From: Podarcis pityusensis
Taxonomy: Eukaryota
DNA: 64,000 nucleotides
NCBI GenBank assembly: GCA_964106645.2
Contig: OZ078259.1
Strand: one strand, 5' to 3'
Shown here: piece after piece, positions 1 through 64,000 of the stretch
Layout: every line of letters starts with the position of its first letter
How positions within the stretch are numbered: position 1 is the first letter of the stretch
Notes under the pieces: generated by a model
The model's database searches: none
Seen by the model: only the letters and a program-made list of their open reading frames with translations
Told to the model about the DNA's origin: nothing
Translations under genes and position numbers: made by a program

Positions 1-244
1 AGCATACCAGGACAGCACATAAATGCATGTGTTCAGATAATCACCAGAAAGAAAAATTAATCTTGCAACCTTGATTTCAAATCTGACAGGCATTATATTC
101 ATTCTGAGTGCCCAAATTGACTTGCATTGTTTTTGTTCATTTTGTTACTACTAATCTTATGCAACAGTTCACATAACAAAACGAGCAATTTTCCATCATT
201 TGGGATGGCTTTAAAAGAGGATTAGATGGCTCTGTTCTGCTTCC

Positions 245-410
245 AGTGTCAGAGACTGTATACCTCTGAACACCAGTTGCTGGGAATCACAGGTGGGCAG
301 AGTTCTGCTGTCCTCATGCCTAGCTTGCACAAGCATCTGGTCAGTCACTGTGAGAAGAGATGCTCAACTAAATGGGCCACTGGCCTCATCCAACAGGCTC
401 ATCTTATGTT
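245..410 (+). mobile_element. Old CR1-type LINE 3'-tail fragment
   Basis: Ends in a ...GGCTCATCTTATGTTC tail. Similar to the copies at 10270-10527, 10885-11070 and 12130-12330. Confidence 0.55.
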
Positions 411-691
411 CAGTAGTTTTGACCTCATGTTAATGGACAGAATCAGCACTTCTGCTGGAAGCATGAAACTTCTGAACTGGTAATAGTGTTGTAGCTCTAC
501 AATATATGTGGACTATTTTTTAAGTCACAAGATAGAGGGAAACATAGCTATGATGAAGCCAAATGTTGCTCCTCATCCAAGGTACACATAAGACGTGACT
601 AGGAAGGCAGATCAGGTGCAGCATAATGGAATGTTGGGTCTTGAAATCTATTTACCATGATGCAATGGGCACTAAGCTCCCATGTGACTTA

Positions 692-1032
692 TACATTTAA
701 AGTAGTATCAAACCACTTTAAACAATCATACTTCCCTCAAAGACTCATTGGAACTGTGGTGTATTAAAGGTGCTTAGCATTCTTCAGAGACACCTGTGTC
801 CCTCACAAAACTACAATTTTCAGAGTTCCCAAATAAGAGGGATTGATGGTTAAACGTCTCTGGGAAATATAACTGTGCATGGTTTGACCATCAGTCCCTC
901 TTCACAGGGAGGTTTCCTCTCTGTGAAGGGATTGAGATCTCCTAACAACTATCAGCACCCATAACTACATTTCCCAGGATCCTTTGGGGAAGTCATCACT
1001 GTTTATAGTGTTATAATACTGCTTTAAATGCA
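692..1032. mobile_element. Palindromic (foldback) MITE, PIF/Harbinger-like family
   Basis: Self-complementary arms (tttaaagtagtatcaaaccactttaaac ... gtttatagtgttataatactgctttaaatg). Same family as 59155-59586. Confidence 0.6.
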
Positions 1033-1381
1033 CAGCCCCTAAAGGGCAGCCACCATGAAAGAGAAAGCCTCTCTGCTTGCCTGCACTCTTAGAAGATGAA
1101 ATTTCACAGATCAAGTTTTGTTGTTAACAAACATGCAATAAATCAACATGAATTTTAAAAGCCAGGGAGGAAAAAAATGGCTAATGAAATACCAAAGCAA
1201 CTGATAGATTATATAGTAATATACTTGGTTCAAAATGCAGATAATTAAACAGATTAATCACAGAAGCGGGAGGGGAAAGCATTGCATAAAATAGGGGGGG
1301 ATCTTATTTGTTATGTTTGCCATTCACCTTTGAGTTTACCCCATGCATTTGAGTTGACAAACCAGGTGAGAGGATCAGTAA

Positions 1382-1443
<62 letters not shown>
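1382..1443. repeat. Compound (CT)n(CTTT)n microsatellite
   Basis: Directly visible. Confidence 0.95.
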
Positions 1444-3320
1444 GTGGTGGGAGAGAAACACTCTCTATTATGCCTTTGCAAGCCATATAAAATTACTATT
1501 GTCTCCTGCTGAAGAAAACCCTGCCTCCCACTCCCCATTGCTCCCAATAAACTTGGTGATCTGTCTTGTGCCTACACATCAGTGCCTTTAAAACTACAAG
1601 TGGGATTAGCATCACTCTCCTGGGATATTCTACTGCCTCATCACAACCAATTTGTCACAATGAGAGTCTAATTAAATGCATTACTCTTATTCAGGGGAGA
1701 AGCAAATACATGAACTACATTCCCAACTTAGCTATGCAAGTCTTCCTCTTTCCTTCCTTCCACAGTAGAGTCCTTGCTTTGCTATGTCAGACCCCAGGGG
1801 ATGTCCTCAGGCCCTTGTGTGTTATGAAGTCAGTGAATCTAAGCTTCCATCTTTGCTATAACGGTTGGATGAATAAGTCCCCATACATTCAAGGGGCTCA
1901 CCCTTCAGGGTAAGCATTGAACCGAGCATCTCTCTGTTCTCTTTAATCATTCAGTTCTTTCCCTCCCCCCTTTTTTTGTTATCCCAAATGAATCAAAACT
2001 GAAGCCTCAAGGAGAGTGGAAGAGATCATATAGACTGCTTTGACATGTCAAGTTGTTCTGAAAGGTAGTCACAGCTATGGGACCATTGTGTTTGCTAAAT
2101 AGGATGTCAAAAAGTCAGTTAAGTGTTTTCCTTCCAACAATGAAACAATATTTGTAGAGCGAATCAATGTAACAAGCAACAGTGTATATTTTGTTATTCC
2201 CTTGATTTGTACACACACACACACAAAATGGCATGACTGTTTTATATCTGATATGCTACTCATGATTCCTAGATAAGGGAGTTGATATTGGGCTAGAACA
2301 AGGGGGGGAAGCTTTTGAATAATGAGGGATTCTGTATTCACCTATAATTTGGGGGGGGGGTGAGGAGTAAAACAGATATGGCAATTATTTAGAGAATGCA
2401 CAGGCAGGCAAAGAAACCAGAATTCAACGAATAGTATCTTGTGATAATAAATGGAACACGAAAAATAAGAAGCAAACATTTCAATTCCTTGCTGATGAGT
2501 TCAAAGGGCTGGTGAAAACTGCTAGATTCATCTGAGGTATTTGCCATAAGTATGTTGTTGTAGAGCTCCTTACCCCCATGGTCTTCCAGTGATTCACAGT
2601 CTCAAGTATCCTGTGGATCCTAGCAGGAGATGGACCCACCCAACCAATTCTGGAATACCAACCTTAGCAAGCACCCTATTCCAAGCAGACTGAAGTGCTG
2701 AGAGTTCCAGAGCATTACAACAGGTCAGTATCTCCAGATCCAGACTCTGCTCAAATGGTCTCCAGAGCACAGGTGGCAAACCAGTTATTGGGGCTGAGAT
2801 GAAAATGGATCAGACCAGAAGTTATGGTGCATGGCTGGCACTAGGCCTTTCATTTCTAAGCTCTCCTCAGCAGGAGGAATCATGAACCCAATTAGCCTTT
2901 AGATCAGGGCCAGGGCAGCAGGACCAGCTATAAAATGAGTTGCTGCTGAGATGTCACTGCTGCAACATTTCCTTGGGGAATCACCATGGTGCTAGACTCC
3001 TACTCTAGTTATGCAACTGGAGAGCTCCCTGCTGCTTTGGCAACCTTGCCCTGAAACCCACTCCCTGGCAGTTCTTTTTTCTTGCTGGTAGAGAGAGGAA
3101 ATCCAAATCTTATAGCTCTAATATGGTGGCAGTGGGGCAATGATCAAAAATATGATCCAAGAAATGCAACTGAAAAGAAAACTGTCAACTGAGGAAGGAA
3201 GAACCCACAGGACACTTACTCCTTTCTTAGTTTGCCTTTATTTATTTACTATTTATTAATATTCTTCCCTACCATTCTACTGCAGTAGCAATGCTCAGTG
3301 CTTTCCCGGACTCAAATATA

Positions 3321-3558
3321 CAGTGGATGCTAGGGTTGCGAACGTCATCCGTGTGGGATGCACGTTCGCAACCTGCAGTTGTGCGTCTGCGCACACAGGG
3401 GTTGCGATTCGGCGCTTCTGCGCATGCACAAAGTGTGATTTAGCGCTTCTGCGCATGCATGACCGCCGAAACCCAGAAGTAACCCATTCCGGTACTTCCG
3501 GGTTTCAGCGGTCCGTAACCCAAAAAAATGCAACCTGAAGCGTCTGTAACCCGAGGTA
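3321..3558 (+). mobile_element. Tc1/mariner (Tigger/pogo-like) MITE, right end truncated or degraded
   Basis: TA|CAGTGGATGCT start. Repeated (G/T)AACC(T/C)G motifs end in GTAACCCGAGGTA. CpG-rich interior with an internal hairpin. Confidence 0.75.
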
Positions 3559-3805
3559 AATATGTTCTTGGTACAGAGAAGAAGCAGGTGGAAATCCCTT
3601 GACTTGGGCTGGAAAGAGTTACCAAGCTAGGCTCGATATTTGAAATATTTGTGCATACAAAAACCTTTGTTCAAAAAGTTCAAGATGACACTGATTCTTA
3701 TGCCCATCTGTAATTGTGCTGTTTCAGGCTCACCATGTGTCACATACATACATACATACATACATGCTCTTTTAAAACCTATACCAACAGGACTAGGAAG
3801 AGTCT

Positions 3806-3975
3806 TAGCTCAGTGATGCAGCATGTGTTTTGCATGCAGAAAGTCCTATGTTCAATCTCCACCATCTCCAGGTGGACCTGGGAGAAAACCCGACTTTAAA
3901 CCTTGCGGAATTGCTGTAAGTCAGTATCGGCAATACTGAGCTGGACCCAACAGCTTGATTCAGTAAGAACCACCA
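3806..3975 (+). mobile_element. tRNA-derived SINE (lizard family with TAGCTCAGTGGTAGAGCA...TTTGCATGCAGAAGG head)
   Basis: Box A-like TAGCTCAGTG and box B-like GTTCAATCTCC. Body shared with 12390-12545, 22405-22562 and 55427-55624. Confidence 0.7.
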
Positions 3976-5644
3976 TTCCAGGATCCTATTATGCCTCCAT
4001 TCTTCACACTCCATAGAAAAAGTTGCAAATGGTATCATAGACTCAATATTATAGCCACAATTCACCTGCTTTTTTCAAAAAAAATAAAATAAGGGTAAAT
4101 ACAAACCAAACTGGATATTCACAATTCCTAACAGTATCCAGACAGGGATGAGATGCAACAGGCCACTTACAACACATGATAAATTAAACAGGATTAAACA
4201 AAGGACATGCAACATACAAACATATCCATTAATACTGACTTTGCTTTGGGATTGCCTCTCCAAATGGGGTTTTGGGCCATGCAAAAGAGCAAAAACCAAT
4301 GTCCAGGAGGGCTAAGATTACCACACAGGAAATAATGGAGCAAAAATTATAGAAATGAGGAAACTAATAAATGGTTGTCTGCTACAAAGGGCTTGCTGAT
4401 AGCTGTGTTTCGGATGTGGGGAATTGCTCAGATTGAAAACTCTCTTTCCATTTGGCTCCTGTTTATCACACAGGCTTCCATATCTGACTGTGTTTCCCCC
4501 CCCATTCTTTTTCTGAGTTGGCAGAACTTAAATTTCTGCATCTATTTGGGTTCGCATACAAAGCATCATCTCTACCAGCCAACATTCCCCCTCTCTTTTT
4601 TTTAAACAGAATAGTTTATGTAATTAACGTCCAAGGCAATGAGTGAACTATTGTTCCATGCACAATGTCTGTACCAATTGCCTGCCAAGTCACTGTCGCT
4701 ACCAGTATTTAACTCATTACTTTGTCAATCCCTTTGAGATCTATCAAGTAAAGAAAAGGCTCTTTTGTACAGCCAAATTCCATTCTTCTTTGCATTCAAA
4801 AGGCCAACCCTTTTTCAGTCCAGATGTGGGTATGCCTGTTTGCTTTAACTGTGCACCCAATATGAAGAAGAGAACTGGCAAGTCCCCACCCCCCCTCCCC
4901 ATTTGCAGGCAGATTTGGATTCATGACAGAATTGTTTTTTTTTATTATTATTTTGGGGAGGGGGACCTCATCTCAATTTCAGCATAAAAGAGCCTTTGTT
5001 TGAATGGGCATGATTAGGGAAATATAGCTGGAAACTGAACTGTGATGTATAGCAGGGCAGCATATTCAGAGGGGGAGATATAGTCTCAATAGGGGTTGAG
5101 CTAACAAGAATATTGGTAAAAGGCAGAGGGCATATTATCAAACACCTTCTTACAATTTAGGACCTTTACAATTTAGGTCTACAAAACATTACTTGTGTGC
5201 AGTTGTTAGTTCCTGATGGCCACAAACAATGTGCAAAGTACAAAAATCATATGTGTGTTGCTGGAATGCCAGAGCTATTGAGCTGCACGAAGTGCACATG
5301 ATCCACATCATATTATCCTTCACTCCTATGTGAATACCCTGCTACACACAGAAAGCATGGTGTGGAGGCGAAAACAAGCAGTGTCTTGGGTAAATCGATG
5401 GCCTGTGCTGAACTCATGCAAATCTAGACTATATTGTACTACCAGGAAAGTAGATGCAGAATACGAATGCACATTGAGAGCAAACACTTTGTTGAAGGAA
5501 GGCAATCAAGCTACAAATTGTGGGGAAAACAGAAAAATAAAGGTCTACCCTTCTCATGCATTATCCCAATAATTTCACAACATGGGTAGCCAATGTGGTG
5601 CCCTCTGGATGTTGTTGGAATACAATTCCCATAAGAGTAGAGCA

Positions 5645-5869
5645 CAGCGGTACCTCGGGTTACATACGCTTCAGGTTACATACGCTTCAGGTTACAGACT
5701 CCGCTAACCCAGAAATAGTACCTCAGATTAAGAACTTTGCTTCAGGATGAGAACAGAAATTGTGTTCCTGCAGCGTGGCAGCAGCAGGAGGCCCCATTAG
5801 CTAAAGTGGTGCTTCAGGTTAAGAACGGACCTCCAGAATGAATTAAGTACCTAACCTGAGATACCACTG
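5645..5869 (-). mobile_element. Tigger/pogo-like MITE (CAGTGGTACCTC TIR, AACCTGA motif family)
   Basis: TIRs CAGCGGTACCTC / GAGATACCACTG followed by TA. Triple GGTTACA repeat at 16-bp spacing. Homologous to 25429-25667 and 63062-63300. Confidence 0.85.
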
Positions 5870-6985
5870 TATTAGTCATGATGGCTACTACGGTAGATGA
5901 AAATAAAGACCCATCACTCAGCATCCTGTTCTCACAATGGCGCACTAGACATCTATGGGAAGTCCACAACTCTCTCTACGCGTAATTCCCAGTGACTAGA
6001 AAACAGGTGTTTGACACTGGAGATAGCACTGTATTGTTATGGCACTGTGCTGACTACCTTTGTCTTATAGCATGCATGCAGCACAAGAATGAGGAAGCTG
6101 TGACCCTTCTATTGGTCCAGTCAGCATATTCAGTGGTCAGGGATGATGGGATTTGTAGTCCAACAATATCTGGAGGGCCACAGAATCCTCATCCCTAGTA
6201 CAGGAATATAAGAATTTTATGTTGCAAACTGCCCTGTGATCTTCAGATGAAAGGCAGTGCATAAATTAAATAATAAATAATAACAATAATATTACCCCCA
6301 AATTTCTGATGAAGGTGAGTGAGAGGGAGAAACGAGAGTCTGTTGCAGAAGCAATGTTTTAACAGGGGAGTTCTAGCTTACAGCTCCTTTTTTTAGACAT
6401 TACACTACACTAGTTATCTTACAGGTGGATAAACTGGTAATTAGAATCAATCATGTTGGTGCAGATTCATATTCTTCTTGCTGTATCTCCCGATTGTTAT
6501 TATTATTGCATAAATGGAGGAGACAATTAAAAGAGAACTTTGAATAATTTATCACAAGCACACCTGCATCCTGAACTCTAGAACATCATACACTTTCACA
6601 CTTGATTAGTCATAACTACATTTTTAAAACAAGGAAATGTTGTTCTCTTCCCCTATTGAATTGTGGTGACATGCTAGAATAGTGTGAAAATTAGTCTCGT
6701 GCAAAAACACATCCTCCAGTTTCTCAGACACTTTGTTCCCTTGCAAAAAGAGGCTTCTATTTGTATACCTCTTTCTTAGGTCACTTTTGAGTGGCTTTAT
6801 AGTGGTGAGGGGTTGATATTACCTTACCACTGTGAAGTGGCCCAGGGTGGTTTCTTCAGTGCCCTGCAGCTTCCCTGCCTGCCTGTTCTTCCCAATCTGA
6901 AAAAGACCCATGGGAGAAGATACCTCATGATGTCTTCACCTGAGTGCTAAATGAAGTGTAGGAAGCTGTGGAGACTGCCTATGAG

Positions 6986-7175
6986 CATAGGAGCCAACTC
7001 CTAGGGGCTGAGGGGTCTTCAGCCCTCCCAATAAAATATTTGAGGGGCCCAGGCCCCCACATAGTTAATGGACATTGCCATTCAAATGGTGTGTATGTGC
7101 TGCATCATATAATTGATTATGCGGGATGGGGCTTACCTCCCCGCCGCCAATATTTTATTCAAGTTGGCACCCCTA
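6986..7175 (+). mobile_element. hAT (Tip100-like) MITE
   Basis: CATAGGAGCCAAC ... GTTGGCACCCCTA termini. Degenerate 8-bp TSD cctatgag/gctacaag. Second copy at 46142-46332. Confidence 0.7.
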
Positions 7176-8794
7176 GCTACAAGCTTCTGGAATTGGTATG
7201 CTCCTTTGTTTGGTTTTTAAGGAAAGTCTTCCCTTTTGCCTTAAAACAAAAATATGTCCTCACTGAAGTGAACAGCTGGCAGGGAACACAACAAGGTAGT
7301 TCCCCGCATTCCCATGCTTACTAGAAAGCTCTGCCAAGGATGCCACAAGGTTTGCAGGAAGCAGAATCACATGGGATGGCTGCAGAATGCAGACCACCAG
7401 GAAGCTAACTTGTAGAATCAAAGCAAATTCAGACACTCACAAGCCAGACACACTTGGAATGGTCTTTAAAAAACAACAACACAACCTTCAGTACTAATGA
7501 GAAAAAATATTTATGCATCTCAAAAACCATATAACCTGTGGTCTGGAATTCACATTATATCAATAATGTAATGTATGGATGGTTTAATCAAGTAGGTGTT
7601 AGCAATGCCATTTGAAAGCACACATAGAATCTGGAAACAAAAGTCTTGAAACTGAACCGAAAAATTGTATAATTTGAGGAGTAAGGGACACTGAGCTTTT
7701 CTCTTTCTAACTTCAGGTGCATTACATACTAGAGAGATATTAATCCAAACATACCAAGGAAAACTCCATCAGCCAATCTGAGCACAGCCATTCTGAGCAC
7801 AGATGCCCTGACCCATATCTCTCAAACTAATGTATGGACCTTAGTTGTCCACAAGATTCTGTACTTGTCTGAATGTTAGGGTGCAGTTCTCAACAGTTTA
7901 AAGTATGTTTCAAGTGAAAATACACATGTGAATATGTATGAGGTGATTAAAGGGGGGGGGTCTACAGAAAGTAAAACCACAGATTAATGCCAAAATGAAA
8001 AAAGGGGGAAATTATGCTAAAAACAAAGCAAATTTTTTTTGAAACAAATAGAAATAGGCAGATTCATCCATCCATACGTCTCCTGAGCTACACCACATCA
8101 AATGTAGCTCAAAGGGATATTATTGTCATTGTTATTGTTAATTTCGCTTCTATACCACTTTATATTTTTAAGAAAGAAATCTCAAAGTGGTTTACAACAC
8201 ATTAAAATCAATTAAAACAATTCAGAATAAAACATTACTGAAGAAAGTAAAATATAAGTACACATTCATAAAGCAACATAATTACGGTAACTGGAAACAA
8301 AAGAGGTCAACTATAGGATGCACATTTAATGCAGCAAAGTTAATCCAAACAATTGTCTTAAATATTTCAATGCATGTTTAAAAGAGCGTAATTAGCAAGA
8401 GAATAAAATGTTATCATATGCATAGAACCTATCAGCTGCTGTTGCTGTCCATCCTGACAATGATGGGCAGCAGTTGTGAAAGCTCAGGCTCAGTTCCCTG
8501 GGCCTGCACTTAAGAGACCACCAAGGTGGTCTCTGGCCTTTTCAGCAGCCCCAGTTTCTGTAGCTGGAATCAGTCAGGGTTCCACCCACCCAGGCCAGGT
8601 GGGAAAAGGCCAGCAAAGCAGAGACCAGGTTCCCCAGGACTCACAGTCAAAATGATAGAGCACACACTTTGTGTGCAGATGATGGCAGGTCCATATCCCT
8701 GGATCTCTTGGTAGTGCTAGGAAAGGCTCCTCTCTGAAACCCTGGAGAGCCACCGTCAGTCATTGTAAGCAATAACCAAGCTAGGTTGATCCAA

Positions 8795-9089
8795 AGCCTG
8801 TATAGCTTAGTTGGTTAGAGCATTGTGCTGATAACATAAAGGTAGCAGTTTTTATCCCCATATGGGACAGCTGCATATTCCTGCATTACAGGGGGTTGGA
8901 ATAGATCAGAGTTTCCCCGAACTTGAGTCTCTTTTTGGACTACAAGTCCCATCATCTCTAACTAGAAGGACCAGTAGTCAGGGATGATGGGAACTGTAGT
9001 CCAAAAACAGCTGGAGACCAAAGTTTGGGAAACCCTGGGCTAGATGATCCTAATGGTCCCTTCCAACTCACAAGTCTATGATTCTCTGA
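8795..9089 (+). mobile_element. tRNA-Ile-derived SINE with CR1-type 3' tail, interrupted by a hAT MITE
   Basis: Head TAGCTTAGTTGGTTAGAGCATTGTGCTGATAAC. Tail GGTCCCTTCCAACTC...TCTATGATTCT. Flanked by aaagcctg repeats. Confidence 0.75.
8907..9037. mobile_element. hAT-Charlie/MER5-like MITE
   Basis: CAGAGTTTCCC/GGGAAACCCTG TIRs, palindromic body, TSD gaatagat/ggctagat. Confidence 0.85.
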
Positions 9090-10269
9090 AAAGCCTGACC
9101 AGGTATTAGGCAACTTCATAGCTTAGAAGACAATTCTTTGTGTAAATCAGCATTGCTGCCTTAAGGTGGTGATGCATGTTGACTAGCCAAATTCATTCTG
9201 AGTTCACCTTGCTTGATCCTGGCCTGATCTTTGACTGAAAATGTATCCTTTGTATATTACACATGCAAAACAGCATCTTCCCCTCCCCTCTCACAAAATG
9301 AATTCCTATCCAAAACAGACATACCACATTAAGCAAGGTTAAAGCCAAAGGGATCCCATTTCCTTAGATTACAGCAGAATTAATTGATGTGTTTAATCAA
9401 AGAGATGCTACTTGGCAACCACATAAAGCATCTATTCTCTCGAGATCCTCTGAACAATATTGGCAGACGGGCTGCCTTTAAACAAACACAAAAAACCAGC
9501 ACCAACAAGGAAAGCATGCTTGGATCTGAGCACTGTTTGGATTATTTCTTTTAAATGTTTATTTTCTTTAAAAAATATGTGTTAGCACTTCCCACCTAAC
9601 CCCATCTTACATGGACCATTAACCTCTATTTTTAGCATTTGACCGGCAACTAACAAGGATTATATCAAAGCTGTCTCAAATAGGAGGGAAAATAAAAGAA
9701 CTAAAGAATTACAGTGCAATACAACAGTTGTTGTATTGTTTTGTTAGTGAATAGCAACAATTGATGGCTTGGCTTCCAAACATTACCACAAAAATCTGTT
9801 CCTTCTTGTACTGCATGCAAATTATTTTACTTGCATTCTAACATGGTATTATGTCAAGAAATGATAACATACGGCTTTATCCAATGCAACACTAAGTGAA
9901 GGTTACTTAGAGGTGTACTTATCCCGATGGGGAAATGATTTGTGCCCGTGCAACAATGTTGCACAAGTGAATTCATAAGCAGGGTGCTCATAATTTTGTT
10001 TCACAATGGATGGCACAATCTGTTGTGCAATGACTTTCCATTAGGACAGCTGTTGTGTTCAATTCCTCTTCAGTGCAACATTAAAACTTACCTGTCCACT
10101 AGGCACCAGCAGATGGAGATGGAGAATGTTGAATGCAACCAATTAATTGGGTTTGGGAATATACCTCAGTAACGAAAGTTCATCTGGGATGCTTTGCACA
10201 AACGTGTTTAAAGTGACACTCCTGTATTTTATAGGATACTATTGCAAAAGTGACCCCTTTGTGTAATAA

Positions 10270-10527
10270 AAACACACTTGAAAGAAGTACTTTTTCATAC
10301 AGCACATAGCTAAACTTTTGAATTCACTAGCAACTTGGACAGCTTTAAGAGGGAATTGGTCAAATTCATAAAGTATTAGGCTAGCAATGACTACTAGTCT
10401 TGATGGATATATTGCATAGTGTGACAGAGGCAGTATGCCTCTGAATATCAACTGCTTGGGATCATGAGCAGGAGAGTGCTATTGTGCATATGTACTACTT
10501 GTGGGGTTGTGAATGGCTGGCCACTAT
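10270..10527 (+). mobile_element. CR1 LINE 3' end (ORF2 C-terminus plus 3'UTR), degraded
   Basis: Translates KKYFFIQHIAKL...LDSFKRELVKF, resembling the CR1 ORF2 end, followed by the family 3' tail. Confidence 0.65.
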
Positions 10528-10884
10528 GAGAACAGAATACTTGACTGGATGAAACTTTGATCTGATCCAGCTAGAGCTGTTCTTACGGCTGCAGGAAATG
10601 TATAAACTATGCATTGGAGGACACAGTAAATTTTTAGGGATGGTCTAGTGGAGGAATTAGTTAGAAAACTATTGCTTTTAAAGAAAAGGAAAACAGTGCT
10701 TACTGAGGCAGGCAGCTGTTTTGGTACACATTCAACTTGAACAACAGCACTATGAATGGAGTGGCAAGTGCTCTCTGTGCACCCCTTATTTGGCCATAAT
10801 TCTTGCTTTGCAAACTTATAAGCAAATTATTGAAACTGCAATAATACCCAAATTAAAAAGAAAGAAAAAACTAAGAACGTAACA

Positions 10885-11070
10885 GAAAAACAAAAGAAGA
10901 GCATATTGGATCAAGCTATCTAGTCCTGTCTCCTGTTATCTCAGTGGCCAACCTATGGGAAGCTTGCAAGCAGGACCCAAATGGTACCCAAGGTACTATC
11001 CTCATTTGTGATTCCCAGAAACTGGCATTCAGAGATGTATTGACAGTGGAGGTAGAACATAGACATATTC
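10885..11070 (-). mobile_element. CR1-type 3'-tail fragment
   Basis: Reverse-complement homologue of 245-410 and of the tail at 10430-10527. Confidence 0.55.
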
Positions 11071-11191
11071 TCCATGGTTCCACACATACCACGATCCTTT
11101 TAAAGGCCACCATTGCCTCTTGTGAGAGAAAATCTGTGATATCTGCCTTTATTAAATTGGTCACATTTAGAACACCAATTCTTTCACAATG

Positions 11192-11192
<1 letters not shown>

Positions 11193-11229
<37 letters not shown>
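11193..11229. repeat. (TA)n(CA)n microsatellite
   Basis: Directly visible. Confidence 0.95.
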
Positions 11230-12389
11230 TACCCCTTCAAGTGAATGGACTTCAAGTAAAAACTTCTTCATAACATCACTGCAATATGACCCCAGACCAG
11301 TGTACTTCCTGTTATTATAGCATCATTGAGCTGGAAGGAACGTCAATCTACTCCTGTGCTTATGCAGGAAATTCACTATTACAGCATCCTTCATAGGAAG
11401 CCTCCACTGACTGCTTGAAAACCTCTAACAAAGGAGAGTCCGCTACTTTTTGAGTTATTGTACTTCACTGGCAAGCAGCTCATACCCTCAGGAAATTATT
11501 TCTAATGTTCATATTTTTCTTGTTGTTTGAACCCATTATGAATGAGTATGACTTGTTAGGACATCTTATAAGAAACGAGCATAGCAAACAAAAGATTCAA
11601 ACCTCCTTAGCTTAGAAGCAATTGTAAAACTGAATGTTGTGCATAAAAGGATATGAAATTTTCATTAGTAGCTTAGTTCTGCCACAAGTTATTGACTGAT
11701 AAAGTGTGAAAGCTCTGTATTTGCCCCCCCTTCCCCGTTATTGACATATGTGAAATAGCTTGCAGATTTGCAAGGAGATGAGGGGGAATTCTCCTCTAGC
11801 TCTCCCAGGCACGAACATCTCATAGAACTTCTGGAAAACTTGGACAGGAATTGCACATTAATGATGTGTGTTGGTTGGTTAGTGGAATATTTTGGTTATT
11901 TCTGGATTAAGGTTTATTGTCATTAATTAGATAACTAGGAACATAAGAGCCTACAATCATACCAAATGTGTCTTGTCTACTCTGACTGATAGTGGTTCTC
12001 AAAAATCTCAGGAAATATCTATTTTCTAACCAGAGATACTAGAGAATCTAGGATCTTCTGTACACAAAGTAAGTGCTCCATCACTTCTCATTGACCCACC
12101 ATACTGTGGATTGCAATTATTAAAAAACAGCATGATGAGATCAGACCAAAGGTCCATCTAATGTAGTAGGCCTCTTCTCACAGTGATCAACCAGATGCCC
12201 ATAGTAAACCTGTGAGCAGGACATGAGCACTACACTACTCTTCCTACTTGTGATTTCCAGCATACCATAGACATACTGTTTATGATACTGCAAGCAGTAC
12301 ATAATCATCATGACTAGTAGCCTCTGATAGCATACATACTAGTAGCCTCTGATAGCCTACATCACTACATACTGACAGTTTTATTAACG

Positions 12390-12545
12390 TAACATAGGAT
12401 GCTGCCTTATTGGTTTATCTAGCTCATTATTGTCTACACTGACTAGTGTTAGATCTCCAGGCTTTCAGGCAGAAGACATTCCCAGCCCTACCTGGAGAGG
12501 TTGGGGGTTGAACCTGGGACTTTCTGCATGTTTGGCAGATGTTCT
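12390..12545 (-). mobile_element. tRNA-derived SINE (same family as 3806-3975)
   Basis: aacataggatgctgccttat ... gttgaacctgggactttctgcatg is the reverse complement of the family head and tail. Confidence 0.7.
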
Positions 12546-13654
12546 AGATGCACAGCTGAAGTTAATATTGTCACAACACTCTCCACTCAGTTTTACCACC
12601 TAATATCTTTCATTTCTATTGCTACAGCACAACTTTGGTTGTTGGTAAGATGCAAGACAGTTTAGAATGTGTACTTGAACTATGTTTAGGATAAAGCATG
12701 GTTGTCAGCTTTCCAGTTGCACATGAGCCTTCTTCAGGTCTGAATCTACAGAGTTCTGTATCACTCCAAAATTAATTGCTGTACACTATACACCTGAATT
12801 ATTTTGGATCATTCCTGTCTTTGTGTGTGTGATGAATTTGCAAATAATATTCTCTGAAACCCATCTTCAATAGCTGTATTGATGCTCAGCCCTGTTCCCA
12901 TTTTTCCAAGACCTCAAAACCATTTTGATTTCTGCATTGATTATACTGCTACAACATGCTGATAACTGACACCATACATTTATGCCAGAAGTATTATGAG
13001 TATTATATTACCATGCAAATAAAATTCAGAACTGAATGTGCATTACAACAAATCCCACCAAATATGAATGCTTCATAGAATTAATTCTGTGCATCCTTAA
13101 CTGTGCTGAATAAATTGCTAACAAGTATTAAATTAACTGTTACAATCAAATTACCCCATTTACCACTAATGACAGATACAATGAGCTTGGCATTTCAATG
13201 TGGGCCATTTCCACCCTGGAAATTTGGAATTTAGCTATCCAACTGCACTTCTGGAGATACTGCTGACAAAGAGAAAAACAATCTTAATAGTGTAAAAATC
13301 ACAGAGTATTTGTCACTTGCATTTTAGACTGGGGAGTGGGGGGGAGAGAAATTGTTGAGGAGACTCATTATTTAAGCTTCAAAGCACCTGTGGATTGAGT
13401 ATTAATTCTTACTATTGTTTTCAGAAAGGTCAGTGGAGCTAAACAGCAGTTGCACAACATGGTCTATTGAGCCTGTGATGCATCCATATATATTATTACC
13501 CATTGACAATCACCCATTGAAGAATTGAACAGCAACTTGGAGCATGCCGTTTTAAGAAAAAACTAGCCCACACCAACCAAAGGACCAACTCCCAGTTAAT
13601 ACTATGTACAAACCATCTCAATTTATGCTTTGAGATGTTTTGTTTTCAGGGGGC

Positions 13655-14650
13655 CCACTAGGGGGCGCATTGGAAGATGGCTGACAATAACATCTCTCCG
13701 ACCCACACGAGGTAATTTGGAGGCTATGATGGGGGTAATTAGCCTCCTTAACCCCCCCCCCAGGATTGTGGGGGGGGGCGGCCCTTGCCTGCTGTGCCCT
13801 ATACCACCTCCGAATTTGTGGGGGTGGGGGCACTAGGCACAAAGCCCTCCTGTGGGATTTCGGCACTCCTGGACGCCGTCCCTGATTCGTGCCACTAGAT
13901 GCAAGAACTTCAAAAGAAACAATTTGGATGAAAGGAATGCACATATTTCAAGAAAGAAGGGGGAGTAAAGACTGCTAACAGAAGAGATCTCTGACAAAAC
14001 AAGATAAGAATAAAACATGAGAAGATACGCCAAGACAAGGTACGGCAAATGACTGATGGGGGAGGGGGAAAAACTCTCCCTTCTTTCCCTATGTGATTAA
14101 ACAAGAATCCCCTCCCCTCACGAGTCAGAAATGTCGTTTTAAGGACTTAAGCTGTGGATTTAAGGCTGTGTGGAGATAAACTTTCGAACCAAAGCACGTT
14201 TTAAGAAGAGCATGGAATGTGTAAGAGCTCTGGAATGACGCAGTTAAAAATGCCGTCGCCATATTGGGAAGTTCTGTCAGAGGTCTTGAGTCTGGGAGGA
14301 GAAAGAGAGAAATAGAGCTGTTTATATATTGTGGGTTAAACTCCTCAGTGGGACTTAAGAGCAACAGTTTTACGAGACTATGATGGAAAGAGTGATGTTA
14401 TCTATGAAGGAGATGATATATGGAAACCATCTCGATTTGAGGATTGGAAGAACGGAAAATTCACACCGGACTATTATTACTATTGGTGTTTATCGGCTTA
14501 AGGAGACTATCAGAAGAGATCATAAAGAAAAAAGAGAAAATATATGAACAAGATGTGATGTGGAAACAACAAGATGGGATAGAATTATGAACTCTGTTTG
14601 GACTGATTTGGACTGATTGGGACATTAACGCAGCAGCAAGAAGATGATCA
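13655..14650 (+). mobile_element. Putative L1-clade LINE 5' end (5'UTR), 3'-truncated
   Basis: Starts GGGGGCGCATTGGAAGATGGC (YY1-like AAGATGGC after a G-run, as in L1 5' ends). GC/CpG-rich hairpin-forming start, then A/G-rich sequence. No intact ORF. Confidence 0.45.
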
Positions 14651-15619
14651 GAATCCCCCTTCACTCTGCTCACTCTGGGACCAATTCAACAGTTTCACCT
14701 GTATGCCCCTCTTGTTGGAAGTGGGGTGTCTTTAATTCCACCAGGATTGTTGTTTGCTGTAGTTGCTAATGATGAACTGCAATGGTAATGTGTGAATAAA
14801 AAACAGCAATATCACTTTACAGTTTGAAAATGCAAACAGAAGTTGATATGGCGGGGGGGGGATACTCTAGTTATCTCAATAAACCTCAATTAGTCAAGGA
14901 GAAGATATTTTGCCTAAAGGAAGCCATTTTTATGAAAAAGAAAAAAGAGCTTACAACAATCTCCCCCCAAGTTTTTGTATCTGAATTTCCTAGTACAAAT
15001 TGCTTCTGCTGTAACTTTGGCAGTGAAGATAAATTGTACATTATGCTATAAGTAGACTAGTTCAATGGGTTCTTTTGCAAATTCAAAATCTGAATTCTAG
15101 GAAAGGTTTTCTGCTCGAGTTAAGTAATTTTCCACAGGTGAAAAGATATTTGATGGTGATGGTGATGATGATGATGATAAAATGACTACTTTGGATTGTC
15201 CCCTGCACTATGCATAAGCTGCTTATTAAATGGAGAGTTCCATACAGCAAATAACTGGGAAGTATTACTAGAAATATGATTATCTGGACAATACATGCAA
15301 TCATTATTTGATGCATCAGCATAGAATTGATGCATGCATCGTCCAGGCAATATACATAGCCTCCAAAATATATTAGAAGATGCATTTCATGCATCTAATT
15401 ACAAATGTGGATCATGCCCAAGTGGAGAACATGCATAGTAGCCAGATAATGTATCTAATATTATGTTTATACTATGAAATCACATATATTCAATAAAATA
15501 ATTTGGAGACTATAGAGAATGCCATGTAAATGTATCAAATATACCTTTATGCTGTTCAATTGTGAACATTTTTCACATTGTCCAATGAATCTGAATAATG
15601 GTTGGTCACATTTTCCTGG

Positions 15620-16470
15620 CAACGTACACACATTTATTCTACCGCAATGTATCGCCCTTGGTAAAGCGTGTTCTCCTTCATGGAGAGCACATGTTGCGGT
15701 GGGGGCTAGCAAGACACCCCGCTGTTGTTTGGCGGGAAAGAGTTTGGCCACCATTAGCAGAGGGCTGGCTGTTTCTGGGGAGTATTATATGTTGCCATTT
15801 ATTTGATTGACAGCCCTATTTGTTAAATACTCTGCACGCAGTGACGAGCTTCCTCTTTTCGCTGGGTGCATCGGATCACCCGCCCTCCTTCCCCATTTTA
15901 GGCTGTTTGCTTGACCTTGCTATGCCTGTCATGGGGTCGTGGGCTTTGGGGCAGGGGCCCAGTAGGAATTTTGTCCATTTGGCTGATTAGCGTGTGCCAT
16001 TTGGTTTTTGCCTACTGCATAGCAAATCGTCACAACTTGTAAGGTTGCGGTTAGGCATTGGTTTGGGAATTGGTTGGTGGAGGGGTATGGATTTGGCTGT
16101 GCCTGCCCCTCCAAAAGTGCTGCTGCTGCAAGGGTTTTCCGTTAAAGGAACCCAGGGGTTCGCCATGCTTTTGCCCGAACCCTGTCAAGGGGCTAGGGCC
16201 ACGCAAGAGCCCCTGGGAGCATTTGGGGAGAGGTGAGGCATGGTTCCCAGTCCTGTCTCTCTCCCTGGGTCTTACCCTTTTCTGACTTCGCAGGCGTGCG
16301 AATGTCAGACTATCCCCGTGCGGGGTCAGATAGTCGCAACCAATGCCTAAGCAACCACTCACATTGCTTGTAATTTAATAAAGTTGTGGCCAAAATTATG
16401 CCAAAAAACATAAACAAAAAGAATGTGTCACTTGTGTTTTATTGGGGGGTTTCTTGGGGACCCCGACACA
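15620..16470 (+). mobile_element. Terminal-repeat remnant of a retrotransposon, DIRS/Ngaro (tyrosine recombinase)-like
   Basis: CpG-retaining GC-rich block. TTAAATA ... CCTCTTTTCGC promoter-like start, AATAAAGTTGTGGCC polyA region, GT-rich end. No clear TSD. The family call is recognition from memory. Confidence 0.5.
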
Positions 16471-16539
16471 CAACTCTTGCTTTGCAGGCTTCTTCAGATT
16501 CTGAAACTGCCCATTTGGGGCAGATAAGGAAACAAGATG

Positions 16540-16760
16540 GGTCACATACACTTAAACCACTCTTATACCACTTTAACTGTCATTACTTTCTCTCAAGGAA
16601 TCCTGGCAACAATAGTTTGTTAATGGTGCAGAGAGTTGGAAGTAGGCCCACAAACAGTTGCAATTCCCAACATCTTTAATAGTTTCCAGGACTTTTGGGG
16701 GCAAGCCACAACTGTTTAAAGTGGTATAAGAGTGCTGTAAATTAATGCTGTGGATGTCAC
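16540..16760. mobile_element. Harbinger-like palindromic MITE, internally deleted
   Basis: cactcttataccactttaa ... tttaaagtggtataagagtg inverted arms. Confidence 0.6.
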
Positions 16761-17499
16761 TATGGATTCAGGGGACCCCCCCCCCAACTCTCATATGGAT
16801 ATATATCTTGTGTATATGTAATATGTGTTTGGATAGCATATACCTTTTACTCTTAAGGATGCTCTGTCACTGTTGTTCTGATATCAGATGGGTGCAAAGT
16901 TCTTGCATATGAATGGGCATTGAGAAAGTACTGGCTTCAGAAGTGAACGTTGCCATAAATTTTTGTTTCTGACACTTATACAGCCAGGCACTAATCTCAA
17001 TGTTCGCCATGTGCAAAGTAGCAAGAGCTATAAATGTTATTACATGCTGCTCATCAATATGCAAAGGTGAACTTGTATTTTCTTTGCACATTGTCTTTGC
17101 CAGCTGATGGGCTGCTTAAACTGCCTTCAGCTCAAAGCACAGAGTAATGCGGCTTTCCCCCCTTTTTCTTTCTTTCTCTTTTTACACGGCTCCGCTATGG
17201 AATTGATCTATAAATTAGATGGCTATACTTAAACGAAAATGAATGACACAGGGCAGTTCAGCCCTTCCCTGTGGACTATGCTTCTAAATGTGGTTAAAAT
17301 GCTGTGTTTGGCCTTTAAATTATGAAATGTGCATTTCTTCAACACTTCAGGCAGAAACCAAAACCTATTTCAAAACATGTCCATGTATAGAAAAATCAGC
17401 ATTTCTGTATTCTAAAGGAAGTACCGTGCATTGTTTAGACTGGCAGGTTCACAGTTCAAATCTCACCTGAGTCATGAAGTCAACAGAGCCATATTCATG

Positions 17500-17800
17500 C
17501 CATACATTTAAAACACTATGATGCCATTTTAAACAGCCATGGCTTTCCCCTAAATAATATGAGAGATGTAGTTTCTTAAGCGTGCTGAAAGTTTTTAGGA
17601 GAACCCTATTGCCCGCACAGAGCTGCATTTCGCAGAATTCTCTATGAAGAGGGATTGATGGTTTAACCATTCTGGGAATTGCAGCTCTGTGAAGAGAATA
17701 GGGGTATCCTAGGAGCTCTCAGTGCCATTAGCAAACTACAGCTCCAGAATTATTTGGGGGAAGCCATGACTATTTAGAGTGGTATCATGGTACTTAGTAC
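17500..17800. mobile_element. Harbinger-like palindromic MITE
   Basis: aaacagccatggctttcccc ... ggggaagccatgactattt inverted arms. Same family as 59155-59586. Confidence 0.65.
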
Positions 17801-17996
17801 TGGTGTAGGTCATAAACAAGACAGTATTTAAGAGTCTCTGACCTCTTCTTATGCACTCCCTAGGTTTCACAGGAAATGAGTCCATATAGCTACATATTGT
17901 TACCCTAGTTTTCAGACTGGAGTCTTTCCCAGCAGATGCTGAAGATGTGAACCTCATGTCTTACCACTAAATTAAGATCATTTCCACCATCTACAT

Positions 17997-18134
17997 CAGG
18001 TGTAGGGAATTTCTGGCCCACCAGTTATTACTGAACCTCATATCCCATCATCCCTGGTCCTTGGCCATGCTTCTCAGAGCTTATGGGAACTGTAGCCCAG
18101 CAAAATTGGAAGGGCCACAGGTTCTGCAGTCCTG
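17997..18134. mobile_element. hAT-Charlie/MER5-like MITE
   Basis: CAGG...CCTG termini, cccatcatccct core, TSD atctacat/atctacca. Confidence 0.65.
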
Positions 18135-18662
18135 ATCTACCATATGAGATTGATAATACCGGCCTAGCAATATATTTTACTTTGTCTATTTTACTTTGTC
18201 TATTGTGATTGACAGTAGCTCTCCAGTGTCCTAAGCAGAGGTCATTCTTAATCCCTCCACCAGAGACCTTTGTAGTGAAAATGACAAGGACTGAACCTCA
18301 GGCCTTAGATGTGCAAAGCATGTTTTCTATCTTTGAACTCTTCTGCAGTCCTTTGCAGGGTTGTTGTAAAGACAGCTGAAAGTGTGGACATAAAGGGTTT
18401 TGCATGATGAAAAAGAAGTGATATTTTTTTCAACACAGCAGAAGGCCTTGTCACTCAGACCCAGTTCATTCACATCTTGGGCAAATGATATTTTGGGACA
18501 AGATGCTCACTTCTAAATAAGCCTTTAAAATATCAGATAAGTATTCTTATCTTATCTATCACCTATGTATCATCTATCCTTTCTTCTACTGGTATAAGGA
18601 GCTTAGTATTTGTTCATATGTTTAGAAGTGAAAGGAAGAATTGTGAGGTCAGGCAATTAGAC

Positions 18663-18808
18663 CATAGAACTGTAAGGCTGGAAGGGACCCTGAGGACTAT
18701 CTAGTCTAGCCTCCTGCAATGTAGGAACATGCAGTTGTCCCATACGGGGATCAAAATTGCAGTCTTGGCACTATCAGCATCATGCTCTAATCCATTGAGC
18801 AATCAGGT
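18663..18808 (-). mobile_element. tRNA-Ile-derived SINE with CR1-type tail
   Basis: Reverse-complement homologue of 8795-9089 without the MITE insertion. Confidence 0.7.
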
Positions 18809-19080
18809 GTATGTGATTGGTATTAGAATTTCCAACAAATTCTGGACATAACTGGACATTATTAATGTGATTTTAGAAAACCATCCTGCTTGTTGTTCTA
18901 CTGAGTTGAATAAGAATTTATTCAGCTTCTGATTCTCTGATGTGTCAAATAACACAAGTATCATTTGTCCCAGAACCTCTTCTCTGCCTCAGTGAACTTT
19001 TTTCAGAGCACTGTGATAAATTCAAAGCTGATTGGAGGGGGGGGGGGACACATTGCCATAGTTGGGCTATGCACTAAGAG

Positions 19081-19484
19081 TAGGGATAGGTGAAGCCATT
19101 GATTTTGGCTCCTGTCAGTTTCTCAATTTTAAATTCTGTTCACCACATTTCTAAATCTGTTTACAAAATTTCCTCCTGAAAATTCATCATCATTTTAGTG
19201 CAAATTTCTGTATGCAGTTTTGCCAAACATGCAAGGTTTTGACAAATTTCCCCTGAGTTAATGCATTTGGGGTATGCATTAAATGTATGCATCTTTATGC
19301 CATTGTTACCCAAAAACAGGCATTTTTGTACAAATTACTTCACTGCAGAGCTGCATTACAAATTTCAGAGAAAGATGGATTTTGAAGGGTGGCTGTGTTT
19401 CAGTTCCTGTGATTGATCTGGACAGTGTGAATCAGGTAAGCTTGCCTTTAAATGTGAACTCAGTTTAGTTTCCCCTTATCCCTA
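19081..19484. mobile_element. Non-autonomous DNA transposon with TAGGGAT(G/A) TIRs (hAT-like)
   Basis: TAGGGATAGG ... CCTTATCCCTA. Homologous to 37006-37410 and to fragments at 28128-28800 and 46740-47092. Confidence 0.6.
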
Positions 19485-20425
19485 CCAAGCAGACCTGAAA
19501 ACCTTTAAGGCTTTCAGTGCTAATTTGACATTTCTGCTATAAAACTTGTTTTCCATGATTTAACCAACTCCCCATCAACAGAATGCTTCATAGGTATGGC
19601 TGTACAATAAATTTCCACTTAAACTATCTTTCCGCAATCCCTGGGTACTGAATCAATCACTTACTATTAGGAAGAGTCCCATCCATATGCTCCACTCAGA
19701 TGATTGATTTATATGAACCAAAGACACTTTTGGCTTTCCTTGCCACGTGTAAACATGAAATTAGCCAGCAAGCAGAATGAATTCAACTGTTTAATGCAAA
19801 GTACTATTAGACTCAAAGAAGGTCAACTTTCTGGAAAACAACACATTTAGGGGGTTTCCAATGACAGCAAAGAAATGCTTATAACCTTGGGGGACACACA
19901 CCAAAAGCTAGAACTTCAGGAAAGCACTATTAGATTTGTATTACAAGGGACAATCGCTGAAGTGACAAGCAACTTGAGAGCTTGTGATAACTGTGTGTAC
20001 ATCTTTAGGGCTTTCAAAATTGCTACTGTGTGGATTTCAAGCTGTGTTGGTCTCTGTGTGTGTAAGTGTTAAGGAGAGTAGGGAGAAGACAGGTTGCATC
20101 AGCATTGCTCTGAATGATATCCTCAGGTGTCTTGGGGACCAAACCCGCTGACTTGCTAAGTAGGTGGAGTGGTGAGATAATTAAGAGAAAATTAAAAGTA
20201 TTAAAATGATTTAACTCCATCTCTGGAAGTTTAAGGTTAGCATAGGGTTTAGCCTCATATTCTCAATGCCCACAGAGACCCCCCTCTCTAATAAAATACA
20301 GCAGATGTAAAACTAAATGAAATCTGAGCTTAAACGATCCCTCTTCACTCAAACAGCCTAAAGGGCTTGAGGCCAGCAAAATACACAATGCTCCATTGAG
20401 CTGGCCAAGACAAAAGGCAAAGCGT

Positions 20426-20459
20426 GTTTTGTTTTGTTTTGTTTTGTTTTGTTTTGTTG
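20426..20459. repeat. (GTTTT)n microsatellite
   Basis: Directly visible. Confidence 0.9.
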
Positions 20460-22404
20460 TGCGCAATGTAAGTGCTGATTTTATGTATAGGATCAACTGA
20501 AGCAGTGGAGCTATGTGAAACTGTGTGTGTATGTGTGTAGATGGAATTTTAAAAACTATTTCTATAATACAACACAGAGACCCCTTCTGTGCACAGTTAC
20601 GCATGTCACCAGGCAGCAATGATTGAAAATAAAGGAAACATTATAGACTAAACAAGGCCACAACTTTATTTGTTACAGTATATAGTCAGTGCTGGCATGG
20701 CATAAGATAAGGATCCATTTACCGGGGATCATTGTTTTGCAAAGTTGACAAGGTTTGGAAGTCCCCGCTATTACACAAGTCATCCGTGAAGGGCTTGGCC
20801 AGCAACATGGGGTATGCAGCAGAAGGCACTGGTTCTCTGAGCTGGGGCTGAGGCAATACCCCCAATACCCCACTTTCAGAGAACTCTCTAAACTATGGAT
20901 CCTGTCAAAGGCCCTCCCTCTCTAATTAAAGTTGTGACAATAAGAAATAGATAAAATGAATCACACTCTTACTAGGAGAATGGTAAAACCCTAACAGCCG
21001 TTAGCCAATTACAGCTGCAAGTAAAATTCATTTCCAACCTCCTACATCAGAGATGGGGGTCCTGTGCCCCCCCATATGTCTGATTATTGGCCACACTTGT
21101 GGGGGCTGATGTGAGTTGGAGTTTAACAACATCTGGAGGACCACCTCAATTTCCATCCTTTGTTCTTTATTCCCAATTAAAGTTCCAGTGTGATACTATC
21201 ACCTCGTTCAGATGTAACTATACTATTTATTAGGTTAGGGAAGAGTTGCTAATGTGATATGTTGAAAAACAATTATCTAATGAATGAACTAACAACTGTC
21301 TAGGCAGTGTTAGTGGCTCTTATCCAGCCCCAGGCTGCAGTGAACTAACTTCTCTACCATTGTGACCAATATTCCTTTGGGAGTTTGTCTGAAGGCAACA
21401 GTCACATTTACAACATTAAAAATACCTCATGGAAATGATCTGCAGTAAGCCTTGTTATTGCACCCTCCCTCCTCCTCTCCTTATCTAGTGTGGCTGAGAG
21501 GAGTTTGAAACCTTCCGCTTCTGTTTTAGACTAACCGCAGTTAAGTGTTAAAGTCTGAACATGGAAAAACTTTGATTACTCTTCAGCATGGATTCTTGAA
21601 ACAGACCAAATTCAAACCACAGTTTGCTCCGCTGTATTGTTTCATCACCTCATAGTTTAGTGCAGAACTCAGATGCAACACTAAACTGTGATTCATTGAA
21701 ATCAGGCACACACAAAAACCTTCTAATTTGCTCTTTGAAGCCACACTAGTGGAGAAGTGGTAGAAAGAACAGAGTGAGCCCAAGATTCATGCACATACAA
21801 ATTAACCATTTTTTAATCATTGCATCTGAACCAGACCAGTAAGACCTATCCCATGGCCAGGAAAGCCACATCAAGGAGCATTCACCAAGATTAGTTATGG
21901 AACTGTTGTGTAATATGGAAATATATGAAATACGTATGCCAATATATTTTTCAAAGAAAAAACAAGATATAATCGAAACAAATATAAGCAACACATTTAT
22001 AGAGTTTGGAAAATAAAGAGAAGTTGGATGCAAAATATACATACATGAGGGAACAAAGAACACCACAGCAGGAGCTGCTATGCGAAGAAGAAGAAGGCAG
22101 GGAGAGAAAGCAGCAGGGGATCCAAGCAGGAGGTAGAACAAGAAATGAGACAGCAGGTGGAAGGAAGGGCATGTGGCAAAACCATGTGGGTGGTTTGAAG
22201 ACAGAACAATTGGAGATGAGGAGGAGGAGAATGAAGAAAATCAGCTTCTGTTGCACTCCTATCACAAGAACATCTCAAATCATTAGACAAGGAACAAAAT
22301 CCTGAAATCTGTTCATGGAGCATAAAGGATTGCCTGCAGTGACTAAGGGTATGAAATTATAAGAAGGCATGTCCCCAATTTCCGAAGACAAAGCAACTGA
22401 AGGC

Positions 22405-22562
22405 TGCATGAAGAAGGTCCCAATTTCAGTCCCTAGTATCTCGAGGTAGGGCTGGGAGAGACTCCCTGCTTGAAATTCTGGAGAGCCACTGCTGATTGAT
22501 GTAGGCAGCAATGAGCAAGACTAACCAAAGGTCTGACTCAGTAAAAGGCAACTTCCTGTCTT
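22405..22562 (+). mobile_element. tRNA-derived SINE (same family as 3806-3975), 5' truncated
   Basis: gcatgaagaaggtccc ... gtagggctgggagagactccc ... ggcaacttcct. Confidence 0.7.
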
Positions 22563-23529
22563 TCCAGCCTCAACACAACTCAACGGCAAAACTGGATTTT
22601 CTGCAGTAAACACTGCACACCAGTTTGGCATATGAGCAGTTGACAGCTGGGAGAAAATGTACATGGAATCTCAATGTTCAGGAGCAGTACACTTTTGAAT
22701 ATGAGATGAAAGGGCAGGGTTGAAGCATTTAGTCAGCTACTGTTGGAAATAGAATACTAGATTAGATCAAATTTGGTACAAACCAGAAGGGGTGTTATGT
22801 GTAGCTTCTTTTCGTGAAAGTCAGCATTCCAACCCTGAGAAAGTGTTCAGAACAGCTGACCACCATCTCAATTGCACACAGAAAGTACCGATTCATGCAA
22901 TAAGGAAGTCAAATATTTATTGCAGTGGACATTCCAGATCTCTCATTCTCTTGCACAAGTTAATTTGGACATTGTGACACAATGCACTCATTAAAGTGAT
23001 TAGCATCTCCTGATCACAGCAGTATCTTCACTAACCAAAATGTTGAGTCAATGGCAGCTAATAAGAAAGGAACTTACAATGTAGAGGAGGAGGTCACTAT
23101 CAATACTGTCAATCTGTGTGGCAAGTCTCATAATGCCCATATGCTGGTGAATAGGGACAGGGCCTTTTCTATTATGGAACCCCATCTTTGGATTTCCTTC
23201 CCCTGGGAGGTGTGCTCAGTTAGGATGAAGATTTAGGCAGGGGATTTGACGGCTGTGATCCAATTAAGGTTTTCTCACATAGGAACACTTATTGCATCTA
23301 GGGCCTAGATATATCCTACCTGTTGTGTATGGCAGTTTTGGGGGAAAACCAATTATAATCAAAAGCATACAGAAAAATACACATGCATATGAAAGAGTCA
23401 AGCCCTACACTGTACAGTATCTCTGCAGCAAATTACAAGTGTTATAATTTTAGCCCAAAAATGCACACATAACTTTTATGCAGTTATATGCAATCTTCTA
23501 TGTATCTGTTTATTTGCTGGTTATTTTGG

Positions 23530-24160
23530 ACATGGGAAGTGTGCCCCTGCTAGTTCAGTTGGACCTCTCAGCTGCTTTGATACCATCAATCATGGTATCC
23601 TTCTGGGCTACCTTGCTGGGAAGGGACTTGGAGGCCTTGTTCTACAGTGGTTCTGTTCCTACCTGGAGGAGCAAACCCAGGAGGTGATGCTGTAGGACTT
23701 CTGTTTGACACCTTGGCCATTGGCTTGTGGCGTCCCTTAGGGTTCTATTCTATCCCTCATGCTGTTTAACATTTATATTAAACCACTGGGAGAGCTTGTC
23801 CAGAGTTCTGTGTCATCGGTTCTGTGCTGATGACACCCAGCTCTATTTTTCCTTTTCACCTAACTCCAAGGAAGTTGTCTCAGTTCTAAATCGGTGTCTG
23901 TCATCAGTAATGGATTGGACAAGGGTGAACAAATTGAAACATAATCCAGACAAGACAGAGGTAGTTTTGGTCAGTCGGAAGACACAACAGGGAATAGGAA
24001 GACAAAGGTTTGAAGTTAGAATGTGCTTCTGGACTCAGGCCTGAGCTTGGATGTCCAGGTGTCTGTGGCCAGTTGAAGTTCATTCCTTGAGGTATCTGAT
24101 TTGGCCACAGTGACACACACCTTAATTACATCCCATTTGGATTAATATAACGTGCTCCAA
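23530..24160 (+). mobile_element. L2-clade LINE reverse-transcriptase fragment (pseudogenised)
   Basis: Frameshifted translation LLVQLDLSAAFDTINHGILL...GVP*GSILS..LFNIY...ADDTQLYFSF...LKHNPDKTEV gives canonical non-LTR RT motifs. Confidence 0.9.
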
Positions 24161-24486
24161 ATGGAGCATAGTTTAAAAACAAAAAACCTTCTACATGACT
24201 AGTTCAGTTTAATACCTGTGTTGTCATCATGGTTTTCCCCAAAGAATCCTGGGAATCAGTTTGGTAACTGTACCAATTTATATCCTTTCTCTCAGTTCAT
24301 ATAGATTCACATTCTTTCCCACAAAGAACTGCAATTGCCAATATTTCCTGAGGAAACAGTGTGATTAACCAGTTTTGGTCTGAGGTGTAAGCATGTATTG
24401 GGCCCTAGCTGGGTACTGCAACGGTCTCAATTTAAGCTAAATGTGTCCTTCATAGTAAGATAAATCAGAAACAGAGAGAAGGGGAG

Positions 24487-24490
<4 letters not shown>

Positions 24491-24529
<39 letters not shown>
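24491..24529. repeat. (CT)n microsatellite
   Basis: Directly visible. Confidence 0.95.
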
Positions 24530-24533
<4 letters not shown>

Positions 24534-25428
24534 ATAGTAGGGAACTTTTCAATTGCAAAGGGGTTGTTCATTTCATAAGGACAGTAGCAAGAGTCCAATC
24601 CCATACAAATCAGATAAAATGAAAGAAAGAACATAAGGGATGGTAGATACATATTTACAGAATCGAAGCCTTTTAGTCAGTTGGGGGGGGGGGACAAACC
24701 ACACACACACACTCCAAGCCACTGAGTTCAAAACAATTTAACCTTTCATCACAAGTCAAAATGACTGAATTGCAACAATTGCTGCCATTATCATGTGTCA
24801 CAATGTTCTTGGAGCACATTCAGAATAGTGATAATAATAAACAATAATATAAAAGAAAAGTTTGGTGAAAGTCAAGAGTTGGACACAGGGCATTGGGGCG
24901 GGGGAGTGTGTTTCTTCTAGCTAGTCAAAAATAGCAATGTTGAGGTGTTAATGAAGTGTTCTCTCAGCCCAGTTTCCTGCTTTTGGCTAGTATAAGAAAA
25001 AAGCGAGGGAAGTTGGATCACCCAGTTGGCAGATGGCCGAGCAACTGAGAAGATGAAGCATCTGGATGCTAAACAGGGAGTCTGAGAATGCTGCTTGAGG
25101 GAAGAGAGGGATGTACTTCTCTAGAGAGAAAAACTTCTATTCTATAGCTGGAGGAGGTCTGATGAGGAGGCTGGCAAACTGGAGAGTCCATTTTTTATAC
25201 TTCTGTGGCATAAACAGAACTAGACTATGACTTTCTAGATAACAAAAGACCTGACTTTATTATAATTAGGAGGGCACAGTAGTGCATTTGCCGTTGTCAT
25301 TATTGCCATTAACTCAATTTATACCTTGCTTTTTCCTCCTGAAGGAACTCGGTGTGGTAGACATAGCAATGATAAAACATTTTTTTTAAAACCAACTAAA
25401 AATAGTTAAAACATCTTAAAAACAATTA

Positions 25429-25667
25429 CAGTGGTACCTCTAGTAATGAACTTAATTCATTCCGGAGGTCCATTCTTAACCTGAAACTGTTCTTAACTAG
25501 AGGTGTTCTTTCGCTAATGTGGCCTCTTGCTGCTGCTATGCTGCCGGCACACAATTTCTGTTCTCATCCTGGGGCAAAGTTCTCAACTTGAGGTAACCCT
25601 TCCAGGTTAGCGGTTTGTAACCTGAAGCGTTTGTAACCTGAGGCATTTGTAACTCGAGGTACCACGG
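25429..25667 (+). mobile_element. Tigger/pogo-like MITE (AACCTGA motif family)
   Basis: TA|CAGTGGTACCTC ... GAGGTACCACGG|TA, with three TTTGTAAC(C/T)(T/C)GA repeats at the right end. Confidence 0.9.
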
Positions 25668-25959
25668 TATCTCAGTTAGTGATCTCAGGGTTGTCAGAAA
25701 GAGCCACAAAATGCATACCCAACATCAGCCTGGATAGCTCAGTTGGTTGGTTTTTACATTTCTCCAGAAAGTCAATTATCAGGGAGATAGATGCACCTCA
25801 CTAGTGAGGACATTTCACTTAACAGGTCCTGTCACAGGTCCCCATCAACTGGACACTTCCCAATGGCAGCACCAGGCCTCACCTACCAATCACAGTATGA
25901 TTGGAACTGGGGAAACAACTCTTTTAAGTACTTGGGTCCCAATCCTTAAAGACTCCCAC

Positions 25960-26118
25960 GAGAGGTGGTGGACTTTCCTTCCTTGGAGGTTTTAAAACAG
26001 TGCTTGGATTGCCACCTGTCATGGATGCTTTAGCTGAGATGAGATTCTTGCATTGCAGGGGGTTGGACTAGATGACCCTTGGGGTCCCTTCCAACTCTAA
26101 GATGCTATGATTCTATGA
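25960..26118 (+). mobile_element. CR1 LINE 3' end
   Basis: ccttggaggttttaaaacag ... gggtcccttccaactc ... ctatgattctatga, the classic CR1 3' stem and (ATTCTATG)n tail. Confidence 0.8.
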
Positions 26119-26990
26119 AAATATATTCCATAGTGGAGTACACAAGGTTCACACTTCCACAAAACATACCAAATATTCATTAATGCTGCCAAATAAACTC
26201 ATATTTAGTGGGAACGTGCCAACCTTGAGATTTTGCTTCTGCTTCGGGGGCCATTTGTGATTTGTAATGGTAAGCTTTTAAGCTGTTTTTAATCTTGTAT
26301 TTTAAATTGTTGCAACCTGCCCTGGGACCTTAGTAGGGGGGAGTGGGGGGTAATAATAAGCATAAAAATTCAATGAAATCATTGTATGACTCCTTGGCTA
26401 GACTACTTCCTTAGTGATTCAGCAACTTGGCTGAGACCTGCCCCTTGCTCTGCTGAACAGCTTTGGGATTCACTGGTAAGATGGGAAATCACATCATTCA
26501 GGAACTGTGCAACTGAAACAGGAACGTACAACCTAGACAGAGCTTGATTTGCCAATAGGTCCTGGGGCACATGCTTTCTAGGATGTCATGACTTTCTTAT
26601 CCCAAATGAATTGGCACTGGTAGCAGCTACACGTTCAGAGACAGCCATCTCTTACTAGTCTGTTATTATTCCTGGTATTATGAACAGGATGCAAAAATAT
26701 ACCCAATTGTGTGCAATTAAGCTGGGCAGTTCATGAAGTGAGATTTACAGGATTTTACTTGTGTGGATTCCTCCTCCCCTCTTTCTCTCTGTGCATGAAA
26801 AGAAATAAACAACAGTGGGTATTTTCTTTAAAAACAACAACGGCAACAGCCTCACCATGCTTGCATTTTCATTTTTTTCAGAGTTAAGACTGGAATCTTT
26901 AATGCCATCCCCTGTCGAGTACTAAAGGAGGCAAATTATATTGGTTTGCCTGTTGACACACCATCCAATTACCTTACTAGAGAAACCTAC

Positions 26991-27086
26991 CTGGGTTTCG
27001 GCAGTGAGAGAAAAATGCAAAGACAGACAGATCTGACAACACAGAAGACAAGAAGTCTGAAAACAAATCCATACTGGCAGCCTCAT
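26991..27086 (-). other. Candidate 96-nt exon of an unidentified minus-strand transcript
   Basis: Acceptor ccattttacttcctAG and donor CAG|GTAGGT. Length divisible by 3 and open in two frames. No product recognised. Confidence 0.3.
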
Positions 27087-28188
27087 CTAGGAAGTAAAAT
27101 GGAACGTTGCGTGCCATCAAAAGGATAGAGCTTTGCAGCATTTTCTCATCTTTTGCAAGGGGATTTGTAACCCTGCCGCCATCTAAATTGACTTTCTGTT
27201 TTAGAAGAAAGCCCTAAACCACTAGATCTACTACTAGGAGAGGGTTTTTTTGTTTTTTTAAAGCACCATCTCCACCAAAGCATTGCTGCTTATGTTAATA
27301 TGACAGCGACTCAATTTATTCAAGTGCTGATCAATGCTAAACAATCAGAGGAGTTCATGTATTATGTATTTCAAAAAAACGATGCTAGTGCTTTTTAGTG
27401 GAATGTCACAAGGTTAACCAACTGGTAGACATTAGTTCCCTAGAGCCCAATTTCAGCTACAGCACTTGCTATCTGCTTCAAGGAGAAACAATAGCAAACT
27501 AAAGCATTGTTTGGTGCGCATAATGAACCACTCTCATAAACCTCAACCTTCAGAAGACATTATACTTTACAATTGGATACAGCAGACAATTACTGGATCT
27601 CCATTTGGCTGGAAACAGCCAACCTTGTGCTCTATTCCTTAACCATATCTCAGTAATTATTGATAGCACAATTGTCTCCAATTGCCCTGTTAATACAAGT
27701 GCATTAGCAATTAAAACCACTTGTTATGGTTTTATTTCCTGTCAGGTGAAGTACGACTCCCTTAAATCTACCTCCATTTATTAGAAACATAGCCTATGTT
27801 AGAGAGAGAGAGAGAGAGAGAAATGGAGAGAGATATATTGAAAGTGGGCAGTTCTTTTCTGTAATTATATTCTTTCTACTACCATTCTAGGCGGCTGCAT
27901 TCAAAATAGTGAATCACATTTTAAATGTGATGTGGGAAACAGCAGAAGAAAAGGCTATACAACCTTTCAGCCCAGCATTGGACAGATTGTTTCAAAGGAT
28001 CAATGGTGAGGGGCATCCTGGCCATGGAGGTAAACAGCCAATGGGATGCCCTCCAGATTTTTTGGGGGACTACAATTCCCATCATCCCTAGCTAGTGGCC
28101 AAGCTGGATGGGACTGTTGGGATATTCAGTGAGGGACAGAAATAAATTATATTCAGTTGACACTTAAGGCACACCTACCTAATTCTCA

Positions 28189-28544
28189 GGGACGCGGGTG
28201 GCGCTGTGGGTTAAGCCACAGAGCCTAGGACTTGCCAATCAGAAAGTCGGCGGTTCGAATCCCCGTGACGGGGTGAGCTCCCATTGCTCGGTCCCTGCTC
28301 CTGCCAACCTAGCAGTTCAAAAGCACATCAAAGTGCAAGTAGATAAATAGGTACCGCTCTGGTGGGAAGGTAAACAGCATTTCCGTGTGCTGCTCTGGTT
28401 GGCCAGAAGCGGCTTAGTCCTGCTGGCCACTTGACCCGGAAGCTGTACGCCGGCTCCCTCGGGCAATAAAGCAAGATGAGCGCCGCAACCCCAGAGTCGG
28501 CCACGACTAGACCTAATGGTCAGGGGTCCCTTTACCTTTACCTT
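28189..28544 (+). mobile_element. Sauria SINE, full length
   Basis: GGGACGCGGGTGGCGCTGTGG head, box B GGTTCGAATCC, (ACCTTT)n tail, 13-bp TSD tacctaattctca (28176-28188 / 28545-28557). Confidence 0.95.
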
Positions 28545-28809
28545 TACCTAATTCTCAATTTCAAAAGCAATGTAAGAACCAAAATACAGCCATCCTTAGA
28601 CTCACACTTCTCTGAATTTTACAGTGTAATTCTCTAACCAATGTTTACAAAATGCATATATTATGGGAAGAAATGAATATATTAGTGAAAATAATACACA
28701 AAAATACACAATTCAGGGACTAGGGTTTGAAAAAAATGTGCATATTAGTAAAAACTATTCATGAAATTGTGTTTATGAGGGTAAATTCACACAAAAATTT
28801 TGATGGGGA

Positions 28810-29140
28810 CAGACTATTCGCAGCATATATCTTTGGTGCTCCAAAGCTTGCACTGGCTACCAATATGCTACAGAGTCACATTCAATATTCTCATATTAAT
28901 TTGCAATGAGTTTCAAAACTTGGCTCTAGGATACATCAAGGACTGCCTGATCACTGAGATATTTTGGGGGATCTCTGTTAGTAGCCCCCACGGCTTGGTG
29001 ATGTGGTTTGTATCCACCAAGAGCCATGAATTCAATACTGTGGGCCCGATATTAAATAATTTCCATCCAGCTGAGGTGAGACAGGCCCACTCCTTGTCAA
29101 ATTTTCTGCACCTACTGCTTATTGTCTTATTCCAGCAGTT
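28810..29140 (+). mobile_element. L2-clade LINE ORF2 C-terminal fragment
   Basis: HISLVLQSLHWLPICYRVTFNIL matches the L2 HITPVLxxLHWLP motif. Confidence 0.8.
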
Positions 29141-32100
29141 CCAAAGCTTTATTCATGCAGGAACTATTTACATGATGAGTGGAGATGATGGTGAGAAAGT
29201 AGCAGACATCTTGCCTGGAGAGAACAGCAAACAAAATGGCTCAGCTTTTAGAGGTGGGGTTAACTTAGACAAAGCAAAAACAACAAGTAATTGCTGGCTA
29301 GACTGCTAGACAAACAGTGCCCTCCCATGGTTTAAAGTAGCAGGTGCATTAACTAGAAGTTTGTGAGAAGGCATGTGCTGTATTTGCTTTTCTCTAACAA
29401 GGTCTAACAGGAAAATGAACTTTGTAATAGAACAGACTTCTCCATCCTGGGGTCCTCCAGGTGTTTTGAAGTACAAATCCCATAATCCCTCACCAGCATA
29501 GCCAACAGTCAAGGATGATGAGAGTTGCAAAAACAGTTTGGAGGCCATGAGGTTAAGGAAACTTTAGGGGAAATGTAGTGACTAATCACTTAGGATAAAG
29601 TTTTAGAAAAGCAGTGGGTTGGTGAAGCTTCTTTGAGTACCGGAAGGGAATTAATGGGAGTAGGTAGCTCATGGAGTAGAGCTCCTTTAAAGTTCTCAGG
29701 CGTTATTGACCCAAGTCCAGTGCAGAGGTTCATGATGCATCAAGAGAAAACAAAATGTAGTGTTACCAAAGCAGAAATGGAATCTTCTAATGCAAAATCC
29801 TGATGCAACCTCAAGTCTAGTTTGTCTGACTGTCTTTACCATGCAAGGATAGCTTTTCATATGAGATTATTCACTTTTATTATAGCTCATAAATATAGGT
29901 GCTTTAAACCCATTCTTGAATTTCTTAGGTCCATGTCAAGGGAAATGTCTTAGGATAAATTTTACTCCTCTGTGAAATTAGGACTCTGTGAGTTTAGAAA
30001 GATTATATAGCTAGCCTGCCCTGCTTGCAGCTCATGAAGATAGAATACCATGGAACACTGATAAAGATGTTCAATGACACTAATGCCAGACTTCATACAT
30101 CACTATGCCTTGCAAAGGATACTTAACATCTCCTCAGATTAGCAAGCAGATCAGCACTAAATTAAAATTTATGATAAGAATTTTAAATAATTTATAGAGA
30201 TTATGTTACGATGCTACCTCAGAGCTTCATTTCAGTGCATGCTTACAGCAAGTGTCTATTATAGGAAGATGAAATTCAGTGTGTCTGCACACACAAGTCC
30301 TATTCAGGCCTTGTAATTTTTCATATGATTAGGGGCAGTGGGCATGAGTATTCTAGTTCCACCTCCCAGTACCTGTTACACTCACTGGTTTGGTGAAAGA
30401 ACTTCTGAAGAAGGGGGCCTTTTCTCTAGGCACCTTGCATGATTTAGAATTCTGGTCTTCTAGAGTTCTAAACTGCATGGGGACCCTGCATGAGAACAGC
30501 AGGCTCCTCACTCCAGATGTTCACCTGCCACTCCTAGAGGACAACAAAGCTAGCAATCAGAGTGCATAGCTATTGTGCTCATTTAATGACATCTGGACAA
30601 TCATGAGTTTCCCATCCTTGGTTTATGCAACCAATCAGGTAGATGGAGGGTTAGGCTTCTAATCCACACAGCTGCTTTGCTTCAGAATAAGGAAACTGTG
30701 GAGGAAAACCTGATTCAAAGAGCTAGATGAACACTGAAGAAGAGGACTAAATAAAATGTGGATTTGCATTAAAAACATATACAGTACTTTACATGTATTG
30801 GTGCACAGTCATAACTGTACTTTTCATTGCACCTTACTACAGGAGTGGGGAATATGACCTGGTGGTCTTTGCAACTGCTCAGTCTGCTAACCACTAATGG
30901 GCAACTTGAAGGCCTTGGCTTGTCTTCTGGTGTGCAGTTCTTTATCTCAAAATCGGACCTGGACAGACAGCCCTTCAAATAGAGGGCACCTTCAAATAGA
31001 GGGTTATCCTCTGGGTCACTCTAAGCAGACCTAAATTCCATAAGAATACATTAAAGCTGTAGTACAAGAATCACCCTCCTGAGAATAAACCCAACTGAAT
31101 TCAATGTGACTGAATTCAGAGTAGAGTTTAAGGGGCCTTCCAAAAATTGCCACAAACTATGCAAAATGGTGTTCAAACTTGAGCTGGCCAATATTTTCAG
31201 GATTTTCTTTTTACAATTAGAGGAAAAGAAATCACTTGCCAAAAAAAAAAAAAAAAAAAGAGGGTGAGGAGGAGATATAATGCAAGTTATCATGATGAGA
31301 AAGAGTTTGGTTTACCTTATCTAAATAAGGTGAAGAGAATATTTATCTTCATTGCTAGAAATAGCCTTGCATGACATGGGTGAAAGCATGCCCAAACTTC
31401 ATAAACCCTGACATGTTTGCTGCCAGAGGAGCGTCAGGATGTCCATGATAACATTCCCAGACCACTGCAACCCCCTGCCACACAAAGTGTGGTCATTTCT
31501 GGTATGCTTCATGCTCACTGGTTGCTAACCATGCAAAGCTTATTTACTTAAGTTTAACAAGCCAGGTTCATAACGGTAAGTTTTGAATTAGCCATTGTTT
31601 GTTTTAAATGCAGATTTGTGTCTCAGATGCAGGAATCATACCCACCAAGAGGCATGAGTTTGTGGGTACAATTTTATGCAACTCTCTTCCAGTCAAGAAC
31701 AGACAGGCACCTTTCCCTAATGAACCTCTGGTGCCTGCTGGACTCTTTTATACCTGGAGCTATTATAATGGAATTCTGATTCTATTATTTTACTGCTTAG
31801 TGACAACTGTAATTAAGCAGTATATAAATTGTCAAAATAAATAATAAATAAATAAAGATGTAACAATAAGCCAAGATTCATTAAAAAGCAAAAACTAAAG
31901 TTGGCAGAAATTTTCTACCTGTTTGTTCAGGAGAAGGGGATGTAAGAAACATTTCTTTGGGGTTTTTTTTTTGGAAGATCATTCATGTAGCAGTAAATGT
32001 ATGAACTGGGTCTGTGAAAAATAATAACCTAGGTGCAGCCTTCCAAATGGTGTTAGGGTTATACAGTAACTCCCATTAGCATGGACAATGTTCAGGAATT

Positions 32101-33924
32101 ATGGGAGCTATAATTCAAAAACATCAAGAGGACACCATTTTGACTATTGCTGAATCAGATGAGGAATCAAAACAACTCGACTTCAGCAGCAAAACTGGTA
32201 CCTAATGACAAATAAAGTATGCTAAAATAAATAAATAAATACTAAATGAGATTAGAAATGTGCCTGTGACAAATTGTGGAACAGATATTGTGGAACAGAG
32301 ATGATAATATAAACTAAGAGGTCAATGGGTTATTCACCCCTGGGTAGAAAAAATAGGTCAAGGCAGACAGACTTATGCTTAATTCTCCAGAGGTGCAATT
32401 ATTTTAGGATATTTAAACCCTAGATTTATGATAATGAAACCTCTTTCTCAATGCTACATGTAAATAAATTATTCAAATTGATTGCTTTGATCTCCGAAAA
32501 CTGTTGGTTAACATTTATAATATTTCAGCTTGGCAAAATTCAGAAAGATTAAATTACCCCAAAAATAAACCATGCAGAGATTAGGCTGTGGTTTTCATAA
32601 TGAAGAATATTTACAGTATCTCTATTTTTTTTAACTGACTAATTGGTCTAGAATTCTCAAACTGGAGAGATATACAACTCATTCTACGAAATCTCTTACA
32701 TTTTTGCTAATTCTCCACAACCTGGTTCATACATGCAAATCCACTGCATGATGACTCCAATACGAAATTAAGACTTAAATGTGCGAGTGAACCATCTCAA
32801 ACAGAACTCAAAAATAGTAACAGTTCTGGGTGTTGTACACACATTCAGCAGCTTGTGAGATATATAGTTGTTTCACCCATGCATATGCATCATTTGATGG
32901 CTAATGCTCGATTTGAATCCTTGGTGAGGGTTGGGGGGGCAACAACAGGTTTGTAGTGATATCATTCTCAGTGCTTAAAAAGTACACACGTGATGGGTCA
33001 TTCACTCATATTTGATGTTGCATTCTGACACAAAAAGAACATGTTTGTGTGAAATAACTGTGAAGCCATATGACTATTCTTTTAATAAACAAATGCATGT
33101 GTTGGAAAAGTTTAACCTGCTTCATATTCCATGTGTTCAAGGACCTGTCTGTATAGAAGCTAGGGCATCTATATCCAAATGCCTGTAGGGACCCTTCATG
33201 TGATGATCTGTACCCTACAAACCCAGAGATGTGTTTTGTGCTGTGGAAGCTGGACATTGAGCATATGGAATACGTCCTTTTCATATGTTCCATTGCACAC
33301 TTTTAACTTATCTTTTTGATTGTCTTCCCCCTCCCAGTTTTTATAATGCTTGCCCAAAGACAACAATAAAATGAGAAAGATGGGAAGATGGTGGCACATA
33401 AAGTAGTGGAATAAAGAATATAATTATAGATAACCATTATCCAGTATATGGTGTAAGCATACATGTCCATGTAGCTCAGTGAAGGGGAACTGGTGGTTCT
33501 CCTGATCTTGTTGGACTCTAGCTACCATCAGTTCCAATGTTTAGAGAATGTGGGAGATGTGGTTTTGTACTGTAATATATGGAAATTCACTGTTTCCTCA
33601 TTCTTTCTATAGGCAATCCAAATGGCCCAAAAGATTTGCTGAAGTGTTGCCAGCAGCATGCTATGTGTGTTGAGGACAGTAATATCTTCAGTCTAATGAT
33701 GAGGAAAAGATTGTATTTCCTGTGTTGAAAGTACAACTATTTTTCATGTTCACGTTCATTAGTACACTTATCTGCAATGTCTCATGTGTAAGCAACCAAA
33801 GAGTTGGAATCTAGAGTAAGTGAGGAATCTCCTTTCCCTGTACATCTCACCCTAGTCATTTTGATCTATGGATAGAGATCTAATGACCATGTCACATGCC
33901 GCTGTTGTAAATCATGCTGTGATT

Positions 33925-34275
33925 CAAGCACATGCTTTTGGTGTTGTGGCACCAGCTCTATGGAATCCTCTTCCCTTAGAAGTGAAGCAAACCCCAACAT
34001 TGCTATGTTTTCACTGTTTGTTGAAAACTTTTCTTTTCTCCTATGCCATCGCAAATCTGCCTACTTTACTCCTGCAGTTTTTAATTCAGGTTGCTTCTTG
34101 CGTCTTAAAGGTGTTTATTATCCGTGTTACATTTTACAGTCTTTTTTTGCTAGTGTAATGTTTAGCTGCATTGTATTTTGCAATTGTTTATATTTTACCA
34201 TCGGACAGAGTTCATTTTTATTGGAGGTTGTGAGCTGCCTTATAGACAAGTTCCTCAAAAGGCGGAGTATATATA
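33925..34275 (+). mobile_element. L2-clade LINE 3' end, old
   Basis: AFGVVAPALWNPLPLEVKQTPTLLCFHCLLKTFLF matches the L2 ORF2 terminal motif, followed by a T-rich 3'UTR. Confidence 0.75.
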
Positions 34276-34720
34276 TATTTAGAAATAAGGAAAATACATA
34301 ATAGACTCTGAGATGGTCCTCTTGCACACCTCTGAGAAAAAGCATATATAAAATCAAGGTTATGCTTCAACTCCAAGAGAGAAAGGTTGGCGATAGTATT
34401 AAGAGACGACATTGTATAGCTCTGGCTTTGGAAGGTCTCACACTTTTCTCAGCATTTTTACAGGAAATTGAACTCAAAGTAAAAGCGGGGATCAGGTGTT
34501 TTAAGATGCCAGATGCTTGACAGTTCCCTGCTCACCTTGCTGGCCTTTTGAAAACTCTGGATCATATCAGACACACTTAAAAGCAGCACCTGCAAAAAGG
34601 TGAACTTTAGAAAAGGGAAATGGGATTTAGTTGTCTCCTTAACGTCATTGGCAGACAGGGCCACATTTTATCTGGGTTTAACAACCCAAACATCGTGACA
34701 AGGTAATCTGTCACTATAAA

Positions 34721-34803
34721 AGGAAGGAAGGGAGGGAGGGAGGGAGGGAGGAAGGAAGGAAGGAAGGAAGGAAGGAAGGAAGGAAGGAAGGAAAGGAAGG
34801 AAA
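34721..34803. repeat. (GGGA)n(GGAA)n purine microsatellite
   Basis: Directly visible. Confidence 0.95.
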
Positions 34804-37005
34804 GCAGCGAGGACCCCATTCTCATATTGCTTTGGACATTGCTTGTTTTTATTTCAATCTTCATTCACACAGTCATCTATTTGGGAAATGAACCTGACAT
34901 GCTAGCAGGGGGCATTTCAGATATTTCAGTGTCAAGAAAATCACAAATATGCAAATGTATTTTAAGGACATTTGCGGTAGTTTGTATGTATATGTTAAGG
35001 GCCGTGCTATGTTTTCTAGAAAAAGAGGTACTGGAACTCAAAGTGAACCCCTCCCTTGTTCTCTTATAATGGCAATGGTGCCTACCTGAGAGGTTCCAGA
35101 ATGGAATTGAGGTGAGTTCTGGTGTGTGTGGGGAGCCCTGGTTAAGTTGTTAATGTGCAAAACAAGCAGCTATTGTACCGCATTCACTGGGCATCATGGA
35201 GAATGTGCACATAAAGCTTCCAGGAAGAGGTAATTCTGCACATTTCCTGATCAATATATGGGAAATGTGCATATATTGACTAATTTTGTACACTCTCCAG
35301 TGATTACACATAATCAAGAGGTTTTGGAAAAATATACATATATCAACTGAATTTTGTGCACTCTCTGGCCATTACGCAAAATCCCCAACAGACTGTGGGT
35401 AATGTGCATATCTCAATTGTTATTTTGTATATTCCCTTGGCAACACACACATTCTCTGATCAGTATGCATAGCCTCCAAGCAACATGTATTCTTCAAAAC
35501 TTCTTTTTCAGAAATGTATATTTTCCATTCCCTGAGCTGCTACAACATACCCTCCCAATCAAAGCTAGCCCACAGATGAGGGAGGGTGAAGCAGCCACCC
35601 CAGGCAGTGGAAACACAAAAGGTGGTGCCCTGCTTGCCCCACTGTTTCTGTCACTGCCAGAGAAGTCTGCTTTCTTGCTGGTCAGCACCAAAGCTCTCTA
35701 GAACACCCCCTATCACCAAAACCTTTCAAGTGGGAGGCATTCCATTGCTCCACTTAGGTGCTGGACAGTGTCAAACCTTGGTGAGAGTGGAGTGTTCTGG
35801 ATGCTCTTACAGACTTGCTCCCTGGCAGTGAAGGTTTGCAAAGGCTATGCATTGCAAAGATTCATGCCACCTGCAGCACAGGGGCAGCCGTGGGACATTT
35901 TGCTTCAGATACAAAAATATATTGCGCCTCGCCTGCTCCCAATGATCACAATTTCTGCCAAGGAGACAGGATGAATCCAGTCTTTTAAAGCTTGCCTAGT
36001 AACACCCAAGCCTTGTAGCTACAAAATAATGTGTCAGTTTTCCCCCTCCTTTACAGGTAAATTTCCTCCATCTCCACAAATTGGCACAATTTTGTGTAGG
36101 TGTAGCATTCTTTTAAGGCTTTTCAAGCATGATATTCCCTACTGCATTATCTTCCTGATAGACGAAGGTACCCACTACCGCCGCTTTAATGACCGCCTCT
36201 GTGTAAAAGACGGTATGGTATGTTAATTATGAATCCCCCCTGGGAGACAGATCTCTGCTGTCTGAATCTAATCCAACCACATCCACTCTTGCAGCAAATT
36301 TCAGAGTAAGAGATGTTTACCTCTGCTTGGAATCAACACAAGCAAGATTTCATAATGCAGACTGACATGGGGAGGGATGCATTCTCAGTCAAGTGTGTGG
36401 CAGAGCTCCATTTCCTCCCTACCAGCACATGTCTTTATATAACAGCAATGCTAGGCAAAACATTCAGAGATACTGCTCCTTTTCTAGTACTCACAGATAT
36501 AAATCTCGGGTTACCAACAGGGCAATGATGGGCACACACCCACCTACAGGGATCTTCCCTGGTGCCTGCATGTTCCCTCCCCCCATTCAAATTAGGTCCA
36601 AAAAAAGTTGAGCAGGTATGCCTGGGAGAGGCCTAGCTGAAATGGGAATGTGAGAGAAAAGATGAAAACCAGGCAGCAAATGGGATTTAAATGAAATCAA
36701 GTTCACAGGTGGGGAATAAAACAGTTCTTTTATCTGGAGGGCCAAGCGATATTCACGTGACTTTTGATTTACACTTGCAGAGTTGTTCCTTCAGGCTTGG
36801 TGTTAAATAAATGAATAAGGAAACAAAACACATAGCTGGTGGTGCTGGGAAGGTATAAATGGGAGAGCCCATGAGGCCACTGAATAGTGCTTCCACTCCC
36901 CCACCCCATACTTAAGGCAATGGAGAAAGCTTTTTTAAGGCTAATTGGGTTAGCCACACCACCTTACACAAAAGGATCTAGAGTTACAGAGAGACATGTG
37001 GGGGC

Positions 37006-37410
37006 TAGGGATGGTTGAATCTGTCACTTTTGGTTCTTCTCAGCTTCTCATTTTCCCATGCAAGTTCAGTGCTCCACATTTCCCCTTCATTTCACAATTT
37101 TGTTGCTGTTGCTGTTGTTTAAAATCCCTCATGAAGATTATCCAGCATTTTAGTGTGATTTTCTCCTAATATGCACATTAGAATGCAATTTTGCCTAATA
37201 CAGGTATACACATTTTCTGAATAAAAACAGATATATATTTCTATATATTTTCTATATATCTCTCCCCCCCCCCCCATGATATTAGGTTGGAGCACTGCAT
37301 TGCAAAATCTAGAGAAGTGTGAATTTCAAAGGATGGCTGTGCTCCAGTTTGTGCATTGTTTCAGAATGTGCCTTAAATATGAACTGAATTGAATCTCTCC
37401 CCCATCCCTA
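37006..37410. mobile_element. Non-autonomous DNA transposon with TAGGGATGG TIRs
   Basis: TAGGGATGG ... CCCATCCCTA. Homologous to 19081-19484. Confidence 0.65.
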
Positions 37411-37759
37411 GCTAGGACAGAAACAGATGGAAGATCTCCCTTTGGAAAGCGAGCCAAACCAACTATAGCAGTAGGATCTTGGTCCTGAGCAGCAGGCAGG
37501 GTGTAAGTATAATAGGCAGGGCTTGGCTAGATCTGTTAGATCTGAAGCACAAGAAGAAGAAATGCTAGAAGCACTCCAGGCCCCAGTATCATGACCAGAT
37601 CAGATCTGAGCTACAGCTCATGAGATGAAAGAGGCCCTTGAATCAGGGAATGCTGAACTAGGGCCTCTGGTGTCTGTATCCTTGGAGCCTGCACTGCTTG
37701 AGGGATTCCATGCATGCCGTGGACACACGTCTCCATGTCAGCCTGTTAGTGCAATCAGT

Positions 37760-38011
37760 GAGGAGGAGGAGGAGGAGTTTGGATTTGATATCCTGCCTTT
37801 CACTCCCTTTCAGGAGTCTCAAAGCGGCTAACATTCTCCTTTCCCTTCCTCCCCCACATCAAACACTCTGTGAGGTGAGTGGGGCTGAGAGACTTCAAAG
37901 AAGTGTGACTGGCCCAAGGTCACCCAGCAGCTGCATGTGGAGGAGCGGAGACGCGAACCCGGTTCCCCAGATTACGGATCTATCGCTCTTAACCACTACA
38001 CCACACTGGCT
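37760..38011 (-). mobile_element. tRNA-derived CORE-type SINE (Squam3-like) with (CTC)n tail
   Basis: Minus-strand head AGCCAGTGTGGTGTAGTGGTTAAGAG, box B GGTTCGCGTCTCC, MIR/CORE-like gtgaccttgggccagtcac, L2-like tail. Confidence 0.85.
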
Positions 38012-39454
38012 GAGCCAGGGGAGAGACATATTATCAGCCATGCTAGCAAAATGAAGCCTCCACATTCAAGAGCAGCATGCATCTGAAAAGAAGTTTCTCT
38101 GCACCAAGTAGGGGAGGACTGTTGGCTCCAAGCCCTGCCAGCAGACATCTTGGGAACATCTGGCTGGCCACTATGGGAAATATGAAGCTGAGCTAGACAG
38201 ACTTTTAAGCTAATCCAGATGGGCCCTCCTCGTGTCCTTCTCATTAGCTTGATGGAAGTCTGTACACAGTCACACTAGAAACAAAAGGAACAATCTCCTG
38301 CCTTCTGTTAAGTAGTTCCCGTCACCCCTTTCCACAGTTTAACAGCTGTATCTGCTGCAGAGCTTTAATTGTAAGCTGAGGCCCTCGAGCCTCATGTTTC
38401 TAAACACTTCTTTCTAACCACCTGCTTCCAAATTGCATATAGGAAATCATCCAAAAAGATGTGAATGAGAAACAGCAACTACTTCAACCAGCAACAATGT
38501 CTGCATTTAGTCTGCAACAATAAGATCAAGGAATCTAGTCCAACTTTCCCTCAATTCAGGATCCACATTGCTGGATGCCACTAAAGCATTGATGATAAAT
38601 GGCCATGTAGCCATTGCTTAGATACCGTCATTTAAGTTAATCTCCTCTGATTGGCTTAGAAAAAGCACAGAATCCCCTGTCCCAAATCAAAACAATCTCG
38701 GCTAATCCCAAGACATTTCCAATTCAGTTAAACCCAACATGACCTTCATCAGGGGTACAATGGAGCACAGTCATTCTACCAGCTCTTAGGAACTTCCAAA
38801 TCTCTTATATCTGGCCACCTGTTTACCATGCTGGGAGGAATAAGGTCTCCTTTTGCCTTCCCTCCAATGCCTAACTCACTGTCCTAACAGCAGCAGGTGA
38901 AAGGAGAGAAAGAAAAAATGAGTGACCTCAGTCCTGAGACTGGAGCTGCAGCTAGATGGCAAGCAGGCAGGTAGGCAGGGTGGGGGGCAATTTGAGGCAA
39001 GCAGGAAGATGGGATGGTAGGTTGATAAGATAGAATTGAGTTCTCCTCAATTCTAAATTCTAACCCAGGGTAGGAATTGGGTGTCACAGTACTTGCCTCA
39101 TAGCTGAATAGAGTATTATGCCAAGATTTGCCCACAGAGTCAACTGACTGTAAATTTCACTACTTTATATATCTTCTTCAGGACCACTTCAGTGTTGCTT
39201 GTCGATGTGCAGAGCTCTTCTGCTTAATACGGGTTTCTCTACTGGTTTCAAACAAAGCAGAACTCATCCATATAAAGGTACAAAGTCCACTGAAATGAAT
39301 AGTTCATGACTTGTAGGTGATCAAGTTATAATCTGGATATATAAAGGGAAGGGCCAGAGTGGTTGAGCATCTGTTTTGCATGCAGAAGTCCCAAATTTAA
39401 ACCCCAGTACATATCTCCAAGCCAATCAGGGAGAGACTCCTGAGCTAGATCACT

Positions 39455-40510
39455 TGGACAAAGCTTCATTTATTTGAAGGAGGCCTTCTTGACTCTAATA
39501 GCTTATTTGACTTCTTGTTTACCACGCTGGTGTCCTCTTAGCCCTCATTGTACCTTTGCTGATCTGCGGTTTACACGCCAGTTGAGTTTCTAATATTGTG
39601 TTTTTAAACAAATCCCAAACGTTTCGGAGTGATTTGACCCTCTGAACTTTGCCTTTCAACTTCCTTTTAAACAATCTCCTCATTTGTGGGAAGTTTCCTA
39701 TTTTTAAATCAAATGTCACTGTGTGGGATGTTCTCGGCAACTGGCCATTTTCAAGTATAATTGATTTAATAGCACTATGATCACTGCTCCAATCTGGCTC
39801 AGCAACACTTACCTCTTATACTACATCCTGGGCCCCATTCAATATTAGGTTCTGGGTTGCTGCCCCTCTAGTCAGTTCCAACAACAATTTTTCAAGATTA
39901 CAGTCATTTAGGGTGTCCAGAAATTTTAAACCTCTTTCTCATGTCTAGAACACATACATCGTCGGTTCAAAGTACCCATTACTACAGTGTCTTCTCTTTT
40001 GGAGGCTTCCTTACTTTCATCTTTCATCTCAACTTCTCCCTTGAGATGGGGAGACAGGAGCATGACCCCAGTACTAATTTGATGCCATGTATCAACACCC
40101 ACAATTATTATGTGGAGAAGTCTGCCCCTTTCAGGATTTCTAGTTTACTGGACTTAATGCTTTGTTCGATGTACAGAACAATACTACCTCTGAACTTCTG
40201 AACAGAAGCCTCCTCAACTCCCATGGTCCTATATGTTCTTTTCCTCTTCAATCAGTTTAAAAATATGTTCTTCCACCTTTTTATTTTAAGCACCAGCAGT
40301 CTGATTCCATCCCAGTTCAAGTGGAGCACATCCCTTTTGTACAGGCCCAGCTTTCACTAGAATGATTTTGGAAGTTTTGCATTTCAGCATACTACTTAGC
40401 AACCTTAATTTAACTTCCATGAGCTTGTAACTACATTTTCCCATGTCACTGGTACCAACATGCACCACGACTACCATCTCCTCTCCAATACTATCCAGTG
40501 ATGAGCAGCT
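39455..40510 (-). mobile_element. CR1 LINE internal fragments: ORF1 esterase part plus ORF2 endonuclease end and linker
   Basis: 40286-40477 gives VVVHVGTSD (SGNH-esterase block of CR1 ORF1). 39519-39930 gives ...SDHSAI...GNFPQMRRLF...WDLFKNTILETQ...PAW (CR1 ORF2). Confidence 0.8.
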
Positions 40511-42175
40511 TCATAGCCCATGTTTTCTCTTCTAATGTTCCTCTATCTTTAAACTGGATTTGGACTGGACAGCCCTTCAAATAAAAGACTCCTTCTAGTA
40601 GAGTCCTGTGCAGTGTACAGCAGGGTATCTGGCCACTTTTTACATCCAAACTTGTCTTCAACAATTCTGTTGTGGACTGGAGATTAACTTTTTTCATTCC
40701 TTCTAATCCAGAAATAGAAGTCCTACTGATTTAAGGTATGCCACCTTTAAAACACACATATACACATGCCCCAAGTGACATATCAAATTAACAGCTTAAG
40801 AATTTCACGAACTATTTCAATAATATCTCATTTCAATAGCATATCAAACATTAAAGAATTAGCCAAAAGCTCAAAGCAGCCACAGAAATAGCACAAGCTG
40901 AATTAAATGAGCCAAATTTAAATATGAAACCAGTAATATAAAATACACAAATTTTTAAATGCAGGTATGTGAGTATACAGAGATGGGCTTATTACAGAGT
41001 ATACAGAGATGGGCTTATTATTGCTGCTCTTTTCATGGGAAGAGAAACTTCATCGTTTATATTTCAGGAGACAGGCATAGTCTCCTATCCCTGCTTTGCT
41101 GCTGCATTGCACCTCTGAATAAATGTACTTTTTTAAAAATCTGGAATGCAGCTTGGAATGAACAACTGCCCAGATTCTTGGAAATACCCAGTGTGTGTTT
41201 AATTTTGCAGTTTCAGTTTTGAAGTGCAACAACAGCCCTAGGAGTTATGAAAATAAGTCGGAGCCTCGAGTGCTGAAAAGTGCCACTTGTCGGCTTATGG
41301 AGCATTTAGTTGGACGTGCTTATGCCATACAGATTCCCAGCCCTGGCAAAGAGTTTAGCACTCATATTTCATTTTGCAGCTTGAATAGGACTGTATTTTC
41401 ACAGAAGGAGGAGAGAGAGAGAGTGAGAGAGAAAGGAAAAAAACCAGACTCAAATCCTTTCTATTCCTGCCAGGAAAGCAGAGGTGACATTTAACACTCA
41501 TATGTAGTATTTTCCCCCGTTGAGTTTAAATAGAATTCTTTGTTAATAGACAAGTAAGTGTTAAGCTCCTAATATTTCCACCATGCCAAAATAGTTCAAG
41601 TTCGTCATTTTACAAAACAAAGTAGTTCATTTCAATTTCATCCAAACAAACATTTTATTAATAAAAGGTTCATTTTTAAAAACATGTGATAAAGTGACTA
41701 AGTGTCTGCAGCAGCAGCAACAACACCTATGTTTCTGTGTAAAATGCCTAGAGCATTGCCTCTACGTTTTGCTTTCTAACTTTTTATATAGATGAACGAG
41801 TTGAATGGAAGCACTGCCAAGGGCACACACCCTTTAACTTCAACTTTAAGACTGTAGGAACATACTTGTTTCCTTCCCAGTTTAGTTCACTTTAGAGTTT
41901 GGGAGCAGTTATGAAATAATCACCAGTGCAATGGAACACATGCAATAGACCTCTGATTGAATGTGAGTATTTTGGATTTTTTAATTAGGATGTGAGTTGA
42001 ACAGCTATAATTAAAAGTTTGTCAGTGGTTTAGTTTTTTAAGTGCGCTCTTCAAGGATTTAACTTGGTCATAAAATTGTGACTGTGTTTGTGTGTCAGAG
42101 AGGGGTGGGATGAGATAATAATGCTTGATGTCCCTGCACTCAGCCTCCATGCATTCATCTGAACCAAACTCCATA

Positions 42176-43360
42176 CAGTGGTGCCTCGCAAGACGAAATT
42201 AATTCGTTCCGCAAGTCTCTTCGTCTTGCGAGTTTTTCGTCTTGCGATGCACGGTTTCCCATAGGAATGCATTGAAAATCAATTAATGCGTTCCTAGGGA
42301 AACCGCCTTCAGACCAGGTCCGGGGACAGTCTGTCCCCGGACCTCTTCTGAAGGCTGGGGGGGGGGGACAAGGGCTTTTCTTCCCACCCCCAGCATTTTA
42401 AAAAACCCCAGGACAGCGGAGGACTTCTCCGCTGTCCGGGCGATCTTAAAATGCTGGCGGGCGGCATTTTAAAATCGCCCCGGACAGCGGAGGACTTCTC
42501 CGCTGTCCGGGGCGATTTAAAAGCCCCTGGGAAGGCAGGCAGGGGGGACAAAGACTTTCGCCCCCCGCCCGCCTTCAGAAGGTGTTCCCGCCCCCCGCCC
42601 CGCTTCGGAGCAGCGTTCCGAAGCGGTGCGGCTGGGGCAGGTGTTCCCGCCCCCCGCCCCGCTTCGGAACAGCGTTCCGAAGCGGTGCGGCTGGGGCAGG
42701 TGTTCCCGCCCCCCCGCCCCGCTTCGGAACAGCGTTCCGAAGTGGGGCGGCTGGGGCAGGTGTTCCCGGCCCCCCCGCCCCGCTTCGGAACAGCGTTTTA
42801 AAATGCTGGGGGTCGGGAGCGAAGCGTTCGCTCCCGACCCCCAGCATTTTAAAATCTCCCCGGGACACGGGGAGATTTTAAAATGCTGGGGGTCGGCACC
42901 CCCAGCATTTTAAAATCTCCCCGGGACAGGGGGAGATTTTAAAATGCTGGGGGTCGGCAGCGAACGCTTCGCTCCCGACCCCCAGCATTTTAAAATCTCC
43001 CCGGGACAGCAGAGACTTCTCTGCTGTCCCGGGGAGATTTTAAAATGCTGGGGGTCGGCAGCGAACGCTTCGCTCCCGCCCGCCAGCATTTTAAGATCGC
43101 CCGGGGCAGGCGGGGGGGGGAGGCAGGCGGGGGGGAGCAAAGACTTTTGCCCCCCGCCGGCCTTCAGAAGAGGTCCTCTTCTGAAGGCCGGCTGTGGGCG
43201 AAAGTCTTTGCTCCCGACCGCCAGCATTTCCCTATGGGCTTTCGTCTTGCGATGCAAGCCCATAGGGAAATTCGTCTTGCGAAGCGCCTCCAAAACAGAA
43301 AACCCTTTCGTCTTGCGGGTTTTCCGTCTTGCGAGGCATTCGTCTTGCGGGGTACCACTG
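42176..43360 (+). mobile_element. Young Tigger/pogo-like non-autonomous transposon with a palindromic, tandem-repeat interior (CGTCTTGCG motif family)
   Basis: TA TSDs. TIR CAGTGGT(G/A)CC(T/C)CGCAAGACGAA. Eight CGTCTTGCG motifs near the ends. CpG undepleted. Confidence 0.92.
42581..42797. repeat. ~59-60-bp GC-rich minisatellite (about 3.6 copies), each unit with a CTTCGGAAC-agc-GTTCCGAAG hairpin
   Basis: Directly visible tandem units starting at ~42581, 42640, 42699 and 42759. Confidence 0.9.
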
Positions 43361-43586
43361 TACATGTTGCATGGAGGCAGGTTCTGTACATGTGTTTCAA
43401 TGTATATATGGTGATTGGGAACAGTGCCAGAAATTTCTCCCCTCTCTGTACATTTAATTCTACATTGTGTGAACTATTCTAGGTTGTGTTTATGATGTTG
43501 CGAATACATACACTGCCTGCATATTCAGTGGAATTCAGCCCAGTGCCAGACACTCCAAATGGGAGTGGGGCACTGGGGAAAAAATA

Positions 43587-43915
43587 CTGGATTGGCCCGA
43601 ATATAAGCCACACTCCCCCCCCCCTGTGAAAAGTTAACGTGCAGCTTATATTTGGAGCCAGGCACCGCCACTGGCTTGGGGAGCAGGGTGCCGAGCACTG
43701 GCCACCCCCAGTGTGGTAGTGCCAGGAGGCAGGTGTGCAGCGCGCTCAGAGCCGAGTGCCGGCACCGGTTTGGGGAGCAGGGCAATGCACGCCGGCCACC
43801 CCCCACCCCCTGTTCAGGGCAGTAGTGCCAGGAGGTGAGCCACACCCGCAAATAAGCCTTGAATTTTAAAGGTGTGGCTTATTTGCAGGTGCAGCTTATA
43901 GTTGGGTCAATATGG
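43587..43915. mobile_element. Tc2/pogo-like MITE
   Basis: TA|CTGGATTGGCCCGAATATAAGCC ... GCTTATAGTTGGGTCAATATGG|TA, with repeated GCTTAT subterminal motifs. Confidence 0.75.
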
Positions 43916-46141
43916 TATCAAAATATGGGATGGGAATTTTTTGGTCAGTCCCCTTAATTCCCTATGCTTTGGTAGGCTGTCACTTGGGACCTAACCAGTG
44001 AAACTCCCTACCAATAGAGGTTCAGCAGGAACCATCCCTCTGTCCCTTCAGACAATACAATTTTTCTGTATTAAGAGAAAGCTGCCTGTATTGCAATATG
44101 CAGTTATGGGTAAAGAGAAGACTGATCCTCATGAAACATTTGGAATACCTGGCCACAGAGGAGGCTGGTCTATCAGGGCAATTGGGACACTACTCCACCA
44201 GCCTTAGTCTGACTTCAACCAGTTCCTCATTTGCCTGCTTTCCTACTTAACAAACTTTCAGACTGCTCCTTCTTAATCTCAGTGTTGTCTTGTAGAACTC
44301 AGCAGGAGGGAAGAGGGAGACAAAATAAGAAGCAGTTGGCTCTGCCTGTCATTGGCTTTAGCCCCATCAACAGTTGAGCTTCTTGCTTCCGCCCTACCAG
44401 TCTCAATGGGCACCAGTCACTACTTGATGCCTTGGAGACCTCTTTAAATTTCACCCCAGCCTGATGCAGGTGGTTGGTTGACCCTGAAGGCGAGATCAAC
44501 CCTTTGGGACAGTCTCTTTGGGAGTGGAATGCAGATAAAAATCATTGGAATATATATGATAGAATGATTTCTGGCTATTCTGCTTTTTAACTATCAATTG
44601 GAAGTGAAACAGACTTTTGAGTTTTGTTTTTAAGTTACTGTGGGCCGTGCTGATGACAGTGATATGCACCTGGAACAACCAATGGATAATCAGTGTATGG
44701 TAGGGACTTAGTTATTTATTTTTCTGTTACAGTTTATGATCCTGCTCACATTATTCCATTTTAATATTGAATTTGACCCATTGTCTTTGATTAATTCCGG
44801 TTTGCTCTTTTTTAATGATGTCATGTTTTGGTATATATTTTCTGAGCTGCTTCGGGCATTGTTGACAATAGAAAATCAGCATATATGCTACACTAAACTG
44901 CACTGAGTTAAAAAACACACACACCCAAACCTTCTTGCAACTACTAACATAAATTTATGAGACAGATTCGTTCTCTGTGAAACATGAAGAATCCCACATA
45001 ATCCTATGATGAACAGTTCCTGGTTGTGCATGGTCCTGAGGATTATGGGATGGATAGCAGACAAGGATCCTGAACCTTTAAATGGCTTGGCATCCTCAAA
45101 TGGTGTCCATCCATGCCTCTTTAAATTGCTTTCAATATTGAAAAGACCGGTTAAAAATCAAATTATTTAAAGATATTTGGTCACTAGTATAAAATAAAAT
45201 GTTCAGTTTAATAGCCCTATTACAATAGCATTAAGGCCATTAAAACACTCCAGAGTATGTTTTAGGACTCCATTAATACACAGAGACCAGTTAGCCGGAT
45301 AGTTGGATTGCAGCCTTTTGCCTGCCAGTACACCCAAGGTGTGGATTAATTAAGCCATAAAATATGCCCAGTCATATCTAAATGGTACCAATGAACCCAG
45401 TATGAGGCTCTTATGCCTTATTTTAAGAGGTTAAAGTGTAATGAAGCGGTCTGAGTATATTGTGAATTTATTGAACATTTTTTAAAGAAAAGAAAAAAAG
45501 AAATAGTGAATGAGGAGGAGAGAAAAGTTAGCAATTTCAGAAAGATATCGATTTTGCCTTTTATCTTAATGAAAACTTATTTTATCCAATGCATCAAGCT
45601 GCATTGTACTTAACTACAAAGCTGGAAGAGTACGGGGGTATCTGTTATATGTAATGGGTGTGTGTGTGTGATGATGTGGGAATGTGAGTTATGGCCTGAA
45701 ACCCTGGAGACATGCTGCCAGTCACTGAAGATCATACTGTGCTAGATAGAACAATGATCTGGCATGGTATAAGGCATATTCTTATGCTATTATGGCCATA
45801 TTCAGCCATAGTGGCTGAGTGTTGAGTTAGGAAATAAAAGATCTACTGTCAAGTTTCTGTTCAGTAGGAATTCTAGATGGCTTAGGGAAGGGCTGAGAAA
45901 TTTCTTTTATTGCAGGTGTTAATATGTCAAGGGCTGGATGTGGGTCATACATGGGCCGGCAGCTGATGTTGCATGGAGTCAAATGAAGAAGTAGACAGTG
46001 GGGAACCCTTAAGGGGGAACCCTTTTCTCTCTTTCTCTTATTGCTGTCTCTTTTACTCTTACTCTCTCCTTTCCCCCCCTGCCATCCTTTCTTATCTTTC
46101 CCTCCCAGTGTGCTGCAAGAGAAGGAACAGATGTTTCTTAC

Positions 46142-46332
46142 TATAGAAGCCAACTCCTAGGGGCCGAGGGGTCTTTGTCCTCCACAATAAAAATATTTGA
46201 GAGGGCTGGGGTCCCCAAAGTGGATAGGCATTGTCATTCAAATGGGTGTGCCATGTCACAAGGCCATTTAGGTGGAGTGGGGCTTACCTGCCTGCCCCCT
46301 CCCAAAATATTTTATTCAAGTTGGCACCCCTG
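46142..46332 (+). mobile_element. hAT (Tip100-like) MITE
   Basis: Homologue of 6986-7175. 8-bp TSD tttcttac/gttcttac. Confidence 0.8.
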
Positions 46333-48057
46333 GTTCTTACCACAGGTCTGAACTGATCACTTGTAGAGAGCTTTCACCCCATTAAGCCTTATTTGTACTA
46401 TACATTTCAATCAGTATCGCACCATTTTAAACTGTTATCCTGGGAACTGTGGTTTGCCATGGGTGCTGAGAGTTGTTAGGAGAGCCCTACTCCCTTCCCC
46501 GAGCTTCAGTTCCCAGAGTGGTTTGGCAATCAATCTCTCTTCAGAGGAAAGCTTTTTCAAATCCTAGCAGACAATACAGTTAAGGCTTCAATTCTAAAGA
46601 CAGCAGGGTCACAGGGAACCAAACACAATTGAACTGCTGCATTCAGTGCCCTGCAGGCTCCGACCAGCAGGTAGAAAGTAAAAAAAAGGGGCAGCACTCT
46701 TGCAATCCTTTAGGGAGGGGAGAGTATTTTGAGGCTGGCACATGCAATTCACACTTTCTGAAACAATACGCAAACATTCTCTTGAATCTGTAATTCTCTG
46801 AATTTTGCAATGCAGTTCTCCAGCCAATGTATGCAAAAATGGACTTATTAGGATAAAGTGTACATTACAAAGGAATAATTTAGTGAAAAGAAATTACATA
46901 CAAAATGTGTTGCTTTTTAAAAATATGTTCATTAGATAGAAATTATATGCAAATATGTACATGAGAAATTCATATTAAACGTTGATGAATTTTCAGGAGG
47001 ACTGTTCTTTTTCTGAATTTTCTTTTTGGAAACTTACATGGAAGTGTGGAGAAATGGAAAGAAACCAAAGCTGACAGTTTCTCCCATCTCTATAGTGCTT
47101 TCTTTCCCCACCCCCTTCCTGTTCACTAGGAATAGTGGAATTCATTCTTATTTGAAAATTGGGAAAGCTATGTATAACGGCAAAATCAATAATTAAACAG
47201 CAACAATTTCATTTGAAAGAAATTACCTTCTGCTTGCATATTAACTGAGTTAGCAATAATTATTGTATTATTACTTATTTTGTTCGTTGCTTTTTCTTAC
47301 AAAGGTAACTCAAAGTGATTTACATTACAAAAAATAAATTAAACCTAACCATGAAGCTTAGATCTCATCTCAAAAGCACACAGCAAAACTCCAGGCCCAA
47401 AAAGGGTGTTTACTGTTGTTGTTGTTTTTTTTAAAAAAAAATATGGGGACATGACTTAAACTGTAAGAAAGTGTGTTTATTCCTCACTGTTTCTTTTAAC
47501 TTGTTAAACTGATCCTGGCAACAAACTTAAATCTAAGTTTTAAAAGATAAAGAAACAGCATATCACAGCTGTCTTGGCATTTCATTCTGTTTTATTTATG
47601 AATCCTTTTTGCCTCAGAAGTTTAATGGAATTTTCACTGTGATTTTTATTCCTGTGTGATTTATAATACATCAAACGTGTTAAATCAATCAGCGTTGGCT
47701 TAAAAACCAGTCCAGGTTGATATTGCCTCCATTAAAACAAATCCTTATGGTTGTTAGAACCCACACATGCTTGGGCATAAAAAGAGAAGTCATTAAGGCA
47801 CTGGACAGAGGTGTATATGATTTAAAGATCTCATTTTGCAGGTAAGTAATACCCAATTAGTTGTGAAGAGAGATGGTCTAAATATTGGAAATTGAATAAA
47901 GCGATCCAGTTCTACAGTGGATGCACCAACAAATTAAAGCTGATGGTGAGGAGCACACTTGAGATGTATTCTTAACTTTTCTATTTTAATTTCATTGCTG
48001 ATCCAAATCAGCTTATGCATTCAAATTAGAGATGTCCATAAAGATCTCCCAATACAG

Positions 48058-48059
<2 letters not shown>

Positions 48060-48095
<36 letters not shown>
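48060..48095. repeat. (TG)n microsatellite
   Basis: Directly visible. Confidence 0.95.
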
Positions 48096-48096
<1 letters not shown>

Positions 48097-48149
48097 GAAG
48101 TCCCTCTGAAAGGACAGGTGAATTGCTGGTGCCTGGTCCCAATAATCAC

Positions 48150-48367
48150 ACACACCATACATTTAAAGCACTCTTATACTACTTTAAGAGCTATGGCTTC
48201 CTCCAAAGGATACTGGAAACTGCAGCTTGTTAAGGGTCCTGAGAACTGTAGCACTGTGAGGGGTCTTCTAATAACTTTCAGCACCCATAACAAACCTCGG
48301 TTCCCATGATTCTTTGAGGGAAGCATGCATGTTAAAACAGTGCTTAAAATTTATGGTATGGACATGA
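48150..48367. mobile_element. Harbinger-like palindromic MITE, deleted copy
   Basis: Shares arms with 16540-16760 and 59155-59586. Confidence 0.55.
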
Positions 48368-48661
48368 CCTTGATACCAAAGCAATCAGTCCAGCCTGGGG
48401 ACAATCCATACCTACAGGCATTGGTGAGCTGCATCCTCTGTGGTGTCTTGTTTTTGTGTGGGGGGGGGGGTTGCCCTGTTGCAATGGGACAAGATGGATC
48501 CTCCTCAGGCAGTTCCCCTGCCACAACCAATTCCACTGCAATATATTGAATGGGCTCCAGTAGTCTGTAACATTAACCTTTCCATTTATTTTAATGTTAT
48601 AGATCAGCCCTGTGGGCATTTCTAGTCTCATAGGCATACTTCACCTAAAGATACCCTAGAG

Positions 48662-48797
48662 CAGGCATGGCCAAACTTGGCCCTCCAGCTGTTTTAGGAC
48701 TACAATTCCCAACATCCCTGACCACTGGTCCTGTTAGCTAGGGATGATGGGAGTTGTAGTCACAAAACAGCTGGAGGGCCAAGTTTGGCCATGTCTG
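48662..48797. mobile_element. hAT-Charlie/MER5-like MITE
   Basis: Near-perfect foldback CAGGCATGGCCAAACTTGGCCCTCCAGCTG... with a perfect 8-bp TSD ccctagag. Confidence 0.93.
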
Positions 48798-48809
48798 CCC
48801 TAGAGGATA

Positions 48810-49158
48810 AAAGGTAAAGGGACCCCTGATCATTAGGTCCAGTCATGGCCGACTCTGGGGTTGTGGCGCTCATCTTGCTTTACAGGCCGAGGGAGCCGGC
48901 ATACAGCTTCCAGGTCATGTGACCAGCATGACTAAGCCGCTTCTGGCAAACCAGAGCAGCGCACGGGAACGCTGTTTACCTTCCCACCAGAGCGGTACCT
49001 ATTTATCTACTTGCACTTCGATGTGCTTTCGAACTGCTAGGTTGGCAGGAGCAGGGACCGAGCAACGGGAGCTCACCCTGTCCTGGGGATTTGAACCGCC
49101 GACCTTCTGATCGGCAAGTCCTAGGCTCTGTGGTTTAACCCACAGTGCCACCCGCATC
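48810..49158 (-). mobile_element. Sauria SINE, full length
   Basis: Reverse-complement homologue of 28189-28544. 15-bp TSD ctgccctagaggata. Confidence 0.95.
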
Positions 49159-50440
49159 CTGCCCTAGAGGATACATTGTGTTTTTTGAAACCAAAATTCT
49201 GTCCGTGTAAAACGATCTAGAAAATGTTTATGGTGGCAGTGAAGCTGGCTGAACTACTCTAAAAGTACCAGGAAGTTTGTTTAGAAATAGACTAACTGGT
49301 CTGAGGGTAGCATTATCAGAGCATACAAAATGACTTAGGAAAGCGTAGTTAGGAGTAGGGAGCTGGTAGGTGAGAAGGTAGGTTCTGAGAAAGCAGGGCA
49401 TCATGGGAAGCAGTGGGGGGGGGATAAGACCTGCAAGAAAGAGCGTTCCGAGGAATAGTAATAGGAAGAAGAGAAGACTAGAGAGATGAGTCAACTTGGA
49501 AAAAGAACTGGCCCAAAGGAATGGGGAAAAGAGATGACTAGAAGTAAGGGTCAACCTGGCATGGAGAGTGGTCCAGAACAATGAGGAGGAGAGGGGTCAA
49601 TGGGAAATTGAGGGGGGTGATCTTAGGGAAGAGGTGCACATTGCTGAGAGTTGGAGAGCCTCCTTTCTCTTCATGATTTGAGATACCCATCCAAGCCTTT
49701 GTGTACAGACGTCTCTCCCCCTCTCTCTCCCTCTCTGACCTTCCTCTTTTGGACTCCAAGTAGCCCTCCAGGGGTGGATTGCAGTACTTTTAAATATGCT
49801 GATATTTCTTTGCCAAGTGTCTGCTCTTTTATTTTGGGGGAGAAAATGAATTTCCAGCAGGAACTGTAGCAGTTTCTTTATGGAAAGCTGTGATTTTTAT
49901 TGCCATGTCCCCACATTCCTATTAGGACTGTAAACCAGTGAGAAGCCATCTCCCCCAATTACCTGAAGAGCCTGCAAACGATACCACCTATCTAGCTCCA
50001 GTTAATAGGAGCATTCCACAACATCCAGCCTAGGTATATATTATGTGAGATTAGAGTTTGATCACCACCTTTTGTTACTGCTTTCCCCACAAGCACAATT
50101 TGGATGTTTGGAGCGGTGAGTATCAGATTGATTTGGCAGTTCTCTTTTTATCACTGTTTTGTATTATCATTATATTCAGGTTGATATTCCCTCATTTTCT
50201 TACTAGGCTTTATTGAATGCCCCAGAGAGGCTTTATTTGGTTTTTCTTAACATCTCAGAAGGATGTATGTGTGTGTGTTTAAAAGAGAAAGAGATTCATA
50301 CATAGGGATTGCCAGATCAATCAATTTCTTGTCCATGTCACTTTTGCATGTGTTCACTCATAAATCTACTCAATCCTATTTCTGCATTAATCAGCTGTTG
50401 TTGTTGTTTTTAAAATTGAAAAGTTGCATTTAAATGCATT

Positions 50441-50472
<32 letters not shown>

Positions 50473-51162
50473 ATCTCAAAATAGGTCTTTTTAAAGTAAA
50501 TTTTGGTTCATATTTTGAACAGAGAACTCCATTGCAACATCCAGTTCAAGTCAATTTGTATCAGGGTTTGCAAGGATGAAATTCTTCAAGCTTCCTTCTA
50601 ATTCATGAATGTGTATTAATGAATGCTCATCTCTTGGTTTTATTATTCAACATATCATGGCCCAGGATTTTGAGAGGTCTTATTCAGGAAGAAACATAGT
50701 ATTTCTAAAACCAAGTCTGAATAAAAATAAAGCAAACAAAAGTTCAGCCTGTATAGTGTTTCAACTAAGGGTGAATCTTCATTTGTTTATTTATTAATTT
50801 CTAATATTTCATAACTGCTGATCAAGATAAGGTCGCAAAGTATATTGCAATATTATAATCAGACAATTATAAAAATAAGTAATACAGTTGCAAACAAAAA
50901 CAGAACAGTATAGAGGTGCTCCCCACAAAAATAATTCCTTAATCATCAAAGGCCCAGGTAAAGGGAAAGGGAATTCTGTAGGCTTAATGAAATCCACAGG
51001 CCCCACACAAGGACTTCCAATTTTAGCCAAATGATACCTTATAAATAGCTGTAGCTAAAAGGAACAATAATAAAAAACACAGAGCTTAGCTCTACTCTAG
51101 TCACTTGTCCACTATGAGCACTGAGCTTTGATTGTTTTTTCTCTGTAAAACTATCCAGTCTA

Positions 51163-51207
<45 letters not shown>

Positions 51208-51522
51208 TTTTTATTTATACCCCGTCCTCCCCAGCCAAGGCCGGGCTCAGGGCGGCTAACAAGCAATAATAAAAACAAGTTGAATGATTACAACTTAAAA
51301 ACAAAATTAAAATACAACATTAAAATATTGAAACACTAAAATATTAAAATGTAGCCTCATTGCAGGAGGAGAAGGAAAAGAAAAAAGAAAGAGAGGGAGG
51401 GAGGGAATCAAATTGGCTCCAAGCCAAAGGCCAGGCAGAACAACTCTGTCTTACAGGCCCTGCGGAAAGAAATGAGATCCTGCAGGGCCCTGGTCTCATG
51501 AGGCAGAGCGTTCCACCAGGCC
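51163..51522 (-). mobile_element. L2-clade LINE 3' end with (ATT)n tail, relatively young
   Basis: (TAA)n followed by ttttttatttataccccg..., and a cctggtggaacgctctgcc (WNALP) ORF2-end motif on the minus strand. Confidence 0.8.
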
Positions 51523-51527
51523 TAGAG

Positions 51528-51722
51528 TAGAGTTGCCATATGTCCAGATTTCTCTGAACATGTATGGGATTCCAGTGATGGAATAAATGTCGGGGGTGTG
51601 TGTGATTTCAGAATATCAACAAAAAGTCTGGGGTTGGCTCAACAACTTTCCTTAAAAAAAAGCTCAACAACTCAACAACTTTTTGTGTCCGGATGTTTAC
51701 TTCTTGAAATATGGCAACCCTA
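51528..51722. mobile_element. hAT (Blackjack-like) MITE
   Basis: TAGAGTTGCCATA ... TATGGCAACCCTA TIRs. Confidence 0.7.
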
Positions 51723-51818
51723 GCGAGTTGTCTCAAACGCAGTGTATTCCCCCTTCAAATATAAATCTTGGTGTATAACATATGTGCCTTATATAGATAT
51801 TTAAAATCCTACAAATTT

Positions 51819-51866
51819 TGTGTGTGTGTGTGTGTGTGTGCGCGCACACACACACACACACACACA
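51819..51866. repeat. (TG)n(CG)n(CA)n palindromic microsatellite
   Basis: Directly visible. Confidence 0.95.
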
Positions 51867-52954
51867 TAATTTTAATTAATTATTTTTATTAATATTATTT
51901 TTTATTATAACAGCCAATATTGAAGCTGGATGCTGGAAGAGTCAAGAGGCAGACAAAAGTAAGGTGGTCCCCTGCCCCTCATGCTCTTATCCTGCTCTAT
52001 TAGAATATTCAAATCAGTTGTTTATCTTAACTTTATTTCTGGAAACAATGTTCCTACCTCATGAAAAACCCAGAATGTCTTTGGAGGAATGCAAAGAAAA
52101 TTTATTGAGGATTGGCAACCTATATGTTGTTCTCTGTTGTCCCCTTTCCCCCCTTTTTTTGTCACAGTAGAACTCCCAACCCCCCACCCCACCCACAGAG
52201 TATAAATGAATAGCACAGCCTAAGTCCTATATCCATTTGGCTCCTGTATAAAGGGTTTCATTTAGTGGGCTGAAATCAAATGTTGAGCTGATTGGAACAT
52301 TTATTACAATAATAGTTCATAATTAAGGAGCCACTCGTATTTATAAAAAGAAACATTCAGTAATTTGAATGCACAACTCATTTTTTCCCCTTTATGAATA
52401 TGGAACTAATGTTTTAGAGGATGCTTACCTTTCAATTTTTTTCCTCCCTCCCAAGCCATACAAAATTAAAATAAAAGCCAACGACCAAACTTAAAAAATG
52501 CTGCAGTAGGCCCAGATGTGGGTAATGTTCATTCTACTCAGTGTGGGGAGGGGGGAAGAGTGTATTGGCACGTCAACTGCAAGCAGAAGCTGGGATATTA
52601 GATGGCCTTTTTCACATGATTAGACAAATTCATTGGATGGATTGGTCTGTCATCAGCTGTTAATCACGATAGCAAAGAATGATATGCCTCTCAGTATTTG
52701 ATGCTGAGCTCTGTGAAACCCTATTCAAGCATTCATATTCTGGATTAAATTAATATGCAAGAGGGGAGAGTGGAAATTAGGGCACCCGATCTTCCCCACC
52801 CCCATATGAACATCTCTTCCTACAGGTTGGAGGGCAACCATCTGGAGCGGGGTGCCTGTGTGAGTTGGAGTTCTACATCCTAGAGAGAGCCTATGTGAGT
52901 GGAAAAGGCTCCTTGCTGTTTGCAGATGAACACCTTTGCTGTCCATGAACATCA

Positions 52955-53102
52955 GCTAGCGTAGGGACTACAGCAGTAAATGAGACTCTTAATCTCAGGG
53001 TTGTAGGTTCAACCCCACATTGGGCAAAATATTCCTGCACTGCAGGGGGTTGGAGTAGATGATCCTCGTGGTCCCTTCCAACTCTACAATTCTATGACTC
53101 TA
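52955..53102 (+). mobile_element. tRNA-Lys(CTT)-derived SINE with CR1-type tail
   Basis: GAGACTCTTAATCTCAGGGTTGTAGGTTCAACCCCACATTGGGC matches the tRNA-Lys anticodon and T arms. Tail identical in type to 8795-9089. Confidence 0.8.
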
Positions 53103-53202
53103 TAAACCAGTGGGAGTGACCTTTCCGACTGATGGACAATTTCAAAATTGGTGAGGGTCTTCATGGCCATTTGATGGTTTTTCTGCCTGTTTTAGTGATG
53201 GG

Positions 53203-53325
53203 GTGCTCGGTCCTGGCTCTTGCCAACCTACCAGTTCGAAAGCATGTCAAAGTGCAAGTAGATAAATAGGAACCACTCTGGGGGGAAGGTAAACAGCATT
53301 TCCATGTGCTGCTCTGGTTCGCCAA
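53203..53325 (+). mobile_element. Sauria SINE internal fragment
   Basis: Matches 28285-28408 (aaagtgcaagtagataaatagg...). Confidence 0.85.
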
Positions 53326-53696
53326 ATAAGGAGAACTGACCACTACTTCTGCAATCCTTGGGAGTTTCTTCTATGTGAGTGGCACTGTTTTGGTGACATG
53401 AGCAATGACCCTCTGTGCCTGAAGATCAGAAATAAGTGAAACAATTCCTCAAAAGGAAGGAAAGCAGTTACCCCTGTAAAAATATTCATCACTTTCATAT
53501 GCATTATATAAATATGCAGAAAACATTAGCCATTTGTTATTTATCTTGAAAGGGGTGTGTGTTTTGTGATGACAACAAACTCTTAAAAAACAAAAAAAAG
53601 AAAGTAAAAGGCAGAAGCATCAATCCCTTCTGGACAACCCACACAAAAAGGGGAAATGTATTCATTGTTCTTTTGGCTCACAGCTTCTGGCATTGC

Positions 53697-54210
53697 TTTT
53701 TTTTAATTGGTATTTAATTTCATGCAACAAAACATACCCATACAAGGAAAACAGAGCTTAGTAGATTTATAGAAAAGGGAGGAAAATATAGCAGCCGATG
53801 TAGTTTTAGATATTCGAAAAAAGGCAATGAAATGAAAGTATCTCTCCATAAGGTTCCAAGAGTCGATGGACGGTGAAAACCATGCTTAATTGTCTTAACA
53901 AAATCAATAGAAGGCTACCATGTCCTATAGAAGGTATGAGTCTCCCCCCCCCCACACCCAAGATAGATATTCCTTTTGTAAAATGGTTCATCTGTCTATA
54001 AGCACGATGTCCCATACATGTGAAAGCCAGCTTTAAAAATATTTGCGTTTAAAGTTTTCCAATTTTTGCAATCACTAATATAGCTGCAGATACTTTAAAA
54101 AGAGAGAGACAGGCCGTGTCAGAATTACCTTGTCACTTTCCCAGTGACAAGTGATTCATCTTAATTTTTTCAAAGTCCATTTCAGTAGTCAGAGCAAATT
54201 TTTTAAAAAT
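53697..54210 (-). mobile_element. L1-clade LINE 3' end (ORF2 C-terminus, 3'UTR, polyA)
   Basis: Frameshifted minus-strand translation AAILVIAK(N)WKT...WLSHVWDIVLIDR resembles the L1 ORF2 C-terminus. A-rich tail at ~53697-53710. Confidence 0.65.
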
Positions 54211-54213
54211 CAC

Positions 54214-54690
54214 TGTAGCATGCCACCCCAACCTCTAAGTGGTTTGAGATTCCAGGGTTTCCAGGCACTTACCTGGCTCATATTTCCTTTTTGGAAATGT
54301 CGTACAGCGGAGACTGTTGTGTCTTTATGATATACGGTTTATTTACACATACATGCAACCTGAGCCTATTATGGAGGGGCTCACAGCACTGACACCCACA
54401 AGGCTCTTGTTTCTCCCACAGCTGCAGCCTTGGATTCAAGCAGAGATCTGGCATGGCTCTCTGCTCTACTTTGCTTCTGGCCCACTTCACTACAACTCAA
54501 CTCTAAACTCGGGATTTGTCTTTCTAACTATTTCTGGGTTGAGGAAGGGACACGACTTATTTGCCATATCACACAGAACTCACTTTCCTTTATTCTCGTA
54601 ATGGTCCATCACCCAGACAATCACCACCAGGAAGCTAGCCTGGCTTATACTTTAACACTTGCTGAATCCAGGGGTTAGAAGCATCTCACA
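54214..54690 (-). mobile_element. Solo LTR (LTR retrotransposon, Gypsy/ERV-like)
   Basis: TG...CA termini with imperfect inverted ends (TGTAGCATGC / GCATCTCACA). Minus-strand AATAAA at ~54338-54343. No clear TSD. Confidence 0.55.
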
Positions 54691-55426
54691 TACAGCCTTT
54701 CCCAAAAACTCATAACAGTGCATTTTTTTTTCTCCCAATGGGAAAAGAGAGAGTAAAACCCTGATTCAAAAAAATTCTGGATTTGAATAAATTACTCCTT
54801 TGCCTATGTTTGCTGAACATTAAATGAATTTCTCCACTGTGTATTACCAGGCAACAAAATATATCCTTAGGAAATGCAGCAATATTCTCATATTAACACT
54901 GCCACGTTAAACAAACCATTTAGTAAGAATGCTGGTCTAAATAAAAAACTCCCTGCTTGCTAATTCAATCAATCATTTTTAAATACAGTCTCATGATTCA
55001 TAAGTGGCTGTTGATACGCTAAGTCCAAGTGAAGGTTTACCTGCAAGCAATTCTCAAATTCCTATATACTTTACAGGCCATATTCAAAAGTGTTTCATGC
55101 ATTCATTGAATGAATGAAAGGGGAGCAAATCACACCACTTGGCAGAATGTGGCAGGCATATGAAGTAACAGGTGCTGAGTGGCAGGGTGCTGGGATGAGG
55201 CGTTTTGCTGTCCTACGTATGATTCCCCTTGTTCCTCCTAAGCTGCCCAGTTACCCTAAGACAAATACCATCCCATTACCAGTGTTAAAGATTCAACTGG
55301 CACTGTAATGGGCTACTGTACTCTAAAATGGGAGGACATTATCTTCAATTTTGCATTAGGCAGCAAAATGTCTTCGACTGACCAAGCTCTAAATGCATAC
55401 CTCCCAGCAGCTCCTGAATTAAGAAA

Positions 55427-55624
55427 AGGGCCACTGCTCAGTAATAGAGCATGTGCTTTGCATGCTGAAGGTCCCAGGTTAAATCCACGATATCTCCAAG
55501 TAAGACTTGGTAGAGGTTCCAGCTTCAAATCCTGAAGAGACACTGCCAACTGCTGTAGACAATATTGAGCAAGATGGACTAGTAGTCTGACTTAATAAAA
55601 GGCAGCTTTGTACATTATGTTCCT
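55427..55624 (+). mobile_element. tRNA-derived SINE (same family as 3806-3975), near full length
   Basis: gggccactgctcagtaatagagcatgtgctttgcatgc head and ...ttatgttcct tail. Confidence 0.75.
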
Positions 55625-58600
55625 CCATGGAAGTTCCAAAGCAGTGAACTTAAACATGAACAGCTGTATGTGCATAGACTTATCTGTATGATCAGGAGGC
55701 CTGCATGATTCCCAGGGGTTCCTAACCAATTGCAGGATGGAAACTGCGTACATAAAGCTCTACATGCGCAGGCCTTCCATGGAATTCACAGAGTTAAGCA
55801 GGGATGTTGACACTGTAAATGGGACCAGGAACTGTGGTCCTTCTCCACAGCCAGCTTCATGACAAGTCATATTCAAGGTACAAGGCCATGGTTTACTGTG
55901 AACAACAACAACATCAGCAGCAGCAACAGCAACAACAACTATTTTGCTTGTAATGGGCCAGGGGACTAGACAATCTTACTGTTATAGCTGCTCACAATTA
56001 ATCTATTATTAAAGGCAATAAGGTGCAGTGGATAGAGGATCACCTCCTATGTACACAGGACTGAACTTCCAAATGTAATAAATTGCAAATGTAATAAAAT
56101 CCATACATATAAGCAAGACTGCACAGTAGAATGTAAGAGCATAAGTCTAAGAAAGAAAAGTGCATTTTGACAGCCATTGAAATTTTACAGCTGCACTGAA
56201 ACTGCCCCCCCCCTTCATTTCAATGAAATACAGACATTTCCTAAATGATCTGGAGCATAATTTGCTGGATTTTGCCAAAGCTGCTATGTAGTCACATTGA
56301 CGATGTTGAGTAAAAATAGATTGACATCTACTAATGGGAATGAACTAAGAGGCTTAGAGTAAAATGAGGGCAATCAGAGTCTAATACGGTAAACAACATG
56401 CTGATGTCCTTAGATGATGATACACAGAGATGAATAAAACAGGCTGGTTCGGAATAGATACTTTTCATTTGAACACCAAAGACATTAAAGCAACAGCTAA
56501 AAATCCCAGAGAGATAATTTGATCGGTCACATTACAAATTCCATCCAACTTTGCTGCCTGATCTTTACTTACTATGTTTACTAAAAAAAATAACCTCAAC
56601 TGATTTCAGTGGGATTTTATTTTATTTTATCAAAGTTTTTATACCATTTTAATTTTATTCTTTCTTTTAAAATATTTATTTATAAATTAACAATCTACCA
56701 TAATTTTCCTATTTTACAGCAGATATATATCTGTGTGTGTATGAGTGCCCTGTTGTGTATCCTATTTTTCATAATGCTTTTTGCAAACAGCTAATATCCA
56801 CGGAAGCAAACTTTGTTTAACCATCTATACAATTGTGCTCCACTGGCAATGCCGAATGCTTTATTTACCCCAACCATTTTTTGGTAAACAGGCAATAGGG
56901 TATTACTGCATTTCCTAAATCTACATTCTTAATTTGATAATTCTAGATAAGGAACATAATTAGCTGCTTATTTAAGGTGAGCAACCATTTCACTCTGTCT
57001 TAAGGGGTGTTGATTAGTTGCCAGTTTGTGGTGGTTGATGTGAGTCTTTCAAATAATGTGTGGGATAGCCAGCCCATATAAGCCAACATGCTTAAGTTTA
57101 ATTAATGCTTGAAGGGGTTAATACCATAGAGTAAGCTGTCCTGCCAGGCTTAGCTATGCCCCGTTACCTTGGAAGGAAATAGTTAATCAGGCCTATTGTT
57201 CTCCCCCAGCTCAGTGTGTAAAGATTTGTGAGCTGGTTGCTCCAGCTCAGACTGTGGACTCAGCTATACAGCTGCAAATTTTTTTTAAAAAAAAAAATGT
57301 GTTGTAAAGTGCAAGATACAAATGTGACACTAGATGGCAACAATGAGCTATGCCAAATTCAATGTATTTTTCAACACATTTTTTAAAAAAGCATTTTCAC
57401 AGTGTTTTTTATATGTGTGTAGATTCCACCTGCATGGCTTCCACAAGCCACTCTTGAGTTCCTATTTAGGAACTTTCACCATTTTGTAACTAAGCCAAGT
57501 TTTACTGTCTGTGCAACTTTTTAAATACGTTGTATGGGAAAATACATGAATCTGACCTTTGGAGAGTTTGCAAGGACACCATTTTTAACATGGCAAATGT
57601 GTGGCCTTTTTCTGTACTAAGGAATAGAGGAACTTTGTAACTCACTTTAAAGGAAACATCTTAAGGTTTGACAGCCTATATGTTGCCATGTTAACTCTCT
57701 GCTGGGGTTCTCTCACCAAAAGTACTTGCCCCAAACTTGGATCTTGGCATCCAGGAATTCTTTTTATATATTATTTTTGCTTGAAACAACATAATTCTGG
57801 GTTAGATGGGCTATGATCCAATCCAGCAAGACACTTATTAAGCAATGGTAATGGTTAGATAAATCATCTAACATGGGTTCAAAACATGCATTTCCACTCT
57901 ATCCTGATACGCTCTCCATACTTCATTTTGATTTAAATTTCTAGCTATCACTTTTTTCAGTTTTGCTGAAACAAGCAAACTATATTTTTTGAAGATGTTC
58001 ATTAAAGAAATAGGTCTGTATCAGGTAGCAGAAAGGGTTTGGAGTTGGAAGGCATCATGGAGAGGAGAAACTCTGCCACAGCTTAATGGTGAGGTCAACT
58101 TTCAAGCTCTATCAATCATCCAGATTCAATCTTATGTAGAAAAACCCCTCCATTTCATAACTGCTTTAATTCCCCACCCCACCCCATATATATATGTGCA
58201 ACACCCACCCACCCACCCTGCAGAGCAGATTTTGGTGCTTGAGATCAAGTGAAAATTTTTATTGGGTCCTTAATGTATATATGCATAACTTCCATATGCA
58301 CTAATGAAATTCAGGTGTGTGCATCAAGGTGTGAATAGATTCTATTGTCTTTTTACGATGCAATTTATAATGAAGAACAGGATGAAGCAATAAAACTCTG
58401 AACTCTGAACTGTAAAGTGGTTTATTAATTACCCTTAACTTTTCTGCCAGGTAAGCTGTTTAATGGGTGCTCTCCTATTCCACCCCCACACAGCTACTAG
58501 AATGTCATGAAATAGGCACCACACTGTGTTACGATGAGCTTAATGTAATAATTTATTTGAGGTCCCAATTTGGGTAATGGAGAAACTTTAGCCCAGACTG

Positions 58601-59154
58601 CAGAATTCAGTTCCTTCTTTTTTGCTCTGTTGCACTTGTGATCCTCCTATCTATCCGGGGGGGGGGGGGAGGGGGGCAGGCAATTTCGGATTTCTATCTT
58701 TCAGTGTATTACAGCTTGGAATTCCAGTCCTTTGTCTCTTTATAATAATGCCTCCCTTCCCTTTTGTGAACTACATTCAGAGCAAATCAGCTCTGGATTT
58801 CCTCAAAGCTTCACATTTAGGCTGCTTCTTGCATTTACTGGGACCAGTTTTGGATTACCGAGACAGGGCAAAAGTTCAAACCCAATCCACAGGCCAGCTC
58901 TGCTCAGACAAGAGAACCAATTTGGAACTATTATGAGAAAATAACTTTCATTAAGCTTTCATCATTTTTTTGCAGAACACTGAAAAGCCATCTTGCCTAG
59001 CTAAAATGTCAACATCTAAAAGTGGCATCATCCTTTATTGTGCTGCAGAGGAAAAGGAAAGATCAAATGGAAATCAAAAGGCAACATCAGTTCCCCTTTG
59101 GACAGGCTACAAAAGCAAAAGAAGTCACCATTAAGTCAGATCATCTGTACTGAT

Positions 59155-59586
59155 GCCCCATCTGCATTATATGTTTAAAGTGGTATCATACCACTTTAAA
59201 AAGCCATGGCTTACCCCCACAAAAACTTGCAAACTGAAATTTGATAAGGGTGCTTAGAGTTGTTATGAGACACTTACTTCCCTCACAGAGCTGCTGTTAT
59301 CAGCGAGTCATTACTTCCATCAACCATGAGAACTGTAGTTTATTACGGGTGCTGAGAGTTGTTAGGAAACTTGCTCCCCTCATAGCACTACAGTTCTCAG
59401 AGTTGGTTAACAACCAATTCATCTTTCCTGGAAACTACGGATATTGTAGCTCAGTGAGGGGACTAAGGGTCTCCCAAACAACTCTCAGCACTCTTAACAA
59501 ACTACAGTTCTCAGGATCCTTGCAGGAAGTAATGACTGTTTAGAGGGGTAGGATACTGCATTAAATGCATAGTGCAGATGGGGCCC
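59155..59586. mobile_element. PIF/Harbinger-like palindromic MITE, near full length
   Basis: TIR GCCCCATCTGCA ... TGCAGATGGGGC, long inverted arms, internal partial duplication. Confidence 0.75.
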
Positions 59587-59695
59587 AGGTAGGTGGTAGG
59601 AATGCCAGCTCTTCTGGTTGTGTAACATTTTATTTTCTTGTCACTGCTAGAATAAGAGACAGTACTACTGGCTCCCTTTCAAAGATCATAAAAGA

Positions 59696-59727
59696 TGTGT
59701 GTGTGTCTGTGTGTGTGTGTGTGTGCG

Positions 59728-59761
<34 letters not shown>
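59696..59761. repeat. (TG)n(CG)n(CA)n palindromic microsatellite
   Basis: Directly visible. Confidence 0.95.
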
Positions 59762-60031
59762 TGCAGTTATCTGCATTTATAAAGGGAAAGAATTCAGTCT
59801 GCAATGAATTTTTAGAGCTTGGTCATAAACCCCCTGAAAATGGGGATAATGTGAAAAGCTAACGGATTCTTAAGTACATTAGCATGCTTTAAATATAAGA
59901 TGATTTCAGCTCCATAACGGCTACTTTTTATGCATGGAATGCCCCTCTAGGCATAATTGATGTGTTAGATATTCATGGCTGAATGAGACAAAGAGTAGGC
60001 CAATTTCCTACACATATACATACATTTCCTC

Positions 60032-60033
60032 CA

Positions 60034-60087
<54 letters not shown>

Positions 60088-60102
60088 CAGACAGACAGAC
60101 AG
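60032..60102. repeat. (CA)n(GA)n(GACA)n compound microsatellite
   Basis: Directly visible. Confidence 0.95.
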
Positions 60103-60948
60103 ATAATTTATATGGCTCATTAATGTACATCTTTCAAGTAAATCTTTTGTGGCTCTCAGGCTGCATATTTGCAGGAAAATGAACATAGCCAACAGAATGT
60201 CCAGTATTCTTTATTTACTGTCAATTGTTGACAGCTACCTTGCTGTTTGGTCATTTCAGAACCAAGGATGCTTCCAGATGTTCTTCATTCACTCAATTCT
60301 TTTACACTGTCATAAATTGAACCTGCATTTTCTCTTACCACAGCAAAATGTGTTAAGCAATAAAAATCTGATCAACATCTGCCGTCACCACCACTACTGT
60401 AGGAAGGGGTGATCTGTATTGCCACAACCCGCTGCTTTGAGTTGCTTGTCCCATGAACACAGCTGTCTTGTTTCTGGCAACCCAAAAAACCCCTGCCTAT
60501 TTCTGCATGTGGAAGTCACATAGGAATTTTTAAAACCCAGCTATCTTCTCAGGATCTCAACACATTAGAGGCTTGGAGTCTATAACTTCAATACAAACAT
60601 GCATTGGGATAATAATAGTGGTGGTACAGAGGTCCAGGCAGTAGAGGTTGTCCCATTAGAGCTATTCATTCATTCATTCATTTTGTATACCGTCCTTCAT
60701 TCATAAATCTTGGGATGGTGCCCAACCAACCTTAGTAAGCCCCCTCCTGCTTTACTTCTCCTTACTTACACCACCTGTTAGTTTCCTCATCCACAGCGTC
60801 AGTGTGGTCTTTTTAGAACTCAGCTGGGAGGAGGATGGGGATGGGTACAAAACTAGACTTACTTGGCTCTGCATCTCACTGCCTGTGGCTCTGGCTACTG
60901 TTAGCTTTCCTGCCCGTTGCAATGGGGCTCAGCCACTACTAGTTCTAG

Positions 60949-61321
60949 GTAAAGATAAAGAACCCCATGTCCTTTAAACTCCAGTCAAAGGCGACTATGG
61001 GTGCTGTGCTCATCTCCGCTTTCAGACTGAGGGAGCCAGCATTTGTCCACAGGCAGCTTTCCTATTTATGTGACCAGCATGACTAAACCACTTCCGGTGC
61101 AATGGAACACCATGATGAGTGCCAGAGCACACAGAAACGTTTACCTTCCTGCCGCAGTGGTACCTATTTATCTACTTGCACTGGTGTGCTTTCGAATTGC
61201 TAGGTGGGCAGAAGCTGGGACAGAGCAACAGAGCTCACCCTATTGCGGGGATTTGAACCGTCGGCCTTCCAATCAGCAAGCCCAAGAGGCTCAGTGGTTT
61301 AGATCACAGTGCCACCTGTTG
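60949..61321 (-). mobile_element. Sauria SINE, older subfamily
   Basis: Shares the gtacctatttatctacttgcac core. TSD agttctag (60941-60948 / 61322-61329). Confidence 0.9.
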
Positions 61322-61957
61322 AGTTCTAGAGCTCTTTATCAGAAAGTTGGTAGCTCTGAGTTGTTGTCTTCCCACCACCACCATGCACACAAAAAGAACA
61401 AGAGAAACATGGTAACTAGGGGCTGGAAATATTTCCTTTGTGAGAAAATAAAGATGAAATGTATGCTCAGAATGGGGAAAGGCAGTGAAGGGCAGGAGAG
61501 TAGTGATGGAGGGGAGGACACAGAAAACACTCCACCCAGGACTGCTAACTGGTGTGGATGGGGAATAGCCAGATACCTATGAAAAAGCTAAATCTAAAAA
61601 TAAAATAAAATCATGCCAATCATACACAGGAATCAGATCTGAATGACCTTTTTGCTACATAAAGTCTTCATCTAGAAGCACCCTAATCAAAGTGTTGCTT
61701 TGAACAAACCAGTACTTCCCCAATACTTCCAAGGTGTTATGAATGTTAAATAACATTAAAATATACTAATATATTAGTTCATGGTTCCAGCAGTGACTCA
61801 TATGTTAGCTCAACTATCAGGTGGCCCTGATTAAGGTGACCTAACTTCAAAGAAGAAATTCGGACGTGTGCTGCAGGTTCTTCCATTTGTTCCTTTGCAG
61901 ATTCATTATTAATTCTGCATTAGGTAAGCAATGGCACAAAGTGATGCCCTTTTTTTA

Positions 61958-61959
<2 letters not shown>

Positions 61960-61988
<29 letters not shown>
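61960..61988. repeat. (AAC)n microsatellite
   Basis: Directly visible. Confidence 0.9.
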
Positions 61989-63061
61989 CTAAATGCACTC
62001 TTATGGTATGAGATGAATGGTTTAAAACATTTTTTCCCTGTCTTAGTCCCTCTTTCCCCCACAATGCCATCCTTCATTTGTCTCTGTAGATAAAGATGCA
62101 CCTAACATAATTCTCACACAGGCTGTTGTTTTTGTTGTTGTTGTTGCTGCTGCTGCTGCTGCTATTGTTACCTGCTCTTCGCCGTAAGGTCCCAAGGCAG
62201 GTGTTGACAGTATAAAATGCAATATTGTTTAATACTAGTTTTAATACTGCCTGCATGTATAAATGTTTCTGTTGACTGTAAATATGACTATACATTTTTG
62301 GAAATAAATTTGGATTAAAATTCAAGGCAACCCAATGTACACGATGTCACACAGTCTGAAGCAGGGGCCAGTCTTCATGTTTTTTAGATATCCAGAACAA
62401 ACATGTACAAACATGTAACATGAGGCTTCTTCCATATAACGACCCCATTCCATACCTACAATCTCACAAAAGAAATGTTTCCATTTTAATTCTGATATTG
62501 CAAAACCACTTGGCTTTTAAACTGATGGAGCATACACCAGGCACACATTTAGTGAACAAAGGATCCTGAAAAGAAGCCCAACACACTTGAGAATTGTTTT
62601 GTCTCGGGAAAATTGAACAAGCAAGCTAACAACAAATTTAGCTGTTCCAGCAGAGAAGGCAAATGCGCACAATTCATTTCCTGGTGACCTGGCCCCTCAC
62701 TGATAATTTTAGCAGGCACAACCAGTAAGCGTTGGGGGCAAAAGGTGCACAGAGAAGCAGCTAAATAGGACATATGCTCCATCTGCTTTGAGGTTACAGA
62801 CTCATGACCAGCTTAATACGTTTCCTTGAGCAAAACGGATCACTCACATCTGTGCATAATTATATTTTGCTCTGCCCTTTTGCAACAGTAACTATAATTA
62901 TTATCTGAAAAGACCATCTCAAATTCTAAGATGTGTGTGTGTGTGTGTGTGTGTGAATAGTGTATAAGTTATTGCATTTTCCCCAAGATTTAATAATATT
63001 ATCCAAGGTTGGTATGTATGTGTGTATTGGGAAAGAGTTTTAAGATTCATGGAAAACAATA

Positions 63062-63300
63062 CAGTGGTACCTCGAGCTACAAAAGCCTCAGGTTACAAAC
63101 GCTTCAGGTTGCAAACTCCGCTAACTTGGAAGAGTTACCTCAAGTTGAGAACTTTGCCCCAGGATGAGAACAGAAATCATGTGCCGGGTGTAGCGGCAGC
63201 AAGAGGCCCCATTAGCGAAAGCACGCCTCTAGTTAAGAACAGTTTCAGGTTAAGAATGGACCTCCAGAATGAATTAAGTTCATAACTAGAAGTACCACTG
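63062..63300 (-). mobile_element. Tigger/pogo-like MITE (AACCTGA motif family)
   Basis: TA|CAGTGGTACCTC ... AAGTACCACTG|TG. Homologous to 5645-5869 and 25429-25667. Confidence 0.9.
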
Positions 63301-64000
63301 TGATGTGCATGGTATGATGGTGGGAGTTAGGGAGTGTTTATGAGGGGGGTGGAGTAGATCTGGGATCTGGATATTGTAAATAAGATTAAGCCTCTTTCAA
63401 CAGACTTTTGGCACAAACAGCTAACAACCCACCTCCATCTCACAACGCTGGGAAACAAAATTGTGCAACCTGATCTGGCAATTACCTCCATAGGAGAGAT
63501 TCTATTCCATCCACAGGGCACCTGTCCATTCATTTAAGTTGGGAGTCAACTCTATGAGCCCATTTTTTTGCATGTGAAAGAATTTATTATCAAGCTTCCC
63601 TATTGAGTTGAACCACACAGAAACTGGGTTCTGATTGGTGATGCAGGTTGCTTTTAAATCAAGATTGCTGTTGTTGTTCCCAGGATCCTCAATGATTTAT
63701 TGAATCTAAAGTGAAATATGTGTGGTTTGTTAGCTCCACAGTAATACCTTGGGCAGACAAGTCTCTAATGTTCTGAATAATATATGGTAATTCTATGTCA
63801 CAATTGGGATTCCCGAACATATTCCCATTATATTTACAGGGATACAAAATATGTCATTGCTTGGGGTGGAATTACGTGTTCTGGTAGACATGGGAATACC
63901 AGAAAAAAATGGCATCAAGTCCATCCACTTTCAAGTGAAATGTCACTTTCAGCAGTGCCCCTGGATCTCCTGTAACATTTTGTCTTCAATATTATTTCTC

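Follow-up and report, generated by a model that had tools for sequence, protein, structure and literature searches.

The region between positions 42176 and 43360 of the window (the whole 64,000-nucleotide stretch of DNA that was analysed) is a young, gene-less, non-autonomous Tigger (pogo) DNA transposon of 1185 bp with TA on both sides, and the hairpin-rich tract at 42300-43270 is part of its interior. Comparison with sister copies from the same genome (1.5 Gb in 336 contigs) indicated that this chain of hairpins was likely built by occasional template switches with backward copying, and that it has likely been resized mostly by direct slips between repeats.

The element and its autonomous partner

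The TA target-site duplication occupies 42174-42175 on the left and, as read from the sequence, 43361-43362 on the right. Both flanks showed TA in 175 of 176 family copies, and the empty sites in the public runs X1 and X2 omit 1187 bases. Sequence comparison of the 22-bp terminal inverted repeats (left 42176-42197, plus strand; right 43339-43360) showed 20 of 22 identical positions. Both ends are common to an autonomous Tigger. The left end (42176-42299, minus strand), which contains subterminal TTCGTCTTGCG repeats, is its 3' end and matches copy L233 over 124 bp at 91%, while the right end (43240-43360, minus strand), with subterminal repeats and the right inverted repeat, is its 5' end (122 bp at 90% to L233). 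The transposase is read in the direction opposite to the window strand. Only the first 124 and last 122 bp are common to the partner copy, and the interior is unrelated to it. The TA duplication, the inverted repeats and the ends common to an intact Tigger bear out the earlier description of this region as the interior of a DNA transposon. We interpret the long open frames that cover the interior as a side effect of its GC-rich repeats.

The autonomous partner (L180) codes for 567 amino acids with the domains CENP-B_N, HTH_Tnp_Tc5 and DDE_1 and a DD36D triad (spacing 36, inside the DD29-36D range of such partners), and Tigger as defined in the available text of PMC7386202 matches this protein. 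Among the best 30 DDE_1 loci of the genome, 24 had the same terminus, and 14 of these 24 had a full frame about 94-99% alike to that of L180. At least 15 full-length intact frames of 566-567 aa (L180 and the 14 others) are thus present, and the transposase may, judged from these frames, still be active. Dozens more open frames of 575-583 aa were seen among 150 scored DDE_1 matches. The window family shares with the Tigger family, as far as the available parts of PMC7386202 and PMC9219625 describe it, the TA duplication, a 22-bp inverted repeat (inside the 8-33 bp range of PMC9219625), a partner of about 2.8 kb or more, the DD36D triad and the same three partner domains. It differs in that the window element is non-autonomous with an interior unlike its partner, and in its at least 15 full frames, compared to a vertebrate maximum of about eight given in PMC9219625. 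The name Tigger fits the domains, the spacing and the host group on which it rests, pogoR having the same domains and overlapping spacings.

Sequence outside the arrays differed from the majority by 0.43% per site in 104 alignable copies, which two linked end positions divide into two sub-lineages. Among public contigs the site was empty in runs X1 and X2, each of them bridged with 255 bases on the shorter side. In run X17, which carries the same organism label as X1, contigs run from each flank into the element and both junctions are present. The empty site in X1 implies that the window insertion still segregates or is very recent. A copy on a small contig (L031) was considered as the possible second allele of a copy on a chromosome and rejected, since no counterpart of its flank was found. 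An older repeat fragment with high coverage in public contigs adjoins the element at 43585-43917, and its end resembles the end of another MITE family seen at L029.

An assembly artefact is highly improbable as the source of the array. In its favour, none of the public contigs spans the element, all of them ending within it. The window copy's private base at 42627 occurred in no X17 contig examined, to which no weight was given since contigs drop rare variants. X17 may moreover be the assembly's source sample, so that it is not independent support for the interior. Against an artefact, more than 100 loci show these modules flanked by proper ends and TA duplications, public runs contain interior pieces and both junctions, and the junctions have a microhomology bias. 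With the modules found at that many independent loci, and both insertion junctions in X17, misassembly is unlikely.

The hairpin interior and its variation among copies

In the inverted-repeat reading, the interior of the window copy opens with a hairpin at 42305-42355, in which GCCTTCAGA and TCTGAAGGC enclose a B-type core. The left block at 42356-42579 contains diverged A- and B-type hairpins (42366-42522) with TTTTAAAA linkers and is common to several subfamilies with different right halves. The hairpin minisatellite at 42580-42795 (plus strand; repeat tract measured at 42580-42797) has 3.7 copies of a 59-60-bp unit, and two of its units in the window copy carry the same substitution, which is absent from all other copies examined. 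The A-B array at 42796-43096 comprises an A module (42804-42846), a short B (42855-42875), a short A (42884-42907), a second short B (42916-42936), a second full A (42945-42987), a full B (42996-43037) and a third full A (43046-43088), all linked by TTTTAAAA. The left half of this array is in reverse orientation, and a direct 61-bp duplication lies within it at 42837-42958. The right block (43097-43235) was read as a G-rich tract and a hairpin with 58-bp arms centred on GCCTTCAGAAGAGGTCCTCTTCTGAAGGC; GCCTTCAGA hairpins recur at 43160-43188 and, together with the one at 42305-42355, bracket both sides. Module positions, linkers, bracketing hairpins and the 60-bp minisatellite were all present where the first-pass annotation had put them. 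G4-like tracts were also seen.

The earlier statement that almost every base lies in an inverted repeat holds for the A-B array, in which the share of bases in exact 8-mer inverted repeats was 0.97 at any distance and 0.79 within 60 nt, compared to a mean of 0.11 and a maximum of 0.31 in 200 dinucleotide shuffles. It is looser for the whole interior, with 0.80 (shuffles 0.30, maximum 0.42) and 0.59 within 60 nt, the latter share averaging 0.065 in the rest of the window. The 60-bp repeat reached just 0.35-0.36, against a shuffle maximum of 0.28-0.35. Predicted DNA folding of the A-B array was -170 kcal/mol versus -50 for shuffles. Several modules had further been described as having lost exactly their hairpin tips, which is wrong, the deletions being asymmetric. 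Among 32 shortened module types in 111 copies the whole loop was removed in 22 and the deletion was symmetric in 2, and in the three shortened modules of the window copy the left arm still has 13-15 nt and the right 7-10 nt. We draw no general left-right bias from these deletions.

We examined 111, later 112, complete sister copies; L029, L052/L115, L111, L168 and the autonomous L180, for which both ends were not in the retrieved stretch, were left out of the counts. Lengths in the 111 copies ranged from 567 to 2251 bp, and their comparison gave 100 module strings (77 layouts without point changes), so that interiors are not fixed, in line with the rearrangement proposed earlier. The 60-bp repeat varied between 0 and 19 units and the A-B array between 0 and 17 modules, with a correlation of 0.15 between the two. 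In the longest copy (L105, G000:C2:89663300-89667350; 2251 bp) the 60-bp repeat runs to 18.6 units, which form a higher-order pattern.

Genome-wide, the first 30 bases plus TA had 7079 exact matches, and 154 exact right-hand junctions of the window subfamily indicate at least 154 copies of it. The inner end motif gave 1362 matches, and the variant leading into the hairpin interior was found in 54 of the first 100 listed; we estimate about 700-900 hairpin-interior elements in the genome. Forty consecutive copies on contig 1 comprised 30 short ones (269-357 bp), 5 with a GC-rich hairpin interior, 2 internal deletions of the autonomous element, 1 with apparently captured DNA, 1 autonomous and 1 with a damaged end. 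Elements of about 0.24 kb in the window had earlier been taken for the scaffold relatives of this element. They instead belong to a sister family with other subterminal repeats, the family's own short forms being those of 269-357 bp, and none of them gave a match to the element. The sister family is represented by older MITEs of 0.23-0.24 kb with a similar inverted repeat at 3321-3560, 5645-5869, 25429-25667 and 63062-63298. Short copies among L153-L189 form one subfamily with an internal variable 8-18-bp TTAGCGGC-type repeat, so that even short forms have variable interiors.

Forty further hairpin-interior copies of contig 1 (40 of 45 listed) represented 9 types of interior, and a common left block was joined to several different right halves across subfamilies, from which we infer a probable mosaic exchange between copies. 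One copy (L182, G000:C1:5595150-5597650) has the same Tigger ends around about 700 bp of DNA that is GC-rich and not repetitive. Motifs resembling splice donors occur in it, and it may be a captured gene fragment as in Pack-TIRs. Foreign pieces of about 170 and 280 bp lie inside hairpins B and A of L035 and L051, respectively. The piece in L035 has a 17-bp target duplication, and that in L051 begins with a short-repeat tail, presumably of CR1 type. Beyond the truncated element at L029 lies a MITE of another family, whose likewise GC-rich, hairpin-like interior suggests that such interiors are not limited to the Tigger family of the window.

Genome searches with interior pieces found only family members among the loci checked, and an old, diverged host source is possible. 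Best-match samples were used to look for arrays free of termini, and there were none at 60 loci: all 30 minisatellite loci (the best 30 of 90 matches) and all 30 A-B loci lay inside elements. Eight loci seemingly without a terminus were resolved, six as wrong-strand matches of the palindromic pattern with both ends visible and two as L105. No escape into free satellite was thus seen, and the earlier portrayal of the element as a generator of palindromic minisatellites applies inside the element and not outside it, all 60 loci lying between termini.

Backward copying, direct slips and their timing

Small asymmetries mark the orientation of each hairpin, and both orientations were seen, derived variants included. 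Exact reverse complements of derived variants were found for the short B of 21 bp (56 forward, 7 reverse), for the A module with a 5-nt loss (14 and 2) and for the A variant m11 (5 and 2). Array polarity in 111 copies was reverse-then-forward in 75, forward only in 19 and reverse only in 1, and 1 was without a readable array. Since most arrays read reverse-then-forward, the typical array is one large imperfect palindrome. An extra polarity switch was present in 15 of the 111 arrays, in 12 of these 15 from one single-site variant, its mirror image and a deletion that likely derives from it. The left run of L066 mirrors, save for one point change, a four-module run that is forward elsewhere. Among related copies checked, L263, L273 and L179 contain a hairpin with 28-42-bp arms that is absent from the window copy, and in L263 and L273 it mirrors a stretch that is single in the window copy.

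Long GC-rich units compared with their own reverse complement scored 0.70-0.91, with shuffle maxima of 0.49-0.60. A 144-bp AT-rich duplication of the same family showed no self-complementarity above shuffles (0.38 vs 0.39), and the palindromicity of the 44-bp unit of subfamily R3 was likewise no higher than in shuffles (0.57 vs a maximum of 0.59). Among the TTCRGA hairpin variants present in at least three copies (22 variants), 26 cells were mirrored and 93% pair, compared to 82% (maximum 89%) in a control that ignores relatedness and in which right arms were dealt among variants. Private arm changes in these hairpins were one-sided by 60 to 0, and by 36 to 1 in the inner-B set; the sole mirrored private change, in L091, was rejected as two CpG-type changes.

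Selection for pairing would mirror arm changes as well, if hairpins were kept because they aid the element's movement or yield small RNAs. This fits the mirroring of shared and not of private arm changes as well as the multiplication of hairpin interiors in several subfamilies. We nevertheless consider such selection improbable, as 30 of 40 family members are short and without hairpin interiors, copies exist in which most of the array is lost (L003, L037, L145), and birth by mirror copying accounts for the pairing without selection. In an Rfam search of the interior none of 69 matches reached the gathering score, and the weak miRNA-type matches fell on both strands, as for any long hairpin. 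A host function is not needed for the array and there was no sign of one.

Rare events were defined as those found in fewer than three of 112 copies. Among them were 261 single substitutions, 123 of which were at CpG, as well as 14 double ones and 24 indels of one base. Direct junctions numbered 45, of which 42 were distinct and 44 lay in the interior; there were also 13 complex junctions, 4 events with an inverted score and 2 insertions of foreign DNA. A gain or loss of units through perfect repeats leaves no junction and is not included in the 45. Microhomology of at least 2 nt was found at 80% of direct junctions, compared to 18% for random breakpoints. About four inverted events were clear: a loop flip in L050, 21 nt in L129, 10 nt in L136 and 15 nt in L102/L121. 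In the last case, half a B module has given way to a patch copied in reverse from the right end of the element itself, and microhomology flanks this patch on either side. Events in L073, L100, L124 and L127 look inverted and have direct explanations too, and they were not counted as clear.

Template switches are reported to both create and repair hairpins (PMC5453318; bioRxiv 10.1101/2021.04.15.439925, in the parts available), and short fold-back inversions at breaks have been described in yeast (PMC11724301, available part). Loop inversion is argued in the accessible text of PMC5453318 to need an inter-strand switch, which makes fold-back too narrow a word. Reverse-complement modules, mirrored arm changes and inverted patches indicate that backward copying acted, and to this extent the fold-back template switching put forward in the first-pass annotation stands. 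As the main engine of growth and shrinkage it does not, with rare junctions about ten times more often direct than inverted. The stronger version of that proposal, which makes fold-back switching in gap repair the chief and continuing cause of module gain and loss, draws on the reverse-complement modules with one polarity switch, on the fresh long hairpins in related subfamilies and on the 15-nt patch from the element's own end. It is quite unlikely given the 45 rare direct junctions against about four clear inverted events and the asymmetry of module deletions, as well as the orientation of the 60-bp units (215 forward and 2 reverse at one marker, 250 and 0 at the other). No private mutation was mirrored at a distance within the window subfamily. 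Copy-specific mutations were instead duplicated head-to-tail, with private k-mers repeated in this way in 8 of 112 copies, window copy included, and private substitutions duplicated within one copy in 6 copies of the subfamily.

One or a few ancestral events may have given rise to the mirrored left arm. Linked-end sub-lineages, and mirrored variants mostly reachable by direct slips from one long palindrome, mean that few founder events may suffice. A rival reading is ordinary minisatellite instability in place, with slippage and unequal exchange after insertion, no part for the transposase, and backward copying building the founders only. Head-to-tail duplication of private substitutions inside single copies, that of the window included, and arrays reaching 19 units speak for it, as does the transposition-independent route reported for most single-copy Pack-TIRs (PMC8277862, available text). 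This remains a doubtful explanation in view of the existence of copy-specific inverted patches and of the relation between junctions and substitutions. Copies with 0-1 rare substitutions had 0.69 rare junctions each and those with 4 or more had 0.52, and the 12 copies without substitutions showed 11 layouts. Rare substitutions and rare junctions per copy were correlated with a rho of -0.08, which lies in the lower tail of a clock-like simulation fitted to the spread that was observed (P about 0.04 at an age spread CV2 of 0.1, range 0.001-0.09; a weak, post-hoc test).

For the reading that we consider likely, in which occasional backward copying made the chain and direct slips did most of the resizing, the following course might be envisaged. 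The element retains about 120 bp of each end of an intact autonomous Tigger around an unrelated interior, as observed. During single-strand copying of the interior, the nascent strand would now and then copy the opposite sense, as the mirrored sequence suggests, with a new perfect hairpin, a flipped loop or a mirrored run of modules as the outcome. A stretch x between two hairpin centres could in this way become x x' x x' (x' being its reverse complement), at once a tandem repeat and a palindrome. Far more commonly, to judge from the junctions, synthesis would stall at a hairpin and restart at a direct repeat or at 2-5 nt of microhomology, by which units would be added or dropped or stems cut into. 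Least certain is the timing: much of the change probably occurs in repair synthesis tied to transposition, new insertions often being born with a new layout, and some duplication would come after a copy-specific mutation.

That junctions do not rise with substitutions gives a modest lean to change at or near transposition, and private substitutions duplicated inside one copy fit change after insertion. On balance we hold it slightly the more probable case that transposition-linked repair is the main moment of change; the more specific timing proposed earlier, during gap repair after excision, is possible. It may further be speculated, with some reserve, that the Tigger family is a palindrome factory, in which repair tied to each jump switches templates, so that fresh insertions start with a novel hairpin layout, repeated mirror copying makes self-complementary minisatellites, and interiors are swapped between subfamilies.

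Comparison with known elements and significance

The window family has the features of a MITE, namely no coding capacity, high copy number, conserved ends and a variable repeat number, and it represents no novel kind of mobile element. Variable internal repeats are already known from other MITEs (miDNA4, Xmix/Xstir, DTC84), and template switching in elements with terminal inverted repeats from Pack-TIRs. miDNA4 of Xenopus tropicalis (Tc1/mariner) and Xmix/Xstir are likewise non-autonomous elements with terminal inverted repeats and an internal repeat in variable copy number, for which short direct repeats have been proposed as the driver of gains and losses. As the available parts of PMC12628747 and PMC9659126 describe them, they contain one captured monomer head-to-tail, which can escape as a satellite. 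The window family by contrast has several arrays, palindromic units and a polarity change, and 0 of 60 loci lay outside the element; a single head-to-tail orientation is true of its 60-bp unit and false for the A-B array. DTC84 of the clam Donax trunculus likewise has an ordered internal array with every element unique, and a palindrome in each repeat has been proposed as a hotspot (PMC3879986). According to the accessible text of that paper all repeats share one orientation and the palindrome makes up 12 nt of a longer unit, whereas the unit of the window family is nearly wholly palindromic and reverse modules occur.

Template-switch mutations (PMC5453318; bioRxiv 10.1101/2021.04.15.439925) and the fold-back model for the Angel MITE (PMC12628747) offer a parallel in that perfect inverted repeats are created, loops are inverted and substitutions are mirrored with no need for selection. 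In the portions of these sources available, such changes concern scattered single events or duplication of a whole element, compared to iterated arrays within a transposon family here. Template switching with about 2 nt of microhomology inside elements with terminal inverted repeats, followed by more transposition, is likewise described for Pack-TIRs, gap-filling and FoSTeST (PMC8277862, available text). Pack-TIRs capture host DNA, while the template in the window family was mostly the element itself. The evenly spaced, alternating palindromic units with linkers resemble bacterial BIMEs (PMC2817692) in layout only. BIME units go with tyrosine transposases in the available description, whereas the present array is carried within a DDE element, without independent dispersal of its units. 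The likeness to BIMEs proposed in the first-pass annotation is therefore apt for the architecture and for nothing beyond it, the host genome being one of 1.5 Gb and the partner a DDE transposase.

A Zootoca element, Zv817, has been described as similar to a lamprey Mariner (PMC10058329, available part). No such lizard element was found described in the literature outside Repbase, Dfam entries and most subscription journals, and within the same scope there was no account of near-all-hairpin interiors with self-complementary units and a polarity switch.

Because they are so rare and scattered, the events that first give rise to palindromes and minisatellites are difficult to observe. Hundreds of near-identical recent copies with the same modules make slips, flips and mirror copies countable against point mutations, and a first count in 112 copies gave 261 single substitutions, 45 direct junctions and about four clear inverted events. 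The family could therefore serve as a natural test bed for the origin of palindromes. Whether remodelling takes place at the jump or afterwards bears on the origins of MITEs and Pack elements. In practical terms, such elements break short-read assemblies and can pass for microRNA precursors. If the reading as a palindrome factory were true, the about 700-900 young insertions would be independent replicates for measuring how templates are switched in the germ line of a vertebrate, and other families of this genome with terminal inverted repeats would be undergoing the same process.
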